Below the pieces are notes generated by a model that worked only from the letters and a program-made list of their open reading frames with translations, had not been told where the DNA came from and made no database searches. Source: an uncultured delta proteobacterium (lineage in GTDB: Bacteria; Desulfobacterota; Binatia; UBA9968). Taken from it: a stretch of 64,000 bases of DNA. Location of the stretch: the NCBI GenBank assembly GCA_963727625.1, contig CAVSHR010000002.1, forward strand, positions 672,001-736,000. The letters run 5' to 3'. A program made the position numbers and the translations under genes. This document shows positions 1 through 64,000 of the stretch, in pieces. Position 1 is the first letter of the stretch, and the number at the start of each line of letters is the position of its first letter.

Positions 1-714
1 TGGGATCGAATTCAAAAAATTCACCGGGATCGAGTCGATGTCCATGGCTCGCAGCGTCAGCGCCAAGTCGATGATGTCCTGGTCGCTCTCGCCCATGCCG
101 ATGATGCCGCCGGAGCAGGTGCCGATGCCGGCGTGCTTGACGTTTTCAAGGGTGGCGACTCGGTCGTCGTAGCTGTGCGTCGTGACGATATCGGGATGGT
201 GCGCGCGGCTGGTATTCAGGTTGTGATTGACCCGGCCGACGCCGGCGTCCTTGAGCTTGAGCGCTTTATCCTCGCTCATCAGGCCGAGCGAGCAGCAAAT
301 ATTGATCCCCACCGTTTCGCGGATCTCGCGCACCGCTTCGGCGATCTCGTCGATCTCCTTGTTGGTCGGGCCCCGTCCGCTGTTGACGATGCAGTAGCGC
401 ACGGCACCCGCGGCTTTGGCGGCCTTGGCGCCTTCCAAGAGTTGTTTTTTCGACATGAACGGGTAGCGGTCGATGGGCGCGTCGGACACCGAGGATTGCG
501 AGCAATAGTGGCAGTCTTCCGGACAGAGGCCGCTCTTGGCATTCTGCAGGACGTGAATCCGCACCCGCTTGCCGTAGTAATGACGGCGCACCTTGAACGC
601 AGCGCTCAGCAGTTCCGGTAATTGTTCCTCGGAAGCGTCAAGCACCGCTTTCAATTCATCCCGTTCCGGGATGATGCCTTGCAATGCCTTGTCCGCGAGT
701 TCCTGAAAATTCAT
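1..714 (-). CDS. bioB: Biotin synthase (radical SAM), 3' end beyond window edge
   Basis: Manual translation from ATG at 714 (GGAGG upstream): MNFQELADKALQG...NAKSGLCPEDCHYCSQS (CxxxCxxC)...NHNLNTS...CSGGIIGMGE...IPVNFLNSIP. The frame is open to the window edge, so it is absent from the ORF track. Confidence 0.93.
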   Translation of the reverse strand, partial: MNFQELADKALQGIIPERDELKAVLDASEEQLPELLSAAFKVRRHYYGKRVRIHVLQNAKSGLCPEDCHYCSQSSVSDAPIDRYPFMSKKQLLEGAKAAKAAGAVRYCIVNSGRGPTNKEIDEIAEAVREIRETVGINICCSLGLMSEDKALKLKDAGVGRVNHNLNTSRAHHPDIVTTHSYDDRVATLENVKHAGIGTCSGGIIGMGESDQDIIDLALTLRAMDIDSIPVNFLNSIP

Positions 715-739
715 GCCGGCCTCCAAAACTAGCCAGTTT

Positions 740-1002
740 CTAACATGCGCGTTCCGACCTTGCAAATATGGCTTGGCGAGAACGAAACCTTCCCCAAGTG
801 TAAATAAAACCGGCCAAAATAAAATGAAAAAAAATCGGGATCATACCGCCCAACCAGCGCATTGCCGGGCGTAAGATCATCGTCAAAACGTAACGGGCGA
901 TCATGCTGCCGGCGTAAAGCGCGCTGAACCCGATCAGCGGGCGCGAGTGACGGGTCACAGGAGAGTCGCCAGTGCGAGAGCCGGACCGTGCAAAGGCGGC
1001 AT
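740..1002 (-). pseudogene. Disrupted small membrane protein
   Basis: ATG at 1002 overlaps the upstream stop (TGATG) and reads MPPLHGPALALATLL*. A hydrophobic C-terminal part (LIGFSALYAGSMIARYVLTM...IPIFFHFILAGF) is in another frame (740-958). Confidence 0.5.
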
Positions 1003-1775
1003 CAACGGATTGTTTTGACGACGGACGCGGGGTCGGGGCTCTCGACGACGAACATGCGCTCGCCGGCGTCTTCCAACGCCGTGCTCAGCAGCGCTGCTTT
1101 GAATTGCACGTCGCGGCCGCCGCGCGCCAAACTCGACTGAGACTTGCGCTCGAACCAACCGGGTTTCATCAGCCAGAGCGCCGGGGCGCCCAGTCGAAGC
1201 GAATCGCGCTTCTGCGCGTATTCGAGATTCAGGCGGCATAGGTGCGAATCGAGCTCATAGAGGAGCTGTTCGAGGCACTCGTGGGCCGGACTAGCGCCGT
1301 CAAACTCCACCGAGAAGACATAGCGCGACTGGTTGACATCGGCGCAGGCGCGGAAATGGCGCACCGGCAGGCTGGTTGCGGCTTGGGCGTGGGCGAGCGC
1401 CTGGATCACCTGATCGACATGCAGTTTCTCGCCGGTGACGCTGGTGACGTCGCGACCCTTGCGAATGAATTCAAGCAGCGGGGTGCGGTTGTAAAAACCG
1501 GGGATGCGAACCACGTCGTTGATATCGTAGCGGTAGAGGCCGCCGGGCGTCGTGAGAACGATATAGTATTCCTTGCCCACTTCCAGTTCAGCACAGCCAA
1601 GCGGCGTGGCGGTGGCGTTGCCGAATTCGCTCTCAGGAATGAATTCGTAAAAATTGGCGCCGATATCCCGTATTCCCGCCGAGCCCGAATCGGCAATCGG
1701 TAGGGTGATCTGCGCCTCGCTGGCCATGTAGCCCAGGTCGCGCACCGGCGTTGCTTCATCGAACCAAAGACTCAA
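1002..1775 (-). pseudogene. GH3 auxin-responsive promoter family (acyl-adenylate ligase), C-terminal half only
   Basis: GYMASE, FYEFIP, YYIVLTTPGGLYRYDINDVV and GEKL motifs. Only 257 aa versus about 500-550 aa typical; TTG start with no evident RBS. Confidence 0.75.
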
Positions 1776-2025
1776 TCATCACGCCTTCCTCGGCGTGGCG
1801 GATGTCGACTTCGGAGTGAAGCGCAAACCAGCGGAGCGCGGCGTTCGCGGACGCGTAACGGCTTGTCAGTGCGCCGGCGATTTCGCCGGAGCAGCGCGAC
1901 AGGATGAATTCGAAACTCATGGTTTCGAGCAGAACCGACAAACAAAGCTCCCGTGGAGTCGCTACCGGCGCCCGCGCGGCGCAAAAGGGCAACCCGCTGG
2001 CGCGCGGCGGCGGTTGTATTTTCAC
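1756..2025 (-). pseudogene. Fragment of heme-oxygenase-like diiron enzyme (HDO; TenA/PqqC/UndA-like)
   Basis: LETMSFEFILSR...RWFALHSEVDIRHAEEG contains HxxxDxxH plus an upstream Glu. The same motif (LHADVDVEH) is in the intact HDO at 47979-48755. Confidence 0.55.
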
Positions 2026-2036
2026 TGAAGTGATCC

Positions 2037-5000
2037 TTACGCGACCGGTGTTTGTGAAAATTCCCGGGCCATCGCTTTGATTTTCTTCAGATCCACTTTG
2101 CCAGAACCGAGTAGCGGCAGCGAGTCGATAAAGTGAAGATTCTCCCGTTTGGGAATCCACAGCTTCGGCAGCTCCGAGTGATTCAACTTGTCCCACAGTT
2201 CTTCTCTGGTGATGCCGTTTTGAGCGTAGAAGGCGATCAGTTTCTCGCCCCGCTGTGCGTCGGGTAGCGCGACGACGACGGAAGCAGCGCTGCCCAGCGT
2301 TGCATTCATGATCTCTTCGATCTTCATATGCGGCACCATCTCGCCGCCGATCTTGCTGAAGCGCGAGATCCGGTCGGTGATCTGGATGAAGCCATCGTCG
2401 TCGACGGCGGCAATATCCCCGGTAACATACCAGCCGCGGCGCAAGGCTTGATCGGTGAGCCCCGGCTGGCCGAGATAACCGAGCATCAAATTGGGCCCCT
2501 TGACGAGCAAGAGGCCGGGTTCGCCGGGAGGAAGCGGCCCGTCGCGGTCCGGGTCGACGACCTTGACTGCGACACCGGGAAGCGGCCGCCCCACGGTACC
2601 GAGCTTGTGGCCGAGCTGTTTCTCCTTGCCGTCGAATACATCGGGGATATTGACGGCCACGACCGGCGCCAGCTCGGTGCAGCCGTAGCCCTCCAAAATC
2701 GTCAAGCCGAATTTTTCCTCATAGCTCTTGCCGGTCTGTTCGCGTAATTTCTCGGCGCCGGCGATCAAGTAGCGCAGTGAAGCGAACTCTTCTTTGGTAC
2801 AACGGCGCAAATACCCAGCGAAAAAAGTCGGCGTGCTGATCAGCAGCGTGGCGCGGTATTTTTGCACGGTTTCGCCGATGGTTTTGGCATCGGTGGGATT
2901 GGGGTGATAGACCGCGCCGAAACGGGCGAGCAGCGGCAGCCAGAGCGTGCCGGTGAAGCCGAAGGAGTGAAACAGCGGCAAAACCCCCATGATTCGGTCA
3001 TTCGGCATGAACTCAATCACTTGGCGGATCCCTTCGATGTTCGAAATGATGTTCCAATGCGACAGCATGACGCCCTTCGGCTCTCCTGTACTGCCGCTGG
3101 AAAAAATCACCGTCGCGAGGTCGTTGGGCCGTTGGTTCTTGAGATAGCGACGGTTGAGCAGGGACGACGGCACGAGAGCTGCTTTTAGCGCCGCTGCGAA
3201 TCTCTGCGCCGGTGTAAATGTCTTTCGCAGCTCTTCGAGATAGACCATGCCGTCGAGTTTCTCTAAACCGGCTTTGCTTAGAAATAACCGCGAAGTCACG
3301 ATGGTGATGATGCCGCACTGTGCCAATGCGGAGGCCATGGCTTCGCGTCCACTGGTGAAGTTCAAATTCACCGGGACTTTTCCGGCGAGAAGAATCGCGA
3401 TGTTGGCCAGCGAGCCGCCCACCGAAGCGGGCAGCAGCACACCCACCATCGACTCCGCGGCGCAGTATTTTTTCAACCAGTTCGAAAGCAGCAGGCTGCC
3501 GATCAATATTTTGCCGTAGGTGAGCTCCGTGCCTGTGGTGTCGGCCATGCAGAAGGAGGACCAGTGCCGCTTGGCGGTGGCGATAAATTTCGTGTGCAGC
3601 AGCTCGGCGGCGCTGTGGCGATACTCAAATGCCTTGCTCTCGAGCTCGAGCACGGCGTTGCGCACCTCATGGACCGTCGCGTTGGACGGCAGCGGCGGAC
3701 CGAAGGAGACCGTGACCGGATGGGGAAATTGTTTAGGCCATTTCCAAAAGAATCGGCCTTGATTGAAGCTGAAGATACTGCCCCAGAGTTGATCCAGGTG
3801 AACCGGTATGATTGGCACGCCGGTCCCCTCGACAATTTTTTCGAAGCCGCGCTTGAAGGGCAAGATGTGACCGGTGCGGGTGATCGCGCCTTCGGCGAAG
3901 ACACAGACGACATGGCCCTTGTCGAGCTCATTGCGCGCGTGCTTGAGCGACTGCACGATGTCGCGGCGGTTGCTTGCCGAAACCGGAATCGAGCGCATCA
4001 GGCGGAAGAACCAGTTCAATCCTTTGAGATCGTAGTAGTCACGGTGCAGCATGAAGCGGACAAATCGCGGCAAGGCGCCGCCGACCATGAAGGCGTCGAC
4101 GAAGGAAACGTGGTTCGACACCAGCAGCGCCGGGCCCTTCAGCGGCAGATTCTCCGCGCCGACGATCTTGATTCGGTACGCCGTGTGGGTGAATGCCCAG
4201 AGGATGAAACGCACGAAGTAGTCCGGCAGAAAATAAAGAATCACCGCAGTGCCGCCCAGGGTGAGCAGACCGGTCAGCAAAATGATGACATCCGGCGTGA
4301 GTTGGAGCGCGGATTTGAGAAACCAGTGAATCCCGGCGGCAAGAAAAATTCCCAGGGTATTCATGAAATTATTGGTCGCGAGCAACTGTCCCTTTTCCTC
4401 GCGTCCGGCCTTTTGTTGGAGAAAGGCATTGAGCGGAACCGCGAACAGGCCGGCAGAGAAACCCAGGCCCATCAGCGCGACGGCGGTGTGCGGATAGGAG
4501 GGCGTGGCCAGCGCGACCCAGCCCAAACACACGCCCATGGCCACCGAACCCAGGGGTACCAGACCCAGCTCTATGTGATCGCCGGAGAGTCGTCCCGCGG
4601 CCAAGCTCCCCAGGCCGATGCCGATCGCCAGGAATGTCGCGAGCAGTCCGATGTAAAACTCGTCGAGCCGGAGTAGCTCCCTGCCAAAGAACAACATGTT
4701 GATTTGCACCAGGGCGCCCAGAAACCAAAAGTAAGAAATGCCGATCACCGTGAGCCAGAGCGGCCGTTCGGCACGCAAGCGGCGCAGACCGTCGACGATT
4801 TCTCCGAAGGGATTGAGCCGAAAGAGCTTGGTTGCCCCTGACGGCCGCACCCGAACGATTTTAAGACTCGTCAATAAGCCAAGCACAGCGATGGCGATCA
4901 TCAACAGGCCGATCAGCGGCAGGTTGCGTTTCCACAACGCGAAGATCGCGCCGCCAGCGGAGGTGCCGAGGACGATCGCCATAAAGGTGCTCATCTCCAG

Positions 5001-5438
5001 CAGGCCGTTGCCGCGTGATAGATCGGCGTCGGGCAGCATTTCCGGCAAGATGCCGTACTTAGCCGGACTGAAGAAAGCGGCATGCAAACCCATGAGAAAG
5101 ACGATGGCAAGCATGGAATCGACATGGCCGGTGAAGAAGGCCGCGAGGGCCAAGAGCATGATGAGAATCTCGCAGAACTTCACGATCACCAAAATGCTTC
5201 TTTTGCTGTAGACGTCGGCCAAGTGGCCGGCGTAGCCGGAAAACAGCGCCGAGGGCAGCATGAATAAAAAGGCGATAAGCTCGACGTAACTACCCGTGCC
5301 GTTGATCGCCAGATCGAGCGCGACGAAGGAAACGACAATTTTTAAGAAATTATCGTTGAAGGCGCCGAGAAATTGGGTGCAGAAAAACGCGAAGAATCCC
5401 GGCTGTTTCAATGTGTCGATATATCTGCCGTCGTTCAT
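2037..5438 (-). CDS. aas: Fused MFS lysophospholipid transporter / acyltransferase / acyl-ACP synthetase
   Basis: N-terminal MFS (TQFLGAFNDN), PlsC motif NHVSFVD and FAEG, AMP-binding FSSGSTGEPKG, EGYGCTE and GKVD. Confidence 0.9.
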   Translation of the reverse strand: MNDGRYIDTLKQPGFFAFFCTQFLGAFNDNFLKIVVSFVALDLAINGTGSYVELIAFLFMLPSALFSGYAGHLADVYSKRSILVIVKFCEILIMLLALAAFFTGHVDSMLAIVFLMGLHAAFFSPAKYGILPEMLPDADLSRGNGLLEMSTFMAIVLGTSAGGAIFALWKRNLPLIGLLMIAIAVLGLLTSLKIVRVRPSGATKLFRLNPFGEIVDGLRRLRAERPLWLTVIGISYFWFLGALVQINMLFFGRELLRLDEFYIGLLATFLAIGIGLGSLAAGRLSGDHIELGLVPLGSVAMGVCLGWVALATPSYPHTAVALMGLGFSAGLFAVPLNAFLQQKAGREEKGQLLATNNFMNTLGIFLAAGIHWFLKSALQLTPDVIILLTGLLTLGGTAVILYFLPDYFVRFILWAFTHTAYRIKIVGAENLPLKGPALLVSNHVSFVDAFMVGGALPRFVRFMLHRDYYDLKGLNWFFRLMRSIPVSASNRRDIVQSLKHARNELDKGHVVCVFAEGAITRTGHILPFKRGFEKIVEGTGVPIIPVHLDQLWGSIFSFNQGRFFWKWPKQFPHPVTVSFGPPLPSNATVHEVRNAVLELESKAFEYRHSAAELLHTKFIATAKRHWSSFCMADTTGTELTYGKILIGSLLLSNWLKKYCAAESMVGVLLPASVGGSLANIAILLAGKVPVNLNFTSGREAMASALAQCGIITIVTSRLFLSKAGLEKLDGMVYLEELRKTFTPAQRFAAALKAALVPSSLLNRRYLKNQRPNDLATVIFSSGSTGEPKGVMLSHWNIISNIEGIRQVIEFMPNDRIMGVLPLFHSFGFTGTLWLPLLARFGAVYHPNPTDAKTIGETVQKYRATLLISTPTFFAGYLRRCTKEEFASLRYLIAGAEKLREQTGKSYEEKFGLTILEGYGCTELAPVVAVNIPDVFDGKEKQLGHKLGTVGRPLPGVAVKVVDPDRDGPLPPGEPGLLLVKGPNLMLGYLGQPGLTDQALRRGWYVTGDIAAVDDDGFIQITDRISRFSKIGGEMVPHMKIEEIMNATLGSAASVVVALPDAQRGEKLIAFYAQNGITREELWDKLNHSELPKLWIPKRENLHFIDSLPLLGSGKVDLKKIKAMAREFSQTPVA

Positions 5439-5792
5439 AAAGCTCTCTGGGCTCGGTCGGTACTATTTTTTTAATCCATTGGATGCGAATTTCAAGCAAT
5501 TTTTTTAATCACGAGTTAATGGCATTGTAACGTTGTCGTGACCATTGAGTTAGCCAAGCCGACCCAGGCGATCGTGCTCTTGAAACACGCTTGCGATTTA
5601 GCTTTTGTTCACACTGTCGAGGATGGGTGAAATCGACGCGCGCGTCTTCAAAACAAAGCTATGTCGGCATGGATTTCCCCAGAAAGTCCAATGCAGACTA
5701 TTCGACTCCAACCGCAAGTTTCCTGGTTACAATATCACCGTTTCGTGCCGGTGCTTGCAACGACGGATACTTGTCACCATAATCGTTCGGGT

Positions 5793-6566
5793 ATGGAATT
5801 TACTTGTCTTCAGGTGCCCGCGTGGCAAGAGTACCAGGGCCTGTTGCATGGTTTCACCGGCCGGCGCGGCGGCAGGAGTGTAGGACCTTACGCGGGGTTG
5901 AACGTTTCTTATCGCGTCGGCGACGATCCGAAGGTCGTGAGCCAGAATGTTTGTGATGTTAAGCTGGCCGCCGACATTCACGATGGCCGGATCGTCACCA
6001 TGCGCCAGGTGCACGGCGATCACATTGTCGAGGTGAAAGACAAGACCCTGAAGGAGGCGGGCGAGGCCGACGGCATGATCACCGGCAAGCCTGAAATATT
6101 TCTCGCCGTGTTAACCGCCGACTGTGTCCCGCTGTTGTTCGTGGCGCCGAGACAGAGGTTGGCCGCCGCCGTTCATGCGGGATGGCGTGGCACATTGGCT
6201 GGGATCGCTGAAAAAACGGTTCGGCTATTCAATGAAAATTATGGTGTCGAAACTGATGATCTGGAGGTCGCTCTTGGTCCAGCTATCGGGGTTTGCTGTT
6301 ACGAAGTCAAAGACGATGTTTCAGGGCCATTGATGAAAAAATGGGGCAAGTTGACGACCCCGAGCGTCTCGGTCAAAGAAGGAAAGACGTTTGTCAATTT
6401 ACGCCGCCTCAATCGAGATATTCTCCGGGCATCCGGCGTGCCGGGAAAACAACTCTATGAAGTCGGCCCTTGCACGAGCTGTGCGCCGGAGGTATTTTTC
6501 TCCTACCGGCGGGCAGGCAGCGAAACCGGCCGGCAGATGAGCTTTGTCGGATGGCAGCCCGTCTAA
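5793..6566 (+). CDS. pgeF: PgeF/YfiH purine nucleoside phosphorylase-like protein
   Basis: QVHG, ADG, TADCVP, HAGWRG and FFSYRR motifs. Start at ATG 5793 preferred over 5661. Confidence 0.9.
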   Translation: MEFTCLQVPAWQEYQGLLHGFTGRRGGRSVGPYAGLNVSYRVGDDPKVVSQNVCDVKLAADIHDGRIVTMRQVHGDHIVEVKDKTLKEAGEADGMITGKPEIFLAVLTADCVPLLFVAPRQRLAAAVHAGWRGTLAGIAEKTVRLFNENYGVETDDLEVALGPAIGVCCYEVKDDVSGPLMKKWGKLTTPSVSVKEGKTFVNLRRLNRDILRASGVPGKQLYEVGPCTSCAPEVFFSYRRAGSETGRQMSFVGWQPV

Positions 6567-6737
6567 TTCTTGTCGGCGCATCTGGAGCTGCAACGGCAAC
6601 CCGAGTCTCTCTGCCGGCATCTTTTACCGAAACAGACAATACGGCCTTTCCTTATATTCGCGTTTATATTAAGTAGTTCTTCGTGAGCGCCAGCGCTATG
6701 GCTCGCTTCAATCAGAGGTCATTGGGGAGGCATCCTT

Positions 6738-7700
6738 ATGGGAATAAGTCGCCGGAGTTTCTTGGCTAAAGTCAGCGTTGGCATTGCGGCTCTACCGTTT
6801 GCGGAAGGTTTTAGCTGGGCGCAAACCAAGAGCAAGCTTGGCTACATGAAGATCGTCGATTGTTCGCCGATGTTCATGGCGATGGAGAAGGGTTTTTTTA
6901 AGGCCGAAGGATTGGAATTGAAAACCGTGCCGATGGCTGGCGGCGCGGTGATCGTGCAGGGTGTGACATCGGGCGATTTGCAGTTTGGCTGGACCAACGT
7001 GATTTCCCTTTACCAGGCTTACGTCGAAGGTTTTGATTTTAAACTGGTCGCGGGCGGCGCGACCAACGTGCGCGGCACCAATGATACCCACGCCATCGAA
7101 GTCTTGAAAGATTCTCCCATCAAACGAGCCAAAGACCTCGAAGGCAAAACCGTCGCGGTCAACACTTTGAACAACATAGTTCACTTGATGGCGATGGCCT
7201 GGGTGGACAAGAACGGCGGCAGCTCGGCCAAAGTCAAATTCATCGAGCTGCCGTTTCCCCGGATGGAAGCCGCTCTCGTGGCCGGCAAGGTGGATGCGAT
7301 CAGCGTGCACGAGCCCTTCGCCGCGGCGGCGGCGCGCAAAGCGGAGATTCGGGTGCTGGCGAATCCATGGGGCGATGTCGCGCCAAAGTTTTTGATTGCC
7401 AGTTGGTTCGCATCGGAAAAATGGGTACAGAAGAACAGAAAAACCGCCGAAGCCTTCGTGCGTGCGCTCAATCGCGGCATTGACGCAATTCATGCCGACA
7501 AAGAAGGCGCGCGCGCTGCCATGATTAAGTGGGCGGGGCTCAAACCCGATATGGTGGGAAAAATCGGCCTGCCGCTGTTCGACAAGACCCTGTCGGAAAA
7601 GGATCTCCAAGCCACCATTGACCTCACGTTCAAATACAAATTAATTTCGCGCAAGATCAAAGCGCGCGAAGTCATCAGCGGCATCGCGACTAAGGCTTAA
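6738..7700 (+). CDS. NitT/TauT/SsuA-family ABC substrate-binding protein, Tat signal
   Basis: SRRSFL twin-arginine motif; EKGFFKAEGL, DLEGKTVAV and GKVDA; GGAGG RBS. Confidence 0.88.
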   Translation: MGISRRSFLAKVSVGIAALPFAEGFSWAQTKSKLGYMKIVDCSPMFMAMEKGFFKAEGLELKTVPMAGGAVIVQGVTSGDLQFGWTNVISLYQAYVEGFDFKLVAGGATNVRGTNDTHAIEVLKDSPIKRAKDLEGKTVAVNTLNNIVHLMAMAWVDKNGGSSAKVKFIELPFPRMEAALVAGKVDAISVHEPFAAAAARKAEIRVLANPWGDVAPKFLIASWFASEKWVQKNRKTAEAFVRALNRGIDAIHADKEGARAAMIKWAGLKPDMVGKIGLPLFDKTLSEKDLQATIDLTFKYKLISRKIKAREVISGIATKA

Positions 7701-7731
7701 AGGAAAGATTTTCCAAAGGGGCGGCCTGGTT

Positions 7732-7750
7732 AACGGATTCAAAATCCGTT
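7732..7750. other. Short intergenic hairpin between SBP and ATPase genes
   Basis: AACGGATT-CAA-AATCCGTT perfect 8-bp inverted repeat. Confidence 0.35.
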
Positions 7751-7796
7751 GCCTCTACGCTCCAATGCTTCCGCGCTCTAATAGTTCCATTCTCCC

Positions 7797-8573
7797 GTGG
7801 CGATACTTGAGGTCCAAAATCTCGCCAAGAGTTATCGGCAAGCCGGCGGTGATGTCACCGAGGCGATCGGCAACATTACCTGCCAAATCGAGGCCGGCGA
7901 ATTCGTTTCGTTCGTCGGTCCGTCCGGCTGCGGCAAGACCACACTGCTAATGACCATCGCCGGCTTGCTCGCGTCGAGCTCGGGTCGCATTATCGTCAAC
8001 GGCAAAGAAGTGAACGGCCCGCCGGCGAACTTGGTATTAATCTTTCAAGAATACAACAAGTCGCTGTTCGCCTGGCGCACCGTGCTGGGTAACGTCCGCT
8101 TCGGTCTGGAAGCGCGCCGCGACCGCTCGGCCCGAGCCCTAGCCAAGGCGCGATCGCTGGTCGAACTCGTCGGGCTCAAAGGGTTCGAAGATCATTACCC
8201 CTGGGAGCTTTCCGGCGGCATGCAGCAGCGCGTGGCGATCGCCCGCGCGCTCGCCTACGAGCCCGAAATCTTGTTGATGGACGAACCCTTCGGCTCCCTG
8301 GATGCGCTGACTCGTTTGGAGCTTGAAGATAGCTTACTTGAACTCTGGTCGGAACTCAAAACGACGATCCTGTTTGTCACGCACGATATTGAAGAGGCGA
8401 TTTATCTCTCGGATCGGATCTGGGTTTTGAGCCGCAGGCCATCGCGGATCACCGAAGAATTGCCGATCGACTTTCCCCGCCCGCGCAACCAAGAGACGAC
8501 TCGCGCCGAAGCGCGCTTCATGGCAATGCGCAATGATATTTATCGCCGGATCAGCAATGCGGTGGCGCGGTGA
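7797..8573 (+). CDS. NitT/TauT ABC ATP-binding protein
   Basis: [23 protein letters not shown] and VTHD. Confidence 0.93.
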
Positions 8574-9349
8574 GCAGAAGCTGGCAATTTAATGGGTCCG
8601 GCTGGGCGAGCTTCGCTGGATTGTTGTTGCTCTGGGAATTGGCCGCGCGCGTCGCGCCCGGCTATCAACTGTATCTGCCGCCGATCAGTCGAGTTTTGGC
8701 GGCGCTAGTAATATCGGTATCATCCGGGCCGTTGATTAGACACCTCGGTGTTACCATCGTCCGGTTCGCGGAAGGCTATCTTCTTGCTGCGGCGATCGGA
8801 GTTGCGTTGGGTATCGCGCTTGGCTACTTGCGCTTTCTGCATCGCTTGGTGGAAATTGTGATCGAATTCTTGCGGCCGATGCCGTCGGTGGCGATCATCC
8901 CCGTCGCTATCCTGACGCTTGGCATCGGCGATTCGATGATCGTGGCGGTCACGGTATACGCCACCCTCTGGCCAGTCTTGATCAACACCATCGACGGTGT
9001 GCGCCAGATCGAAAGGGTGTTGATCCACACCGGGCAGACTTTCGGACTAAGCCCGCTAAAGCTCTTGTGGCAGGTGATTTTGCCGGCCGCCACACCCTAT
9101 GTGGTGACCGGGTTGCGCATCGGTTTGTCCATCGCGCTGATCCTCGTCACCACCGCTGAAATGCTTGCCGGCAGCAAAGGCGTGGGCTTTTTTATCCTCG
9201 ACGAAGAACGGTCCATGAACAGCGACACTATGTATGCCGGTATTCTGCTCGTGGCTGCGCTTGGTTACACGCTCAATCGCGTTTTTTTATGCGTAGAAGC
9301 TAGAACGATGAAGTGGCGTCGCGGCACGATTGCGCGGGAAGCGGCCTGA
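8570..9349 (+). CDS. NitT/TauT ABC permease
   Basis: [17 protein letters not shown] and [15 protein letters not shown]; GTGA overlap with the ATPase gene. Confidence 0.9.
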
Positions 9350-9350
9350 G

Positions 9351-10118
9351 ATGCGCGCGGGCAAATTGAACGGCCTGTTGTTTTTATTGACGCTGCTCGT
9401 AGCTTGGGAGCTGGCGGCGCATGCGGAGTGGCTCAATCCGCTGGTGGTGCCGCCGCTCAGCAGGATTTTACGGATCTTTTGGGATCAAGTCGCGTCGGGC
9501 GAGATCCCGCTGCAGATGCTTTTGAGCATGAAGCGCGCCGCCGCCGGTTATTTTCTCGCCGCCCTGGTTTTCATTCCGCTTGGGCTCTTGATGGGCTTGT
9601 CCGAGCGCGTTCATCGCGCCCTTGAGGTTGTCGTCGAAATGCTTCGCCCGGTGCCGCCGCCGGTGATGATCCCCGTCGCCATGCTGTTTTTTGGTCTCGA
9701 CGACGGGATGAAAATCTTCGTGATTTTCTTTTCCTGCGCCTGGCCGATTTTGCTCAATACCATCGACGGCGTACGCAATCTCGACTGGGTGCTGTTGAAT
9801 ACGGCTAAAACCTTTCGGCTGTCGCCCGGCAAGGTCCTCTGGCGGGTCATTCTCCCGGCGGCATCGCCGCAAATCATGACCGGCTTGCGCGTCAGTCTGC
9901 CGATCATGCTGATTCTGGTGGTGATCTCGGAAATGGTCGGCAGCACCGACGGCATCGGTTATTTCATTCTCGATTCGCAGAGAAGATTCAAAGTTGCGCA
10001 GATGTATGCTGGAATGCTGTCGCTGGCGATCCTCGGCTACCTGCTCAACCAGCTTTTCAATTTACTTCACCGCAGGCTGCTTTCGTGGCATTGGTGCACG
10101 ATGAGAAGGGGGGAGTAA
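9351..10118 (+). CDS. NitT/TauT ABC permease (second)
   Basis: LRPVPPPVMIP and ILPAASPQIMTGLR; ATG 9351 directly follows the previous stop. Confidence 0.9.
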   Translation: MRAGKLNGLLFLLTLLVAWELAAHAEWLNPLVVPPLSRILRIFWDQVASGEIPLQMLLSMKRAAAGYFLAALVFIPLGLLMGLSERVHRALEVVVEMLRPVPPPVMIPVAMLFFGLDDGMKIFVIFFSCAWPILLNTIDGVRNLDWVLLNTAKTFRLSPGKVLWRVILPAASPQIMTGLRVSLPIMLILVVISEMVGSTDGIGYFILDSQRRFKVAQMYAGMLSLAILGYLLNQLFNLLHRRLLSWHWCTMRRGE

Positions 10119-10186
10119 GGGAGTTTGGAGTCGTGGAGTGATGGGTTCTGGAAGCGTAGCACTTCAGTACTCCATCACTCCAATCT
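10112..10186. repeat. Inverted array of about 8-nt GGAGTNNN units
   Basis: GGAGTAAG GGAGTTT GGAGTCGT GGAGTGAT ... ACTTCAGT ACTCCATC ACTCCAAT, between convergent genes. Confidence 0.7.
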
Positions 10187-10195
10187 TCTGAGTGG

Positions 10196-11107
10196 CTAGA
10201 CGATATGCATACCGCCGCCGGGAGGCGGCGTCGGTTGATTCTTGCCGGGCAGCCAGTCCACTTCCTTGCGCGGGCTGTTGCCTTTCACGGCAAACTTGGC
10301 CCGGCCCATGTTTTCGAACTCGATTTCGATGGTGTCGCCGGCATTCACCGGCATCAAACCTTCGTGAAAAGTGCCGGTTGCGACTACGTCGCCCGGAGTT
10401 AGGCGGATAAACTTCGTCAGCCAGGCGATCTGATTGGGAATCTTATGGGCCATCGCGCTGGTGTTGTAATTCTGCCGCGGTTGGCCGTTGTTCCACGATT
10501 TCACGATCACGTTGTGCGGATCGGGAATTTCATCCTTGGTGATGATCCACGGACCGCAGCAGCCGTGGCTGCCTTGGCCCTTGCCGATGAACTGCGTGCG
10601 CCGTATCAGGCCGCGCGTCGAGATGTCGAACATCGGGACGTAGCCGAAAACATAATCCAGCGCCTTGTTGGCGGGAACATTTTCCGCCGCCTTGCCGATA
10701 ACGAAGGCAAATTCGGCCTCGGGCTGATAGACCACGCAAGCCGGGATATCTCTCAGTTCGACGGCGTCGCCGGGTCCGACCAGATCGGGCGACTTGTAAA
10801 AATATTCATTGGGAAAATTGTCCGCGGTGCGGCCGGGGCGATCGATGTAGTTGCTAAACGCGGCGAGGAACTTGCCGGGGCGGGCCAGCGGCGAGCGCAG
10901 CTGCACGCTGTCGAGCGGCACGCCGCTCTGAGTTGCCATGATTTTTTCGAAACGGCGCCGATACTTGCGCCAGCCCTCGATAACTTCTTCCATGACCCGC
11001 TGCGGCCCTTTGGCCTTGCGAGCGCTCACGCTGTCGCTAACGTCGACGACCATGGTCCCGTCTTTAATGACGCCGATTCGGTCATCGTTGAATCGTAGAA
11101 TCTTCAA
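10196..11107 (-). CDS. Fumarylacetoacetate hydrolase family protein
   Basis: PEAEFAFVIGK, VFGY..DIS.R, GPWIITKDE and LTPGDVVATGT; TTG start with GAAGGAGA RBS. Confidence 0.88.
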   Translation of the reverse strand: MKILRFNDDRIGVIKDGTMVVDVSDSVSARKAKGPQRVMEEVIEGWRKYRRRFEKIMATQSGVPLDSVQLRSPLARPGKFLAAFSNYIDRPGRTADNFPNEYFYKSPDLVGPGDAVELRDIPACVVYQPEAEFAFVIGKAAENVPANKALDYVFGYVPMFDISTRGLIRRTQFIGKGQGSHGCCGPWIITKDEIPDPHNVIVKSWNNGQPRQNYNTSAMAHKIPNQIAWLTKFIRLTPGDVVATGTFHEGLMPVNAGDTIEIEFENMGRAKFAVKGNSPRKEVDWLPGKNQPTPPPGGGMHIV

Positions 11108-11262
11108 AGTTATCTCCTTCCCTGCGCGAAATTGCGCATATCATTCCTACAACCCGGTGTTGTTGTCAATCCAAAATCGACAAAATTCGACGCCGATAAA
11201 CGATTAAGCAATCAGCTTTTCAAACTGTCTGGATTGTTGTAATTCAATGTCAGGAGGATTCT

Positions 11263-12351
11263 ATGCTGCTGATCAACAACCAGGAAGTTGAAAAGCTTTT
11301 CTCGATGAAAGACTGTCTCGCTGCGCTCGAAGACGGCTACGACGATTTGCTCAAGGGCGACGCGGTCTATCGGCCGCGCTTGGATTTATGGATGCCCTGC
11401 GACCGGCCGGACGGTTATTGGCGTTGGGGCACGATGGAAGGGGCGAGCCGCAAGATCGGCGTGTTCGCGATTCGCATGAAGTCCGATGTCGTCTACTGGC
11501 CCAACGGAGCGACCGAAGAAAAATATTGCATGCAGCCTGGCACCTGGTGCGGTTTGGTGATGGTCTTCAGCGTACGCAACGGGGAACCTTTGGCGATGAT
11601 CAACGACGGCTTGTTACAGCATATGCGCGTCGGTGGTTGCGCCGGCTTGGGTGCGAAGTATATTTCGCGCGAGGATGCCTGCGATGTCGGCATTTTCGGC
11701 TCGGGCGGCATGGCGCGCAGTTACCTGGAGGCGTTTTATGAAGTTCGCAAGCTCAAGCGGGTAAAAGTCTACAGTCCGACCAAAGCGAACCGCGAGCGTT
11801 TCGCCCGCGAGATGACCGGCAAGCTGGACATCGAAGTTCTGGCCGTCGACGAGCCGGAAAAAGTCGTACGCGAAGCAGATATCGTGGCGACCTGCACGGA
11901 CTCGACGCGGACGGTGTTCGACGAACCGGAGTGGCTCAAGGAAGGGGCGCACATTACCTCGGTGCGCGCCTGCGAGGTCGGGCCCCGAGTGATCAAGAGA
12001 TGCGATCTATCGGTCAAACTCGGAAAGAACACTATCGAAGCGATGGACGAAGGCATGATTCGCTTGCACGGCAACGTCGGTTACATCGCGGGACAGCCGG
12101 AGGAGCGCGCGCGCATACCCAACCCGGCCGTGGATAATTACAAGGGCGATTTCTTCAAGTACTTCATGGATGTCCGTTCGGGCAAGGTGCGTGGCAGGAT
12201 CAATAATCAGCAGGTCACTTATTTCATCAATGCCGGTACCCAGGGGCTTCAATTCGCTGCATGCGCGGGGAAAGTTGTCGAACTGGCGAAGAAACAGAAA
12301 GTCGGGCGCGAGCTGCCGACCGAATGGTTCTTGCAGGACATAAGGGATTAA
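11263..12351 (+). CDS. Ornithine cyclodeaminase / mu-crystallin family protein
   Basis: GEPLAMI, GIFGSGGMA NAD-binding, ADIVATCT and GLQFAA; AGGAGG RBS. Confidence 0.88.
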   Translation: MLLINNQEVEKLFSMKDCLAALEDGYDDLLKGDAVYRPRLDLWMPCDRPDGYWRWGTMEGASRKIGVFAIRMKSDVVYWPNGATEEKYCMQPGTWCGLVMVFSVRNGEPLAMINDGLLQHMRVGGCAGLGAKYISREDACDVGIFGSGGMARSYLEAFYEVRKLKRVKVYSPTKANRERFAREMTGKLDIEVLAVDEPEKVVREADIVATCTDSTRTVFDEPEWLKEGAHITSVRACEVGPRVIKRCDLSVKLGKNTIEAMDEGMIRLHGNVGYIAGQPEERARIPNPAVDNYKGDFFKYFMDVRSGKVRGRINNQQVTYFINAGTQGLQFAACAGKVVELAKKQKVGRELPTEWFLQDIRD

Positions 12352-12354
12352 TCC

Positions 12355-12425
12355 GTTTTGGGTTTCGTGCCTTGGGTTTGGCGTTGTCCTGGCGATTTGT
12401 GAACTCGAAACACGAAACCTGAAGC
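12355..12425. repeat. Inverted array of 7-nt GTTTCGN-like units
   Basis: GTTTTGG GTTTCGT GCCTTGG GTTTGGC ... AAC TCGAAAC ACGAAAC CTGAAGC. Confidence 0.6.
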
Positions 12426-12429
12426 GACC

Positions 12430-12484
12430 TCAATATCCCAGATCCTCAATCTCTTCCTGGTCTATTCCGAAGTCGTGGCGACCT
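12430..12484 (-). repeat. Diverged duplicate of the 3' end of the zincin gene (island boundary)
   Basis: 45/56 aligned identities with 17221-17276 (manual count). The minus strand reads HDFGIDQEEIEDLGY* versus HYFGMDEEDIEDLGY*. Confidence 0.85.
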
Positions 12485-12538
12485 ATTCAGAACCCTAACT
12501 TTTTTTGGGTTTCATCTTTAGGTGACCTCCTAGGTCCC

Positions 12539-15500
12539 GTGTGTTATTCTAATTTTGTTATGACGGTATTGGTTGGACAACCCATCGATGCACGTGAATT
12601 GGAGCAAGCCATAAGCCAGTGGTCGCCGGATAAGTTTGCTTCCATGTGCAACGATCTGGTTTGGGCTATTTCCGGTCGCCGGTGGCCGGGGATGCCGTCC
12701 TTTACGGAACGCGTCAATGCTGCTGACGGCGGGATCGATGCAGAGTGGGAGGTAGAAGTTTCGGATGGAGACAGCGTAGTCCCGACTCCGATTATCGGTC
12801 CAGGTTGGAACGTTTTCCAGTACAAAAAACGTGATCTCATCGCCCAGGATCGAAAACGCATCATTTCCAATGTTAAATCAGACCTGAAGGGAGCTGTCAC
12901 TAACCTTACACGAGCGCGCCAGCGGCTTCCAAGTCGTTACGTATTGTTTTTGAATGTCGATTTGAAGCATGACCAAACCGTAGCTCTAAAAAGTGCAATA
13001 CTGGAAGGGTACGACCGGGCATTGGGGGTTCACGTCGAGGTTATCGGGGCGGCTGAAATTGCCACCTTCTTAAATGACCAACCGCACCTTAGAGCGGCTT
13101 ATTTTTCTCCGCTCGCTTTCAAAACCTGGGAGGAAGCTAATCGCTCTCACCGCAATCAAAAGCTTTTCGGTTTCGACGTAGCATTGGTAGGTCGAGAGGG
13201 TCTGCTAACACGACTAAGGGATTTGGTTGATGCTCCCCATATTGCCGTGATTGTGGTTTCAGGACCACACGATATTGGGAAGAGTCGTCTTGTCCTTGAG
13301 GCCACTCATCATCGACCTCAGGATATTGTTTTTGCAGTTGATCCCCGCTCCATGAAGATTGATGACTATCGTAATCTCGTCGCAGAGCGGCGCAATGTTG
13401 TGTGCGTTGTCGAAGATCCCGATCCAGAACGAGTTGAACGGCTTATCAACGAAATTCTGGGCATCGAACGACTAAAAATAATAATTACTGTTCCGAATTC
13501 AGAGCAGATGCCGCCAATCTCGTATGGTTTGGATAACCGAGTAGAGTCATTATTTGTCGAGGGTTTAAGCGACGAAAACGCGCGTAAACTTCTACTGTCC
13601 ACACAGAAGCATCTAGACTTTGGTGTTGAGTCCTGGATTTTGGATCGAGCGGGCGGCAATCCCGGAATTTTGCTTGCAGCGGCAACGGTGGCAGAGACGC
13701 TACGAACCGAGTCTGGAAACTTTGAAACGGGCGTTGGGCAGGAATTTGCGAGACGGATCGAATTAGAGCTGAGTGGAAACTCGCTAAAATGTGCAGAGCT
13801 ATTATCCCCATTGACCCACGTTGGTATTTCAGGACGGTTCGAAAAGGAAATCCGCGCAATCTGCGATATCTTTGGTGACGGGCATTGGAATCTGACTGAG
13901 GTCTTTTCCGAACTAGAGAGTTTGGAAAAGACGGGATTGGCAAAAAGAGGGGGATCGTTTGCCGAGATTTCGATACCGTTTCTAGCTAATCATCTTGTAT
14001 CAGCGCTACTTCGCGGTCGAAAGGATGAATTATTCGCTCTCTTTGCAAGGTTAGAACAAGCAGGGAGAGTGAGACTGATCAGGCGCCTCTCGCAGGTCAC
14101 AAGCCCCGAAGTAAACCATTTTTGGGACGCCCTATTCGATCCTAACGACTCGCAAGCTCCGTTCGGCACTCTGTCATCTGCGTTGAATCAGTCGCAAATG
14201 CTGCGATTCATTGCTGGTGCCGCACCAGAAAAAACAATCGTCTTGTTAGAAAAAAGCCTGCTTGGAACAAGTCACGAGGACAGGTTAGCGATAACCGGTG
14301 ATGCGCGCCGGGAGATCATGTGGGCCCTTGAACAACTTCTTTTTCGGGCAAAGACTAGTCGGCGCGCTTTAACATTGGTCTGGCTTTTGGCTGAAGCGGA
14401 GACTGAAACCTGGGGCAATAACGCCACTGGTGTCTTGTTAGAGTGTTTTCATCCTTTGCATAGCCAGATGCCTCTGCCACTGGATGAGAGATTGGCGGCC
14501 TTGCGTGAATTTACGTCAGCTTCGGGTTCTAGAGACGGAGCACTCGTCGCGATTCGAGCCGCAGGAAAGGCTCTGAGCCAACGTGCTGTTGGACTTCGAC
14601 ACAGCATGGGAACCGCGCCGTTAGATAAGAGGCCGGTTTTTACTTATGGAGATTTGTACGACTATGCTCGTGATGTAATAGACCATCTCTTCTCGATCGC
14701 GGAATCTGCAGAGAACGAGATTGCCCACGCTGCGGTGGAACAATTGCCAACCTTAGTATCAGAACTGGCCACTCAGGGGCGACCGAAAGAAGCATTAGAG
14801 CGCCTTAACAAATTAGTCGCTTGGGCAGTATCAGAAAAGCCAGGAGTAAGCATCGCGTCTTTGTACAGGGTCCTTCACTTTGTTCGGCGAGTCTTTCTTG
14901 AACGCGCCCAAAAAAAGGACACCGATGCTAATGGACGTGAAGAATTTCAACAGCATGTTAAGGATCTTGAGCGCTTAGTTTACAGTCTGGAAAGTGGCGG
15001 CTTCTCTGTGAGACTAAAGAGATGGGCTAGCGGATGGCATTCAAAAGACCATGAAGAATTACTGATTAATGGGCAGAAAGTGTATCGATCAGAATACGAA
15101 CTGGAGAATTTAGCTAAAGAGTTATTATCGAATTCTGCGTTGTTGACCCCACAGATACTTTCGTGGCTTGTTTCTGGTGAGGCGAACCAATCTCATCAGT
15201 TCTTCTATCACTTGGGCAGATTGGATGTAGAAGGTTGTTTTCGCTCCAAGATGGTGAAGATTGGAACTGACAGTCGTGGATCAATAGCTTTTGCTTCGTA
15301 TTGGGGAGGTCAGGCAGAAATTGACCGAAGAAAAGCAGAGGCACGGCTAGAAGAACTCGCAAGTTTGGGGGCCATTGCTGGTAAAGCGTCTATTGCTACG
15401 GCCGCGCGCTTGGGACCGAGCAAATTAAGTCTACAAATAGTTCGGCATGAAATCTCAGTGGGTCGCGTCTCCTCCAATGACGTGTCTGAAATTCTCTATG

Positions 15501-16531
15501 GGGACTGGATCGAAAAGCTATCACCAGACGATTTGTTGAGCTTGCTAGAGATCATTGCAGGAAAGCAGTTCGAAAATGCAAAGGTAATAACTAATGTACT
15601 TACGAGGTGGATACACCACGATAAATCACTGGAGGGTCCGCTTGGGGAGTTTGCGTGGAAATGTCTGGAAGTTATGCCACCTGTTTTAGGCAACGAAGCT
15701 TACGATTGCGATCAAGTTGCTTCAAAATTGGCTCAAATAGACCCTGAACGGGGGTTTAAACTTCTTGAGAGCCTTTTGATGCAGCCTGAGGACAGACGAA
15801 GCTGGTGTCCGATAGATCGTTATGTGGGTGGAAACGATTTTTGGAGTGTCTTGCACAAATCTGACCCCCGGAAAGCCCTGCGGACGGTTTTTTATGTCGC
15901 TTTGCAAGACCCCTTGTACGGCTTCCGTGTGACGTGGAATCTTGAAGAATTGTTGAATCAAGCAGCTGACGCAGACATGTTGCTTGAGTTTGCTCTCGAA
16001 GCCGAGAATCACGCAATCCTAGTTGCTGAAAGCATCACAAGTGCCAAAGACGGCTTTTGGCCAATTGCTTTTGGTATTGTTCAGAAGTTTCCTACCAGTG
16101 AGAAGGTGCGGAATGCACTTACGCAGGGCGTCGAGCAAATGGGTCGCATTATAGAAGGCCCGTATTCACAACATACTGAGGCGTGCCGCAGAGAAGTTGA
16201 GAAAAGGCTGAGGGATCCAGGTACTCCAGCGGCAGCTCGCCCCTGGCTTCAGGATATCCTGGGCCGCCTAGAGGAAGAAATAGCTCAACATACCATTTGG
16301 GAATATGACGAAGACGCGAACGACCTACGACGATATATAGAAATTGAAGACAAAACTTCTCCTGAAAGGATTTGGGCTATATCGCGTGTCTTAAAGTATG
16401 CAGACTGGAAGGACGTAAGAAGGATGTTGACGGTTGAAGATATTGAGGACGTTCTCCCTCAAGTGGATTTACCTGAGAGAAAGCGTAAGGCATTAGAAAA
16501 AGCGCTGGAGGTTTGGCGTAGTGGAGTCTAA
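12539..16531 (+). CDS. Mrr-like nuclease-STAND NTPase (Avs/NLR-like) with long helical region and C-terminal antitoxin-like module
   Basis: N-terminal DGGIDA...FQYK; VGRE, Walker A GPHDIGKS, Walker B-like VCVVED and GNP motif; C-terminal IWEYD...RIWAISRVLKYADWKDV...ALEVW. The start may be ATG 12560. Confidence 0.75.
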   Translation: MCYSNFVMTVLVGQPIDARELEQAISQWSPDKFASMCNDLVWAISGRRWPGMPSFTERVNAADGGIDAEWEVEVSDGDSVVPTPIIGPGWNVFQYKKRDLIAQDRKRIISNVKSDLKGAVTNLTRARQRLPSRYVLFLNVDLKHDQTVALKSAILEGYDRALGVHVEVIGAAEIATFLNDQPHLRAAYFSPLAFKTWEEANRSHRNQKLFGFDVALVGREGLLTRLRDLVDAPHIAVIVVSGPHDIGKSRLVLEATHHRPQDIVFAVDPRSMKIDDYRNLVAERRNVVCVVEDPDPERVERLINEILGIERLKIIITVPNSEQMPPISYGLDNRVESLFVEGLSDENARKLLLSTQKHLDFGVESWILDRAGGNPGILLAAATVAETLRTESGNFETGVGQEFARRIELELSGNSLKCAELLSPLTHVGISGRFEKEIRAICDIFGDGHWNLTEVFSELESLEKTGLAKRGGSFAEISIPFLANHLVSALLRGRKDELFALFARLEQAGRVRLIRRLSQVTSPEVNHFWDALFDPNDSQAPFGTLSSALNQSQMLRFIAGAAPEKTIVLLEKSLLGTSHEDRLAITGDARREIMWALEQLLFRAKTSRRALTLVWLLAEAETETWGNNATGVLLECFHPLHSQMPLPLDERLAALREFTSASGSRDGALVAIRAAGKALSQRAVGLRHSMGTAPLDKRPVFTYGDLYDYARDVIDHLFSIAESAENEIAHAAVEQLPTLVSELATQGRPKEALERLNKLVAWAVSEKPGVSIASLYRVLHFVRRVFLERAQKKDTDANGREEFQQHVKDLERLVYSLESGGFSVRLKRWASGWHSKDHEELLINGQKVYRSEYELENLAKELLSNSALLTPQILSWLVSGEANQSHQFFYHLGRLDVEGCFRSKMVKIGTDSRGSIAFASYWGGQAEIDRRKAEARLEELASLGAIAGKASIATAARLGPSKLSLQIVRHEISVGRVSSNDVSEILYGDWIEKLSPDDLLSLLEIIAGKQFENAKVITNVLTRWIHHDKSLEGPLGEFAWKCLEVMPPVLGNEAYDCDQVASKLAQIDPERGFKLLESLLMQPEDRRSWCPIDRYVGGNDFWSVLHKSDPRKALRTVFYVALQDPLYGFRVTWNLEELLNQAADADMLLEFALEAENHAILVAESITSAKDGFWPIAFGIVQKFPTSEKVRNALTQGVEQMGRIIEGPYSQHTEACRREVEKRLRDPGTPAAARPWLQDILGRLEEEIAQHTIWEYDEDANDLRRYIEIEDKTSPERIWAISRVLKYADWKDVRRMLTVEDIEDVLPQVDLPERKRKALEKALEVWRSGV

Positions 16532-17213
16532 GGTAATGACTCCATTCCAAACAAGGGTCCTAGAGACTCTTTTTGAAAGTGGTCTCAGCGACCTCGGTTA
16601 TTTTTTTACCGGTGGGACAGCACTCGCTGAATTCTATCTTCAACACAGATTTTCCGACGATCTAGATATATTCATTAGAGAACATCAAAGCATAAAGGGT
16701 GATTTTACCAGCGTCAAACGACTCTTGGAGGAGAAATCATTCGAAGTGTTTTCGGAAGTGGCGGGAGATGAATTTGTTCGATTCTTCGTACGTGACTCTG
16801 AGGAGACGGGGCCCGGTCTAAAAGTTGAGTTGGCGAGACAGGCGGGGGTTCAATTGAGTCCGAGCATGGCCGTCGGCAAGATTGTGGTGGATTCATTTGA
16901 GGATATAGCCGTCAATAAAATTTGTGCGATCTACGGAAGGATTGAAGTCAAGGATTTTGTAGACTTGTTCTTCATACTAAGACAATCAAATTTCTCTCTC
17001 GATTACCTGGTTGCCCGGGCCAAGGAGAAAGACGCCGACTTCGAAAGAGAAGATACGGTACTCGAATTTGCCACGCGGCTTTTGGCCGTGGGAGAATTGC
17101 AATTGCATCAAATCCGGATGATTAAGTCATTGTCATTGGATGATCTCCGGTCTTATCTTAGACCTAAGGCGGAGGAATTGATTAGACTGTTTCGTCCGGC
17201 AAGGGTGCCATAA
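16521..17213 (+). CDS. AbiEii/AbiGii (DUF1814, MenT-like) nucleotidyltransferase toxin
   Basis: FTGGTALAEFYLQHRFSDDLD and NKICAIYGRIEVKDFVDL; overlaps the upstream stop by 11 nt. Confidence 0.9.
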   Translation: MESKVMTPFQTRVLETLFESGLSDLGYFFTGGTALAEFYLQHRFSDDLDIFIREHQSIKGDFTSVKRLLEEKSFEVFSEVAGDEFVRFFVRDSEETGPGLKVELARQAGVQLSPSMAVGKIVVDSFEDIAVNKICAIYGRIEVKDFVDLFFILRQSNFSLDYLVARAKEKDADFEREDTVLEFATRLLAVGELQLHQIRMIKSLSLDDLRSYLRPKAEELIRLFRPARVP

Positions 17214-17220
17214 AATCGTT

Positions 17221-17589
17221 TCAGTACCCCAGATCCTCGATGTCTTCTTCGTCCATGCCGAAGTAGTGAGCGATCTCATGCAACACCGTGAGGCGAATCT
17301 CTTCGCGAAGCTTAACCGGATCGGCAAAGTCACGCAGCAACGGTTCGGCGAAGATGGTTATTTTATCCGGCAACAGCGGCGGTTCGAGGCTGGATCGTTC
17401 GGGGAGAGGAACGCCTTGATAGAGCCCGTAAAGCGTATCGTGACGCGGGTCGAGCCCTTCGGCGCGCAAGAGCTTCGGACTTGCTCTTCCCTCGACGACG
17501 AATTCCAGATTGCGCAACTGGGCCCGGAAGCGGCGCGGTAGCCGGTCCACAATTTTGGCCACTTCTTCCGTGATTTGATGGATGTCCAA
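17221..17589 (-). CDS. Minimal zincin metallopeptidase (Zincin_1/DUF1025-like)
   Basis: LYGLYQGVPL, PDKITIF and TVLHEIAHYFG. Confidence 0.88.
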   Translation of the reverse strand: MDIHQITEEVAKIVDRLPRRFRAQLRNLEFVVEGRASPKLLRAEGLDPRHDTLYGLYQGVPLPERSSLEPPLLPDKITIFAEPLLRDFADPVKLREEIRLTVLHEIAHYFGMDEEDIEDLGY

Positions 17590-17609
17590 CGCCGCTGAGT
17601 TTCCCGCAA

Positions 17610-18818
17610 ATGTATTCCAGCTTCAAGCTTCTTAGTCGCGGTTCGCTAATGATCGTGACGATCTTTTGCTGCGGCTGTGTCGCGGGGCTCTCTCCCGACC
17701 GGGAGAAAATCACACCGAAGCCGGCAGCAATCCGCGATGATCTCGATGCCGAGTCCCTGCGCGCGGCAATTCGCCAGAGCCTGGTTTACCTGCAACAATT
17801 GCCGCCCGATCGCGTGGTCGGCGAACAACCGCGCCGATTCACCGCCAACGAAATCGCCAAATCCCTCTTGGCTTTCGAGAAATTGCTCGATGATTGGCAA
17901 TGTGCCGAGTGTGTCGCGCGCCAGGTCGCCGCCCATTTCGATCTCGTACCCTCCGGCGCCGATGCCGAGCGCGCCGAAGTGTTGTTTACCGGTTACTATC
18001 GACCGGTGTTGAACGGCAGTCTCACGCGCACGGACAGATTCCGCTATCCGATTTACGCCAGGCCCGCCGATCTGATCGGCGCCGAACGGGTTACGCTCGG
18101 GCCGAAACCGATCGTCGAAAGAGTGGTCGGCCGAGTTCAGGGCGAACAATTCATGCCTTACTATTCGCGGCGGGAGATTGACGAGGCGGCTGCCTTGCAA
18201 GGGCGCGGCCTAGAGATAGCGTGGGTCGATGATCCCGTCGATCTTTTTTTTCTGCATATCCAGGGTTCAGGCCTGATCCGTTTGCCGGACGGCGCGCAGT
18301 TGAGCGTCGGCTACGCCGGACAAAACGGCTGGCCATACCGGAGCATCGGACGGCTTTTAGTCGACCGGGGCGAGGTTTCCAGAGAAGATATGTCGATGCA
18401 GCGCCTGCGCCGTTATCTCAGCGACCATCCACAGAAGCGCGCCGAAGTCTTCAGCTACAACGAAAGCTACGTTTTTTTTCGCGTGCTCCAGAATGGACCG
18501 CTGGGCAGCCTGGAAGTGCCGCTCACGTCGAGTCGCTCCATCGCCACCGATGCGCGCTTGTTTCCCAAAGGCGCGCTGGTATTGATTCAAACGCAAATCC
18601 CGCGCATCGATAGCGCCGGTCGTCTGGCGGGATGGCGCCCGATCACGCGCTTCGCGCTCAACCAGGATTCCGGCGGTGCGATCCGCGGCCCGCAGCGCGC
18701 CGATATCTATTTCGGCTCCGGCGACGAGGCGGCCAGCTTGGCCGGTTACATGAACCGCCCGGGTAAAATGTTTTTCCTGGTGTCAAAATCGGCGCCGCTA
18801 ACAGTCAAAAACGAATGA
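17610..18818 (+). CDS. mltA: Membrane-bound lytic transglycosylase A
   Basis: FTGYYRP, FFLHIQGSG, SIATD and QDSGGAIRGPQRADIYFGSG (3D domain); lipoprotein-like N-terminus. Confidence 0.92.
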   Translation: MYSSFKLLSRGSLMIVTIFCCGCVAGLSPDREKITPKPAAIRDDLDAESLRAAIRQSLVYLQQLPPDRVVGEQPRRFTANEIAKSLLAFEKLLDDWQCAECVARQVAAHFDLVPSGADAERAEVLFTGYYRPVLNGSLTRTDRFRYPIYARPADLIGAERVTLGPKPIVERVVGRVQGEQFMPYYSRREIDEAAALQGRGLEIAWVDDPVDLFFLHIQGSGLIRLPDGAQLSVGYAGQNGWPYRSIGRLLVDRGEVSREDMSMQRLRRYLSDHPQKRAEVFSYNESYVFFRVLQNGPLGSLEVPLTSSRSIATDARLFPKGALVLIQTQIPRIDSAGRLAGWRPITRFALNQDSGGAIRGPQRADIYFGSGDEAASLAGYMNRPGKMFFLVSKSAPLTVKNE

Positions 18819-18959
18819 TTAGCTGCGAATTACGGCGAGCGCGTCATAATCGCTGCCCAAGAACCGGTGATCGGGTTTGCCCGATGGGTTCTTTCATTCA
18901 ATGCGCTACTTGAGCCATACGCAGCGGCAGGATAGCCTATCCTGAACCGATCACTCCCG

Positions 18960-19832
18960 ATGGAACGGCATAATGAAACACGACGACTGAAGTGGGCTTT
19001 GGCGATCAGCCTGCTGTATTTTTTTGCCGAACTGATCGCCGGCTTCATGACCAACAGCCTGGCTTTATTGTCCGACGCCGGCCATATGCTTTCCGACGTC
19101 GGCGCTTTGGGCCTGAGTTTGTTCGCCTTTCATGTGGCGAAGCGGCCGGCCACGCATCACAGCACCTACGGTTTTCATCGTGTTGAAATTCTTGCCGCGC
19201 TGTTCAACGGCTTGGCGCTGTGGATGATCGTAGGCATGATTTTCGCCGCGGCCTACAGCCGCGTGGCCCAACCGCCCGAGGTCGAGAGCTTCGGCATGAT
19301 CGTCGTCGCGGTGATCGGTTTGTTGGTGAACCTGGTCGCCGCGGTGATTTTGCACGGCGGGCACCATCACAATCTAAATTTGCGCGGCGCGTTCTTGCAT
19401 GTGATCAGTGATGCCGTGGGGTCAGTGGGCGCGATTATCGCCGGCGTGGTCATGCTGACCACCGGGTGGTATCTCGCTGATCCGCTCATCAGTATCGTGA
19501 TCGGCGTGCTCGTGCTGTTTTCGTCGTGGAGCCTGGTGAAAGACGCGCTCAGCGTGCTCATGCAGGCGGTGCCCAAAGGCATCCGGCTCGATGAAGTGCG
19601 GCGCACCATCGAAGCCGTCGACGGGGTCAGCAAGGTTCATGATTTGCATGTCTGGGCCGTGACCTCGGATATCTTTACGTTAAGCGCGCATGCCGTGGTG
19701 GAGCGCGGCGAAGATTTTCACGTGGTCTTGAACGGCATCGAAGACACGCTCAAGGACCGTTTCAACATCGAACACACCACGATCCAGTTGGAAACCGAAA
19801 GCCGCGAGGAAAAAGAATTTAAAGCCTTCTGA
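18960..19832 (+). CDS. Cation diffusion facilitator (CzcD/ZitB-like)
   Basis: SLALLSDAGHMLSD, NLRGAFLHVISD, VHDLHVW and HTTIQLE. Confidence 0.93.
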   Translation: MERHNETRRLKWALAISLLYFFAELIAGFMTNSLALLSDAGHMLSDVGALGLSLFAFHVAKRPATHHSTYGFHRVEILAALFNGLALWMIVGMIFAAAYSRVAQPPEVESFGMIVVAVIGLLVNLVAAVILHGGHHHNLNLRGAFLHVISDAVGSVGAIIAGVVMLTTGWYLADPLISIVIGVLVLFSSWSLVKDALSVLMQAVPKGIRLDEVRRTIEAVDGVSKVHDLHVWAVTSDIFTLSAHAVVERGEDFHVVLNGIEDTLKDRFNIEHTTIQLETESREEKEFKAF

Positions 19833-19901
19833 ATCAGAACGGCTGGACGGCGGCATCTCCCAGCCGAGGAACCAACCCGTTATTCCCAGTAGATTGGGTT
19901 T

Positions 19902-21131
19902 TTAGGAAACCGTCCCGCTTGTGACGGTGATGCGGGCGCGTGGCAGCAAGCAGGCCATCAAGCCGACGCTGACGAAGGAAAAAATACCGAGCAGCCAGAA
20001 GATCGTCGGCAATTCGGCGCTGACGAGAAGCAAGCCGACAATGGATGTGGACGTGGTCTTGGAAAACTGTTGAATCAGTCGGTCGAAAGAAACGATGCCG
20101 CCGCGCATTTCCGCCGGCGCGTTTTGAGTCAGTAGGCTTTTTTGCATCGGCGAGATGACGCCGTTGGCGAGGCCGTAGAAAAATAGCGTGCCGCCGACTA
20201 GCCAGATCCCGGGTAGGAAAGGCACGGCGAGGACCGTGGCGCCGCTGACCAAAAACGCCACAAACAAAATATTCGCCTTATCTCTGCCCGCGGCAATGCG
20301 CCCGGCCTGGCTCGACGTGATCATGGCGCCGGCGGCGAAGAACATGTAAAGAAATCCCGCCGTCGCCGTCGAAATGCCGTGAGTGCGGACCAAAAACAGC
20401 GGGAAATAAGTGAGAAAGCCGTAATCGAGAAAGAAGCGCAAAAAGCCAGCGGAAAATGCAATCAGCAATCGCGGATGGCGCGTCAGGCGCAACATATCGC
20501 CCAAGTAAGCCGACGCGCGATCGCGGGTTTGGCCTTTAGTCTCGGGCATCCAAAATAGCGCCGCCAGCCCCACGGGTATGGTCACTATGTAAAACACAAA
20601 CGGCCAGTACCAGGCAACGGCGGCGAGTAGGCCGCCGAGGGGCGGAAAAACGAAATAACCGATGCGGTCGAGAAAAACCTTCAAGCCCTGGCCGCCGATC
20701 TCGTTGTCGCCTTCGAGCAGGTCGCCGATCAAAACGATGGTCAGCGGAATCACCGCGCTGAAGCCGATGCCTTGAAGTGCGCGGAAAATAAGCAGCCAGC
20801 GGTAGCTCGGCGAAAACGCCATGGCCGTGCCGAAAATTCCGAACGAGATCAATCCCAGCGCCAGCAATAATCGCCGGCCGTAGAGGTCGGCGACCATGCC
20901 GAAGATCGGCGACAGCACAATTGCCGGCGCGGTATAGACCGTCATCATCCAGGAGAGCTGGGCGTCGCTGACTTGAAAGGGTTGGCTGAGGGCCGGCAGC
21001 GCGGGCTGGATGAAATTTACGCCGAGCATCAGCGCGATGCTCGACGCGTAGACGATGCTCAAGGCCCGCGCTTTTTCCGGTGCGAGTTGCTCCATGCCGA
21101 ACAACGCGGTGAGTGAAGCCATTTGCCGCAA
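19902..21131 (-). CDS. MFS transporter
   Basis: About 12 hydrophobic segments; GMVADLYGRR motif A; RALQGIG. Confidence 0.88.
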   Translation of the reverse strand: MRQMASLTALFGMEQLAPEKARALSIVYASSIALMLGVNFIQPALPALSQPFQVSDAQLSWMMTVYTAPAIVLSPIFGMVADLYGRRLLLALGLISFGIFGTAMAFSPSYRWLLIFRALQGIGFSAVIPLTIVLIGDLLEGDNEIGGQGLKVFLDRIGYFVFPPLGGLLAAVAWYWPFVFYIVTIPVGLAALFWMPETKGQTRDRASAYLGDMLRLTRHPRLLIAFSAGFLRFFLDYGFLTYFPLFLVRTHGISTATAGFLYMFFAAGAMITSSQAGRIAAGRDKANILFVAFLVSGATVLAVPFLPGIWLVGGTLFFYGLANGVISPMQKSLLTQNAPAEMRGGIVSFDRLIQQFSKTTSTSIVGLLLVSAELPTIFWLLGIFSFVSVGLMACLLPRARITVTSGTVS

Positions 21132-21282
21132 GCTAGATCAATGGCTCGGAGCAGTCAAACTCTTATGCCGGCGGCCGATCAAGCTGAGCGCCGGCCCGAC
21201 CGCGCGTTTTCATCATTGGTGTGCTCGCGTCACCGTGATATGGATGAGCGCGAACGCTCGCTGAAAGAGAGGGGCAATTAAA

Positions 21283-22713
21283 ATGGCTCAAGATATGCGC
21301 GACTGGATCGAGCAACTGGAGCAGGCTGGACTGCTGGCGAGAATCGCCAAGCCGGTGGACCCGCGCACGCAGATGGGCGCGTTATTATGGCAGGCGCGCG
21401 ATCGCGCCCTGTTGTTTGAAAATCTGCCGGATTATCCGGGCTGGCGCTGCTTGGGCCAGGCGCCGGGCGATGTTTCGCTCGCGCCGGTGGCCTTCGGTAC
21501 GCCGCGCGACGAGATGATTCCGGAATTCGTCCGGCGCACCGAAAGGCTCGGCTCCACGCGGCTGGTCGAAACCGGGCCGGTGCACCAGAAAGTGCTGATC
21601 GGCGACGAGATCGACATCACAAAAATGCCGATTCATCAGGCGGGCATCCGCGACGGCGGGCCGTTCATCGGCTCCGGTTTGATGATTACCAAAAATCCCG
21701 AAACCGGCCGACGCAACTTGAGCTTTCATCGTTTGCAGATGAAAGGGCCGAAGAAAACCGGTATCCTGCTCTATCCGCGCCACGCCTGGAACAATTATCA
21801 ATTGTATGAAGCGCAAGATAAGCCGATGCCGGTGGCGATTATGATCGGACACCATCCGATGTATTATTTCGCGGCGGCGACTACCGCGCAGTATGGCGTG
21901 GATGAGTTGGAGATCGCTTCAGCTTTACTGCGCGAAGAAGTCGAGTTGGTCAAGTGCCACACCGTTGATTTGGAAGTTCCGGCTTGGGCGGAAATTATTC
22001 TCGAGGGCGAGATCCCGCCCAAGTTGCGCGAGCCCGAGGGGCCGTTCAGCGAATTTCAAGATTATTATCTCACCGGTTCGGGCATGAATCCCATCGTCAA
22101 TATCAAAGCGATCACCATGCGCAGCGACGCGATTTTTAAAAACGTGCAGAATGGCACAGAGGTCGAAGGCTGCGTCTATCACAAGGTGCCGATGTCGGCA
22201 CAGATTCTGCGCCGTGCGCGCACCGTCGGCGGTCTGGCCGACGTTAAGAACGTCTTGGTGATGCCGGGTATCTTCGGCGTCGTCGTGCAGATGCGGCCGC
22301 GCTATTACGGCGAGGCGCGCAATGTGCTCATGTCGGTCTTGTCGAGCGAGTATCAGCATCCCAAAGTCGCCATCGCCGTCGACGAAGACGTCGATATCTT
22401 CAATTACGCAGAAGTTCTCTGGGCGATCAACACGCGGGTCAATCCCTCTGAAGACATCGTCGTGATCAACGGCGCCAAGATCCACGCCATGGATCCATCA
22501 TGCCCTGAATTTGGCCATCCCGGCGCGCCCGGATGGCACCGCATCGGAGGTAAAGTCATCATCGACGCGACCAAGCCGCCGGAGTGCGATCCCAAGCGCA
22601 GGCATGAGTTCGAACGGCTGCGGCCGGTGGGATGGGAATCCGTCAGTTTGGAAGATTTTTTGCCGGCGGGAGCGCCGCCGTTGAGGATCAAACCGAAGAT
22701 TCCGATGGGTTAA
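21283..22713 (+). CDS. UbiD-family prenyl-FMN-dependent decarboxylase
   Basis: NLSFHRLQ, AEIILEG, EGPFSEF, VDEDVDI and GKVIIDATKP. Confidence 0.92.
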   Translation: MAQDMRDWIEQLEQAGLLARIAKPVDPRTQMGALLWQARDRALLFENLPDYPGWRCLGQAPGDVSLAPVAFGTPRDEMIPEFVRRTERLGSTRLVETGPVHQKVLIGDEIDITKMPIHQAGIRDGGPFIGSGLMITKNPETGRRNLSFHRLQMKGPKKTGILLYPRHAWNNYQLYEAQDKPMPVAIMIGHHPMYYFAAATTAQYGVDELEIASALLREEVELVKCHTVDLEVPAWAEIILEGEIPPKLREPEGPFSEFQDYYLTGSGMNPIVNIKAITMRSDAIFKNVQNGTEVEGCVYHKVPMSAQILRRARTVGGLADVKNVLVMPGIFGVVVQMRPRYYGEARNVLMSVLSSEYQHPKVAIAVDEDVDIFNYAEVLWAINTRVNPSEDIVVINGAKIHAMDPSCPEFGHPGAPGWHRIGGKVIIDATKPPECDPKRRHEFERLRPVGWESVSLEDFLPAGAPPLRIKPKIPMG

Positions 22714-22719
22714 AAGATT

Positions 22720-22812
22720 CGTTCAAGGTTTAAGCGTTCAATAGTTCAAGGGGCTGGAGGAGCAACGTGGGAACTGCTTACTTTGAACTTTTGAAGCTTG
22801 AACGTTTGAACG
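22720..22812. repeat. Inverted array of GTTCAA(N) units
   Basis: GTTCAAG GTTTAAGC GTTCAATA GTTCAAG ... TTTGAAC TTTTGAAG CTTGAAC GTTTGAAC, between convergent genes. Confidence 0.75.
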
Positions 22813-22831
22813 GCTATGGTAAAAGCGCTTA

Positions 22832-23077
22832 CTATTCGTCCGGTTCGCCGAAATAATCTCTCACGATTCTTTCCTTGATATATTCCAAAGCGCCCAAATC
22901 CTGAATGATATCGCCGCCAGTGTCATAGAAAAAAATATCACCTTTATGATTGCGGCCGATAGCCACGAGCCATTCCAGTTCGTCGCGGTCTTCCAACAGA
23001 TAATTAATCGCTTGATTGGCGCCTTTGCTGGCGATGATGGTTACTTTGGGTTTGGCGTTTTTCTTCGCTTGCGACAT
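22832..23077 (-). CDS. Hypothetical protein (81 aa)
   Basis: AGGAGG RBS before ATG 23077; protein-like sequence MSQAKKNAKPKVTII... Confidence 0.7.
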   Translation of the reverse strand: MSQAKKNAKPKVTIIASKGANQAINYLLEDRDELEWLVAIGRNHKGDIFFYDTGGDIIQDLGALEYIKERIVRDYFGEPDE

Positions 23078-23173
23078 GGACCAGCCTCCTGAGTGCAAGC
23101 TGAGTCTATAACAGAAGTAGAGGCGCTACAACTTAAGGGAATTATTGGCTCGCAGCCGGCGCCGCGAAGCGGA

Positions 23174-26100
23174 CTACTTCATGCTAAAATCGACGCGATT
23201 CGGCCGGCCCTTGAGTTTATCGCGCTCCTCCGCCGTCAGCGGCTTGGCGGCGATGATCAACAGGCGATCGGAAGCGATTTGATCGCCGGCGAGCAGCGCG
23301 TCGCGCACGATCTGAGCGCGTCGGTCGGCAAGGCGACGCAGGTCGTCGTCACCGACCTTAGCGTACTGCATCATTAGCTTTTCCATCTCCGGAACCGGCA
23401 AATCCTTCGCCAGACCGATGATGTTGCGCGGTTTGGGAAAATTTTCTTCACCGTAGGCGGCCTTCAAGTATTGCGGGTACTCGCTCTCGTCCACTTGGAC
23501 TTCGTCCAACGATTTCGGCGCTTGGCCATTGCGAGCCAGCTCTTTTAATTTTTGCGCCTTCACTTTTCGTTCGATCTCGACTCGCTTCAGGCCGTCGAGA
23601 TCGCCGGATGGGTCGACGCGGCCGATGATCTCGAGCTTGAGTGCGGGCCGGTTGTTCAAGGCTTTCACCAGCGTCGAAATTTTTTCCCGGTCGGTTTGAT
23701 CGAGGGCCGCGCGGCCGGCGGCGAATTCCACATAGCTCAGCTCATCGCCGCTTACGCCGCCGCTGCTAAAAGCTGAGGCGAGCAGCGAAAACGGCGCGGT
23801 CACCGCCTTGGTAATGATGTTGATGATGATGCGCAAGACCAGGCCGCCGACGCTGAACTGGGGGTCGTCGAGGGAGCCGCTGATCGGCAGGTCGACGTCG
23901 ATGACACCGTTGCGGTCTTTGAGGAGGGCGACCGCGAGCAGCACCGGCAGCTTGGTGGCGGTGGGGCTTTCGACTTTATCCCCGAACGTGAGCTGGTTTA
24001 GGATGATGTTGTTCTCGGCGCTGAGCTTGCGATTTTCAAGTTTGTATTTGACGTTGAAGGTAAGCTTGCCGCTTTCGATGCCGTAACCCACATACTTTAC
24101 CGAGTAGGGCGTCATGGGGCTCAACTCGATGCCTTTGGCGTTGGCGACGATATCGAGGAAGAGATCTTTGGCCAGCGGATTGATCTTGCCCTTGATCTCC
24201 ACTGGGGCAGCGTCATCGAGTTTGGCTTTAAGGTCGATCTCTCCAGGCGTCTCCGGCTTCAACTCTGAGATGGCGCCCTGCACACTGGTTAGATTCGCCG
24301 AATAATTCGGCTTGACGAAAAAATCGCTGAAATTGATATTGCCGCCCTTAAGGTTGATCTTGCCGACGCTGACGGCGCGGGGAGCTGTGGTTTCAGTAGC
24401 AGGCGGCGAAGCCGCTTTCACGGCCGCCTGGGACGATGCGGCTTTCGTATCTGTTTTTTTAATCTCGTTCGCTTTGTCGGAGGGAGTCAACTTTTGCAGG
24501 TTCAATTTGCCGTCCGCGCCGAGGATGAGCCGCGAATAGAAGTCGGCCAAAGTGATCTCACCGATGCGCAATTGAAACGGCTCGAGGTCGAATTGGACGG
24601 GGTCAAGGATCAAAGATTTCCACTTGAGTAAATCCTGCGCGCCGTCCTTTTCGACGCTGCCGAAGTCCGTAACTTGCAGACTGCCTCGATAATTCAACTT
24701 GGCGCCACCGGCGCCGCTCTCGTAAGCCAATGCGCCCTTGGTGCCGATCCGCCCGCCGGTGAGCAGAAAATTAACGTTTTCGGTGAAATAGCTTTGGTAA
24801 GGCAATACCTCGATGTCTCGCCCGTCCACGGTGAACTTAGCGCTGACGGGATTTAATGTCGCGGTGCCGACCAGCTGGAGCGAGCCTTTATCGTTGACTC
24901 TGATCCGGATCGTTGCTTTGGCGGATTGATTTTTTGCCGTGGAGAAATTTTCCCCGCGAAGCGAAATATCCGAGAGACTGGTTTTCGACTTTCCTTGATC
25001 GCTCACGTTGATTTTAAATCCGTCGAGAACGATACGCTGGGCGTCGATTCGCCATTCCGCATCGCCGGCCTTCGGTGGCGGCTCCGCTGCTTGGGCTTCG
25101 GGACCGGGCTTGGCGATGCGGCTGAGGTTCAGCTTGCCGTCGGCGCCCCGTTCGATATAGCCGCTGCCCTCTTTTGCTTCGAGGGAGCCGACCACGATCG
25201 TTTTCTTCGCCACATCGATCATCGCATCCTTGAGCGCGAAGGTCCCGACGCGCCAGAGTGGCTCGGGTTGCCCGGTGAGTTCGAGCCGAAAATGGCGCAG
25301 GCTTGCATTCAGATCGGTCACCTTGATTTCCGGCTGGGCGTCATTTTCTGCGAAGCTGTATTGCGTCGATAGGTCGAGAAGACCGTCTTTAATTTCGGCC
25401 GCCAGCGCGTTTTCGTAGTAGGGCCGCAGCGGGCCAATCCTGAGCGCGCTCACGTCGAGCTTGCCTTCGACGAGCAAAGGGGCCATCTGCAGCGTTCCAT
25501 TATGGGTGAACTTTTCCTTGGCCTCGGATTCGAAGGAAACTTCGACATTGGCTTTTTTCCCGCCTTCATTAGTCAGGCCGGTGATTTTCGCGTTGAAGTT
25601 GTCCAGGCGCGTCTTGTAGGGCCGCTGCGGCTGCGCGTCATCGATATGAACCGTCGCCGCTTCGAGGGCAATTTCGTCGACGGTATAGCCGAAAGGCTTG
25701 CTATCCTTCTTCGGCTCCGGCGCCGCGGGTTTAGCTTCGGTCTTAACCAGGTTTGCCAGATTGATCTTGCCGTCGCGCGCCCGCACGACATGAAGCTCCA
25801 GACCTCGTGCCCGCACGGATTTGAGATGGCTATCGCCGGCAAAGATCCGGACGACGTCGATCAAGACTTCGAGGCTTGGCAATTTGACCAGCGGCGCGCC
25901 GTCTTTTTGGCGCATCTCCAAGCCAGTCACGCCAAGGCTGCCGGACACGGCGAGCACGGAAGGTTGCTCTTTGGAAGATCGAAAATTGACCGTCAATTTG
26001 GAATCGAGCTTCCCGGACGGCAATTCGAAATTCAGCTCCAGCGGGGAATATTCGAGATATTTGGCGATCTCCAGCTTGTCGATATTGATCTCCAGGTTGC

Positions 26101-26794
26101 TATCGCGGGAGTCTTTGAATGGCAAGGTAACGCCGCCAAGATGAAATGGGGAGCCGTCGATTATCGCTGAAAATTCCGGTTTGACTTTTATGTCGATGTA
26201 GGACGGCAAGCTGGAAAGGAACGGCACGCCGATCTTGAGCTGTGTGACGGTGTGTTTGGTCTTTTTCGGGCGGTCGTCGAAATCGATCTTTCCGTCAATC
26301 AGCTCGATATTGTGCAGGGCGAACTTCGGTGTCGGGGCTGAGGGATCGGATGGCTTGGCAGTAAATTCATCGATGAGATCCTGAAAGTTGTATTTAAAAT
26401 CCTCATTGCGCACCACACTTAGATACGGCTTGACTAGCCGGAGCTCTTTAATCACCGGGGCCAGGCGAAAAATCGATTGCAGTTGGAGATTAACAAAAAG
26501 CTCGTCGAAAGAAAGCCCGGGGGATTGGCTCCCACGCCGTTTCATCAGAAAGCCGCGGATCGCGACGGTCATCGCATAGGGGTTGATGCGGATTTGCTCG
26601 ATGGAGACTTGACGATGGAGTTTGTCGGAAAGCACCTCGGCGATTTTACTGCGGATCAGAGGCGGCGCGACCAATCCCAGAAGGATGCCGAAGGCGACGA
26701 TAATCGAAACCGTCCAAATGGCGATTTTCCGCGTGCGCCGGTGGCGCGCAATTTCTACCGTTCGCTTGCAGAGTTCAGTGAACTTCAACGGCAT
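23174..26794 (-). CDS. DUF748/AsmA-like protein with C-terminal OmpA-like region
   Basis: N-terminal TM anchor, repeated beta-rich DUF748-like units, LAVALLKDRNGVIDVDLPISGSLDDPQFS and terminal NRVDF. Confidence 0.85.
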   Translation of the reverse strand: MPLKFTELCKRTVEIARHRRTRKIAIWTVSIIVAFGILLGLVAPPLIRSKIAEVLSDKLHRQVSIEQIRINPYAMTVAIRGFLMKRRGSQSPGLSFDELFVNLQLQSIFRLAPVIKELRLVKPYLSVVRNEDFKYNFQDLIDEFTAKPSDPSAPTPKFALHNIELIDGKIDFDDRPKKTKHTVTQLKIGVPFLSSLPSYIDIKVKPEFSAIIDGSPFHLGGVTLPFKDSRDSNLEINIDKLEIAKYLEYSPLELNFELPSGKLDSKLTVNFRSSKEQPSVLAVSGSLGVTGLEMRQKDGAPLVKLPSLEVLIDVVRIFAGDSHLKSVRARGLELHVVRARDGKINLANLVKTEAKPAAPEPKKDSKPFGYTVDEIALEAATVHIDDAQPQRPYKTRLDNFNAKITGLTNEGGKKANVEVSFESEAKEKFTHNGTLQMAPLLVEGKLDVSALRIGPLRPYYENALAAEIKDGLLDLSTQYSFAENDAQPEIKVTDLNASLRHFRLELTGQPEPLWRVGTFALKDAMIDVAKKTIVVGSLEAKEGSGYIERGADGKLNLSRIAKPGPEAQAAEPPPKAGDAEWRIDAQRIVLDGFKINVSDQGKSKTSLSDISLRGENFSTAKNQSAKATIRIRVNDKGSLQLVGTATLNPVSAKFTVDGRDIEVLPYQSYFTENVNFLLTGGRIGTKGALAYESGAGGAKLNYRGSLQVTDFGSVEKDGAQDLLKWKSLILDPVQFDLEPFQLRIGEITLADFYSRLILGADGKLNLQKLTPSDKANEIKKTDTKAASSQAAVKAASPPATETTAPRAVSVGKINLKGGNINFSDFFVKPNYSANLTSVQGAISELKPETPGEIDLKAKLDDAAPVEIKGKINPLAKDLFLDIVANAKGIELSPMTPYSVKYVGYGIESGKLTFNVKYKLENRKLSAENNIILNQLTFGDKVESPTATKLPVLLAVALLKDRNGVIDVDLPISGSLDDPQFSVGGLVLRIIINIITKAVTAPFSLLASAFSSGGVSGDELSYVEFAAGRAALDQTDREKISTLVKALNNRPALKLEIIGRVDPSGDLDGLKRVEIERKVKAQKLKELARNGQAPKSLDEVQVDESEYPQYLKAAYGEENFPKPRNIIGLAKDLPVPEMEKLMMQYAKVGDDDLRRLADRRAQIVRDALLAGDQIASDRLLIIAAKPLTAEERDKLKGRPNRVDFSMK

Positions 26795-27225
26795 GTCACG
26801 ACTTCTTAAACTTTAACTTGAGGCATCTTATCGTACCGGTATGCGCGGGTTCAAGGCCGCGGCCTAAATTGCCCTAGTGTCCGGTTCTGTAGCAACTTTT
26901 GCCCAGGATCGGCGAGAAGATGCGCTCTCCGCCGTGGCTGTCAAGCGCGCGACGTCCATGGCTAAGCGTAGACGATCGAATAGCCGGCCGATTGGGGGGA
27001 TCCACCCCGATGACCGACAATGGTGCGATATCCGGCAAGTTCGCCCTTGATTCTTAGTCGAGGCAATAATTGGCCGACTTCCTCTCCCGATGAACGTAGC
27101 AGCATAGACGCGGCCGCTTTGGGTAAGCCGTGAGCTTGCTACCGGGAGCTGTATCCTGCCTGGGGATTGCTTACGTCTAATAGAAAAGTTAACATATAAA
27201 CGATAATCGATAGATCGGAGTATAA

Positions 27226-27819
27226 ATGAGAATTTTCAGCAAGTTAGTAATCATTTCTATATTTTCACTTTTGTTTCTAATGCCATTTCGGGCGGCGGCC
27301 GGAGAACCTACGGTCCAACTCAGCGCTACCATCAATGAATTTGTCGCTATCCTTACAAACACGTCGGTGGCCGAATTGCGGGCTACCGGGTTGCCCCAAC
27401 GGGCTTTGAACTTGATTTTTACCCGATTCGACTTCTCGGAGATGACCAAGCGGTCGTTGGGGCGGCATTGGGCAGCTCTTAATCCGAGTGAGCGGCGCGA
27501 GTTTGTCGATGCCTTTACCCAGCGCCTACTGCGCGCTTATGGCCGCTCGATGCGCGCCAATGGCGATGAAAAAATTGAGTACAATCACGAAAATCTCGAC
27601 GGCGAATACGCCCGGGTCCAAACCAAGGTGGTGAGCGGCAATGGCGAGGAGCTGCCGGTCGATTATCAACTGCACGATATCAACGGCCAGTGGAAGGTTT
27701 ATGACGTGGTCATCGACAGCATCAGCATCGTCAAAAACTATCGCGCGCAATTCGAGCGGGTGATCGCCAAGAGCTCGATTAAAGAACTGCTGCAGAAAAT
27801 GAAACAGCAAGAATCTTAA
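27226..27819 (+). CDS. mlaC: MlaC/Ttg2D phospholipid-binding periplasmic protein
   Basis: FDFSEMTKRSLGRHW and WKVYDVVIDSISIVKNYRAQF. Confidence 0.88.
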   Translation: MRIFSKLVIISIFSLLFLMPFRAAAGEPTVQLSATINEFVAILTNTSVAELRATGLPQRALNLIFTRFDFSEMTKRSLGRHWAALNPSERREFVDAFTQRLLRAYGRSMRANGDEKIEYNHENLDGEYARVQTKVVSGNGEELPVDYQLHDINGQWKVYDVVIDSISIVKNYRAQFERVIAKSSIKELLQKMKQQES

Positions 27820-28041
27820 TAAAATTGGACCAGACCGAACTCTTCGCCCGGCCGGTTATGTCCGCACGTAGGTCAAGTCAAATGCGCGCGCCGCGTCGGG
27901 CGCGGTTTCGAGCCTTAACTCGGGCAAATCCCTTCCTTGATGATTCTGCAGCCCCTTTGAGCTATTCACGGAACTGTCGGTAACCCCGAAGGCTCCCTAA
28001 GTATTTGACGCCACGGACCGCTTTCGTTATTGGTGGTCTCC

Positions 28042-28992
28042 ATGGCAAGACTAGATATCACGCTGGCGCTCGGTTCCTACGATCGGCACGCGCCGCTGCT
28101 CGAAGGCTGTATTCGCCACCCCGACATCGACGTCACATATATCGAGGTCGACCCGCAGCAGGGACGCCACGAGCGCTTCTTGCAACATTTCGAATTCGAC
28201 GCCGCCGAGTTGTCGCTATCATCTTATCTTATTGCGATCGATCAAGGGCTGCCGGTCTACGCTGTGCCGATTTTCCCGCGCCGGCTGTTCAGCCAATCGC
28301 AGATGTACAAGAACATTCACTGCGGCATCGGCTCGCCGGCGGACTTGGCGGGGAAAAAAATCGGCCTCAGCGCTTACCAAAATACTCTGGGTGTGCGCGC
28401 CAAGGGCGACTTGACTCACTTCTACGGCGTCCCCCGCACCACCGTTACCTGGGTGACGCCGGGTAAAGAGGTCGTTGACGTGAAGCTCCCTGCCGATCTA
28501 AAAATCGAGACCCGCGCCAGCATGGCCGACATCGAACAGGAATTTGTCGAAGGCAAAATTCAGGCGATGTTCGTCTCGCGCTTGCCGAAAGCGTTTCGCG
28601 GCGGCAATCCCAATTTGGCGCGCTTGTTCGCCGACCCGCAAATCGAAGAAGAGCGCTACCTGCGCGAGGTAGGTTTTTTCCCGATCATGCATGTGCTCGC
28701 ATTCAAGAAGGAGCTGGCGCGAAAATATCCTGAGCTGCCACGCGCGCTGTTCGACATTTTCGAGCAAGCCCGCCAGCGCGCCACGCAGCGCTGGGCCGAC
28801 CCCAACTGGTCGATGGCGATCTGGGGTAGGCGCGAGCTGGAACGCCAAGCCAAGCTCTGCAGCTTCGACCCCTGGCGCAACGGCCTCGAGTCCAACCGGA
28901 AAAACATTGAACAGTTTACCTTGTACAGCCACGAACAGGGTCTAACCGGGCGGCGCCTGACGCCGGACGATTTGTTCGCGGCGATCGACTAG
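28042..28992 (+). CDS. 4,5-dihydroxyphthalate decarboxylase-like protein (PBP2 fold, no signal peptide)
   Basis: ITLALGSYDRH, FDAAELSLSSY, PIFPRRLF, FFPIMH and YSHEQGL. Confidence 0.8.
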   Translation: MARLDITLALGSYDRHAPLLEGCIRHPDIDVTYIEVDPQQGRHERFLQHFEFDAAELSLSSYLIAIDQGLPVYAVPIFPRRLFSQSQMYKNIHCGIGSPADLAGKKIGLSAYQNTLGVRAKGDLTHFYGVPRTTVTWVTPGKEVVDVKLPADLKIETRASMADIEQEFVEGKIQAMFVSRLPKAFRGGNPNLARLFADPQIEEERYLREVGFFPIMHVLAFKKELARKYPELPRALFDIFEQARQRATQRWADPNWSMAIWGRRELERQAKLCSFDPWRNGLESNRKNIEQFTLYSHEQGLTGRRLTPDDLFAAID

Positions 28993-29246
28993 ATTCGTAT
29001 TTCTGAAGTGACCGCCATCCTTGACGCTGTCACTTCGAGGCGAAGCCGAGAAATATAGTGTTCGCGGAATTTCCGATGCGGGTCTTGACCGCTGCTGCGC
29101 AGTTACGAGTTCCGAAAAGCAACGGCAGCGGCTAAACCCCATCAGCGCTGTTTATGTCAAACAACCTCGCGATTCCGTTGGCTTGGAAAACAGGGTTGAT
29201 GGCTATAGGACTGACTCGAAATTTGGGGTGACCCAGGAGAGTTAGC

Positions 29247-30323
29247 ATGCTGATTCTATCCAACGAGGACATCGAGAAAATTTTACCCGTCGGCACCTGC
29301 CTGGACGTGCTCGAGGAAGCATATCGCGATCTCGGCAACGGGAGGGCGGCGACGGTGCCGCGCTACGATGTTTTCAGCCCGACCAAGCCCAACCAATTCT
29401 ACGAATACAAAACGATGAGCGGCGTGTTGCCTGGTCGCAAGATCGCGGCGCTGCGGCTCAACTCCAGCGTGGTCACGTGGTACGAGAAGGCCGGCGGTGT
29501 GCGCAAAGACAAGTTGCCCGTCGCCGGCGGCGATAAATACGTCGGGCTGGTGATGCTCTTTAGCACCGAAACCGGCGAGCCCCTGGCGATCTTTCCCGAC
29601 GGCTACGTACAGAAACTGCGTGTGGCCGGGGCCAGCGCCATTGCGGCGCGTTACCTGGCGCGCAAGGATTCCAAAGTCATGGCGTTGCTCGGCGCCGGTT
29701 GGCAAGCGAGCGCACATCTGGTGACGATGTCGATGATTCGCGACCTGAAGCAGGTGAAGGTCTTCAGCCTGACACTGGAGTCGCGCCGACGTTTCGTCGA
29801 AGAGTGGACGGGAAAGGTTGCGGCGCAGTTGATCGAGACCGACAGCGCGGCCGAGGCGATGGACGGCGCCGATATGGTAATCGCCACGACCAACTCGATC
29901 TCGCCGCTGTTTCCCGGCGAGTCTTTGCGGCCGGGGATGCATGTGTCGTGCGTCAAGCCCTGCGAGTTCGATGCCGCAACGTACAAGCGCTCCGAGCCGT
30001 TGATTATCCACTGGCGTGAGGCGAAGCCCTTTCAAATCGCCATCGGCTTTGACCGCCAATCGATCCCCGACGTCGCCGAGGGCTGGCAGCACCCGCTCAC
30101 GCGCGAAGACTGCGCTATTTGGGATTTCCCGACTCTTTCGGAATTGGTCAACGGCCGGCACCCCGGTCGCGCCAGAGACGATGCGATAAGCTGTTTTTGC
30201 AACAATGTTGGCCTTGGCTTGCAGTTCGCGGCAGTCGGCAGCGAGGTCTTGGCGCGGGCCCGAGAAACGCGCGTCGGACGGGAAATTCCGACGGATTGGT
30301 TCTTAGAAGAGGTGCATCCCTAG
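29247..30323 (+). CDS. Ornithine cyclodeaminase / mu-crystallin family protein (second paralogue)
   Basis: TGEPLAI, LLGAGWQA, GLQFAAVG and GREIPTDWF. Confidence 0.88.
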   Translation: MLILSNEDIEKILPVGTCLDVLEEAYRDLGNGRAATVPRYDVFSPTKPNQFYEYKTMSGVLPGRKIAALRLNSSVVTWYEKAGGVRKDKLPVAGGDKYVGLVMLFSTETGEPLAIFPDGYVQKLRVAGASAIAARYLARKDSKVMALLGAGWQASAHLVTMSMIRDLKQVKVFSLTLESRRRFVEEWTGKVAAQLIETDSAAEAMDGADMVIATTNSISPLFPGESLRPGMHVSCVKPCEFDAATYKRSEPLIIHWREAKPFQIAIGFDRQSIPDVAEGWQHPLTREDCAIWDFPTLSELVNGRHPGRARDDAISCFCNNVGLGLQFAAVGSEVLARARETRVGREIPTDWFLEEVHP

Positions 30324-30329
30324 AATGAT

Positions 30330-30378
30330 GTTTCGAGTTTCCGGTCTCGGGTTTCGAGTTAAAAACATGAAATCCAAA
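30330..30378. repeat. 7-nt GTTTCGA-like tandem array
   Basis: GTTTCGA GTTTCCG GTCTCGG GTTTCGA GTT; same unit type as 12355-12425. Confidence 0.6.
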
Positions 30379-30661
30379 GGTTCGCTTCCGATGGGTTTGC
30401 TTGCGTTTGAGCCTGACATGCAGCGCGCGCAGACCAAACTCAAAGTCGCTTACCCGGCCACAAGCACGGGGTAGACGTCGAGGTCATTTACACCGCCGGC
30501 AGCTCGCGCCTCATCCAAGCCATGTTGGCTAAAAACCTGCCGATCTCCGAGATTGCGATTTCCGCGGTTATTCAAGCAATCTCGCCGGCCAATTTTATCG
30601 ACGTCGGTTATTAGAAAGTGCTGGAGCGAGTGGGTTCACCAAGAAGCGCTATGGTGAGTAG
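30367..30661 (+). pseudogene. Internally deleted NitT/TauT-type substrate-binding protein remnant
   Basis: Pieces in different frames: AQTKLKVAYPATS / KHGVDVEVIYTAGSSRLIQAMLA...PANFIDVGY* / SGFTKKRYGE*. The N-terminal piece parallels the SBP at 6738 (AQTKSKLGY...KAEGLELK). Confidence 0.6.
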
Positions 30662-30763
30662 TGATCCGCACTTCAAGTTGCAGGACGACGCGTTGAGCAA
30701 ATTATTTTGGGAAGACGAACCCACTCGCGCGAAAAAAAATGCAATCAAAAATTCACATTTTTA

Positions 30764-30792
30764 TTGACAGATAAAAACCACTTTCGTACACT
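30764..30792 (+). promoter_or_regulatory. Strong sigma70 promoter
   Basis: TTGACA (30764-30769), 17-bp spacer, TACACT (30787-30792); A/T-rich UP-like tract upstream. Confidence 0.8.
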
Positions 30793-30824
30793 GCTCATCA
30801 GCAGGGAAAGGAGGTGGTCCAGAC

Positions 30825-30866
30825 ATGATTGATAAAAGTACTGTCTGCGAGGTGGCTGAGACTTAG
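30825..30866 (+). CDS. 13-codon small ORF MIDKSTVCEVAET (or part of an sRNA)
   Basis: Preceded by GAAAGGAGGTGGTCCAG and a promoter; followed by a hairpin. Confidence 0.45.
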   Translation: MIDKSTVCEVAET

Positions 30867-30887
30867 GCTCTAGGCGGAATCTTTGAC

Positions 30888-30918
30888 GGGGATTCAGGCC
30901 TGGAGCCTGGGAATCCCC
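30888..30918. terminator. GC-rich hairpin between the mini-unit and the convergent HEAT gene
   Basis: GGGGATTC-AGGC-CTGGA-GCCT-GG-GAATCCCC; no long U tract. Confidence 0.5.
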
Positions 30919-30942
30919 CTCAGTCCACCTAGTGGGTCCGCT

Positions 30943-31683
30943 TCAACGGTCGCTTGCGCTGCCGCTTGAAGCGGACCTTCTTTTTTCCAGCAATTCGAGT
31001 GCGGTTAGGGCCGCTTTTCTCGACCCCCGATCTTCGCTCTCGCTGTTCTTTTTTAACGCAGCCAGAAATTCTGCTGTTGGCTGTCCCAGATTCGCCAGCG
31101 CAATTGCGGCTGTGTGACGCACCTTGGCTTCCGCATCGTCACCGTAAATTCGTAACAAAACATTTTTTCCGGCGGCGTCAAGATCTGGTCGTAGCCTCAA
31201 ACAAATGGCGGCGGCGACCCTGACGGTGACATCGGGATCACCCAGGGCCCCGAGCAACGCTGACCGGCTCGCCGGATCGGTCAAGGCAAGATCGCGAATG
31301 CAGTAAAGCGCCATGCGTTTCTGATGCGCGGTGCCGTCGGCGCTGAGTTGCATCAGTCGCGGGACGATAGCGCCGTCAATTTTTGCAATGCGAATCAGCA
31401 GGAGGGCGATCGCCCAGCGAATGTCTGCCTCGCCGTGATCCAGGGCGTCGAGCAGCCCTTGCAGCGCGGCGCGGGAAGGTTCCGGCAGATGACCCAGAAT
31501 GTAGGCTACTGGCCAGTAATTTTTATGACCGCTCGCGGTCAGTCGGTGCCCTAGGATTTCGCGCAGGCGAGGAGTCTCGTCGGCGAGGGCGATCAGCTTG
31601 TCGACGGCCGCGCGAATCGCCGGCTTGTTATGTTGATCCAGGTCGGCAATGAGCGCGTCAATTTGGCGATCGTCCAGTTCCAT
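30943..31683 (-). CDS. HEAT-repeat protein
   Basis: Repeated ALDH..ADIRWAIA, ALGDPDVTVRVAAA and KVRHTAAIALANLG helical repeats. Confidence 0.8.
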   Translation of the reverse strand: MELDDRQIDALIADLDQHNKPAIRAAVDKLIALADETPRLREILGHRLTASGHKNYWPVAYILGHLPEPSRAALQGLLDALDHGEADIRWAIALLLIRIAKIDGAIVPRLMQLSADGTAHQKRMALYCIRDLALTDPASRSALLGALGDPDVTVRVAAAICLRLRPDLDAAGKNVLLRIYGDDAEAKVRHTAAIALANLGQPTAEFLAALKKNSESEDRGSRKAALTALELLEKRRSASSGSASDR

Positions 31684-31754
31684 GATGAGTCCGCCTGCGC
31701 TCAACCGCAGATCATCGACTTAAATTGTTCTGTGGTCTTCTCGCCCCGGCGCCC

Positions 31755-32954
31755 TTAGATTTCCAGAAACTGCGGACAGTCCGTAAGATTTCGATTGGCT
31801 TTGGTCGTGACGAGAACGACGTCTTCCAAGCGCACGCCACCGACGCCGAGATAGTAAAGCCCGGGTTCCACGGTAACGACATGACCGGTGTGCAGGGTCG
31901 CGTCGATCGGTGCGATGCGCGGCGGTTCGTGGATATCCAACCCGAGACCGTGGCCCGTGCCGTGAAAAAATCCCTGCATTCGCCCGTTAATTTTACCGGT
32001 GTGAAACCCGCGCGCCTCGAACAGATCGAGAATTTTTTGGTGCACTTCCCTGCCGTTGACGCCGTCGTGGATATTGTCATAGCCGATCTTCTGCCCGGTC
32101 TGAACGGTGGCGTAAATTTCTTTGAGCTTGTCCGAGGCGCGGCCGCGCACTACCGTACGGCTCAAATCGCCGAAGTAACCGTTTTGTTGCGAGCGCGGAA
32201 AGATGTCGAAAATGATCGAGGTGTTTGCCTTGATCGGCCCGCTGCCCTCGTGATGGGGATCGACGCATTGATTTCCCGAAGAGATAATCGTGTGGCTCGG
32301 CAGCCAGCCCTGCGCCATGATCGTAGTATTCACCGCGGTCTTGAGCATCTCGGAAGTAAGCCGGGTGCCGTTCAGATAAAGATAGCCGTCGCGCTTGAAC
32401 TTGGTGTGTTTGAGCATGCGGATGCCCGCATCGAGCCCGAGCCGGGCGACGCGTAGGGAGTCGGTGATGTGTTTGACTTCGAGGCGATATTTGGTTTCGC
32501 GTTCGGCCCAAAACGGATCGCGTTTGATCTGCACGCTGTACCCTTTGGTCCGAAGCTGGTCGGAGAGCAGCGCGGGAAAATTCGCCGGCACGATGAGCGA
32601 GCGGACGCCGCGTTCGCGGAACAATAGATCGAGAATGTCGATGATACCGATGGGCGTTTTGCCGAGCTTACGCAATTTGCGCTGGTAGAGCGACAGCGAA
32701 AGAACGCGATCCACCTGGGCCTGCTTCTTGGCGCGGTCGATTTCCAAGTCGCTCAGCACGGCGAACTTGACGTTTCTATGTTGAAAAAAAATAAACGGAT
32801 CCGGAACAAAGAAGCCGGTGGCGTAAAGTATATTGGAATCGCCCTCACTGGCGGCGACGATGAGCAGCGCTTGATCCTTGCGCGGGTTTGCAGATTTGCC
32901 GCTGCGGACTTTGGTTCTCGTGTTAGCTGGGGGATTGCGTTTTGAATCAAACAT
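31755..32954 (-). CDS. Xaa-Pro peptidase (M24 family)
   Basis: PHH, DIFP..GYFGDLSRT, HGTGHGLGLDIHE, TVEPGLY and GVRLED. Confidence 0.92.
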   Translation of the reverse strand: MFDSKRNPPANTRTKVRSGKSANPRKDQALLIVAASEGDSNILYATGFFVPDPFIFFQHRNVKFAVLSDLEIDRAKKQAQVDRVLSLSLYQRKLRKLGKTPIGIIDILDLLFRERGVRSLIVPANFPALLSDQLRTKGYSVQIKRDPFWAERETKYRLEVKHITDSLRVARLGLDAGIRMLKHTKFKRDGYLYLNGTRLTSEMLKTAVNTTIMAQGWLPSHTIISSGNQCVDPHHEGSGPIKANTSIIFDIFPRSQQNGYFGDLSRTVVRGRASDKLKEIYATVQTGQKIGYDNIHDGVNGREVHQKILDLFEARGFHTGKINGRMQGFFHGTGHGLGLDIHEPPRIAPIDATLHTGHVVTVEPGLYYLGVGGVRLEDVVLVTTKANRNLTDCPQFLEI

Positions 32955-33065
32955 AGAATTTTTGCTCGTCGAGGTCTCTGTCGTCGTTGATCGCTAGAAT
33001 AGTAACGCGCGGCGTCGACGAGCGCAACGTTCATCATCCTTGACGCTCGGTCCGCGCAAGCTCAG

Positions 33066-33093
33066 TTGACAGGGCAGGGGCTTTTGTTATGAT
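33066..33093 (+). promoter_or_regulatory. Sigma70 promoter for the carboxylase operon
   Basis: TTGACA, 16-bp spacer ending in TGn, then TATGAT. Confidence 0.6.
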
Positions 33094-33150
33094 TTAACCC
33101 ATTCTTTTTCGCGGAATTGCTCCGATTACGTATCTAAGGAATTTTTTTTC

Positions 33151-34701
33151 ATGTCCATAACGGATAACTTCGAGAAACTCCGTGAACTCAACCAAACGGC
33201 CGATGCCGGAGGAGGCGAAGAACGCTCGCGCCGCCAGCATGAACAAGGCAAGTTATTGGCCCGAGAGCGAATCGACATTCTGCTCGACAGCGGCAGCTTC
33301 GTCGAACTCGATCGCCTGCGCACGCATCAGTGCACCGATTTTGGCTTGGATAAGCAGAAATATTTGGGCGATGCGGTGGTCACCGGCTTTGGCGCCATCG
33401 ACGGCCGGCTCGTGTATGTCTACTCCCAGGACTTCACCGTTTTCGGCGGCAGCTTGAGCCGCGTCGTCGGGGATAAAATTTGCAAGGTGATGGACATGGC
33501 GATGAAAAACGGCGCGCCGCTCGTCGGCATCAACGATTCAGGCGGCGCGCGTATTCAGGAGGGCGTCGACAGCCTGGCGGGGTACGGTGAGATTTTCCAG
33601 CGCAACGTGCTGGCCTCCGGCGTCGTGCCGCAGATCACCGCGATCATGGGTCCCTGCGCCGGCGGTGCAGTTTACTCGCCGGCGATCACGGATTTCATCT
33701 TCATGATCAAGACCAACAGTTACATGTTTATCACGGGTCCCGACGTGATTAAGACCGTGACCCACGAAGAGGTGACCAAGGATGCGCTGGGCGGGGCGGA
33801 AACCCACGGCGGTAAAAGCGGCGTGGCTCATTTCACCGCCAACAGCGAAAAAGACTGTTTGTTGATGATCCGCGAGTTGATCGGCTTTCTCCCCGGCAAC
33901 AACCAGGAAGATCCGCCGTTTCGCGCCACTAGCGACGATCCGTTGCGGCGCGACAAGCGGCTCAAGGATTTGGTGCCGGACAATCCGAACCGGCCCTACG
34001 ATATGAAGGAACTTATAACTCTGGTCGTCGACGAAGGTTATTTTTTTGAAGTCCAGCCGGAATTCGCCCGCAATATTGTCGTCGGATTTGCTCACATCGG
34101 CGGCCGCTCGGTCGGCATTGTCGCGAATCAACCGGCGCACCTGGCCGGTTGTCTTGACATCAACGCTTCGGTGAAAGCCGCACGTTTCATCCGCTTCTGT
34201 GATTGTTTCAACATTCCCATCGTGACTTTCGTCGACGTGCCGGGTTTTCTCCCGGGCACCGATCAGGAATATCACGGCATCATCCGCCACGGTGCCAAAC
34301 TGCTCTACGCCTACGCCGAAGCCACTGTGCCGAAGGTGACGATCGTAACCCGCAAGGCTTATGGCGGCGGCTATATCGTCATGTCGAGCAAGCATCTGCG
34401 CGGAGACATTAACTTGGCCTATCCCACTGGCGAAATTGCCGTGATGGGACCCGAGGGCGCCATCAATATCGTCTTCCGCGAGCAGCTGCAAAAGTCTTCT
34501 GATCCGGCCAAGATGCGCGACGAAATGGTCAGTAACTATCGCCAAACTTTTGCCAACCCGTTCAAGGCGGCGGAATCGGGTTACGTCGACGCGGTGATTT
34601 ATCCGGAAGAGACCCGGCCGACGCTGATCCGTGCTCTCGAGATGCTAAAAAATAAACAAGACCACATTCCGCCCAAGAAGCATGGTAATATTCCACTCTA
34701 A
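33151..34701 (+). CDS. pccB: Acyl-CoA (propionyl-CoA-like) carboxylase carboxyltransferase beta subunit
   Basis: [30 protein letters not shown] and KKHGNIPL. Confidence 0.9.
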
Positions 34702-34703
34702 AA

Positions 34704-34784
34704 GAGGCGCGAGGCGACAGGCTAGAGGCGCGAGAAAAACGAAAGAGTTTTCCTGCTCACGCCCCACGCCCCACGCCTCGCGCC
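34704..34784. repeat. Inverted array of 7-nt GAGGCGC-like units
   Basis: GAGGCGC GAGGCGA CAGGCTA GAGGCGC ... CTCACGC CCCACGC CCCACGC CTCGCGC, inside the operon. Confidence 0.7.
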
Positions 34785-34793
34785 CATTCGTAC

Positions 34794-36335
34794 ATGTTTA
34801 AACGAGTTCTTATTGCTAATCGCGGCGAGATCGCGGTGCGCATCGCGCGCGCCTGTCGCGAGCTGGATATTGAAACAGTCGCGGTCTATTCCGAAGCCGA
34901 CCGCGAATCCTTGCATGTCAAATACGCGGACTACGCCTATCTCATCGGGCCGCCCCCTTCGGCTCAGAGCTATCTAGCAATCGATCGGATCATTGACGTT
35001 TGTAAGAAAAGCGGCGCCGAGGCAGTGCACCCGGGCTACGGCTTTTTGGCCGAGAACGTCGCCTTCGCGCAGCGCTGCAAGGAAGAGGGGATCGTCTTCA
35101 TCGGCCCTTCGCCCCGGGTGATCGATCAGATGGGCGACAAGGTCAAAGCACGCCAGATCATGAAAGCGGCCGGCGTGCCGGTGGTCCCGGGTTCCGACGG
35201 TATCTTAACTTCCGAAGAAGAGGTGCTGAAAACCATCGAGTCGATCGGCTACCCCTGCATGCTCAAGGCCGTGGCCGGTGGCGGCGGCAAGGGACTACGG
35301 TTGGTGCGCGCTCGTCGTGAAGTGGCCTCGGCGTTTCGCGCCGTCGGCTCGGAAGCGTCGTCTTCGTTCGGCGACGCCCGCCTTTATGTCGAGAAATTCA
35401 TCGAAAAGCCGCGCCATATAGAGATCCAGATTCTCGCCGACAACTACGGCCACGTCATTCACCTTTACGACCGCGAGTGCTCGATCCAACGGAGGCATCA
35501 AAAAGTACTCGAGGAGTCGCCGGCGCCGGGAATGGATGACCGCACAAGGCGGCGGATTGGCCGGATCGCCATCCAAGGCGCGCGCGCGGTCGGCTACGTC
35601 GGCGCCGGGACGCTGGAGTTTCTACTTGACCAGGAGCAGAATTTTTATTTTCTCGAGATGAATACACGCCTGCAGGTCGAGCATGCGGTGACGGAACGAG
35701 TCGTCGGCATCGATCTGGTCAAGGCGCAGATCGAAGTGGCTGCGGGCGGCTATCTGCCCTGGCGCCAGCGCCATATCACCCAGACCGGCCACGCCATCGA
35801 GTGCCGCATTTACGCCGAAGACCCGGAACAAGATTTTATGCCCTGCCCGGGCAAGATCGAAGGCTTGCGCTTGCCCGAAGGCTTGGGACTGAGAAACGAT
35901 TGTGGTGTTTACGAAGGCGCTGAGGTGCCGATCTATTACGATCCAATGATCGCCAAACTGATCACCTGGGGCGAGAACCGGGTAGAGGCGATCCTGCGCA
36001 TGCGCCGCGCGCTGCGCGAATACCAAGTTCGGGGTATTAAAACCAACATTTCGTTTAATCAGTGGATCTTGCGCCATCCGCGTTTTATGTCGGGGGACGT
36101 GAATACCGGATTTATCGACCAGGAATTCCGGGCATCCGACAGCGAAGAGATGCTACCGCACAAGGAGATAGCGCTCGCCTCCGCGGCGATTGCCGCGCTG
36201 CACCGCGAGCAGGAGCAGACCTTGGGTCTGCTGGCCAAGGGCGCCGCAGAGCAATCCCGTTGGCGTGAACAAGGAAAGCGCAACGCCTTGCGGCGCGATT
36301 TTACCGTCATTAACCGCGGTCGGCGCCGCTCCTAG
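34794..36335 (+). CDS. accC: Biotin carboxylase subunit
   Basis: ANRGEIA, HPGYGFLAEN, GGGGKG, RECSIQRRHQK and EMNTRLQVEH. Confidence 0.93.
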   Translation: MFKRVLIANRGEIAVRIARACRELDIETVAVYSEADRESLHVKYADYAYLIGPPPSAQSYLAIDRIIDVCKKSGAEAVHPGYGFLAENVAFAQRCKEEGIVFIGPSPRVIDQMGDKVKARQIMKAAGVPVVPGSDGILTSEEEVLKTIESIGYPCMLKAVAGGGGKGLRLVRARREVASAFRAVGSEASSSFGDARLYVEKFIEKPRHIEIQILADNYGHVIHLYDRECSIQRRHQKVLEESPAPGMDDRTRRRIGRIAIQGARAVGYVGAGTLEFLLDQEQNFYFLEMNTRLQVEHAVTERVVGIDLVKAQIEVAAGGYLPWRQRHITQTGHAIECRIYAEDPEQDFMPCPGKIEGLRLPEGLGLRNDCGVYEGAEVPIYYDPMIAKLITWGENRVEAILRMRRALREYQVRGIKTNISFNQWILRHPRFMSGDVNTGFIDQEFRASDSEEMLPHKEIALASAAIAALHREQEQTLGLLAKGAAEQSRWREQGKRNALRRDFTVINRGRRRS

Positions 36336-36347
36336 GATCCGCTTGTC

Positions 36348-36851
36348 ATGGCATTTATCGCCAAGCTCGGCGATCAGAGTTACACCGTCGAAATTGAAGA
36401 GAGCGGTAAGTCCGTCTATCGGGTTTCGGTGGATGGCAATGAATTTCTGGTCGACGGCAAAAAAACCGGCCGGACCAACTATTCGCTGATCGTCGATAAC
36501 CGATCCTTTGAAATTGAAGTTGACAACAGCGACGACGAGTACCGGGTGCTGGTCGACGGGCGCAATTATCGCATTCATCTGGTCGACGAGCGGCGTGTGC
36601 GCATCGGCGGCACTCAATCGGGCGTCGAGCTCAAGGGACGGCAGAATGTGTCTGTGCCGATGCCGGGCAAAATCATCGCGGTCTTGGTGGCCGAAGGCGA
36701 CGCGGTGGAGAAGGGACAGGGGCTGGTCATCGTCGAGGCGATGAAGATGGAAAATGAAGTGCGCAGCCCGATCGCCGGCGAAGTGAGGGAGATCAAGGTC
36801 AAGCCGGGCGACACCGTGGAAGGCGGCGCCCCGCTACTGGTCGTGGAGTAG
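36348..36851 (+). CDS. Biotin carboxyl carrier protein
   Basis: PMPGKI and the EAMKMENE biotinylation motif. Confidence 0.92.
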   Translation: MAFIAKLGDQSYTVEIEESGKSVYRVSVDGNEFLVDGKKTGRTNYSLIVDNRSFEIEVDNSDDEYRVLVDGRNYRIHLVDERRVRIGGTQSGVELKGRQNVSVPMPGKIIAVLVAEGDAVEKGQGLVIVEAMKMENEVRSPIAGEVREIKVKPGDTVEGGAPLLVVE

Positions 36852-36919
36852 ACGATGGTTAATCTTTTTGTGCGCCAAATTCTTGTGACTCCGTTTTATT
36901 CATGTTATAGCAGCGCAAA

Positions 36920-37471
36920 ATGATTCCGAAAAAAGTTTTTTTCACTAAGGGCGTTGGCGTTCACAAGGAGAAGTTGGCGTCGTTCGAGTTGGCGTTGCGT
37001 TCGGCCGGGTTGGCGTACTGCAATCTGGTGCTGGTTTCCAGTATCTACCCGCCGGGTTGCAAGCGGATCTCCAAGGAAGAAGGCATTAAGCTTCTCCGTC
37101 CCGGCGAGATCGTCTTTTGTGTCTACGACCGCGAAAGCACCAACGAACCGAACCGTTTGGTGGCGGCCTCGGTGGGCGTCGCTATTCCGGCCGATCAAGA
37201 GCAGCACGGCTATCTTTCCGAGCATCACTCTTTCGGCGAGACCGAAGAAAAAGCCGGCGAGTACGCGGAAGATCTGGCCGCCAGCATGCTTGCGACGACG
37301 CTCGGCATCGAGTTCGATCCGGATACGGCCTGGGACGAGCGGGAAAATCTTTTCAAAATGTCCGGCAAAATCGTGCGCACCTCGAACATCACCCAGTCGG
37401 CTATCGGCAACAAAGAGGGACTGTGGACGACCGTGTTCGCCGCCTGCGCTTTCATTAACGACGATAGCTAG
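36920..37471 (+). CDS. Pyruvoyl-dependent arginine decarboxylase (PdaD/AaxB family)
   Basis: [21 protein letters not shown] (Ser-Ser autocleavage site), GYLSEHH and AEDLAASML. Confidence 0.9.
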
Positions 37472-37610
37472 AGCTTCCTTCCTTTTCTCATTGATCATGG
37501 GTCTCATTCGTAGCTGACTTGCCGCGGTTAATGTGTCCGCGGTTAGGCGTGCACGGTCAATCGTCGGGGGTCCATCCAATCGCTTTACACCTCGCCCCTT
37601 ACCGATTTTT

Positions 37611-38384
37611 TTACTCCGCGTTCCGTTCCAGACGGTTCATTCTGAAACGAGCTGCATAGGCGACGACAATGCAGAGGCCGTAAAGCAGCGCTAGCGGCAC
37701 CATCAGCAGCACCTGGGAAATTAAGTCGGGCGGTGTCAAGACGGCGGCAAGCAGCGCGATCGCGATGATCGCGTAGCGGCCGTGGCGAATCAGAAAACGG
37801 TGATCGATGATGCCTACCCGGGCGAGAAAGAACGCGAGCACCGGCAGTTCGAACATGGTGCCGAAGGCGAGAACGAGCCGGGAAACCGCCGAGAGGTAGT
37901 TGCCGACCTGCAGCAACGGTTGAATATCGATCGCTTCATAGCGGCGGAGCAGAAAGCCCAACCCGAGCTGGACGACGATTTCGTAGCAAAAAGCCGCTCC
38001 CGCGATGAAAAAAAACGAACCGAATAGGACAAAGCTTTTGGTGTAGCGCTTTTCATGCTCGTACAGGCCCGGCGCGATGAACTGCCAGAGCTGCCAGAGC
38101 AGCACCGGCAAGGCGAGAATCACGGCCGCTGCAAAAGAAACTTTCATCTTGGTAAAAAACGCTTCGGTGACCGAGGTGCCAATCAGCGTTAGCCCGCGGA
38201 TATGCAAGCGGCGCAGCGGCGCGGCTAGGACAGCAAAAATATCGTCTACTACGGCGTAGCAAGCAATGAAGCCCAGTGCGACCGCTAGAACACTTTTAAT
38301 CAACCGATTGCGCAGCTCGGCGAGATGGGAGGTAAAGGGCATCTGGACGTCAGAAGCTCGTCCATTACCCTCAATCGTGCTCAC
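37611..38384 (-). CDS. tatC: Twin-arginine translocase subunit TatC
   Basis: [26 protein letters not shown] and LTPPD. Confidence 0.95.
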
Positions 38385-38653
38385 TTTTTCTCTGGCGCGG
38401 CAGTCGAGTCCGCGCCGGCGGGCTCAGTGGGGTTTTCTAACGGCTGCTCGTCTTGGGCGGCCATGATCTGGGGTGAGTCGTCGACTTCGTGCTCCATCTG
38501 GCGAAACTCTTGCTTGAGTTCATCGGTGGCGCGGCGAAATTCAGCCATGCCTTTTCCGAGCGCCTTAGCGAGTTCGGGGAGTTTTTTGGGACCGAGGACG
38601 ATCAGGGCCAGCCCCAGGATCAACAATAACTCTGGCATACCGATGCCGAACAT
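38381..38653 (-). CDS. TatA/TatB family subunit
   Basis: [30 protein letters not shown]; immediately upstream of tatC. Confidence 0.92.
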
Positions 38654-38739
38654 GACTCTAAGCTATGCGATTTCCCGAAATTTGGCAAGGTTCAGCGCTG
38701 GTTTTGCAGCGTCTTCGTTTTATATGTTAGGTTGATATT

Positions 38740-39768
38740 GTGAAGCCCAGCGCTGTCGTAGTCGATCCCGAATACCTGAAGCATCTTCCCGGCAAAGCTC
38801 ATCCCGAGCGGCCCGAGCGCATCGGCGTACTGCTTGATTTGGCGCGCCAACTGGACCGGCGAACATTTGCTATCTTGCCCCCGAAAGCCGCAAATCGTAC
38901 CGAGGTGGAACGGATCCATGGAGCGGATTATGTTCGCTTGGTCGAATCAACGTCCACGGTGAATCACTACGCCTTGGACGGCGACACGATCACTTGTCGG
39001 GACTCTTTCGCTGTTAGCTTGCTTGCAGCCGGCGGCTTTTTGAACATGCTCGATGCGATTGCCGCCGGTGAAAACCAAAACGGCTTTGCGCTGGTGCGCC
39101 CGCCCGGCCATCATGCCTTGCGTGGTCGGGCGATGGGTTTTTGTCTGTTCAATACGATGGCGATCGGCGCCGAGTACCTGAAGAGCACTTATGGCGTGAA
39201 GAAGATCTTAATCGTGGATTGGGATGTCCATCACGGTAACGGCACCCAGGATGCGTTTTATGATGATCCGTCGGTGTTCTTCATCTCGACCCATCAGTTT
39301 CCCTTTTACCCGGGTAGCGGCGCAGTGAATGAAATCGGCGTCGGCGCCGGCGAGGGCTTCACGATCAACGTGCCTCTGCCCGCGGGCTGCGCCGACCGGC
39401 AATACCTTCAAGTCTTTCAAGACGTGATCGTCCCCGCGGCGCTAAGCTTCCAGCCCGAATGGATTCTAGTTTCCGCCGGTTTTGATGCGCACCGGCGCGA
39501 TCCTCTCGGCGGGATGGGCGTTACCGAACGAGGCTTCGGCGCGATGGCGCGCGCGCTGCTTGCGCTGTCTGATAAATTTTGCGCCGGCCGCATCGGCTTT
39601 TTACTTGAGGGCGGTTACGATCTCACCGGGCTGCGCGATTCGGTCGCGGCGGTGCTGACCGAGATGCAAAACCCCGTGCGTACCGCGATCGATTCGTTGC
39701 CGCAAGCCGAAAGCGGCCTCGAACCACTGCTTCGCCGCATGCTGCAAGTGCACGAAAAATATCGATAA
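38740..39768 (+). CDS. Histone deacetylase family (acetylpolyamine amidohydrolase-like)
   Basis: HPERPER, RPPGHHA, GFCLFN, DWDVHHGNGTQ, SAGFD and LEGGY. Confidence 0.93.
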   Translation: MKPSAVVVDPEYLKHLPGKAHPERPERIGVLLDLARQLDRRTFAILPPKAANRTEVERIHGADYVRLVESTSTVNHYALDGDTITCRDSFAVSLLAAGGFLNMLDAIAAGENQNGFALVRPPGHHALRGRAMGFCLFNTMAIGAEYLKSTYGVKKILIVDWDVHHGNGTQDAFYDDPSVFFISTHQFPFYPGSGAVNEIGVGAGEGFTINVPLPAGCADRQYLQVFQDVIVPAALSFQPEWILVSAGFDAHRRDPLGGMGVTERGFGAMARALLALSDKFCAGRIGFLLEGGYDLTGLRDSVAAVLTEMQNPVRTAIDSLPQAESGLEPLLRRMLQVHEKYR

Positions 39769-39780
39769 ACCAAAATACTA

Positions 39781-39809
39781 TTGACCGTCCGGGCCGACTC
39801 ATCTATCTT
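39781..39809 (+). promoter_or_regulatory. Putative sigma70 promoter for fabF-fabH
   Basis: TTGACC, 17-bp spacer, TATCTT. Confidence 0.45.
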
Positions 39810-39844
39810 AACGTCGCAAATCCGCTACAGATTGGTTACGAATC

Positions 39845-41095
39845 GTGAACATGAATGAACAACGCAGGGTTGTCGTGACGGGACTTGGTTTAGTTTCGCC
39901 TCTGGGCACGGGTGTGGAGAAAAACTGGCAGGCCCTATTGGATGGTCGGTCCGGCATCCGCAAGATATCGCGCTTTGCCGCGGACGGCTTTGCCTCGCGC
40001 ATCGCAGGAGAAGTGCCGGACTTCAAGGCCGAGGATTTCATCGAGCCCAAAGAGATCAAGAAGATGGATCTCTTCATTCAATACGCGATGGGTGCGGCGA
40101 GCATGGCGATGGACGACAGCGGCTTGAAGATAGAAGGTGATTTCGCCGAGGCCGTGGGTGTGATCATCGGCGTTGGCTTCTGCGGCATCGAGACGATTGA
40201 AAGCACTAAAGAAGCTTTGCTGAACGGTGGCCCGCGCAAAATTTCGCCATTTTTTATTCCCAAAGTAATCTCAAATTTGGCCCCGGGCCATGTGGCGATC
40301 CGCTATGGCGCCAAGGGCGTCAACTGGACGCCGACCTCCGCGTGCGCTTCGGGTACCCATGCCATCGGCGAAGCGTTTCAATTGATCCGTCGCGGTCTGC
40401 AAGAAGCGGTGATCACCGGCGGCGCGGAGGCTGCGATCACGCCGCTCGGCGTCGGCGGGTTTGCCGCCATGAAGGCGCTGTCGACGCGCAATGACGATCC
40501 CGAACGGGCGAGCCGGCCGTTCGACAAGGAGCGTGACGGGTTTGTCATCGGCGAGGGTTCCGGGATGTTGATCCTGGAAGAGCGCGAGCATGCGCTCCAG
40601 CGAGGCGCAAAAATCTACGCCGAAGTGATAGGCTACGGTGCCAACGGCGATGCCTATCACATGACGGCCCCGGCTCCCGAAGGGGAAGGGGCGGCGCGCT
40701 GTATGCGTTTGGCGCTCAAGGACGCGGGGATTTTGCCGAGCGACGTGGATTACATCAACGCTCATGGCACCTCGACGGAGTACAACGACGCCAATGAAAC
40801 CACGGCGATTAAAGCCATCTTCGGTGAACAAGCGGTGAAAGTGGCGGTGAGCTCGACTAAATCGATGACCGGCCATTTGCTCGGCGCGGCCGGAGCGGTG
40901 GAGGGCGTCTATTCGGCGCTGGCTCTCTACCGTGGGATGATCCCGCCGACAATCAATTACGAAAATCCCGATCCGGTTTGCGATCTCGACTACGTGCCCA
41001 ATCAGGCGCGCAAGGCGGACATTAAAGTCGTGCTGTCAAATTCTTTCGGCTTCGGCGGCACCAACGCCTGCGTTATCTTGCGGAGGGCCGAATGA
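39845..41095 (+). CDS. fabF: 3-oxoacyl-ACP synthase II
   Basis: [34 protein letters not shown] and NSFGFGGTN. Confidence 0.95.
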
Positions 41096-42084
41096 GCGGC
41101 TCGCAAAGGCGCAGTGTTATCCTTGGCACGGGCTCCGAAGTCCCTGCTAGGATCGTCACCAATCACGAATTGGAAAAGATGGTCGATACCAGCGACGAGT
41201 GGATTACCGTGCGCACCGGGATTAAAGAACGGCGCGTTCTCGAAGAGGGGAGAGGCAATGCCGACATGGCAGTTCAAGCCGCTCGGCGAGCCCTCGACGA
41301 CGCCGGCATGGATGCCAAGGAACTCGACGCCATCATCATGGGAACCGTCAGTGCAGATTATTTAATGCCGAGCTCGGCATGCGTGCTGGAAGACATGCTT
41401 GGCGCACGCAACGCGTTTTCCTTCGATGTCGGCGCGGCGTGCTCGGGATTTATCAACGCAATCTCAGTGGCGGATTGTTATATTCGCTCGGGCAAGATCA
41501 ACAAGGCTCTGGTCGTCGGCTCCGACACTTTGAGCCGTTGGCTCAACTGGCAAGATCGCACCACCTGCATTCTTTTTGGTGACGCCGCCGGCGCAGCGGT
41601 CTTGGGCGCTTCAGAAAACGGCTCCGGGATTCTTAGCACGAAGCTCTGCACCGACGGGTCTTACGTCAAGACTCTCTATGTTCCGGCCGGCGGGTCGCTG
41701 AAACCGGCCACGCTGGAAACGGTTCGGAACAACGAGCACACGATTACCATGAACGGCAAGGAAGTCTTCAAAATCGCAGTGCGCTCTATGGAGGAGGTCA
41801 GCCGCCAAGCCCTGGCTGAAGCCGGCGTCGGCATCGACCAGGTTTCGCTGGTGATTCCCCATCAAGCCAATAAACGGATCATCGTCGCCTTGGCCGAGCG
41901 GCTCGGCGTGCCAATGGAAAAAGTCATGGTGAATCTCGATAAGTACGGCAATACATCCGCTGCGTCGATTCCCGTCGCTCTAGACGAAGCCCGGCGCCAG
42001 GGCCGAATCAACCCCGGCGATATCGTTTTAATGAATGCTTTCGGGGCCGGATTTGCCTGGGGTGGCGCGGTAGTCAAATTCTAG
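41092..42084 (+). CDS. fabH: 3-oxoacyl-ACP synthase III
   Basis: DTSDEWI..RTGI, AACSGF, PHQAN and GNTSAASIP. Confidence 0.95.
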
Positions 42085-42110
42085 CGGCTTTTCCACCCGT
42101 TGATCGTCTT

Positions 42111-43451
42111 TCACGTAGTTTTCTCCGCGGTCTCGGCGCGCAGCGCCTCCAGCTTGCCGCTGATCTCGACCGGGAAACGGCTCGGCTCTCTGATCGCGCG
42201 CACGGCTTCGGGAAGCGCGGCCCAATCGGAGGCGAAAACCGCGCGCAGTTCCGCCAATGAGGGATCGATCGAAATTTTTCTACCGTCGCGCATCACTTCC
42301 TTCAACAAGCGCTCGCCGGCGACTTCCTCGTCGCGTAGACCGATGATATCGAGACTGAATTTTCCCTCGTCGTCGCGCCGGCGAAACACCTGCTTTTTGC
42401 CTGGGCAAGATGCCTTGCCCGGGCTGAGCTTTAGCACCGGCCGGGATTGATACTCGACGAGCTTGTAGGCGACATCCGCCCAGGGAGCATCGGCCGAAGT
42501 GCCCATCTTGGTGCCGACGCCGTAACTATCGCAGGGTACGTTCGCCGCATTTAGTTCGGCGAGCGCAAATTCGTCGAGACCGCCGCTGCCGATGATCTTC
42601 ACTGCTTTGAGATCCGCCCCATCAAGAATTCGACGAACATCGACGGCTGCAGTTGCCAAATCCCCGCTGTCTATACGCACGCCGATTAATTTTTGCCCGC
42701 GGCCAGCCATTTCCTTGGCTACTTGTACGGCGTTGCGTGCGCCGGCAAGGGTGTCGTAGGTATCGATCAAGAGGATCGCGTTATTCGGAAAGCTTGCGAT
42801 GTAAGCGCGAAAGGCGTCGATCTCACTGTTAAAGCTCGATACGAAGGAATGGGCCATGGTGCCGACCAGCGGGATGCCGTAGCGCTGGCCGGCCATAACG
42901 TTGCTGGTTCCAGCGAAGCCGGTAAGATAGCTGGCGCGGGCGACCTTCATGCCGGCGTCGCTGCCGTGGGTGCGGCGTAGCGCGAAGTCGACCACCGGCC
43001 GCCCGCCCGCGCCATTCACGCAGCGGGCGGCCTTGCTGGCAATCAACGTCTGAAGATGAATCTGGTTGATAATAAAGGTCTCGGCGATCTGCGCTTGGAT
43101 CATCGGCCCGGTCAGTTCAAGCACGGGCTCGTTGGTAAAAAAAATCCGTCCTTCGGGCATCGCCCAGACTTGTCCGGTGAAGCGCAGATTTGAAAGGTAG
43201 TCCAAGAAATCGTCGGAAAAGATTTTTTGTCCGGCGAGAAACGCGATTGCCGCGGGCTCGAAGGCGAAGTTTTCGAGGGAGTCCAGGACATCCTGCAGTC
43301 CAGCAGCGACAAAATAGCCGCGGTTGGGCGGATAGGAACGGATGAACAGGCTGAAAGTCGCACTGCCGATGTGCCGTTCGCGAAAGTACGCTTGAGCCAT
43401 GGTCAACTGGTAAAGATCGGTGAGGAGCGTATAATTTGGGCCGCTGGCCAT
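42111..43451 (-). CDS. pncB: Nicotinate phosphoribosyltransferase
   Basis: LLTDLYQLTM, GTSNV, GTMAHS, LIDTYD and VRIDSGD. Confidence 0.93.
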   Translation of the reverse strand: MASGPNYTLLTDLYQLTMAQAYFRERHIGSATFSLFIRSYPPNRGYFVAAGLQDVLDSLENFAFEPAAIAFLAGQKIFSDDFLDYLSNLRFTGQVWAMPEGRIFFTNEPVLELTGPMIQAQIAETFIINQIHLQTLIASKAARCVNGAGGRPVVDFALRRTHGSDAGMKVARASYLTGFAGTSNVMAGQRYGIPLVGTMAHSFVSSFNSEIDAFRAYIASFPNNAILLIDTYDTLAGARNAVQVAKEMAGRGQKLIGVRIDSGDLATAAVDVRRILDGADLKAVKIIGSGGLDEFALAELNAANVPCDSYGVGTKMGTSADAPWADVAYKLVEYQSRPVLKLSPGKASCPGKKQVFRRRDDEGKFSLDIIGLRDEEVAGERLLKEVMRDGRKISIDPSLAELRAVFASDWAALPEAVRAIREPSRFPVEISGKLEALRAETAEKTT

Positions 43452-43599
43452 CGAATGGTTCTCTCCGGGTTTGCGCCAGTCTAGTGAAAAGGGACTTTCG
43501 AGTAAAGCATTCGAGTGGGCGCTTCTGTATTGATTTTCCCGACCTGTTTTGTTAAGAATTTATTAGTTGCGTCGCTTAATTAGCGTCAAGGAGGGATTG

Positions 43600-44322
43600 A
43601 TGTTTACCGACAAGATTGAATTGAAGGATTTCGAAAAGCAAGATCCGGAATATCAGGATTTAATGCGCCGGGTGCTGGCCATCCAAGCCGATTGTGAGAT
43701 CGGTGGTCCTAATCTATACGTCAAACATATCCTTCCGAGCGCGCCGACCAAGCTGGATCAGCTCATCGTCGCACGGACGGCCGCCGAGGAAATGGATCAT
43801 TTCCGGAAGATGGCGCGTTTGGCCGGTGATATCGGCGTCGATGTCTCGTACACACTCAGCCGACCGAATCAGGAACGCTATGTAGAAGCATTTCGCGGTG
43901 AAATTAAGACCTGGGAAGACTACGCGGTATTCGGTTTTCTGATCGATCGTGTGGGTCGCTTCCAGCTTGAAGAATTTATCGACTGTACTTATCTGCCGCT
44001 TGCCCGCGTGGTCGAAGATCCGGACATCATCCGCGAAGAAGAAGGCCATGTTGATTTCGGCACCAACGCCGCGGCCGAATTTGCCGCGAAGGGTGGAGAG
44101 TCGAAGGAACGCGTCCAAAAAGCGGTGGATTACTGGTACGTCAAAGGCCTCGACATGTTCGGTAACTCGAAGTCGTACCGTTCCGAGCGTTACATGTTTT
44201 GGGGGTTGAAGCGCCGGCCCAACGCCTTGGCGCGCCAGCAATACAAGGACGAAATCGACGAACTCATTTTGAAAATGGGACTTACACTCCCCGATCCGAA
44301 TAAAGGCCGGCTTTACACATAA
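43600..44322 (+). CDS. PaaA/PaaC-like ferritin-fold diiron protein
   Basis: QADCE, EEMDH, LIDRVG, EEEGHVDFG and GLDMFG; AAGGAGG RBS. Confidence 0.8.
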   Translation: MFTDKIELKDFEKQDPEYQDLMRRVLAIQADCEIGGPNLYVKHILPSAPTKLDQLIVARTAAEEMDHFRKMARLAGDIGVDVSYTLSRPNQERYVEAFRGEIKTWEDYAVFGFLIDRVGRFQLEEFIDCTYLPLARVVEDPDIIREEEGHVDFGTNAAAEFAAKGGESKERVQKAVDYWYVKGLDMFGNSKSYRSERYMFWGLKRRPNALARQQYKDEIDELILKMGLTLPDPNKGRLYT

Positions 44323-44336
44323 GCGAGAGAGACACT

Positions 44337-44528
44337 ATGCAAGCAGCACCCGATACCGAGGCTTTAGATCAGCAGTTTCAAGAATTTATTCAGGCCCTGA
44401 AGAAGGCGGTAGGCACCGGCATTCCGCATCTAAAGGACGACCCGAAAATCGTCGACCAGTCGATTATCGACTGTAAAGAAATTTTGGACGTCGTTATGGA
44501 AGGCAACGTGAAAGAGTGGCTGTCCTAA
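44337..44528 (+). CDS. Small hypothetical protein (63 aa)
   Basis: ATG 14 nt after the previous stop; helical acidic sequence. Confidence 0.6.
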   Translation: MQAAPDTEALDQQFQEFIQALKKAVGTGIPHLKDDPKIVDQSIIDCKEILDVVMEGNVKEWLS

Positions 44529-44644
44529 ACCGCTTTTTATTCAGTCGGCATCTCTTAAGACCGTCGTTTGGTCGAGGCGCCTGGAAATTCTAGGCGCCTT
44601 TGTTTATCAGCGGCCCGTGAGCCTAGAGTCGGGGGAGTAAAATA

Positions 44645-45424
44645 TTGAACGTCGTCGTCTGCGGCAAGGTCATTCCCGCTAGTTCGGTTACCATCGAAAT
44701 TGATTCGAACACGAAGCGGATTATACGCAAGGGTGTTACCCACGAGCTCGACCCAGCCGCCGCGAGCGCGGTTGAAGAAGGACTCCTGCTTACGGAAAAA
44801 CACGGCGGCACGGTGACGCTCATTACCATGGGCATCAGCGATGCGACGATCGGCATTCGTAACGCGCTGGCGATGGGCGCGACTTCTGCGGTGCATATTT
44901 TAGACGACGCGCTCGCCGGCTCCGACACTCTTGCCACGGCAAAAGTACTTGCCGCCGCCATCAAGAAACAAGAATTCGATCTCGTAATCTGCGCCACCGA
45001 AAGCAGCGACAGCTACTCAGGCATTGTTCCGGGGCAGATCGCTTACTTTCTCGGCGTACCGCCGATGACCTTCGCTAAAGAAATTTCGGTCGACGGTGAC
45101 AAGATCATGATCAAGCGCCAGAGCGAGAGCGGCTACGACGTCGTCGAATCGACGTTGCCGGCGCTGGTCGCGTGCAGCAGCGGTATCAACGAACCGCGCT
45201 ATCCGCAGCTCAAGGGCATCATGGCGGCGAAGAAAAAAGAGATCAAAGTTTATACCGCAGCCGATCTCGGCTTCTCGCCGGATCAGGTCGGGGAAAAGGG
45301 CGCGCGGGAAAAAGTACTCACGGTCGGGCGGCCGCCAAAGCGCCAAGCCGGCCAAGCGGTGACTGATGAAGGCGAAGGCGGCAAGCAGATCGCGGATTTT
45401 CTTGCTGAAATCAAGGTGATCTAA
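44645..45424 (+). CDS. etfB: Electron transfer flavoprotein beta subunit
   Basis: ALAMGA, GSDTLATA and INEPRYPQLKGIMAAKKK. Confidence 0.93.
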   Translation: MNVVVCGKVIPASSVTIEIDSNTKRIIRKGVTHELDPAAASAVEEGLLLTEKHGGTVTLITMGISDATIGIRNALAMGATSAVHILDDALAGSDTLATAKVLAAAIKKQEFDLVICATESSDSYSGIVPGQIAYFLGVPPMTFAKEISVDGDKIMIKRQSESGYDVVESTLPALVACSSGINEPRYPQLKGIMAAKKKEIKVYTAADLGFSPDQVGEKGAREKVLTVGRPPKRQAGQAVTDEGEGGKQIADFLAEIKVI

Positions 45425-46393
45425 GTGGCGGACACAATCTGGGTATACGCGGAAATCATCGATGACAAGATAACCACGACTTCCTTGGAGATGCTCGCCA
45501 AGGCGTCCGAGATCGGCAACGCGGAAGCGATCCTGCTCGGGCCGGCACCCGAAGACGCGGTACAAACGCTAGCCAAACATGGCGCGAGCAAAGTCTATCA
45601 TTGCGCGGATGCGGTGTATCGCGATTGCCTTACGCTGCCCGCCGCCGAAACCGTCGCGGGTTTGCTGCAAAAAACTAATCCAGCCGTGATGCTGTTCGCT
45701 TCCAGTTACACCGGCCGCGACATCGTCGCGAATTTGTGCGCGCGGCTCGATTGCGGCGCGATCACCGATGTCGGCGACTTCGAGCTCAAAGATGGCAGCG
45801 TCGAAGCGACGATTCCAGCGCTGGGTGCGAGCTATCAGAACACCAGCACATTAGCAAACCAAGGCACCAAGCTTTTAGTCGTGCGCCCGAAGTCCTTCGA
45901 GCCGAAGGTCAACGAAAAGCCGCTCAGCGTAGAAGAGGTTCTCCCTGCGTCGGACGAAAGCCTGCGCAAAGTGCACGTGAAAGATCGAGTCGCGATTAAG
46001 CGCGAAGGGCCGTTGCTCGAAGGCGCAAAAATTGTCGTCTCCGGCGGGCGCGGGCTCAAAGGCGAAGAGAATTTTGCCATGCTCAAAGAGCTTGCCGATG
46101 TTATCAGCGGCGCCGTCGGCGCCAGCCGCGCCGCAGTGGACGCCGGCTGGGTGCCCTACGCCATGCAGATCGGCCAGACCGGCAAGACCGTGAAGCCGGA
46201 CGTTTACTTCGCCGTCGGCATTTCCGGTGCGGTGCAGCATCTCTCCGGCATGAAGACCTCCAAATACATCATCACCATCAATAAAGATCCCGAAGCGCCG
46301 ATCTTCCAATACTCGGACTTCGGCGTCGTCGGCGACCTCTTCAAAGTCGTGCCGCAATTGATCGAAGAGCTTAAAAAGCGCAAGGGCGCCTAG
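45425..46393 (+). CDS. etfA: Electron transfer flavoprotein alpha subunit
   Basis: [31 protein letters not shown] and [10 protein letters not shown]. Confidence 0.95.
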
Positions 46394-46433
46394 AATTCGT
46401 TTCTCGCGATGAAGAACGCGAAGGTCACGAAGT

Positions 46434-46463
46434 AGGGGCGGGTCTTAGACCCGCCCCTTTTTT
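46434..46463 (+). terminator. Intrinsic terminator / REP-like palindrome after etfA
   Basis: AGGGGCGGGTC-TTA-GACCCGCCCCT followed by a T run. Confidence 0.8.
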
Positions 46464-46529
46464 CGTGCCGTGAATTAAGGAAGTTGCCTATGCTTCTGTG
46501 ACTGAAGAAAAGCCGGCGAGCGGTGTTTG

Positions 46530-46769
46530 TCAGCCGAGCCTATTGTCAATGCATTGGTGCGCGAATTGACGCATATGCTCTTCAGCCTGTAATGACGTCA
46601 TGAAGGTGCGATTGGTGAACATGGCATGGAGGCCCGCGTCAAAATCGATATGAGCTTTCCAAGCCCATGAGTTTGTCCACGGGTCTAAACTAATTACGCC
46701 AATGTAGGCCTGATTACGGTAAGACTCTTTGATGCGGTGTTTTTTACATTCTCGGGCGGGGGAGCGCAT
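46530..46769 (-). CDS. Small hypothetical protein
   Basis: YRNQAYIGVI..W.WKAHIDF...FMTSLQAEEHMRQFAHQCID; start uncertain. Confidence 0.5.
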   Translation of the reverse strand: MRSPARECKKHRIKESYRNQAYIGVISLDPWTNSWAWKAHIDFDAGLHAMFTNRTFMTSLQAEEHMRQFAHQCIDNRLG

Positions 46770-47111
46770 GTTAATAATGTAATCACTGAGTGGCTCGAAA
46801 GCAAGATCAAGGGTCGGCGGAAGAGGAAAAACCCCTTTGTTCATCGATTGCCCCCTGGCACCGAACCGATCCTAACCGAATCGTAAATTGACCGGCGAGC
46901 GGGTATGGCTCGGTCATTCGCCGCAGAGACTGACTCGGGCGGGCGCGGCTTTTGTTTCCCGTTTCCTGCCTCAAACCTGCCGCCCATCATGATTCGTCTT
47001 GCCATTGTTTCTGCACCTGAACAGGTATACCCTTCAATTTCCACGAACAGCCGTCCGAGCTTAACCACCGGGGCCGCAGGACCGAAAGCCCGAACAAAGG
47101 GAGATTCCGCG

Positions 47112-47432
47112 ATGGCCGTCCTGCGTTACAGCGGTTATTACATTTCCGTTTTTCTAACTCCTGATAAGTCTGGCCATTCGTCGTGCATCCCTTTCGTGGA
47201 AATCCGCCACAAAGGGGACCCTGGCCCGCTGGTTAGGCTAATGCTCAAGGAGGCATTCGAAACCGCAGTAGACGCGAATGCTCACGGGCTGAAAATGGGC
47301 AAGAATTGGGTCGACGAAGAGATCGCTAAAAACAAACTTATGCTACTTGGCAGAGCGATGACGAAAGTCACGAGCAAATTAAAGCCCGACTCTTTCAGTT
47401 TCAAAACTTGGCTCACGTCTTTATTCTTATAA
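47112..47432 (+). CDS. Small hypothetical protein
   Basis: AAGGGAG RBS; YSGYYISVF...FETAVDANAHGLKMGKNWVD. Confidence 0.6.
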   Translation: MAVLRYSGYYISVFLTPDKSGHSSCIPFVEIRHKGDPGPLVRLMLKEAFETAVDANAHGLKMGKNWVDEEIAKNKLMLLGRAMTKVTSKLKPDSFSFKTWLTSLFL

Positions 47433-47651
47433 TTAACCGGCCTTGCGCCTCAACGCGTTCGTTAACTCGGATACGCGCTTGATGAGGACCCGAGCGAGTA
47501 ACCATTTAAATGTTTGTTCAGATGAAGAGCCCTATTCCTCTCTGCGGAGCCCAGGTGACTGCTTCGGCATCCGGCGACTTGAAGACGGTGACGGTACGTC
47601 CCGCGACCAAATCGATCGTTCTCTGGATTTGTTAATGCGCTCGACGGCAAG

Positions 47652-47918
47652 ATGCAGCGGATGACGCGAAAATTTCTACCGGAGGTGCGCGAACCTATCG
47701 CGATCATTGAACCCGCTTCGGAGGAATTGACACAGCCAAAAGATGAGCCGGCTCCCGTATCGAGGGGCAGCGAAGTTTGCTGCGACTGTCGTCACCGCCA
47801 TTGTCAGGATTGTGAAGAAAGCTCCGCGGCAAAACAATATTCGGACTTCTGGATCTGCCATCTTTGCCGGGAATTGAATCGGCGTGTGTCTCACTTGGAC
47901 CTAAAGGGGGATGCCTGA
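47652..47918 (+). CDS. Small Cys/His-rich putative zinc-binding protein
   Basis: CCDCRHRHCQDC...WICHLC. Confidence 0.45.
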   Translation: MQRMTRKFLPEVREPIAIIEPASEELTQPKDEPAPVSRGSEVCCDCRHRHCQDCEESSAAKQYSDFWICHLCRELNRRVSHLDLKGDA

Positions 47919-47978
47919 TGATTTCAAAAAAGATTAAGCTCGGTTTATGGAGCGTCGTTGTCGGCGTGTCATGATCGT

Positions 47979-48755
47979 TTAGCTAGGAAAAGAACTCTCG
48001 CCGACCGCGGTGGGATGGCGGGTTGCGCCATCGACGGTTTCTCCCTGCACGACGTAGGCCATGTAGATGCAGTCGGCCATGGCTCGCCGCATGTTGTTTT
48101 TCATCAGCTGGGCGTTGATGCAGGCTTCCTGCAACTCTTTGGTATCGGCGTATTTTTTTAGAATTTCCTTGCGGATTACGCCATGCTCGACGTCGACGTC
48201 GGCGTGGAGTTTGTAAAACGTCAGGGCGTCGTCGGGGACCCAGTTATAGTGCTTGCGAAAGGTGGCAAGGTCGCGCGACATCGCCTTCGCGGTGTCGTCG
48301 CCCTCGGAGACCGCGACGCCAAGCAGCCAGGACGTCTTGAACGCCGCGTTGGCAAAGCTATCGACGGCAAATTTAACGCCGAAGAGCGGCTCGGAGTTCT
48401 TCACGAACTCACGATCCAGCCCCAGGCCGACGCAGACGTCGAGCCAATATTCCGGGTGAGGTTTATGGGAGCCGCCGATCAGGTCTTCGCCTTCTTCCTC
48501 GATGGCTTTCGGCAGCCACATGCGGCGCACGTCGGTGTACGGGCAATTATACAGTATCGAGTATTCTTTGATCGGCACCTGCTTGGTGAAGTAGTAGCGG
48601 TCCTTGGCCCAACCCTGGAGCTGCTCCTTGGTGCACTTTCCTTCGCGAAAGATCGCCTCCCATGGATGCGGCGGGCGCTGATGGTCCTGGCGGTTCGCTT
48701 CGAAGAAAGTCTGAATGAATTCATCGGGCGCGAGCTTGCGGTCGAGCTTGAACAT
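47979..48755 (-). CDS. Heme-oxygenase-like diiron enzyme (PqqC/TenA/CADD-like)
   Basis: HPW...EQLQGWA..RYYF, IEEEG...HPEYW and FYKLHADVDVEH. Confidence 0.82.
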   Translation of the reverse strand: MFKLDRKLAPDEFIQTFFEANRQDHQRPPHPWEAIFREGKCTKEQLQGWAKDRYYFTKQVPIKEYSILYNCPYTDVRRMWLPKAIEEEGEDLIGGSHKPHPEYWLDVCVGLGLDREFVKNSEPLFGVKFAVDSFANAAFKTSWLLGVAVSEGDDTAKAMSRDLATFRKHYNWVPDDALTFYKLHADVDVEHGVIRKEILKKYADTKELQEACINAQLMKNNMRRAMADCIYMAYVVQGETVDGATRHPTAVGESSFPS

Positions 48756-48791
48756 GTTCTTCCCTCACTATATGACCATTGGGCTGTTCAT

Positions 48792-48865
48792 CCTTCGACG
48801 GGCTCAAACGACCGGAAGAGAAACGGATTTCATTAGTCTTTCGGTCCCCCTGAACGGGTCGAAGC
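48792..48865. repeat. REP-like long imperfect palindrome
   Basis: CTTCGACGGGCTCA...GACCGGAAGA ... TCTTTCGGTC...TGAACGGGTCGAAG. Confidence 0.55.
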
Positions 48866-48877
48866 ATGAAACCCTCA

Positions 48878-49894
48878 TCAGTTCGCCTTGGAGTCCTCAC
48901 GGTAATGGCCGATGGCATCCATCAGCGGCTTGTCGGACATGAGGAAGAAAATCGCGGGATCTTTGGACGTGTTTTCGTGGTGATGAAAATTCCACAGCGG
49001 CACAACGAAGGAGTCGCCCTGTTCCCATTCATAGCGTTTGTCGCCGACGTAGCTCACGCCGCTGCCGCGCCAGACATGATAGATCGTCGAACTGGTGTGC
49101 CGGTGGCTCTTGGTTTTCTCGCCCGCGCGCAGCATGTGAATTTGACAGGCCATGGTCGGCAGCGTAGGCCCACCGGTCAGAGGGTTGGCGTAATCGAGCA
49201 CGATGCCGTCGTAGGGATCACCGGGCTGCTCGCCGACTTTATTCAGAGCATTTTCTGTATCGGCCCACTTGTAGCAGAAGGCCGGCGGCTGAACCGAATT
49301 CGGTTTCATCCACGCCGGACGGAGCGCGCCGACGGTGGCCAATGTGTAGCCTTCCGGCTTCGTCACCGACTGTTTCTTGCGCGGGTCGGGTTCGTGAAAA
49401 TCGGTTTCGAGCAAGCGCACCAACGGCGCGTCCAGGCCGTCGAGCCACATCATGGTCTCGCCATGGTTTTCATGATCGTGCCAGGTCCAGCTCGGCGTGG
49501 TGACGAAGTCGCCTTCGCCAATCTCAAACGACTCGCCCTCGACGATCAGCCGGGTGCCGCGGCCTTTCAAAATAAACCGGATCGCGCCCGCCATATGGCG
49601 ATGGGACAGCGCGCTTTCGCCGGGCTTGAGCATTTGCAAATTCAATACCAGCGTGCGCGAGGTGCTATTCTTGAGCGACGGGTTCCACAGTTGGATCACC
49701 CGGCGAAATGAAACGTCCAATCCCACCACGTCGCCGGCTTTCTCCATCGCGGCGAAAAGATCTTTGCCCTTCCACAGGCAGGGCTCGAACGACGCCACGG
49801 GCTCGCGCTTCACATCGCCCTGGACGTTTTGCCAGTAGCCTTTAAAATATTTGCTCTGCAGTTCTTCTTCGAAAGCTTTCAATGCTTCGGACAT
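48878..49894 (-). CDS. Gentisate 1,2-dioxygenase-like bicupin
   Basis: SHRHMAGAIRF, TPSWTWHDH, WLDGLDAP, YANPLTG, SHRHTSS and VPLWNFHHH. Confidence 0.88.
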   Translation of the reverse strand: MSEALKAFEEELQSKYFKGYWQNVQGDVKREPVASFEPCLWKGKDLFAAMEKAGDVVGLDVSFRRVIQLWNPSLKNSTSRTLVLNLQMLKPGESALSHRHMAGAIRFILKGRGTRLIVEGESFEIGEGDFVTTPSWTWHDHENHGETMMWLDGLDAPLVRLLETDFHEPDPRKKQSVTKPEGYTLATVGALRPAWMKPNSVQPPAFCYKWADTENALNKVGEQPGDPYDGIVLDYANPLTGGPTLPTMACQIHMLRAGEKTKSHRHTSSTIYHVWRGSGVSYVGDKRYEWEQGDSFVVPLWNFHHHENTSKDPAIFFLMSDKPLMDAIGHYREDSKAN

Positions 49895-49972
49895 GGTCTA
49901 CCTCCGCGCCCAATTTGAGTCTTATCTAGCCCAATTCGGGCCGGCGTTGCAAGGCGAAGGAGAGCGAATGAA

Positions 49973-50012
49973 TGGAGTGATGCAGTATTGCAGTATTGGA
50001 TTACTGGAGTTT
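49973..50012. repeat. 8-nt TGGAGTAT-like tandem array
   Basis: TGGAGTGA TGCAGTAT TGCAGTAT TGGATTAC TGGAGT; same family as 10112-10186. Confidence 0.7.
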
Positions 50013-50169
50013 TAGAAATAATTTAGAGACGGCATCCAAGCCGTTAAAGCAGCGACAAGACGGCAAGCGTCATTTCATCGCAGAGACTCAGAGTCCGCGG
50101 ATGTTTCCCGACAAGATCCTTTTCTCGTCGTCTCGGCGGTGAATTATAGAGGTGTCTGGACGGGGATTT

Positions 50170-51573
50170 TTATTCGATCACTTTAACCGTGATCATGTTG
50201 GTGGTGCCGGCTTGATGCAGCGGCAAGCCGGCGGTGATGGCGACGAGATCGCCGCGCTTGACCAAGCCCAACTCGATCGCTTTGGTTTGCAGTGAGCGGA
50301 CCATTTCGTCGGTGCTTTTGAAGCCCTTGATCGGGACCGGGTAAACGCCCCAAACCAGACAGAGGTTCTTGACGGTCTGCGGCTCGGGGCTCACGGCGAT
50401 GATTGGCTGCTGCGGGCGGTAGCGCGCGATCAAGCGTGCCGTGCTGCCGGATGTCGTCGGAATCAAAAACGCCTTAACTTGAAGGTCGCGCGCCAGCGAA
50501 ATGGCGCCCAGGCTGATCGCTTCCGGGATGGTCTTTTTCAGGCCCGTAAAACGCTGGCGCGGTTCCAAGATCGTTTCGGTTTCCTCCGCTACCTTGGCCA
50601 TGATCTTGACGGCCTCCAACGGATAGTCGCCCGCCGCGGTTTCCTCCGAAAGCATGAGCGCGTCGGTGCCGTCCAAAATAGCGTTGGCGATGTCCGCAAC
50701 TTCGGCGCGGGTGGGTCTTGGATTCCACACCATCGAGCGCAGCATCTGGGTCGCGGTGATGACCGGCTTGCCCAAATGATTGGCCTCGCGGATCATCATT
50801 TTTTGAATCGCCGGAATGCGTTCCTGAGCGATCTCCAATCCTAAATCGCCGCGCGCCACCATGATCCCGTCGACGTTTTGGAGAATGCCGTGCAATTGAT
50901 CCACGGCTTCGTGCTTTTCGATCTTGGCGATAATCGGGACGGACGAGCGGCGCCGGCGCATCTCGCGGCGGGCATAGAGAATATCCTCGCTGTTGCGCAC
51001 GAAAGATAGGGCAATCATATCGACTTTTTCTTCGAGGCCGAAGGCCAAGTCTTTCTTATCCTCGTTGGTCAGGGCGCGGATGTTGAGACTGCTGCGCGGG
51101 AAATGGATGCCTTTATGCGAGCCGAGGATGCCGCCGACGATGATGCGGCATTTTACCTCATGATTGCTGACCTGCAGCGCCTCGAGCTCGATCTCACCGT
51201 CGCCGAGCAGAATCGGATCGCCCTTTGTGACCGCGTTGATCAAACCGGGGAAGTCGACGGAGGCGGCCAGCTCGCTGCCCAGGATCTTTCGGTTGGTCAG
51301 TACGAAAGGCCGGCGGTTTAGCAGCCGCACCCGGTCGTTGGCGACGGCACCAATACGGATCTTTGGGCCGGGCAAGTCCTGGAGTATGGCGACCGGGTGG
51401 CCGAGTTTACGTTCGAGCTGGCGGATTTTGCGGATGACGCGATGGTGAAAAGTGTAGTCGCCATGGCTGAAATTGAGCCGCGCCACGTTCATACCGGCGC
51501 GTATTAGCGCGGCTAAAACTTGCTCCGATGAGCTGGCGGGGCCGATAGTGCAAACGATTTTGGTTCTGCGCAT
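50170..51573 (-). CDS. pyk: Pyruvate kinase
   Basis: RRTKIVCTIGPAS, RLNFSHG, IIAKIE, MVARGDLG and TATQML. Confidence 0.96.
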   Translation of the reverse strand: MRRTKIVCTIGPASSSEQVLAALIRAGMNVARLNFSHGDYTFHHRVIRKIRQLERKLGHPVAILQDLPGPKIRIGAVANDRVRLLNRRPFVLTNRKILGSELAASVDFPGLINAVTKGDPILLGDGEIELEALQVSNHEVKCRIIVGGILGSHKGIHFPRSSLNIRALTNEDKKDLAFGLEEKVDMIALSFVRNSEDILYARREMRRRRSSVPIIAKIEKHEAVDQLHGILQNVDGIMVARGDLGLEIAQERIPAIQKMMIREANHLGKPVITATQMLRSMVWNPRPTRAEVADIANAILDGTDALMLSEETAAGDYPLEAVKIMAKVAEETETILEPRQRFTGLKKTIPEAISLGAISLARDLQVKAFLIPTTSGSTARLIARYRPQQPIIAVSPEPQTVKNLCLVWGVYPVPIKGFKSTDEMVRSLQTKAIELGLVKRGDLVAITAGLPLHQAGTTNMITVKVIE

Positions 51574-51692
51574 TCTCCTTAATCTACACGAGACGGTAGG
51601 AGAATCAACGAAATGTGAAACCGCAGGGGTTGGAGTAATGGAGGATTAAAATGACGGGGATAGGGTTTAAGACTCCCCAAGCGGATTTTTTG

Positions 51693-52589
51693 TTAAACTC
51701 CGCTGCCGGTTCGCTTCAGACGCGGATCGAGGAGGTCGCGCAGGCCGTCGCCGAGCAGATTGATGCCCAGGACCGTGACGAAGATGCACAGCCCGGGGAA
51801 CAAAGGCATCCACCAGGCGGTGCTGATGTAGATCCGCGCATCGGCGAGCATGGTTCCCCAAGTGGGAATTTCCGGCGGCACGCCGACGCCGAGGAAGCTC
51901 AAACTCGCCTCCGCGATAATCGATGAGGCCATGGCGAAGGTACCGACGACCAGCGAAGTCTGGATCAGGTTGGGAATGACGTGGCGGGTGATGATTTGCC
52001 GGTTGGTGGCGCCGAGGCATTGCGCGGCGGTGACGAAGTCGCGCGAGCGCAGCGATAGGGTCTGGCCGCGCACCACCCGGCAGTAGGGAATCCACCGCTG
52101 GGCCACCAGCGCGAGAATTAAATTGAACAGCCCTTGGCCCAAAAACGCCATGATCGTGATCCCCAGCAGGAGCGGTGGGAAGGCCCACACCACTTCAACC
52201 AGCTTCTGAATGGCGAAGTCGATTTTACCGCCGAAGTAACCCGAGATCGCGCCTAGGCCGATGCCGATAAAACCCGAAACAAATACGACGGCGAAGGCGA
52301 CCAGCAGCGACACCCGTGAGCCATGGATCACCCGGCTGAAAATATCGCGGCCGAGATTGTCCGTACCGAGGACATGGAGAGCGCCGAGTCCCTGAGGCGC
52401 TCTCATCATGGCGGTGAGCTCTTGCTTGTTGGGGTCGAGGGGCGCCAACGCGGGACCGAAAAGGCCGACCAGCACAAACACCAGGACGATGGCACCGCCG
52501 CTAAACGCCTTGACATGGAGGCGCGGCAGTTTGCTGGCGGCCGCCATCGGCCGCTCTTCAGTAGCGGATTCGAGGGTCAATGACCGCAT
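51693..52589 (-). CDS. Peptide/nickel ABC permease (DppC-like)
   Basis: LGTDNLGRDIFSR, EASLSFLG and NLLGDGLRDLLDPR. Confidence 0.92.
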   Translation of the reverse strand: MRSLTLESATEERPMAAASKLPRLHVKAFSGGAIVLVFVLVGLFGPALAPLDPNKQELTAMMRAPQGLGALHVLGTDNLGRDIFSRVIHGSRVSLLVAFAVVFVSGFIGIGLGAISGYFGGKIDFAIQKLVEVVWAFPPLLLGITIMAFLGQGLFNLILALVAQRWIPYCRVVRGQTLSLRSRDFVTAAQCLGATNRQIITRHVIPNLIQTSLVVGTFAMASSIIAEASLSFLGVGVPPEIPTWGTMLADARIYISTAWWMPLFPGLCIFVTVLGINLLGDGLRDLLDPRLKRTGSGV

Positions 52590-53568
52590 AAAGTCCGTCG
52601 ATGATTAAATTGATCGATACAAACGCCGCCGTGTAGGTCATCACCAAGCCGGTGACGAGCGGGTAGTCGCGCGCGTTAAGCGCCGTGATCAGCAAGCTGC
52701 CGCTGCCCGGCCAGGCGAAAACCGTCTCGACGATGATCGAGCCGCTGAGCAGCGTGCCGAGCTCGAGACCGACCACCGTGATCACCGGTATCAGCGCATT
52801 GCGCATCACATGGCGCCACACCACTCTGTTTTCGCGCAACCCCTTGGCGCGCGCGGTCTGTACATAGTCTTCGTTCATGATTTCCAAGATTGACGAGCGC
52901 GTCACGCGCATCAAGATTCCCAGCATGTTGACGCCGAGCGCCAACGCCGGCAAAAAAATATGCGTTAGCGCGTCCCAGACCGCGCGCCAGTTATTCTGCA
53001 GCACGCTGTCTAAGATATAGAAGCCGGTTTGCTCGGGTCCGGCGATGCCGTAGGTGCTGCGGCCGGAGGTCGGCAAAATATTCAAGATGCCGGCGAGCAG
53101 CAGAATTAACATAATCGCGAGCCAGAAACTCGGCATGCTGATGCCGAAAAGGCCGAAGGTGGTGCCGAGGTTATCGATCCATGAATTGGGCCTGGCGCCG
53201 GCCCAGACGCCGAGCGGGATCGCCAACCCCGTGGCGATGAGGATGGCGAAAACGGCGAGCTCGATGGTCGCCGGCAAGCGGGACTTGATCACGTTGATGA
53301 CTGGTTCGGCGTATTTGAAGGACTTGCCGAAATCACCGGCGACGGCGGAGCGGAGAAATTTGCCATACTGAATATAGAGCGGCTGGTCCAAGCCCCAACG
53401 CTCCTTTGCCTTGGCGACTTCTGCGGCGTTGGTTTCTTCGCCGAGGAGCAGGAGCGTCGGATCGCCCGGGGCAGCGTGAATGAGCAGAAATACCAATAGG
53501 CTGATGAGCAAGAGAACCGGGATCGTGCCCGCCAGCCGCTGGGCCAAGTAACTCGTCATGGCACCCAT
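52558..53568 (-). CDS. Peptide/nickel ABC permease (DppB-like)
   Basis: PGDP, LPATIEL, DYVQTARAKGL, VETVFAWPG and DPRI. Confidence 0.92.
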   Translation of the reverse strand: MGAMTSYLAQRLAGTIPVLLLISLLVFLLIHAAPGDPTLLLLGEETNAAEVAKAKERWGLDQPLYIQYGKFLRSAVAGDFGKSFKYAEPVINVIKSRLPATIELAVFAILIATGLAIPLGVWAGARPNSWIDNLGTTFGLFGISMPSFWLAIMLILLLAGILNILPTSGRSTYGIAGPEQTGFYILDSVLQNNWRAVWDALTHIFLPALALGVNMLGILMRVTRSSILEIMNEDYVQTARAKGLRENRVVWRHVMRNALIPVITVVGLELGTLLSGSIIVETVFAWPGSGSLLITALNARDYPLVTGLVMTYTAAFVSINLIIDGLYAVIDPRIRY

Positions 53569-53604
53569 ATCTCCGAAAAGCGGGAACGAATTTCGTTATC
53601 GCGA

Positions 53605-54480
53605 TCAAGCATTGCGCTGGACGAAGCTGCGCAGCATTTCATTAAACTCCGCCGGGTGTTCGCGGTATGAAAAATGGCCGGCTCGATTGTATATATACAT
53701 GCGCGAGTCGGGCGTGCTGCGGGTGATCAAATCGAACAGGGCGTAACCCTGGTCGATGGTTGCCGTGGGATCGTTGTAAGACCACGCGAGCAAGGTCGAC
53801 ATGCCCATGCCTCGGTCGCGGATGATGCCGAGCGTCTCGTCTTTCTGGCGCGCCAGATGCGGCAGGAAGCATGTGGTCCTCAGACCGATTTCTTCCATCT
53901 TTTTGACCGCTTCCTGATACTTAGCCGTGGCGGCGACGTGCATCATGACATCGATCCACTCGTCGGTGATGTGTTCATAGCCGTAGGAGTATTTTTGCAG
54001 GATCCAGCGCTGGCTCTCGCGGCTCAAGCGCGGCTGAGGCGGATTGGCCATCACGGTTTCATTTTTGCCGATGCCCGGCGCCAACGTGTTTGTATCGACG
54101 AGAATGCAGGTACTGAAAAATTCCGGATGCTCAATGACCAACCGGGCGACCAGATAGGCGCCACGCGAGTGACCGACGGGATGAACGTTGCGCAAACCCA
54201 AAGTTTTCAGAAAATTGTAAGCATGTTGCACGACCGCTGCCATCGTGTAGTCCGCGTCTTTCTTCGGATTGTCGGTGAAGCCTTGGCCAATCTTATCGAC
54301 GGCGACGACATGACACCATTTTGACAACTCGTCGAAGTTCAAGCTCCAGTCCTCGGCGCAGTCGGCGGCGTCCTGCGAGCCGAAGTGGCCGCCGTGAAAT
54401 AGAACTAGATTCGGACCGCTGCCGGCTTCGAAGTAGCGCGTGCGGATACCGTCGACGTCGACGAATTTTTCACCGACCAT
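53605..54480 (-). CDS. Alpha/beta hydrolase (meta-cleavage-product hydrolase-like)
   Basis: FHGG, GHSRG nucleophile elbow, NDP and AGHF..EHP. Confidence 0.85.
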   Translation of the reverse strand: MVGEKFVDVDGIRTRYFEAGSGPNLVLFHGGHFGSQDAADCAEDWSLNFDELSKWCHVVAVDKIGQGFTDNPKKDADYTMAAVVQHAYNFLKTLGLRNVHPVGHSRGAYLVARLVIEHPEFFSTCILVDTNTLAPGIGKNETVMANPPQPRLSRESQRWILQKYSYGYEHITDEWIDVMMHVAATAKYQEAVKKMEEIGLRTTCFLPHLARQKDETLGIIRDRGMGMSTLLAWSYNDPTATIDQGYALFDLITRSTPDSRMYIYNRAGHFSYREHPAEFNEMLRSFVQRNA

Positions 54481-54588
54481 CGTCCTACCCTCACTTTGCT
54501 GCTGAGACGACCAACTCTCTATAACCTCATGCGAGATTGTATCTCCTTTTAACCTCGCCCTCTCGGAGAGGGACGGGTGAGGATCACG

Positions 54589-56118
54589 CTACTTTTTCAC
54601 CTTTATGTCGAGGGCGTATACGCGGGAATCAGGCAATGGTTTGTAGTCCACTTTGTTGTGCAGACCCCACAGCAGTTTATGGCGCCACATGAAACACGCC
54701 GGGGCCTCTTCGGTGATGATGCTCATGGCCTGTGACAAATATTGCCGGCGCTTCTTGGGATCGAACTCCTGCTGCTCCTTGTCGAGCAGCTCGTCGAGCT
54801 TGGGATTGGAGTAACCGATCCGCGGCGTTTCGCCGGTGTGAAAATATTGATGCAGCGCCGCGCTCGGATCCTGCACCGAGCCCCTGCCCATATAGTAGAA
54901 GGGAACACCACCTTTTTGAACACTAGACCAGAGCGTCGGCCACTCCGGGGTCAGGAGCCTGGCGCGAAAGCCGGCCGCGTTAAGCATCGGGATCATCGCT
55001 TCGGTGAGTTGTTTGTCCAGAGTGTAGCGTCCGACGGGCGTTTGCAGTTCAATATCCACGCCGTTGGGATAACCGGCTTGAGCCAAGAGTTTCTTGGCTT
55101 TCTCGGGGTCATAGCTTAGTTTCGGTTTGAGGTTTGGGTCGTAGCCGTATTGACCGGGACCGAGCGGGCCGTCGAGCCGGCTGGCGAATCCTTCCAAGAG
55201 CGTCTTTATGATCTGGTCGCGATTGATCGCATGACAAACCGCTTGGCGCACTTCTTTTTTGTCGAACGGCGGCTTGGGCTGCATCGCTAAAAACATGATC
55301 TCGATGGAGTCCGATGACACGATCCTGGTGTTCGGGTTTTTCTCGACACGCTGGCGCAGGTGGGGCGGTATGAATTGGCTGATTTGGATCTCGTTGTTCA
55401 AGAGCGCGGTTACCCGCTGTTCGGTTTCGCGCATGACGCGAAAGATCACTTCATCCGGTGCGTTGGGATGTTTTTTTGCCTCGGGATGATCTGGCCGTTT
55501 GGCTAAAACCAGTCGCTGGCCGGGGATCAATTCTTTTAAGCGGTACGGACCGCCTCCCATCATATGTTCTCTATCGGCGGCTTCCTTGCCGTACTTTTCG
55601 AAAGCGGCTTTGCTGGTGACGATGAACCGGTCGCAGACAAAGCCCAATAGCGGCGCCGCCGGTTTTTTCGTTATAAACTTGACCGTGAACTTATCGACCG
55701 CTTCGGCCTTGACGATGGGCCCGGCAACGGATGCCTTCTGTTTCGATTGCGGGTCGCCGATGACGCGGTTCATCATCGAGTGCACCACGTCGTCGGCGGT
55801 TACCGACGAGCCGTCGTTGAATTTGTAATTTTTGTTTAGAGTAAAGATCCACGTGGTCGGATTCTCAACCTTCCAGCGTTCGGCGAGGCGGCCCTCGAAG
55901 TCGCCCTTGGCGTAGTTATAGGTGCAGAAGGGGCCGGTCACCTCGCTCCAGATGCCGTAGAGCAAGGAAACGCTGTCTCCGTAGGGGTTGTGCGTTTCGA
56001 TGGTTTCAGTCACGCCGACGGAGACGCGCGTCTGCGCGCTTACGACGTTGAGGCCGGCTGTGAAGAGGGAAAATATTGAAATGCCGACCAGCGCTATTCG
56101 TCTTACTTGGTTGAGCAT
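54589..56118 (-). CDS. Peptide/nickel ABC substrate-binding protein (DppA-like)
   Basis: LAERW...FNDGS.VTADDV, KEVRQAVCHAINR and YDPEKAKKLLAQAGY; AGGAGG RBS before ATG 56118. Confidence 0.9.
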   Translation of the reverse strand: MLNQVRRIALVGISIFSLFTAGLNVVSAQTRVSVGVTETIETHNPYGDSVSLLYGIWSEVTGPFCTYNYAKGDFEGRLAERWKVENPTTWIFTLNKNYKFNDGSSVTADDVVHSMMNRVIGDPQSKQKASVAGPIVKAEAVDKFTVKFITKKPAAPLLGFVCDRFIVTSKAAFEKYGKEAADREHMMGGGPYRLKELIPGQRLVLAKRPDHPEAKKHPNAPDEVIFRVMRETEQRVTALLNNEIQISQFIPPHLRQRVEKNPNTRIVSSDSIEIMFLAMQPKPPFDKKEVRQAVCHAINRDQIIKTLLEGFASRLDGPLGPGQYGYDPNLKPKLSYDPEKAKKLLAQAGYPNGVDIELQTPVGRYTLDKQLTEAMIPMLNAAGFRARLLTPEWPTLWSSVQKGGVPFYYMGRGSVQDPSAALHQYFHTGETPRIGYSNPKLDELLDKEQQEFDPKKRRQYLSQAMSIITEEAPACFMWRHKLLWGLHNKVDYKPLPDSRVYALDIKVKK

Positions 56119-56322
56119 GTGATCCTCCTGGCTATGAGTGGGGATGCCGCTTAAACTGCGAAATCTTTTGCAGCTCCAATCTGAATTGTCAAGATGAAGT
56201 TTTTGGGTGAAGTTTTTGGGTTGACAGTCTTTGGCGCCGATACTAATCGTTACTCTGCAAAGGCCGATAAGGCACGATTGGCCGCGGTGGTCCAATGAGC
56301 CGAACTAGCGGAGGGCAAAGCG

Positions 56323-57474
56323 ATGGCAAGGGACGGGTTGAAAATTCTCGACAGCGATATGCATGTATTCGAGCCCCATGATCTCTATTTGAAATACATG
56401 GACCCCAAATGGGGCGAGCGCATTCCGCGCGGCCAACCGCGCAAGAAGCATGGCCAAATCAAGTTTACCCTGGCAAATGGCAAGCCGTTACGCAGCTCGG
56501 GCATTCAAGCGTTGGCCAGCACGACGCCGAAACCCATCGCCGGCGAGATCGTGCCCGGTGAGGATGTAGTTGCGCATCGTTATGCCGAGCCGTTCAAGCG
56601 CAACTACGACGCGGTGTCGCAGTTGGCGGCAATGGACAAAGAAGGCTTGGACGTGGCGGTTTTGTTTCGCACCTTTCCGCTTCACTGCGACGATAGTTTG
56701 GAGCCCGAATACGCCAACGATCTTTGCCGCGCCTGGAATAACTGGATGGCGGATTTCTGCAAGGCCGACCCGAAGCGGTTGCGGCCCTCGGCGCTGATCA
56801 CGCTGCATGATGTCGATCTAGCGGTCGACGAGACAAGGCGGACGATCACAGAGTTGGGCGCCATCGGTTTGTGTTTGGTTCCGGAGCCGGCCAATGGGCG
56901 GCACATTCATGACCGCTACTACGATCCGGTTTGGCGGGAAGCGGAAAAGTTGGGTGTGCCGGTTTGTTTCCATCCGGCGGCGAGCCCCAACACCGAGCAA
57001 GTGGTGCATCGTTTCAAGGGACACAGCAACGAGGCGGTGCTGATCAATGCTTTTCGTAATCCGGTGGAACTGATGCTAGCGGTCGGCAGCTTCTGTGCGG
57101 GCGGGGTGCTCGAGCGTTTTCCTAAACTTCGCGTGGCGTATCTCGAAGGCAATTGCGGCTGGTTGCCCTGGGCTTTGTATCGTTTGGACGAGCGCTGGGA
57201 GATGCGCAAGGGTTACTGCAACGAACCGATGAGCCTCAGGCCAAGCGATTATTTTCTGCGCCAATGCTTCATCTCCGTTGACGTGGAAGAAGATCTGGTA
57301 TCGGACGTGATCCAGCGCGTCGGTGACGACAACGTGGTGATCTCGACGGATTACCCCCATGCCGATTCGCACTGGCCCAACGCGGTCAATCACTTTATGG
57401 CGATGGAGATGCCGAGCGCTTCGCGCAAAAAAATCCTCTGGGACAACTGCGCGCGGCTGTATGGTGTTGCTTGA
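56323..57474 (+). CDS. Amidohydrolase 2 family protein
   Basis: DSDMH, FHP, GVLERFPKLRVAYLEG and STDYPHAD. Confidence 0.9.
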   Translation: MARDGLKILDSDMHVFEPHDLYLKYMDPKWGERIPRGQPRKKHGQIKFTLANGKPLRSSGIQALASTTPKPIAGEIVPGEDVVAHRYAEPFKRNYDAVSQLAAMDKEGLDVAVLFRTFPLHCDDSLEPEYANDLCRAWNNWMADFCKADPKRLRPSALITLHDVDLAVDETRRTITELGAIGLCLVPEPANGRHIHDRYYDPVWREAEKLGVPVCFHPAASPNTEQVVHRFKGHSNEAVLINAFRNPVELMLAVGSFCAGGVLERFPKLRVAYLEGNCGWLPWALYRLDERWEMRKGYCNEPMSLRPSDYFLRQCFISVDVEEDLVSDVIQRVGDDNVVISTDYPHADSHWPNAVNHFMAMEMPSASRKKILWDNCARLYGVA

Positions 57475-57480
57475 GGATCG

Positions 57481-57590
57481 CACCGCGAGGCGCGCGAGGG
57501 GCATAAAGAAAAAATTATCCCGCAAAGTCGCAAAGGCCGCAAAGTAAAAACATTTCCGAACTTGGCGTTCTTGGCGTCTTGGCGCGAGAT
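57481..57590. repeat. Inverted array of CGCAAAG / CTTGGCG (8-9 nt) units
   Basis: CGCAAAGT CGCAAAGGC CGCAAAG ... CTTGGCGTT CTTGGCGT CTTGGCG. Confidence 0.7.
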
Positions 57591-57670
57591 AATCCGAAGA
57601 TCGATTGTGCCGTTGGCGAGCCCGGAGTTTCATGGAGAATGAAAATTTGACTTGGGGGAGAACCTAGCTC

Positions 57671-58612
57671 ATGGCTAATCACACACCCTGCGGCATCGAG
57701 CTGCCGCAGGTCTTTTTTGATGGTCCCGTCGACATGGAACATGTTCGAAGATTCGCGGTGAAAGCGGAAACACTCGGTTACGAAAGTCTATGGCTGCAGG
57801 AGCGGATCATCGGTGATTTCGCCATCCTGGAGCCGGTGACTTTGTTGAGCTACGTCGCTGCGATCACGAGCAAATTGAAATTAGGAACTTCGGTCATTTT
57901 GCTGCCGCTGCGCAACCCGATTCAATTGGCGAAGGCCTATTCGACCTTGGATTGCATGAGCGGCGGCCGCGCGGTCATGGGTGTCGGGCTTGGTGGCGGC
58001 CACCTGGGCTCGCATGAAAACCTGTTTGGCTACACGCGCGAAGGGCGGGTGACCCGTTTCACGGAAGCGGTGCAAATCATGAAGTCCCTTTGGACTGAGC
58101 CGCGGGCCAGCTTTCAGGGGCGGTATTGGAATTTCAAGGACGTTTCGATGGAGCCCAAGCCGATGCAGAAGCCGCATTTGCCGCTCATCTTCGGCGGGCA
58201 CCATGAGAACGCGCTTAGACGCGCGGTCAAATTCGCCGACGGCTGGATGGGTGCGGGCTCGTCGTCTTCGGGATCATTTATTCGCGAATCGGCGCGGATT
58301 CGCGACATGCTCGACGAAGCCAAACGCGATCCGGTGACGTTTCATTTTGCCAAGCGCGTCTATATGGCGGTGGACGACGACGAAGCGCGCGGCGAACGGC
58401 GCATCCGGGAGTGGTTCGGCCGTCGCTACAAAAACGCCGACCTCGGTCCCAAGGTTTCCATCTGGGGCAGCGCGGCGAAATGCACCGAGAGAATTCAAGA
58501 GCTGGTCAAAGCCGGCGCGCAGCAGATCGTCTTCAATCCGATGTTCGACGAGATGGAGCATTTGGAAATTTGCGCCAAGGAGATCATGCCGCATCTAGAA
58601 TTGATTGAGTGA
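57671..58612 (+). CDS. LLM-class flavin-dependent oxidoreductase
   Basis: LGYESLW, LGTSVILLPLRNP, TLDCMSGGR, PKPMQKPH and ADGW. Confidence 0.9.
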   Translation: MANHTPCGIELPQVFFDGPVDMEHVRRFAVKAETLGYESLWLQERIIGDFAILEPVTLLSYVAAITSKLKLGTSVILLPLRNPIQLAKAYSTLDCMSGGRAVMGVGLGGGHLGSHENLFGYTREGRVTRFTEAVQIMKSLWTEPRASFQGRYWNFKDVSMEPKPMQKPHLPLIFGGHHENALRRAVKFADGWMGAGSSSSGSFIRESARIRDMLDEAKRDPVTFHFAKRVYMAVDDDEARGERRIREWFGRRYKNADLGPKVSIWGSAAKCTERIQELVKAGAQQIVFNPMFDEMEHLEICAKEIMPHLELIE

Positions 58613-58685
58613 CTACGCCGTAACCATCGAATGCAGCTATTTTCAATCTGGCATCAGAGACTGAGTTTTGAATTGATCGAACGAT

Positions 58686-59460
58686 ATGTTTGAGGTGGCG
58701 GAATACTACGAGCGCCAAATGGGTCGGTGGAGCCGGCAATTGGCGCCGCTATTGATCGAGTTTGCCGGCGTTCGGGACGGCGATTGCGTGCTCGATGTCG
58801 GCTGCGGCACGGGGTCGCTGGCCACAACGATAGTTCAATTTAATAAGGCCGCTAAGGTCATTGGCGTCGACGCTTCGAAGGGTTTCATCGAATACGCGCG
58901 CTCCCGCTGCACCGACTCCCGCGTCAGTTTTACTTTTGGCGACGCTCATACACTCGCCTATCAAAACGGTTCCTTTGACTGCTGTCTGTCGCTGTTAACC
59001 GTCAATCATATCGCCAACGCTCCGCAAGCCGTCCGGGAGATGCGTCGAGTGACTAAGTCTGGCGGCGTGGTCGCGACCGCCATGTGGGACGGCAGTGGCG
59101 GCAATGCTTTCAACGACTGTTTTTGGGACGCGGCGATCATGCTCGATTCATCGGTGACGCGCGCTTCCGAAAGGCAGGCGCCTATAGTTCGGCCGAGGCG
59201 CTGTCGCCCTTATGGCGGAGCGTCGGCCTCGACTGCGTCGAAACAAAGCACTGAAATGCCGGTCGGGTTTCGCATCATTTGCCGAGTTTTGGAGCCGATA
59301 TTTCGAGGGGCAGGGCCCGTCGGCCGCTTACGTTGCTTCGTTGCCGGAGGAGCGTGTGACGCGTTAAAGAAAAATTGCGGGAAATCGTTCTGCGAGGCTG
59401 CTCCGAAGGCGCCTTCAGTCTGCAAGCCAGTGCCTGGGCCGTGCGCGGTATCGTGCCGCA
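58686..59460 (+). pseudogene. Class I SAM methyltransferase with multiple frameshifts
   Basis: Intact N-terminal half (VLDVGCGTG). The continuation GAYSSAEALSPLWRSVGL / FASFAEFWSRYFEGQGPSAAYVASL / GAFSLQASAWAVRGIVP lies outside the frame of the called ORF. Confidence 0.7.
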
Positions 59461-59499
59461 AGCAGATGAGGATCGACAACGACACCGCGCCGGCAGCGT

Positions 59500-59630
59500 G
59501 CCCGGCCGGTTTGCGTTTCGCGATCGACGAAGCGAAGAAGGCGGCCAATATCAGCCGCGAAATTGCCTTTAGCGAAGTCGCCGATTTCATGATGTTGCGC
59601 GAAGCGCAGCGGGAAATGGGCATTAAATAA
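59500..59630 (+). pseudogene. C-terminal remnant of an ABC substrate-binding protein
   Basis: GLRFAIDEAKKAANISREIAFSEVADFMMLREAQREMGIK* resembles NitT/TauT SBP C-termini (from recall, unverified). Confidence 0.45.
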
Positions 59631-59670
59631 GATTGCAATTCCGTAAAGCCCAGGCTCGCGAAGACCGTTG

Positions 59671-60879
59671 CTAGCGCTCGAGCAACTTTTTTACCAACCA
59701 AATAAAACCGCCGGTCAAAACGAGATTGAGCGCTAAGCTCAGCGCCGCGACCGTGACCACCGGCCCGCCGATGCCGTAGCCGATGCTGATAATCAAAACG
59801 CCGGCCCCGACTTCGCCGCGCGGCCACAGACCGATTGCCAAGGCAATCCGTTCCTTCCAACTCGCTTCCTTGCGATAGCAGAAAAACGGTAACATCTTGC
59901 CGAGGTTGGAAAGTATCGTTACCGCGAGAACGTGCCAGGCCAAGAAGCTCCAAGGGAGAACGGGTTGTTGCGCTGTAACCGTGTTCGTCGCAGCCGCCGA
60001 GTCGACGCCAGCGAACACGGTGGCCATGCTTAAACCGACGAACAGCATAAATACGGCCGACACCAGGGTCGCGACTCTTTGTTCCTCGGAATCCTCCGGA
60101 CCCTCCTGGCGGCCGGAAACGCTGTCGTCGCGATGCGGGTCGGTGCCCGCCGGTCGCTTCATCATGCAGCCGAGTACGAACGCGGGTAACAAGACTTCGA
60201 TGTGGATGGGAACCTCATCGTCGATCCTGTTGGCGCCGATGTAAATCAACTCCGACACGATCACGATGGCGACGGAATAGCTCAAAACCCACGGCCAGCG
60301 GGTAGGTATCGCCCATCGATGCAGATACTTCCAAGCGAGCCAGAGCATCACGGTCATGATCAGGACAATCACAGCGAGTTGCCATGCCAGTCCGACGATC
60401 AGCATTTTCAGCGGAATCATCAGCACGATGGTGTCGAGATCGTCAAATATGGCGAGCACTCTGGCCTTGCGAAAAACCCATGTGGCGCTCAGTCCCGCGG
60501 CCGCCAACATGGAAAAAAGTACCCCGGCTGAAGTGGGCGCGGCAAAACGGCCGGCCAGCAGGATTTCTGTCCATGCATTCCCTGACCCCCACGCCGTTGC
60601 CGGCAGCATGACCAACAGAAAATAAAGCGTGACGAAGATCCATGGAAACGCGGCCGCGGTCATGGCGACGGCATAATCCCAACCGTAGGATCGCCAATCG
60701 GACTTGTCGATTTCAAATTCGTAGCCGACATGGATCATGATGAAGCCAAGACCCACAAGCGTGAACAGCGTGACGATCTTTTCTGCGACGTGAATATATT
60801 CGCCGGCGAGATCTGGTAAGAAGCGGGCGCCGATGAGGCCGGCAATCAGCAGTAACGAAAACGTGGCAACTTTTTTCAT
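59671..60879 (-). CDS. Cation:proton antiporter (CPA-type Na+/H+ exchanger)
   Basis: Multi-TM protein; HVGYEF, APTSAG, AIFDD, GK and GLWPRGEVG. Confidence 0.85.
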   Translation of the reverse strand: MKKVATFSLLLIAGLIGARFLPDLAGEYIHVAEKIVTLFTLVGLGFIMIHVGYEFEIDKSDWRSYGWDYAVAMTAAAFPWIFVTLYFLLVMLPATAWGSGNAWTEILLAGRFAAPTSAGVLFSMLAAAGLSATWVFRKARVLAIFDDLDTIVLMIPLKMLIVGLAWQLAVIVLIMTVMLWLAWKYLHRWAIPTRWPWVLSYSVAIVIVSELIYIGANRIDDEVPIHIEVLLPAFVLGCMMKRPAGTDPHRDDSVSGRQEGPEDSEEQRVATLVSAVFMLFVGLSMATVFAGVDSAAATNTVTAQQPVLPWSFLAWHVLAVTILSNLGKMLPFFCYRKEASWKERIALAIGLWPRGEVGAGVLIISIGYGIGGPVVTVAALSLALNLVLTGGFIWLVKKLLER

Positions 60880-61228
60880 AAAACCAATCTGTCGCTGCTC
60901 TTAAGCACCGGCGCTGTTTTGAGGGCGTGTCATATCTATGGGATCGTCAGCGGAAGAATACTCGCGATGGCGGCGGACGCCGACAGATGCAGCGCGCCGG
61001 CAATTGCGCGTCGTCATGAAGCCGATTCAGCTTTAAAACGAATGACCCAAGCAAAGCCATTAGCGAAGTGAGCTGCTGGCGCTATGCTACACGTTTTCTC
61101 TTGTCCATCGGAAACCCTCTCCATAAGTGATTATAACCCGCAACAACCAACAAGAGGGGCGGGAATATTTTGTGTGTACTCTTTGGTTTCTTGAAGTTTA
61201 AGCGGATCGCCGGTCCCGTATGCCGCTT

Positions 61229-61651
61229 CTACCGCGGCATACGGAAGCGCAGCTTTCTGCGCCGCGCGCCGGATCGATATTTCTTAAGACGCGCAGCGGG
61301 ACAGCGACGCAGCTGATTGGTCTCTACCCAACGGCTCAAGCCGCGCCTCAAGTAAGTGGGATCGAGTCCCAGGGTTTCGCACACGCTGGTAAACGAGAAA
61401 ATCCAGATCTCTTCGTCGGTGGCGTTGATCCACTGCTCCGCGCCCTCAAACGACCGGCGCTGTTGACGGGTGCAGCGGCGCGGGTCGCGCGACAAACAGG
61501 AGACCGCGTCTTCAAGCAGGGCGGCCATCAGCCTTCTTTCCGGGTCGGGGACGCGGCTGCTTTGCAGAGATGCGTAAAACTGCTGGGACGCCAGCGCGTC
61601 CGGCTCGAACATAAAATTTAAATGGTGGTCTGTAACAAAGTTTGCCCTCAT
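61229..61651 (-). CDS. Conserved-looking hypothetical protein with C-terminal HTH-like segment
   Basis: PERRLMAALLEDA...AEQWI...FSFTSVCETLGLDPTYLRRGL and a basic tail; AGAAAGGAG upstream. Confidence 0.7.
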   Translation of the reverse strand: MRANFVTDHHLNFMFEPDALASQQFYASLQSSRVPDPERRLMAALLEDAVSCLSRDPRRCTRQQRRSFEGAEQWINATDEEIWIFSFTSVCETLGLDPTYLRRGLSRWVETNQLRRCPAARLKKYRSGARRRKLRFRMPR

Positions 61652-61747
61652 GGTCGTGGTTCGATCTCTCCTTTCTTGAAACACTCGCTGCCCATCAAGA
61701 TAGGCACGATCCGAGTCTTCGGCAAATTCATAATTTCTTATTGATGA

Positions 61748-61762
61748 TTAGAAAAACTCTAA
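61748..61762. promoter_or_regulatory. LysR-type operator (T-N11-A)
   Basis: TTAG-AAAAACT-CTAA palindrome 14 nt upstream of the nhaR ATG. Confidence 0.55.
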
Positions 61763-61776
61763 CTAAGATCAGGGCC

Positions 61777-62676
61777 ATGGAATGGCTGAATTACCACCAT
61801 TTACTCTATTTCTGGACCGTGGCACGACTCGGCGGCGTGGCCCGCGCCAGCGAGGAACTGCGGCTCACTCAAGCGACCATAAGCGCCCAGCTAAAATCGC
61901 TGGAGGCATCCCTTGGGGAGAAGTTATTCCGCAAAAGCGGCCGCCATTTGGCCCTAACCGAGACCGGCAAGCTGGTGTTTCGCTACGCCGACGAAATTTT
62001 TTCTCTAGGCCAGGAGTTACTGGGAACTTTGAAAGGACGGCCTGAGGGGAGCCTGGCGCGGCTCAACGTCGGAGTTGCCGACGTGATGCCCAAGCTGGTG
62101 GCGTATCAGCTGATCGAGCCGGCGCTTAAGCTCAAGGATGCCTACCGAATTGTCTGCCGCGAGGGAACCAATCCGGAACTGTTGGCGGCTTTAGCGGTGC
62201 ACGATCTCGACGTGGTTCTTACGGACGCCCCCATCGATCCGGCGCTCAACGTGAGGGCCTTTCACCATCTATTGGGTGAGTGCGATGTTTTTCTGTTTGC
62301 CAATGCCAAACTGGCAGCGACTTATCGGCGCGATTTTCCGGGTTCGCTCGGCGGCGCGCCGTTTTTACTGCCGACGCGCAATACGATTTTACGAAGATCG
62401 TTGGACCAGTGGTTTGACCACCGAAATATTCAACCGAAAATCGTCGCGGAATTCGAAGACAACGCATTGTTGATGGTTTTTGGTCAGCATGGCGCGGGCA
62501 TATTCGCCGCGCCCTCGGCGATCAAGCAGGAGGTGGAAAGGAAGTACGACGTGAAAGTGATCGGCGAAGTGAGCAGCGTGCGCGAGCGCTTTTACGCCGT
62601 CTCTCTGGATCGCAAACTCAGGCACCCGGCCGTGGTGGCGATTTCCGAGGCAGCCCGAGCGCGGCTACCGGATTAA
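61777..62676 (+). CDS. nhaR: LysR-family transcriptional activator NhaR
   Basis: MEWLNYHHLLYFWTVAR, ADEIFSLGQEL, GVADVMPKLVA and EFEDNALL; near a Na+/H+ antiporter gene. Confidence 0.88.
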   Translation: MEWLNYHHLLYFWTVARLGGVARASEELRLTQATISAQLKSLEASLGEKLFRKSGRHLALTETGKLVFRYADEIFSLGQELLGTLKGRPEGSLARLNVGVADVMPKLVAYQLIEPALKLKDAYRIVCREGTNPELLAALAVHDLDVVLTDAPIDPALNVRAFHHLLGECDVFLFANAKLAATYRRDFPGSLGGAPFLLPTRNTILRRSLDQWFDHRNIQPKIVAEFEDNALLMVFGQHGAGIFAAPSAIKQEVERKYDVKVIGEVSSVRERFYAVSLDRKLRHPAVVAISEAARARLPD

Positions 62677-62807
62677 AAGTCGGGCGCGCGTGGCGGGAGA
62701 CGCGCTTTATTTGACCTGCTATTTCACCTGAAACTTGGCAAGCGCTGTGGGCCTGTTATACAGTCAGCGCGCATTCAGTAAAGCGGCACAGTTGAAAGGA
62801 GTGCTTC

Positions 62808-63842
62808 ATGGAAGTCAAATCAACCAAAGAGCTTCACAGCGAGCTCACGATGCACAGCGTGCGCTTCGCCAAGGACGAGCAAGGACGGCGCAAGGGGCAG
62901 GATGTATTGTTCAAATGGCTGGAAATCGAGAAGAAACTCGGCGAGCACAAACATATTTACGTTGTTGACGCACGGCTGGGTTCGAACAATCACACGCATC
63001 GTTTATGGTATGACGTGATTCCGCCGCATACCGAGGAAGGGCAGGACTGGCGTAGCCTCGGCCATCGTCATACGGTGGAAGCGATCATCTATTTTCTGAA
63101 AGGGCACGGTCATAGCATCATCGACGGCGAGCGTTACGATTGGGGGCCGGGGGATTTGCTGAGCGTGCCGATGTTCTCTTGGCACCGCCATATAAACGAT
63201 GGTGACGAGCCGGTCCTGCGGATCGCGTCCACGACGGGACCGTTGTCCTTGGCGCTTGGTCAGGCGGTTTATGAAGACGAGCGCTACCCGGAGTTTTGGA
63301 TCTACGCCCAGGAAGGCGAGGATGCACGCAAGACTCTGATTCCCGGCGGTGGCGGACAGATCGACAACGGCAAGGTCGGCGCCAATCGCACGGCGGAAAT
63401 GTACGCGGAGCAGGTGGCTTTCGCCATGCACGAAGAGCAGCTCCGGCGCAAAAGCAAGGTGTTGGTGAAGCAAAAGGACCTGGTCTTCGAGCCGACCGCC
63501 TTGGGCAATCTGGCCTACGTGGTCGATCCGCGCATCGGCTGCCATAGCAAGGCGCTCGGCGTCGTGATGGCGGAAATTCCCCCCGGTAAGCGTTCCGGCG
63601 CCCATCGCCATCTCTACGACGAGATTGATCTGATCGTCGGCGGCAAGGGCAAGGTGATCGTCGAAGACAAGGAATTCGATTTCGATACCTTGGACGTGCT
63701 CTCGATTCCGGTCTTTCAGTGGCACCAATATTTCAATACCGGCGGCGAGCCGCTGCGGATTCTCGGCATCAACACTCGTTTGGCGATGGATAACTTGGGC
63801 TTGTCGCTGACTCATCAGGGTGAACATGCGGATTATGTTTGA
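62808..63842 (+). CDS. Bicupin protein (gentisate dioxygenase-like superfamily)
   Basis: GHRHTVEAI...VPMFSWHRH and GAHRHLYDEI...IPVFQWHQ; AAGGAG RBS. Confidence 0.8.
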   Translation: MEVKSTKELHSELTMHSVRFAKDEQGRRKGQDVLFKWLEIEKKLGEHKHIYVVDARLGSNNHTHRLWYDVIPPHTEEGQDWRSLGHRHTVEAIIYFLKGHGHSIIDGERYDWGPGDLLSVPMFSWHRHINDGDEPVLRIASTTGPLSLALGQAVYEDERYPEFWIYAQEGEDARKTLIPGGGGQIDNGKVGANRTAEMYAEQVAFAMHEEQLRRKSKVLVKQKDLVFEPTALGNLAYVVDPRIGCHSKALGVVMAEIPPGKRSGAHRHLYDEIDLIVGGKGKVIVEDKEFDFDTLDVLSIPVFQWHQYFNTGGEPLRILGINTRLAMDNLGLSLTHQGEHADYV

Positions 63843-64000
63843 TTGCAAGACTATTGTGGATGCGGCGCGCAGCAAACTATCTATTGAATGAAACTGTCCG
63901 GAGCCAAAACCTTTGTTGCTCCGCTTCTCCACAGTGAGGAGATGGCTGATTGAAGCATTGCTGGATTAGAAAGGAATGTCGCAAACATGGCCGACGCACA

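Follow-up and report, generated by a model that had tools for sequence, protein, structure and literature searches.

The locus described here raises the question of why the last ~80 residues of a long STAND-type protein resemble a small protein that is normally encoded on its own in front of AbiEii genes. The first-pass annotation of the window, i.e., of the whole 64,000-nucleotide stretch of DNA analysed, offered two answers: an integrated antitoxin domain, or a recent chance fusion of a STAND gene to a toxin-antitoxin operon. The former is favoured here. The genes at 12560-16531 and 16521-17213 probably encode an Avs-like sensor and an AbiE/MenT-type toxin, the latter being tied to the sensor by the tail, which would serve as an integrated antitoxin-like docking domain. 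This reading is preferred on four grounds: the tail is homologous to the small proteins, it is invariably present in the family, the nucleotidyltransferase (NTase) is strictly linked to it, and the same domain has been fused independently elsewhere. The features concerned are as follows.

12560..16531, plus strand: gene of the Avs-like STAND protein with the integrated tail (ORF listing; the 1323-aa database form is 100% identical)

12560..13177, plus strand: predicted N-terminal effector domain with an Mrr-like PD-(D/E)xK nuclease fold (AF2 model, VIA-align; motifs GIDAE ... FQYKK)

13184..13333, plus strand: start of the putative STAND P-loop NTPase (AAA_16 at E 3.3e-6, sub-threshold)

13778..16273, plus strand: helical middle and C-terminal body, the presumed sensor (partial PADLOC PD-Lambda-4_A match; column identities)

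16295..16528, plus strand: integrated DUF6922-like domain of five helices (ORF, alignments, hhalign)

16521..17213, plus strand: gene of a short AbiEii/DUF1814-type nucleotidyltransferase (PF08843; 230 aa from GTG 16521 or 225 aa from ATG 16536)

In the ORF listing, the sensor frame (12539..16531, plus strand) is open from GTG 12539 and codes for 1330 aa. The true start is likely ATG 12560, giving 1323 aa, because the protein collection holds the 1323-aa form and the homologues begin at the equivalent methionine. The N-terminal domain had no match in a Pfam scan. Its AF2 model (pLDDT 82.4) was closest in VIA-align to the N-terminus of Avs4 (8dgf_A residues 1-178; a moderate Z of 8.1, rmsd 3.5, 138 aligned), followed by AF1548, the LlaBIII Mrr domain, AspBHI and MspJI, the top rows all being PD-(D/E)xK nucleases; Foldseek returned weak rows at E 0.02 or higher. 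A Walker A motif, GPHDIGKS, is found at residues 242-249 (13262-13285), and its G242, P243, H244, D245, G247 and K248 are nearly invariant in the homologue alignment. Pfam AAA_16 matches the protein with 28.1 bits (E 3.3e-6), under the cut-off of 32.6, which is reached by four of the eight full-length homologues scanned (1181-1374 aa). The STAND label is thus weaker for the window's own sequence, since AAA_16 stays below its cut-off although the Walker A motif is present. Conservation is lowest in the helical body, with a mean column identity of 0.30-0.37 over residues 701-1190. No paralogue of the sensor gene was found by tblastn against the genome, i.e., the gene is single-copy, and a promoter and terminator scan of 12200-17400 gave counts no higher than in shuffled sequence.

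The tail occupies residues 1253-1326 (window 16295-16516) and is followed by RSGV and the stop codon TAA at 16529-16531. The first-pass annotation had quoted it as the in-frame end of the STAND ORF, and this holds: the letters are as quoted and no stop separates body and tail. Its core motifs are WEYD ... WAIxRVLKYA ... LT ... LPxxDLP ... ALEVW, and it is better conserved (mean column identity 0.535) than the remaining protein (0.432). Direct searches of the tail in Pfam, NCBIfam and PADLOC yielded only noise (NRDE-2 at E 0.023). A Foldseek search of the tail model against the PDB gave nothing at E <= 0.001, the best VIA-align rows (Z 5.4) were to generic helical proteins, and the tail sequence profile had no match in the PDB. 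The tail has no solved structural relative, and therefore there is no binding mode to borrow.

Searching the last ~85 residues alone, as had been proposed, did bring out stand-alone NTase-associated small proteins. In phmmer, the tail gave 93 matches at E <= 0.001 among 1.84 billion representatives, of which 24 were proteins of 57-126 aa aligned over the tail alone; the identities to small proteins were 27-40% over query residues 5-82. When an alignment of tails only was compared in hhalign with the stand-alone proteins of ~85 aa, the probability was 99.5% and E 3.4e-22, with 36% identity over 78 columns. By these measures the likeness of the tail to the small proteins is far above chance. The stand-alone genes are found within long contigs and have upstream genes of their own.

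Some other database matches had another origin. Seven small ones (66-130 aa, 53-95% identity) proved to be fragments of long proteins on short contigs, three of them with upstream STAND sequence, and were excluded from the stand-alone count. All phmmer matches of 190-1000 aa were collinear C-terminal fragments of the STAND family and not separate forms. Two proteins without a match to the long protein (P0090 and P0098) were set aside.

The same annotation had named a DUF6922-like pattern in the tail. The part of this claim that concerns homology to small proteins 5' of short AbiEii NTases is borne out by hhalign and by the gene neighbourhoods; a direct Pfam match is lacking. DUF6922 (PF21956) matched neither the tail nor anything else in the genome at E <= 1, so that the tail stays below the Pfam gathering threshold of 27 bits. 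Among 30 free relatives and other small phmmer matches, three proteins reached a sub-threshold 20.8-24.6 bits. Profile comparison of the tails only with 20 true DUF6922 proteins gave a probability of 91.3% and E 9.4e-7. The broader tail-family alignment, which includes some likely fragments of long forms (the tails-only and stand-alone sets being clean), gave 96.1% and E 3.3e-9. In the domain tree, the tail and its closest free relatives split from true DUF6922 with good support (99/97). The tail and the stand-alone "YFxWDYD" partners are therefore read here as an unnamed sister family of DUF6922 rather than as members of it. A full-text literature search found no mention of "DUF6922".

The company kept by the free domain points in the same direction. 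A profile scan of 401 genomes of the window's phylum found matches in 24, with the fused form in the window's genome alone. For 17 of the 23 other matching loci, the ORF that follows was scanned, and all 17 proved to be AbiEii above the Pfam cut-off. A relative in the same taxonomic family carries the free small gene and the NTase at the same chromosomal place. Among the 74 metagenome loci whose downstream DNA reached 300 nt or more, 57 had a separate adjacent AbiEii gene and six an in-frame fusion of the domain to the NTase (63/74 together), while 11 had no NTase beside the small gene; this sample (80 loci) represents one subgroup of the free proteins and contains many near-duplicates, so these counts are not independent. 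The in-frame fusions provide a Rosetta-stone type of argument for direct interaction. One relative combines HTH_3 with DUF6922 (42.3 bits) upstream of AbiEii, which is the classic antitoxin layout. At true DUF6922 loci, AbiEii adjoined in 16 of 27 and was absent from 11. Since the NTase is missing at some loci of the small gene and of DUF6922, the linkage is not absolute. With a further 400 genomes, of the class that holds locus L032, the tail-family profile had no match, which shows little in a set without a positive control. Judging from these gene neighbourhoods, the likely role of DUF6922 and of its sister group is that of a partner to short AbiEii NTases.

Of the 122 proteins in the fused family, 109 carry the tail at the extreme C-terminus, with 0-18 residues after it; the 13 proteins without it are all truncated (733-1184 aa). 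The fused form persists down to ~44% identity among the family proteins and is also present in two loci at 26-27% identity. The record titles of the 11 STAND loci name Deltaproteobacteria, Binatia, Nitrospira and other Nitrospirales, Methylococcales (a locus that ends before the tail), Nitrospinota and Methylomirabilia. AbiEii lies downstream in all eight STAND loci with downstream DNA, the window included, with overlaps of 8-14 nt. Seven of the eight STAND-linked NTases fall into one group of the tree. The identities of tails and NTases are correlated (r = 0.91 over 28 pairs), which common descent would by itself produce. Tail and NTase occur as a pair, and both are absent from three full-length loci of true PD-Lambda-4_A (Avs8A). 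The junction at 16250-16300 was checked in independent assemblies and is bridged without an indel. One other study supplied a 35-kb and a 28-kb contig, from two runs and ~92% identical, that span 15900-16875 with no indel, and of the short contigs of two further studies, one covers the whole junction (16159-16428) and the other begins at 16266. On these comparisons, the fusion of the STAND gene and the tail is old and under selection.

The downstream gene starts either at GTG 16521, overlapping the end of the STAND ORF by 11 nt, or at ATG 16536, 4 nt after the STAND stop codon. Its product matches Pfam AbiEii PF08843 with 59.7 bits (E 5.5e-16; cut-off 22.5) and the PADLOC AbiEii profile at E 1.1e-14, and the nearest solved chains are 4o8s and 4ok0. 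Residues G26, G27, R38, D42, D44, K128, R135, D140, D143 and K165 are invariant in 22 NTases, and T28 and S40 are nearly so; the window's enzyme retains every catalytic residue. Threonine or serine phospho-acceptors have been described for AbiEii, MenT1 and MenT3, together with auto-phosphorylation induced by the antitoxin (bioRxiv 10.64898/2026.01.19.700257). T28 may be the equivalent of this phospho-acceptor. Like the sensor gene, the NTase gene is single-copy (no paralogue in tblastn against the genome).

Together, the two genes form one conserved, translationally coupled module. The first protein is laid out like an Avs receptor, with a predicted nuclease of the Mrr-like kind at its head, a putative P-loop as the switch and a helical sensor part that varies, and its tail is most likely the cognate antitoxin or docking domain of the NTase encoded by the next gene. 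The tail might bind the NTase and hold it inactive by occlusion and/or induced auto-phosphorylation, as in the case of the AbiEi and MenA antitoxins, so that each sensor molecule would carry one silenced toxin. When the sensor is triggered and oligomerised, or is destroyed, the NTase could escape this control and block translation, acting as a second effector beside the nuclease head. Binding, neutralisation, release on activation and an anti-phage role of the module are all proposed from sequence and gene context. The same applies to the antitoxin role of DUF6922 and the small-protein family and to the presumed toxicity of the short NTase subfamily. The integrated antitoxin domain suggested by the first-pass annotation fits all the evidence, its antitoxin activity being deduced from context. 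In E. coli, the second gene of Avs8 is reported to be dispensable for defence (bioRxiv 10.1101/2025.07.02.662641), and thus a conserved partner gene need not be an effector.

Other explanations differ in what they make of the joint itself and of the pair behind it. That the STAND gene was joined to a toxin-antitoxin operon by recent chance or by an assembly artefact has next to no probability. The free small gene and NTase at the same chromosomal place in the relative of the same family would suit such an origin; the fused form in 109 of 122 proteins and at the two distant loci, its spread over several phyla and the contigs of other studies that cross the junction without an indel refute it. 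It is also very improbable that the tail represents merely the last helices of the sensor solenoid, with a convergent or accidental likeness to the small NTase partners. An all-helical tail whose structural neighbours are generic helical repeats, and which Pfam does not match directly, could be expected of a solenoid end. A profile-profile match at E 3.4e-22 with 36% identity over the whole domain could not, nor could phmmer matches that extend to free small proteins, or a matching partner gene downstream in both the fused and the free settings. The long contigs with upstream genes of their own argue against the stand-alone proteins being mis-called fragments.

A different function for a genuine module is easier to defend. 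The toxin-antitoxin pair could guard the sensor in the manner of a lock or tripwire, the NTase being freed upon loss of the intact sensor ORF or of its synthesis. A nonsense or frameshift mutation, or a phage factor degrading or blocking the sensor, would remove the C-terminal antitoxin of the 4-kb ORF, and the module would enforce its retention or punish the attack. This is unlikely. In its favour, all 109 bearers have the tail at the very C-terminus (0-18 residues short of it), translation of the NTase is coupled to that of the last part of a long ORF, and both genes are single-copy. However, a small gene that fuses to the one upstream of it ends up C-terminal in any case. This guard function is compatible with the integrated-antitoxin reading. 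Less probable still is an NTase that is not a toxin but regulates or assists the sensor, docking on the tail or using it as a substrate; it would then nucleotidylate the STAND protein or one of its partners and so set the sensor's threshold. Strict co-inheritance of the NTase with the sensor agrees with such a role, as does the dispensability of Avs8B in E. coli. In HEPN/MNT systems, the NTase is reported to be the antitoxin (PMC7641770), and the modification of HEPN toxins by MNT enzymes offers a parallel. On the other hand, the window's NTase belongs to the DUF1814/AbiEii toxin family and not to MNT, and the domain-NTase pair is far commoner without any STAND protein; as the pair occurs mostly in this state, it must work on its own.

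For the preferred reading of the tail as an integrated antitoxin-like domain, a wider interpretation can be offered tentatively. A widespread family of NLR-like (Avs-type) receptors may have captured, as a C-terminal domain, the antitoxin of an AbiE/MenT-type tRNA-modifying toxin, so that sensing by the receptor or an attack on it controls the release of the toxin. This would be a prokaryotic counterpart of NLR-IDs and the first STAND-gated toxin-antitoxin system. Avs/STAND receptors and AbiE/MenT systems are each well studied, but as defence modules apart from one another; in this conserved family (109 tail-bearing proteins), a single domain joins the two types of system physically. If the tail does neutralise the NTase, the locus would provide a testable model of a sensor that holds and releases a second effector, or alternatively of a toxin-antitoxin pair that polices a costly immune gene. 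The natural fusions of the domain to the NTase offer a handle for structural work. No description of an AbiEii-STAND/Avs antitoxin fusion was found in the titles and abstracts surveyed, and the words "AbiEii", "nucleotidyltransferase" and "antitoxin" are all absent from the main text of a 2026 preprint surveying Avs; the supplements of such preprints may list these operons.

Among known systems, Avs8/PD-lambda-4 is the nearest named family. It shares with the window's module, as do other Avs (AVAST) systems, the predicted N-terminal Mrr-like nuclease, the putative STAND P-loop, a long helical C-terminal part, a size of ~1300 aa and a two-gene operon. Positions 417-760 of the 1283 in PADLOC PD-Lambda-4_A (Avs8A) are collinear with residues 414-755 of the window's protein at E 1.1e-8, a weak and partial match over 340 positions. 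Unlike the window, the canonical form has neither the tail nor the NTase (three full-length loci), and PD-Lambda-4_B had no match in the window's genome at E <= 10. Avs8A is reported to combine Mrr with STAND and to sense HK97-fold capsid proteins (bioRxiv 10.1101/2025.07.02.662641, 10.64898/2026.01.04.697583).

The AbiE/MenAT systems (AbiEi-AbiEii and MenA-MenT; type IV, now proposed as type VII) share with the window a DUF1814/AbiEii NTase with conserved catalytic Asp residues and a GGT motif. As in these systems, the sequence of the presumed partner comes before the window's NTase gene, to which it is translationally coupled. However, this partner is an ~80-aa helical domain at the end of a 1323-aa sensor and not an AbiEi/COG5340 winged-helix protein, and the NTase is of the short kind (~220 aa). 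In the Pfam scan, neither the 1330-aa protein nor the tail matched any AbiEi-type family at E <= 1. DUF6922 (PF21956) shares with the tail the core pattern FWDxD ... IIxRVLxxG ... FW and profile-profile homology; unlike its members, neither the tail nor its nearest free-standing relatives reach the Pfam cut-off, and some give no score whatever.

In the NLR-IDs of plants, the immune receptor incorporates a module that is otherwise a protein of its own. CapRel is described as a fused toxin-antitoxin (bioRxiv 10.1101/2024.10.26.620412). The likeness of the window to both is one of analogy only, with no relation in sequence. Unlike in an NLR-ID, the integrated domain of the window would pair with the enzyme of the next gene instead of mimicking the target of a pathogen.

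The STAND ORF of the window was listed at 12539..16531 on the forward strand (1330 aa). A 1323-aa form beginning with ATG 12560 is present in the protein collection (P0008), and the N-termini of the homologues align to the same Met in alignment A1, so ATG 12560 was taken as the probable gene start. The C-terminal peptide quoted in the first-pass annotation (hereafter, the tail) was recovered unchanged as residues 1253-1326 of the 1330-aa ORF (window 16295-16516), followed directly by RSGV and the stop codon TAA at 16529-16531. Two starts are possible for the next ORF: GTG 16521, which gives an 11-nt overlap with the end of the STAND gene, and ATG 16536, 4 nt past its stop; the tail thus closes the STAND ORF right at the toxin start, as had been claimed. 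This ORF encodes an AbiEii/DUF1814 nucleotidyltransferase (NTase; PF08843, 59.7 bits against a Pfam cut-off of 22.5; PADLOC AbiEii, E 1.1e-14), in which, by the NTase alignment, the catalytic residues typical of the family are all retained, as is the GGT-motif Thr. The genes are arranged as follows:

12560..16531, forward strand: STAND gene ending in the tail
16521..17213, forward strand: AbiEii NTase gene
17221-17589, reverse strand: small metallopeptidase-like gene (Pfam Zincin_1, PF06262), converging on the NTase gene end

The Zincin_1 gene is probably a housekeeping neighbour outside the module. At another locus (L026), a 136-aa ORF sits in the corresponding position.

Scans of the tail alone against Pfam, NCBIfam and PADLOC were uninformative. 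The phmmer search of 1.84 billion representatives with the 84-aa tail (E <= 0.001) gave 93 matches, including free proteins, and 90 of them were then aligned to the whole window protein. One group consists of full-length proteins of ~1170-1374 aa or their collinear C-terminal fragments, while 24 of the 90 are proteins of 57-126 aa similar to the tail alone (27-48% identity). Comparison by hhalign of the tails only (A9, 10 loci) with eight free proteins (A7) gave a probability of 99.5% and E 3.4e-22, with 36% identity across 78 columns. The proposal that the tail is normally a stand-alone protein is borne out by these small relatives and this profile match. Seven small, highly similar proteins were rejected as free forms, being fragments of long genes, and P0090 and P0098 were discarded as relatives, having no match to the long protein at all. 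Among metagenome proteins, the tail-type domain also occurs as a tandem pair (P0051, 182 aa), behind a GNAT-like piece (P0114, 149 aa) and with a 66-aa N-terminal extension (P0086, 143 aa); P0092 likewise has extra N-terminal sequence.

The DUF6922-like pattern named in the first-pass annotation stood in substance, as profile homology. Against 20 proteins above the Pfam DUF6922 threshold (PF21956; A8), hhalign gave 91.3% and E 9.4e-7 with the tails only, and 96.1% and E 3.3e-9 with the mixed set A4. Membership did not stand: in the domain tree, the true DUF6922 proteins form one side of a 99/97 split, and the tails group opposite them with free 'YFxWDYD' proteins. Judged by sequence, the tail is part of a family that is sister to DUF6922 and falls outside DUF6922 as delimited by Pfam. 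In 82% of bootstrap trees, the tails could have arisen once; the tree has few columns and weak resolution.

Profile matches were found in 24 of 401 genomes of the window's phylum, and among these 24 the long-open-frame form of the domain occurs in the window's own genome only. At the 23 other loci, the ORF immediately downstream was AbiEii above the cut-off in 17 of 17 tested; the remaining six lay at a contig end, lacked a neighbouring ORF or were too weak. The metagenome scan with A7 found 274 relatives, of which 80 were kept; 74 of these have 300 nt or more of downstream sequence. At 57 of the 74, AbiEii is a separate gene next to the small gene (55 by a purpose-built HMM, L047 and L048 by Pfam), at 6 domain and NTase are fused in frame, and at 11 the neighbours are unrelated, with no NTase beside the small gene; these are not independent counts because many loci are near-duplicates. 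In both sets, the stand-alone relatives precede AbiEii genes at most loci.

In a member of the window's taxonomic family (G291:C137, L003/L025), a free 91-aa small gene and a 221-aa AbiEii gene occupy the chromosomal place of the window module. Compared with window stretch 16295-19832, this cassette lies directly beside a Zincin_1 gene (Pfam; 62% identical to the window's), followed by MltA-like and CDF transporter genes in the order common to both; the two NTases share only 34% identity, and synteny does not extend to the left flank. The window's own genome carries two more AbiEii-family NTases of a longer kind (G000:C5:273-911 and C5:833698-834369; open frames of 396 and 317 aa).

True DUF6922 genes adjoin AbiEii in 16 of 27 loci, with the NTase downstream in 14 and upstream in 2. 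At one AbiEii locus (L024), HTH_3 and DUF6922 (42.3 bits) stand upstream of the NTase, the usual layout for an autoregulating antitoxin. At L147 (G287:C9:7813-10956), a true DUF6922 small gene with no NTase near it lies between the Cas10/Cmr2 and Cmr3 genes of a type III CRISPR locus; at L149, a HEPN-domain gene follows the DUF6922 gene by ~300 nt on the same strand.

The domain was also found joined to its own NTase:

L067, L091, L099, L105, L113, L120, L116 (e.g. L067:1965-2984): single-chain domain-NTase fusions, 291-352 aa

These chains have a Pro/Gly-rich linker of 25-40 aa and fall into a single clade of the domain tree (99/93). Sequencing error is excluded because the clade has diverged (52-92% identity); the fusion is real and independent, and the chains look like fused toxin-antitoxins. 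The domain has thus been joined separately to three partners: an HTH domain, its own NTase and the STAND protein.

The earlier alternative of a recent chance fusion between STAND gene and toxin-antitoxin operon is ruled out. The tail is present in 109 of 122 family proteins, ending 0-18 residues from the C-terminus, and the other 13 are all truncated (733-1184 aa); the set draws on the best 120 of 213 matches, so tail-less relatives may exist further out. In species genomes, eleven loci carry titles naming Deltaproteobacteria, Binatia, Nitrospira and other Nitrospirales, Methylococcales, Nitrospinota and Methylomirabilia. AbiEii is next in all eight of these having downstream DNA; an overlap of 8-14 nt between NTase start and STAND stop was seen in 8/8 loci examined, the window among them. 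The junction, checked on assembled contigs rather than raw reads, is bridged by contigs of 35 and 28 kb (two runs, one study) spanning 15900-16875 with no indel and 75 differences in 976 bases, and short contigs from two other studies span 16159-16428 and 16266-16416. Of eight STAND-linked NTases, seven group together in the NTase tree (94/97), the eighth lying on a long, unresolved branch. Three full-length loci of true Avs8A, from genomes of another class, lack both the tail and an AbiEii neighbour; from this and the 8/8 linkage, tail and NTase travel as a pair. For 61 full-length proteins, column identity averages 0.535 within the tail, 0.432 outside it and 0.30-0.37 for the sensor body. 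P0019 as a whole shares 62% identity with the window protein but has a near-identical tail (A1), reflecting either unusually strong tail constraint or exchange of the 3' end together with the NTase.

The only Pfam match of the window protein is AAA_16 at residues 216-265 (28.1 bits, under the cut-off of 32.6); of 8 full-length proteins scanned (1181-1374 aa), 4 reach this cut-off; the Walker A motif GPHDIGKS is nearly invariant across the family (A1). The AF2 model of residues 8-213 (pLDDT 82.4) has as its top VIA-align match the Avs4 nuclease head (8dgf_A residues 1-178; Z 8.1, rmsd 3.5, 138 aligned), followed by AF1548, the LlaBIII Mrr domain, AspBHI and MspJI; Foldseek gave weak rows of the same nuclease kind. 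PADLOC PD-Lambda-4_A matched partially (residues 414-755 collinear with model positions 417-760 of 1283, E 1.1e-8), and the profile search of the window's genome gave no match to PD-Lambda-4_B. From sequence and model, the protein therefore appears to be built like an Avs receptor; as far as the available models go, it lies outside Avs8. The window's genome has another long open frame (L038, G000:C5:314919-315167; 1273 aa) with a faint PD-Lambda-4_A match (E 0.12) and no tail; it would be at most a distant STAND relative, since tblastn with the window protein does not recover it.

AbiEii, MenT1 and MenT3 are described as extending tRNA 3' ends, which halts translation, unless antitoxin binding repositions a Thr/Ser phospho-acceptor and so leads to inactivating auto-phosphorylation (bioRxiv 10.64898/2026.01.19.700257). 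Beside the observed homology, linkage, conservation and independent fusions, we infer a similar working here: the tail would bind and neutralise the NTase, leaving the sensor with a second, dormant effector. Once the STAND protein is triggered and oligomerises, or is lost, the NTase would be released, and translation arrest would come on top of the predicted nuclease activity of the head domain. Tail and NTase may instead guard the sensor gene as a lock or tripwire, which agrees with the putative antitoxin being encoded at the very end of a 4-kb ORF, in its final 80 codons. That the NTase regulates the sensor rather than being a toxin is less likely, because the domain-NTase pair usually occurs without any STAND protein.

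Full-text search found no paper on DUF6922, and among the matches listed for AbiEii with STAND, Avs or antitoxin, no title or abstract describes such a fusion. AbiEii, nucleotidyltransferase and antitoxin are absent from the main text of the 2026 Avs survey preprint; such operons may be listed in the supplements to this or the other preprints. What appears new is a hitherto uncharacterised partner family of short AbiEii NTases, its incorporation into a STAND receptor, and the independence of its HTH, NTase and STAND fusions. Taken singly, the parts are of familiar types: a STAND receptor resembling the Avs proteins, and an NTase of the AbiE/MenT type. The N-terminal model is structurally closest to the nuclease head of Avs4, and the putative Mrr-like and STAND build is shared with PD-lambda-4, since renamed Avs8, which preprints describe as an Mrr-nuclease and STAND receptor of HK97-fold capsid proteins with a dispensable second gene, Avs8B (bioRxiv 10.1101/2025.07.02.662641, 10.64898/2026.01.04.697583).

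Follow-up and report, generated by a model that had tools for sequence, protein, structure and literature searches.

The window, a 64,000-nt stretch of the genome of an uncultured member of the Binatia, carries at 30764-30986 a small RNA gene that is real, conserved and expressed, and that belongs to a widespread class. The gene is single-copy in the 6.6-Mb genome. Transcription is predicted to start about 7 nt past the -10 element and to end in the U tract of an intrinsic terminator, giving an RNA of about 188 nt. The promoter is preceded by an A/T-rich tract (about 30735-30763) and is the sole promoter-like site within 30000-31800, where one was found versus 0.6 expected. It is kept in the family-f1 relatives as TTGACAG ... 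C.C.TT.CGTAAACT, and the sequence farther upstream is not conserved. The terminator stem is 80% paired and covaries, with both-sided changes in 7 of its 12 pairs. The original prediction had placed here a stand-alone RNA of about 120 nt in a unit ending at 30918, driven by a near-consensus promoter with an A/T tract. The promoter was read directly, and the stand-alone character of the unit is borne out by its own promoter and terminator, by its conservation and by RNA-library contigs restricted to it. The length was underestimated, as the terminator is reached only at about 30986.

Table 1. Features of the small RNA gene in window coordinates, with the basis of each assignment.
Feature	Position	Strand	Basis
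Promoter, sigma-70-type (-35 TTGACA 30764-30769; 17-nt spacer; -10 TACACT 30787-30792)	30764..30792	+	10/12 consensus positions
Predicted transcript	30799..30986	+	Inferred from promoter and terminator; RNA-library contigs
Extended Shine-Dalgarno region GGAAAGGAGGTGGTCCAG	30805..30822	+	Predicted pairing with own 16S 3' tail
P0, weak hairpin that would enclose the start codon (CAGAC 30820-30824/GUCUG 30843-30847)	30820..30847	+	Predicted
Mini-ORF, ATG (30825-30827), 13 codons MIDKSTVCEVAET, TAG (30864-30866)	30825..30866	+	Read directly; frame kept across phyla
Internal SD-like GAGGTGG (codons E-V-A), 8 nt before the stop	30849..30855	+	Read directly
P1, long-range helix (GGUGGCUGAG 30851-30860/CUCAG-U-CCACC 30919-30929)	30851..30929	+	Predicted; covariation
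P2 helix (30862-30875/30898-30911)	30862..30911	+	Predicted; alignment of 28 relatives
Apical hairpin A:B (GAAUCUUU 30877-30884/GGGGAUUC 30888-30895)	30877..30895	+	Predicted
A' bulge AAUCCCC, 3' side between P2 and P1	30912..30918	+	Consensus AAUYCC across phyla
Intrinsic terminator (stem 30935-30946/30966-30977, then UUCUUUUUU)	30935..30986	+	Relatives' alignment

The RNA-seq check suggested with the prediction was run on metatranscriptomes. Short contigs from four studies cover 30810-30992, 30808-30992, 30806-31004 and 30763-30987, one of the four (X15) including the promoter as well. These contigs were assembled at a depth of 3-7, so that ends, strand and abundance are not readable from them and DNA carry-over is possible. 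The flanking segments 30600-30760 and 31020-31200 gave no metatranscriptome contig, a gap that does not prove absence of transcription there.

No ORF of at least 100 aa lies downstream on the + strand, in agreement with the prediction; the next long ORFs, 30943-31704 and 31755-32954, are both on the - strand and convergent. The neighbours in the window encode OCD_Mu_crystall, HEAT and Peptidase_M24 domains. In Mycobacterium an Aminotran_4 gene lies upstream of the related RNA, with GCV_T and THAP4_heme-bd close by. Comparison of neighbour genes between phyla revealed no conserved neighbour, and synteny was seen only inside lineages. The layout of a short ORF, alternative pairings and then a terminator recalls a leader-peptide transcription attenuator controlling a downstream gene, and the Cys codons might in principle sense cysteine supply. 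This candidate was rejected because no gene follows on the same strand. Moreover, the next genes are convergent, the neighbours vary between phyla, a search of the predicted structures for an antiterminator pairing with the terminator revealed none, and the relatives are found as discrete sRNAs; we give the attenuator reading practically no weight.

Predicted pairing with the 16S rRNA tail

The 17-mer GAAAGGAGGTGGTCCAG (30806-30822) had been predicted to complement the typical 16S rRNA 3' end at 16 of 17 positions, with a G-U wobble as the mismatch. The same holds against the genome's own 16S gene, whose 3' end reads ...GCGGCTGGATCACCTCCTTTCT: 16 of the 17 pairs are Watson-Crick and one is G:U. 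Inclusion of G30805, which forms a second G:U, extends the pairing to 18 contiguous pairs. A host 16S end without the extended complementarity, raised at the outset as a ground for dismissal, was thus not what we found, as the genome's own tail pairs over 17-18 nt. The predicted energy of the duplex is -33.7 kcal/mol, compared to -12.2 for a 6-nt and -13.6 for an 8-nt Shine-Dalgarno (SD) sequence, and is the strongest 16S-tail pairing predicted within the window.

The 12-nt core AAGGAGGTGRTC occurs four times in the 6.6-Mb genome, versus once for the reversed control. The four sites are this locus, the antisense of the 16S gene itself and two positions inside coding frames. Given this rarity and the conservation of the element across the order (56 of 61 genomes), the long 16S complement, judged from these comparisons, is not a product of chance. 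Within the order, GAAAGGAGGTGGT is invariant in 56/56 complete copies; a sister family reads GGTCAAAA and does not keep the final CAG of the complement. A fragment of rDNA was also considered and was rejected, since the 16S antisense sequence is not continued on either side of the 17-mer. A by-eye check of the alignment tables for covariation between the A/G choice of the SD (GGUGRUCC) and the base beside CACC gave an inconsistent picture. The long complement is supported as the hallmark of this RNA.

A mini-ORF built into a multi-helix domain

The mini-ORF starts 2 nt past the complement. Its 13 codons, and the second GAGGTGG inside it, are present as predicted. Among the order-level copies found by BLAST, TGY GAG GTG (C-E-V) is invariant (56/56). 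All 56 complete copies have an ORF of 11-14 codons ending in TAG, 54 of them starting with ATG and 2 with GTG, and their length differences are whole codons. A cross-phylum set of 80 loci was gathered by a pattern that required TGYGAGGTG as well as a 12-nt part of the SD, so that these two elements look conserved across phyla by construction. In this set the distance from the SD to the Cys codon shows all three values modulo 3. An in-frame start is nevertheless present 1-12 nt past the SD in 77/80 loci, as against 24/80 and 2/80 for the other two frames. The stop lies exactly six codons from the Cys codon in 78/80 loci, and its place exactly three codons after C-E-V is kept across phyla. The three C-terminal residues vary freely (AET, AAR, VAS, SVR, TIR), while the pairing strand changes so as to compensate. 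Within the order, the third codon positions of GAG GTG NCT GAG never vary, and this lack of synonymous codons for E, V and E points to a constraint on the RNA.

That pairing strand belongs to P1. The strong hairpin of the original prediction is present, but as one part of a multi-helix domain and not as a single element. P1 joins the 3' half of the ORF, with its internal SD-like GGUGG, to the downstream anti-SD-like CCACC. A naive search for P1 partners that allowed G:U was too permissive, shuffled controls often giving 7-10 pairs, and it was replaced by a model-based alignment; a consensus fold by RNAalifold, computed from a ragged MAFFT alignment, was of no use. The P1 covariation score over 95 distinct sequences was 0.284 versus 0.158 for shuffled controls, and 0 of 500 shuffles reached 0.284, although such controls overstate significance because the relatives are not independent. 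When the partners were slid, the score fell to 0.04-0.07. Changes on both sides were found in 6 of 10 pairs, and the last codons co-vary with the 3' strand of P1 (GGUGGCUGAG/CUCAGUCCACC, GGUGUCCGUC/GACGGACACC, GGUGACCAUC/GGUGGUCACC and GGUGGUGGCC/GGCACCACC).

P2, whose 5' strand contains the stop codon, is paired in 91% of cells in 28 relatives, and three of its pairs change on both sides. Above it, the A:B hairpin is 89% paired, with both-sided changes in 2 of 7 counted pairs. An alternative pseudoknot between B (30888-30894) and the A' bulge is 93.8% paired, with both-sided changes in 3 of 7 pairs. The RNA may switch between A:B and B:A', each form resting on two to three covarying pairs. 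For a partner of the AAUYCC bulge, the mean longest complement in 88 sequences was 4.9 nt, versus 3.9 nt after shuffling; the search outside Binatia and Mycobacterium revealed no partner in several actinobacterial genera. P0 is paired in 80% of cells, but alignment columns 26/53 are unpaired in 16 of 28 sequences and the hairpin has no covariation support.

The comparison of covariation with codon conservation proposed at the outset thus gave a mixed signature: the frame is kept, and the P1 strand changes in step with the last codons. Since start and stop stay in frame while the last codons follow the helix, these alignments suggest that the act of translation, and not the peptide, seems to be under selection.

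Relatives in Rfam and the rre mRNAs

Of the 61 genomes examined from the same order, 56 have the element, and 36 of the 37 high-quality genomes carry it; the lack of conservation in relatives that would have told against the prediction is not observed. No match was found in 146 genomes from other classes of the same phylum, which were searched with stricter filters than the order. The distribution is patchy, the C-E-V family being found in records titled Binatia, Methylomirabilota/Rokubacteria, Acidobacteriota, Nitrospiria and Leptospira. Model R2, whose 29 sequences all come from other groups and none from this order, returned this locus as its sole match in the 6.6-Mb genome, at 45.9 bits (E 2.5e-8).

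The Rfam scan advised in the original prediction found nothing at gathering thresholds in the whole window, and gave a sub-threshold match to RF02471 (Ms_IGR-5) at 29.7 bits versus a 45-bit gathering threshold. This match is the best in the whole genome (E 1.6e-4; E 7e-5 within 701 nt). The alignment is full-length (model positions 1-184), and the parts follow in the same order: leader, AAGGAGGUGGUCC, a short ORF ending in C-E-V plus three codons, P1, the AAUUCC bulge and the terminator. Shared architecture thus comprises the extended SD, the phase-conserved short ORF, a P1 closed by GGUG/CACC, the AAUYCC bulge and the terminator. The scores against RF02471 form a continuum, from Mycobacterium (175.8 bits) through Streptomyces (73) and Methylomirabilis (67.7) to a relative of the same class (33.0), Terriglobales (32.7) and the window (29.7). 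Sequences bridging the Actinobacteria and the window lineage therefore exist, and the Methylomirabilis record exceeds the 45-bit cut-off. By sequence and architecture, the window RNA is a divergent relative of Ms_IGR-5. However, Ms_IGR-5 is an sRNA of Actinobacteria, a group to which the window lineage does not belong; its leader reads ACACA where the window RNA has CAGCAG, and the window RNA has an additional P2/A:B arm but does not form the initial stem of the Rfam model, in which the 3' part of the SD pairs with the codons that follow GAGGUG. Homologues of Ms_IGR-5 bear ribosome footprints in two mycobacteria, according to PMC4974804.

The match to RF01867 (CC2171) reached 22.6 bits, below its 75-bit gathering threshold. 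The Rfam consensus of CC2171 opens with GAAAGGAGGUGAUCCAG followed by GUG, and continues with a long-range helix around several hairpins and a terminator; unlike the window RNA, it lacks the GAGGUG/CACC helix and the C-E-V frame. Sub-threshold RF01867 and RF02471 matches also appeared in control genomes (Thermus, Deinococcus, Synechococcus, Thermotoga, B. subtilis and Caulobacter). CC2171 is an sRNA of Caulobacter, and its expression is described as confirmed in Methylorubrum (bioRxiv 10.1101/2022.01.24.477521).

In design, the closest RNAs are rreB and rreR, small mRNAs reported only from alpha-proteobacteria (Hahn et al., RNA Biol 2017, PMC5711450). The rre RNAs and the window RNA alike are stand-alone units of about 165-190 nt, each transcribed from an RpoD-type promoter and closed by a terminator of its own. 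In both, 16-17 nt complementary to the 16S 3' end directly precede a short ORF of 13-18 codons, the downstream RNA is structured, and genomic context is not conserved between lineages. The window RNA has at least 16 nt of contiguous complement to its own 16S directly upstream of the short ORF, and, by its predicted ends, is a small stand-alone transcript like that of rre, which measures about 165 nt. The GTG start that overlaps the last base of the complement in rre is replaced by an ATG 2 nt downstream; the rre-type overlap does occur in three other orders of the window's class (L183-L185) and in several other phyla. Further differences are the one or two G:U pairs of the window complement, as well as the C-E-V-x-x-x ORF end, the GGUGG/CCACC helix and the AAUYCC bulge, which are undescribed for rre. 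The likeness between the window RNA and rreB is one of design. RreB and RreR themselves are described as sharing no similarity with each other (PMC5711450). We found no paper linking rre, Ms_IGR-5 and CC2171 in the literature searched, and the rre paper (PMC5711450) mentions neither Rfam nor Actinobacteria. CC2171 is not named in that paper, but it probably represents the rre analogues in Caulobacter.

The bench results on this design concern rreB only. According to PMC5711450, rreB co-sediments with 30S and binds strongly through the 17-nt region, dependent on its 5' part. It is weakly translated, and its half-life rises from 10 to 37 min once the start codon is removed. It is also far rarer than ribosomes, its 20-fold overproduction left growth unchanged, and the function of rre is called elusive.

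Possible action on the 30S subunit

We lean, by a narrow balance, towards a housekeeping-type small RNA gene encoding a super-Shine-Dalgarno mini-mRNA, of rreB/rreR design and of the Ms_IGR-5 sequence family. A strong promoter without an evident operator would supply the RNA of about 188 nt, whose single-stranded 5' end would dock on the 16S 3' tail of the 30S subunit over 14-18 bp, far tighter than an ordinary mRNA. Because the full duplex leaves 2 nt before the AUG, it would have to melt in part before the start codon could be placed, so that initiation would be slow and the RNA would stay on the 30S subunit. Upon initiation, the ribosome would read the 13 codons, unzip P1 (GGUGG/CCACC) and P2, and terminate at the UAG buried in P2, selection keeping the act of translating and not the peptide. 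Translation would transiently free the CCACC strand and the AAUCCCC bulge, may flip the A:B hairpin to the B:A' pseudoknot and, by analogy with rreB, may also set the lifetime of the RNA. Sensing or buffering of idle 30S subunits would be the most likely physiological outputs.

The original prediction had offered two roles, a trap or putative chaperone for 30S subunits and the mRNA of an abundant micropeptide. A simple trap is weakened by the unchanged growth upon rreB overproduction, and by this analogy a titration role stays unproven. In its purest form, a non-coding decoy with an irrelevant ORF would only occupy or protect the 16S tail of idle 30S subunits, as a sponge or a cap against 3'-exonucleases. 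The predicted 18-bp duplex of -33.7 kcal/mol and an AUG just 2 nt from it would suit such a decoy, as would rreB, which sits on 30S and is barely translated (PMC5711450). A start codon that shifts to keep the frame across phyla (77/80 versus 24/80 and 2/80) and a fixed stop are not expected of an untranslated RNA, however, and rreB is much rarer than ribosomes and without growth effect at 20-fold overproduction (PMC5711450), which leaves the decoy improbable.

The micropeptide fared little better, as the frame is conserved while the peptide is not, its last residues changing with the RNA pairing. If the 13-residue peptide were the effector, the RNA would simply serve as the messenger for it, with a ribosome-binding site of unusual strength. 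Conservation of frame, start and stop, the invariant C-E-V (56/56 in the order), a common first Cys two or three residues upstream with CxxC-like spacing and a recurrent M-I-D would agree with this, and the RreB and RreR peptides are described as conserved inside their own clades (Hahn et al., PMC5711450). However, the three C-terminal residues change non-conservatively alongside compensatory RNA changes, and the E, V and E codons, never synonymous in the order, again reflect the RNA. Two positions ahead of the Cys, Actinomycetota have W, R or G (codon NGG, only GG being fixed), the window peptide has Ser where most relatives carry the first Cys, and the length spans 7 to 19 residues. Synthetic RreB and RreR are reported as unstructured, and constructs expected to raise RreB as giving no phenotype (PMC5711450). 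We therefore hold a peptide effector to be unlikely. A dual role is a further alternative, in which the C-rich seeds CCACC and AAUCCCC, masked in P1 or the pseudoknot, would be exposed upon translation of the mini-ORF and pair in trans with target mRNAs at their G-rich ribosome-binding sites. sRNAs with a dual function are well established as a class, no motifs of the 3' half are conserved across phyla as strongly as AAUYCC and CACC, and the geometry is such that a ribosome opening P1 and P2 would free both. Against this, CACC is fully accounted for by its pairing in P1, the Binatia bulge has an internal partner with covariation, and the comparison of neighbour genes gave no hint of synteny or of a regulon; a trans-acting sRNA is, in our judgement, as poor a prospect as the decoy.

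Beyond the mini-mRNA reading that we favour for this locus, rre, CC2171, Ms_IGR-5 and the C-E-V family could together be one ancient class of ribosome-directed riboregulators, a speculative proposal that we would not expect to hold. Such an RNA would park on the 16S tail of an idle or new 30S subunit, guard the tail or report the free-30S pool, and be removed by one 'test' round of translation, in which the internal SD:anti-SD mimic is unzipped. 6S RNA, a small RNA of high abundance, mimics the natural nucleic-acid ligand of RNA polymerase, a core machine, and is parked on it; it is released or destroyed when the polymerase uses it as a template (pRNA synthesis). If the proposal were true, the RNA would be the ribosome's counterpart of 6S RNA, with translation standing for pRNA synthesis. 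The likeness would be one of working only, as the target of 6S RNA is RNA polymerase and not the ribosome, and the two RNAs are unrelated in sequence and structure.

Small mRNAs with a 17-nt Shine-Dalgarno sequence have been described once, in alpha-proteobacteria, and the same design is now found in an uncultured soil lineage, while Ms_IGR-5 and CC2171 stand in Rfam as sRNAs of unknown function. Their comparison yields an anatomy that can be tested across the group: a frame retained, it seems, for translation itself, an internal SD-like/anti-SD-like helix that the ribosome must open, a helix-buried stop and a conserved AAUYCC bulge. If these RNAs do report or buffer free 30S subunits, they would constitute a general, overlooked layer of translational control.

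Transcription unit and 16S complement

The promoter, 16S rRNA complement, short ORF and second GAGGTGG of the original prediction were confirmed by direct reading of the sequence. TTGACA-17-TACACT is the sole promoter-like site within 30000-31800 and lies downstream of an A/T-rich tract. A single 16S gene (L001) was detected in the genome. Because its 3′ end reads ...GCGGCTGGATCACCTCCTTTCT, the complementarity claimed earlier also applies to the genome's own 16S rRNA, with 16 Watson-Crick pairs and one G:U; addition of G30805 gives 18 contiguous pairs with the 16S tail. The predicted duplex (-33.7 kcal/mol, compared to -12.2 and -13.6 for ordinary 6-8-nt Shine-Dalgarno (SD) sequences) is the strongest with the 16S tail in the 64-kb window. 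Of the four copies of the 12-nt core of the complement in the 6.6-Mb genome, one is at the mini-ORF locus, one lies antisense to the 16S gene and two fall within coding frames. The observation at the mini-ORF locus is real and far beyond chance. An rDNA scrap was ruled out, since the sequence beside the 17-mer departs from rRNA sequence. The second strongest predicted duplex in the window (-30.2 kcal/mol) is at a gene start (23060-23094, - strand), where an ATG directly follows CAGGAGGCTGGTCC, a long but interrupted 16S complement.

Features of the transcription unit and its surroundings (window positions)
Feature	Position	Strand	Remarks
-35 TTGACA	30764-30769	+	17-nt spacer to -10
-10 TACACT	30787-30792	+	10/12 consensus positions for promoter
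16S-complementary 17-mer	30806-30822	+	GAAAGGAGGTGGTCCAG
Mini-ORF	ATG 30825 to TAG 30864-30866	+	peptide MIDKSTVCEVAET
Second GAGGTGG	30849-30855	+	
P1	30851-30860 with 30919-30929		
P2	30862-30875 with 30898-30911	+	stop codon inside; 91% paired in 28 f1/f2 sequences
3′-side bulge AAUCCCC	30912-30918	+	AAUYCC across phyla
Intrinsic terminator	stem 30935-30946 with 30966-30977; U tract ending 30986	+	
HEAT-repeat protein gene	30943-31704	-	convergent, downstream
Peptidase_M24 protein gene	31755-32954	-	convergent, downstream

The end at 30918 proposed originally is too short: through the terminator, the predicted RNA is about 188 nt long, with a fold of -97.7 kcal/mol (z = -6.15 compared to shuffles). 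Both downstream genes are convergent and the unit therefore stands alone. The terminator (30943-30986) overlaps the final codons of the HEAT-repeat ORF, and may for this reason stop transcription in both directions. Between the end of the OCD_Mu_crystall gene (30323) and the promoter, about 440 nt (30324-30760) contain only ORFs of less than 50 aa, and may represent an untranslated spacer or what is left of a gene.

Homologues within and beyond the order

The element has one copy in the genome. Conservation in relatives, proposed originally as a check, was found by BLAST in 56 of 61 same-order genomes, this genome included, and in 36 of the 37 of high quality (families f1, 31/36; f2, 5/5; f3, 19/19). 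Order-level counts and alignments include two rows from unpublished genomes (G005 and G035; loci L004 and L030), and no conclusion depends on these alone. The SD and ORF (30799-30871) are best conserved; conservation in family f1 extends to the promoter hexamers and a spacer motif before the -10 but not farther upstream. Logan contigs matching the element came from four metatranscriptome studies (soil, ice, rhizosphere; 90-99% identity). The four longest, three at 95-99% identity and one at 90-95%, cover 30810-30992 (a 183-nt contig), 30808-30992, 30806-31004 and 30763-30987, and the same search gave no cover of the flanks of the unit. Such contigs do not give RNA ends, strand or level, and one spans the promoter; their restriction to the unit is a weak but consistent sign that close relatives make a discrete, abundant small RNA.

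No Rfam match was obtained at gathering thresholds. Under relaxed settings, Ms_IGR-5 (RF02471; 29.7 bits, cut-off 45, E 7e-5) and CC2171 (RF01867; 22.6 bits, cut-off 75) both matched full-length over the unit, and the mini-ORF locus was the top genome-wide match of the Ms_IGR-5 model. A pattern made from the invariant parts and scanned on one genome per species gave at least 80 loci (at least 120 stretches). Counting by record titles, which may be wrong for MAGs, 50 of the 80 loci among the matches listed are Actinomycetota (Mycobacterium, Mycolicibacterium, Streptomyces, Kitasatospora, Gordonia, Brachybacterium, Saccharopolyspora and others). The other 30 are titled Binatia (5), 'Deltaproteobacteria' (4), Syntrophobacter(ales) (2), Thermodesulfobacteriota (1), Rokubacteria/Methylomirabilota (4), Terriglobales, Terriglobia and Solibacteraceae (5), Nitrospiria (1), Leptospira (1), plain 'bacterium' (3), Gammaproteobacteria (2), Ignavibacteriales (1) and Opitutaceae (1). 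The closest copies among the matches listed are titled Binatia, Deltaproteobacteria or Syntrophobacter, in agreement with the lineage guessed originally. One Gammaproteobacteria-titled copy (L125) resembles those of Mycobacterium both in sequence and in its peptide (LVDLWTCEVAAS); this MAG may be mislabelled or contaminated.

RF02471 scores form a continuum from Mycobacterium (175.8) through Streptomyces (73), Methylomirabilis (67.7, above the cut-off though not actinobacterial), a same-class relative (33.0) and Terriglobales (32.7) to the window (29.7); the Nitrospiria, Leptospira and Rokubacteria loci gave no Ms_IGR-5 match at E <= 0.05. Two covariance models were built. R1 (P1 + P1b, 49 sequences) was given 100 loci, 20 picked from 57 order-level loci plus all 80 pattern-scan loci listed, and matched 98, L063 and L116 being without match. 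R2, built from 29 sequences all outside the order but gathered with the window-derived pattern, matched exactly one place genome-wide, the mini-ORF locus (45.9 bits, E 2.5e-8, rough calibration). A weak partial second R2 match (7546-7659, - strand; 12 bits, E 0.07) is probably due to chance. The distribution within the phylum is patchy: under stricter filters, R1 matched this genome and 3 of 4 further genomes from its class, and had no match in 146 genomes from different classes. Sub-threshold matches in control genomes (RF01867: B. subtilis, Synechococcus, Thermus, Deinococcus, Thermotoga; RF02471: Caulobacter, Thermus) are either further super-SD RNAs or cases of the models catching strong SDs beside terminators.

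Reading frame, peptide and RNA structure

All 56 complete order-level copies carry an ORF of 11-14 codons (ATG 54, GTG 2; TAG 56), whose length differs by whole codons (MIDKCTVCEVAET, MNDDKCTVCEVAET, MIDYLCTDCEVAET, MSDICSCEVTET, MSDICCEVTET). In the wider set of phyla, the SD and the Cys codon are 18, 22, 24-27, 29-31, 34 or 42 nt apart, covering all three residues modulo 3. A start 1-12 nt after the SD, in frame and open to the Cys codon, is present at 77 of the 80 loci listed, compared to 24 and 2 in the two other frames, and 78 have their stop at a distance of exactly six codons from that codon. Two of the three loci without start are outside the family by R1; at L112, the remaining one, an ATT is in frame. 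Stop usage over all 136 sequences is TAG 123, TGA 7 and TAA 4, with none reached in 2. The ORF is kept in frame across phyla. According to passages of PMC4974804, ribosome footprints occur on the homologues of Ms_IGR-5 from M. abscessus and M. smegmatis.

Within the order, GAG GTG NCT GAG is constant at its third codon positions, and variation is confined to TGY and ACY. The last three residues (AET, TET, PET, AAR, AAS, VAS, VAP, AEA, SVR, TIR or ARR, by lineage) vary in step with the paired RNA strand. In Actinomycetota the residue two before Cys is W, R or G, i.e. NGG with GG alone fixed, then AC; at the RNA level this gives GGAC, with the potential to pair with the GUCC in the SD extension. 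Judged from these sequence patterns, what is conserved is something other than the peptide. The original interpretation is partly right: it stands for the stand-alone unit and the long 16S complement, but not for the boundary or, as stated, for the mRNA of an abundant micropeptide.

In P1, GGUG and about 6 nt of the ORF 3′ half pair with a strand ending in CACC just upstream of the terminator. The strands are GGUGGCUGAG / CUCAGUCCACC in the window, GGUGGCUGC / GCAGCCACC in Mycobacterium, GGUGUCCGUC / GACGGACACC in Nocardiopsis, GGUGACCAUC / GGUGGUCACC in Gordonia and GGUGGUGGCC / GGCACCACC in the Methylomirabilota type. In a model-guided alignment of 95 distinct sequences, where the fit leans to the model and relatives are not independent, 81.3% of cells were paired compared to 71.6% when shuffled (0/500 shuffles attained the observed value), 106 cells compared to 37 had changed on both sides, and the covariation score was 0.284 compared to 0.158 shuffled and 0.04-0.07 with slid partners. 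Six of ten P1 pairs show both-side changes. Covariation and codon conservation had been set against each other originally; P1 covaries and the frame is also kept. A subfamily whose peptides end in CEVV or CEVA followed by S or P (loci L183-L185, L059, L072, L077, L081, L087, L110, L114, L117 and L129) has a third SD-like GGUGA right before the Cys codon (GGUGAUCUGUGAGGUGG) and a tandem CACCACC in the P1 3′ strand.

The other pairings were assessed, like P2, on a MAFFT alignment of 28 f1/f2 sequences. The apical hairpin A:B was 89% paired, the terminator 80% (both-side changes in 7/12 pairs), and the bulge (A′) with B as a pseudoknot 93.8% (3/7 pairs); P0, around the start codon, had no support in this alignment. 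As A, B and A′ covary as a trio, a two-state element is suggested, on modest and lineage-limited evidence.

Relation to rre RNAs and possible working

Among systems already studied, rreB of Bradyrhizobium, one of the alpha-proteobacterial rre small mRNAs, comes closest. Passages of PMC5711450 describe a 165-nt small mRNA with a perfect 17-nt 16S 3′-end complement, a GTG start and a 14-codon sORF encoding an unstructured peptide. The RNA co-sediments with 30S, which requires the three 5′-most bases of the 17-nt region; 20-fold overproduction left growth unchanged, and function 'remains elusive' (PMC5711450). The paper reports analogues only from four alpha-proteobacterial orders and makes no mention of Rfam, CC2171 or Actinobacteria. 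rreB adjoins a tRNA gene (PMC5711450), as does the Terriglobales element of L070 (4478-4668), which lies directly before a tRNA gene (4832-4903, +) and about 3 kb from a tmRNA gene (1024-1385, -). In the literature searched, the rre paper was cited by only three later papers, each from work of the same laboratory, and nothing further on rreB with Bradyrhizobium was found. Since the CC2171 consensus opens with the 17-mer, then GUG, CC2171 probably represents the rre analogue in Caulobacter. In further orders of the class that the window comes from, the sequence is ...GGAGGTGATCCAGTG..., where GTG overlaps the complement in the manner of rre.

The free 5′ end of the RNA would seed on the 16S tail and zip to 14-18 bp. 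The full duplex would leave 2 nt before the AUG, so that its downstream part must melt for start-codon placement; for this reason the RNA may dwell on 30S and rarely initiate, as shown for rreB. An initiating ribosome would read the 13 codons, opening P1 and P2, and stop at the UAG within P2, the internal GAGGUGG then being 8 nt behind the stop, an SD-like spacing. Both the AAUCCCC bulge and the CCACC strand would be briefly freed by translation, which would probably also time decay of the RNA. Candidate roles are idle-30S sensing or buffering, guarding of the 16S tail, or a C-rich seed unmasked for target mRNAs. The window RNA is a new, divergent addition to a kind of RNA already known.
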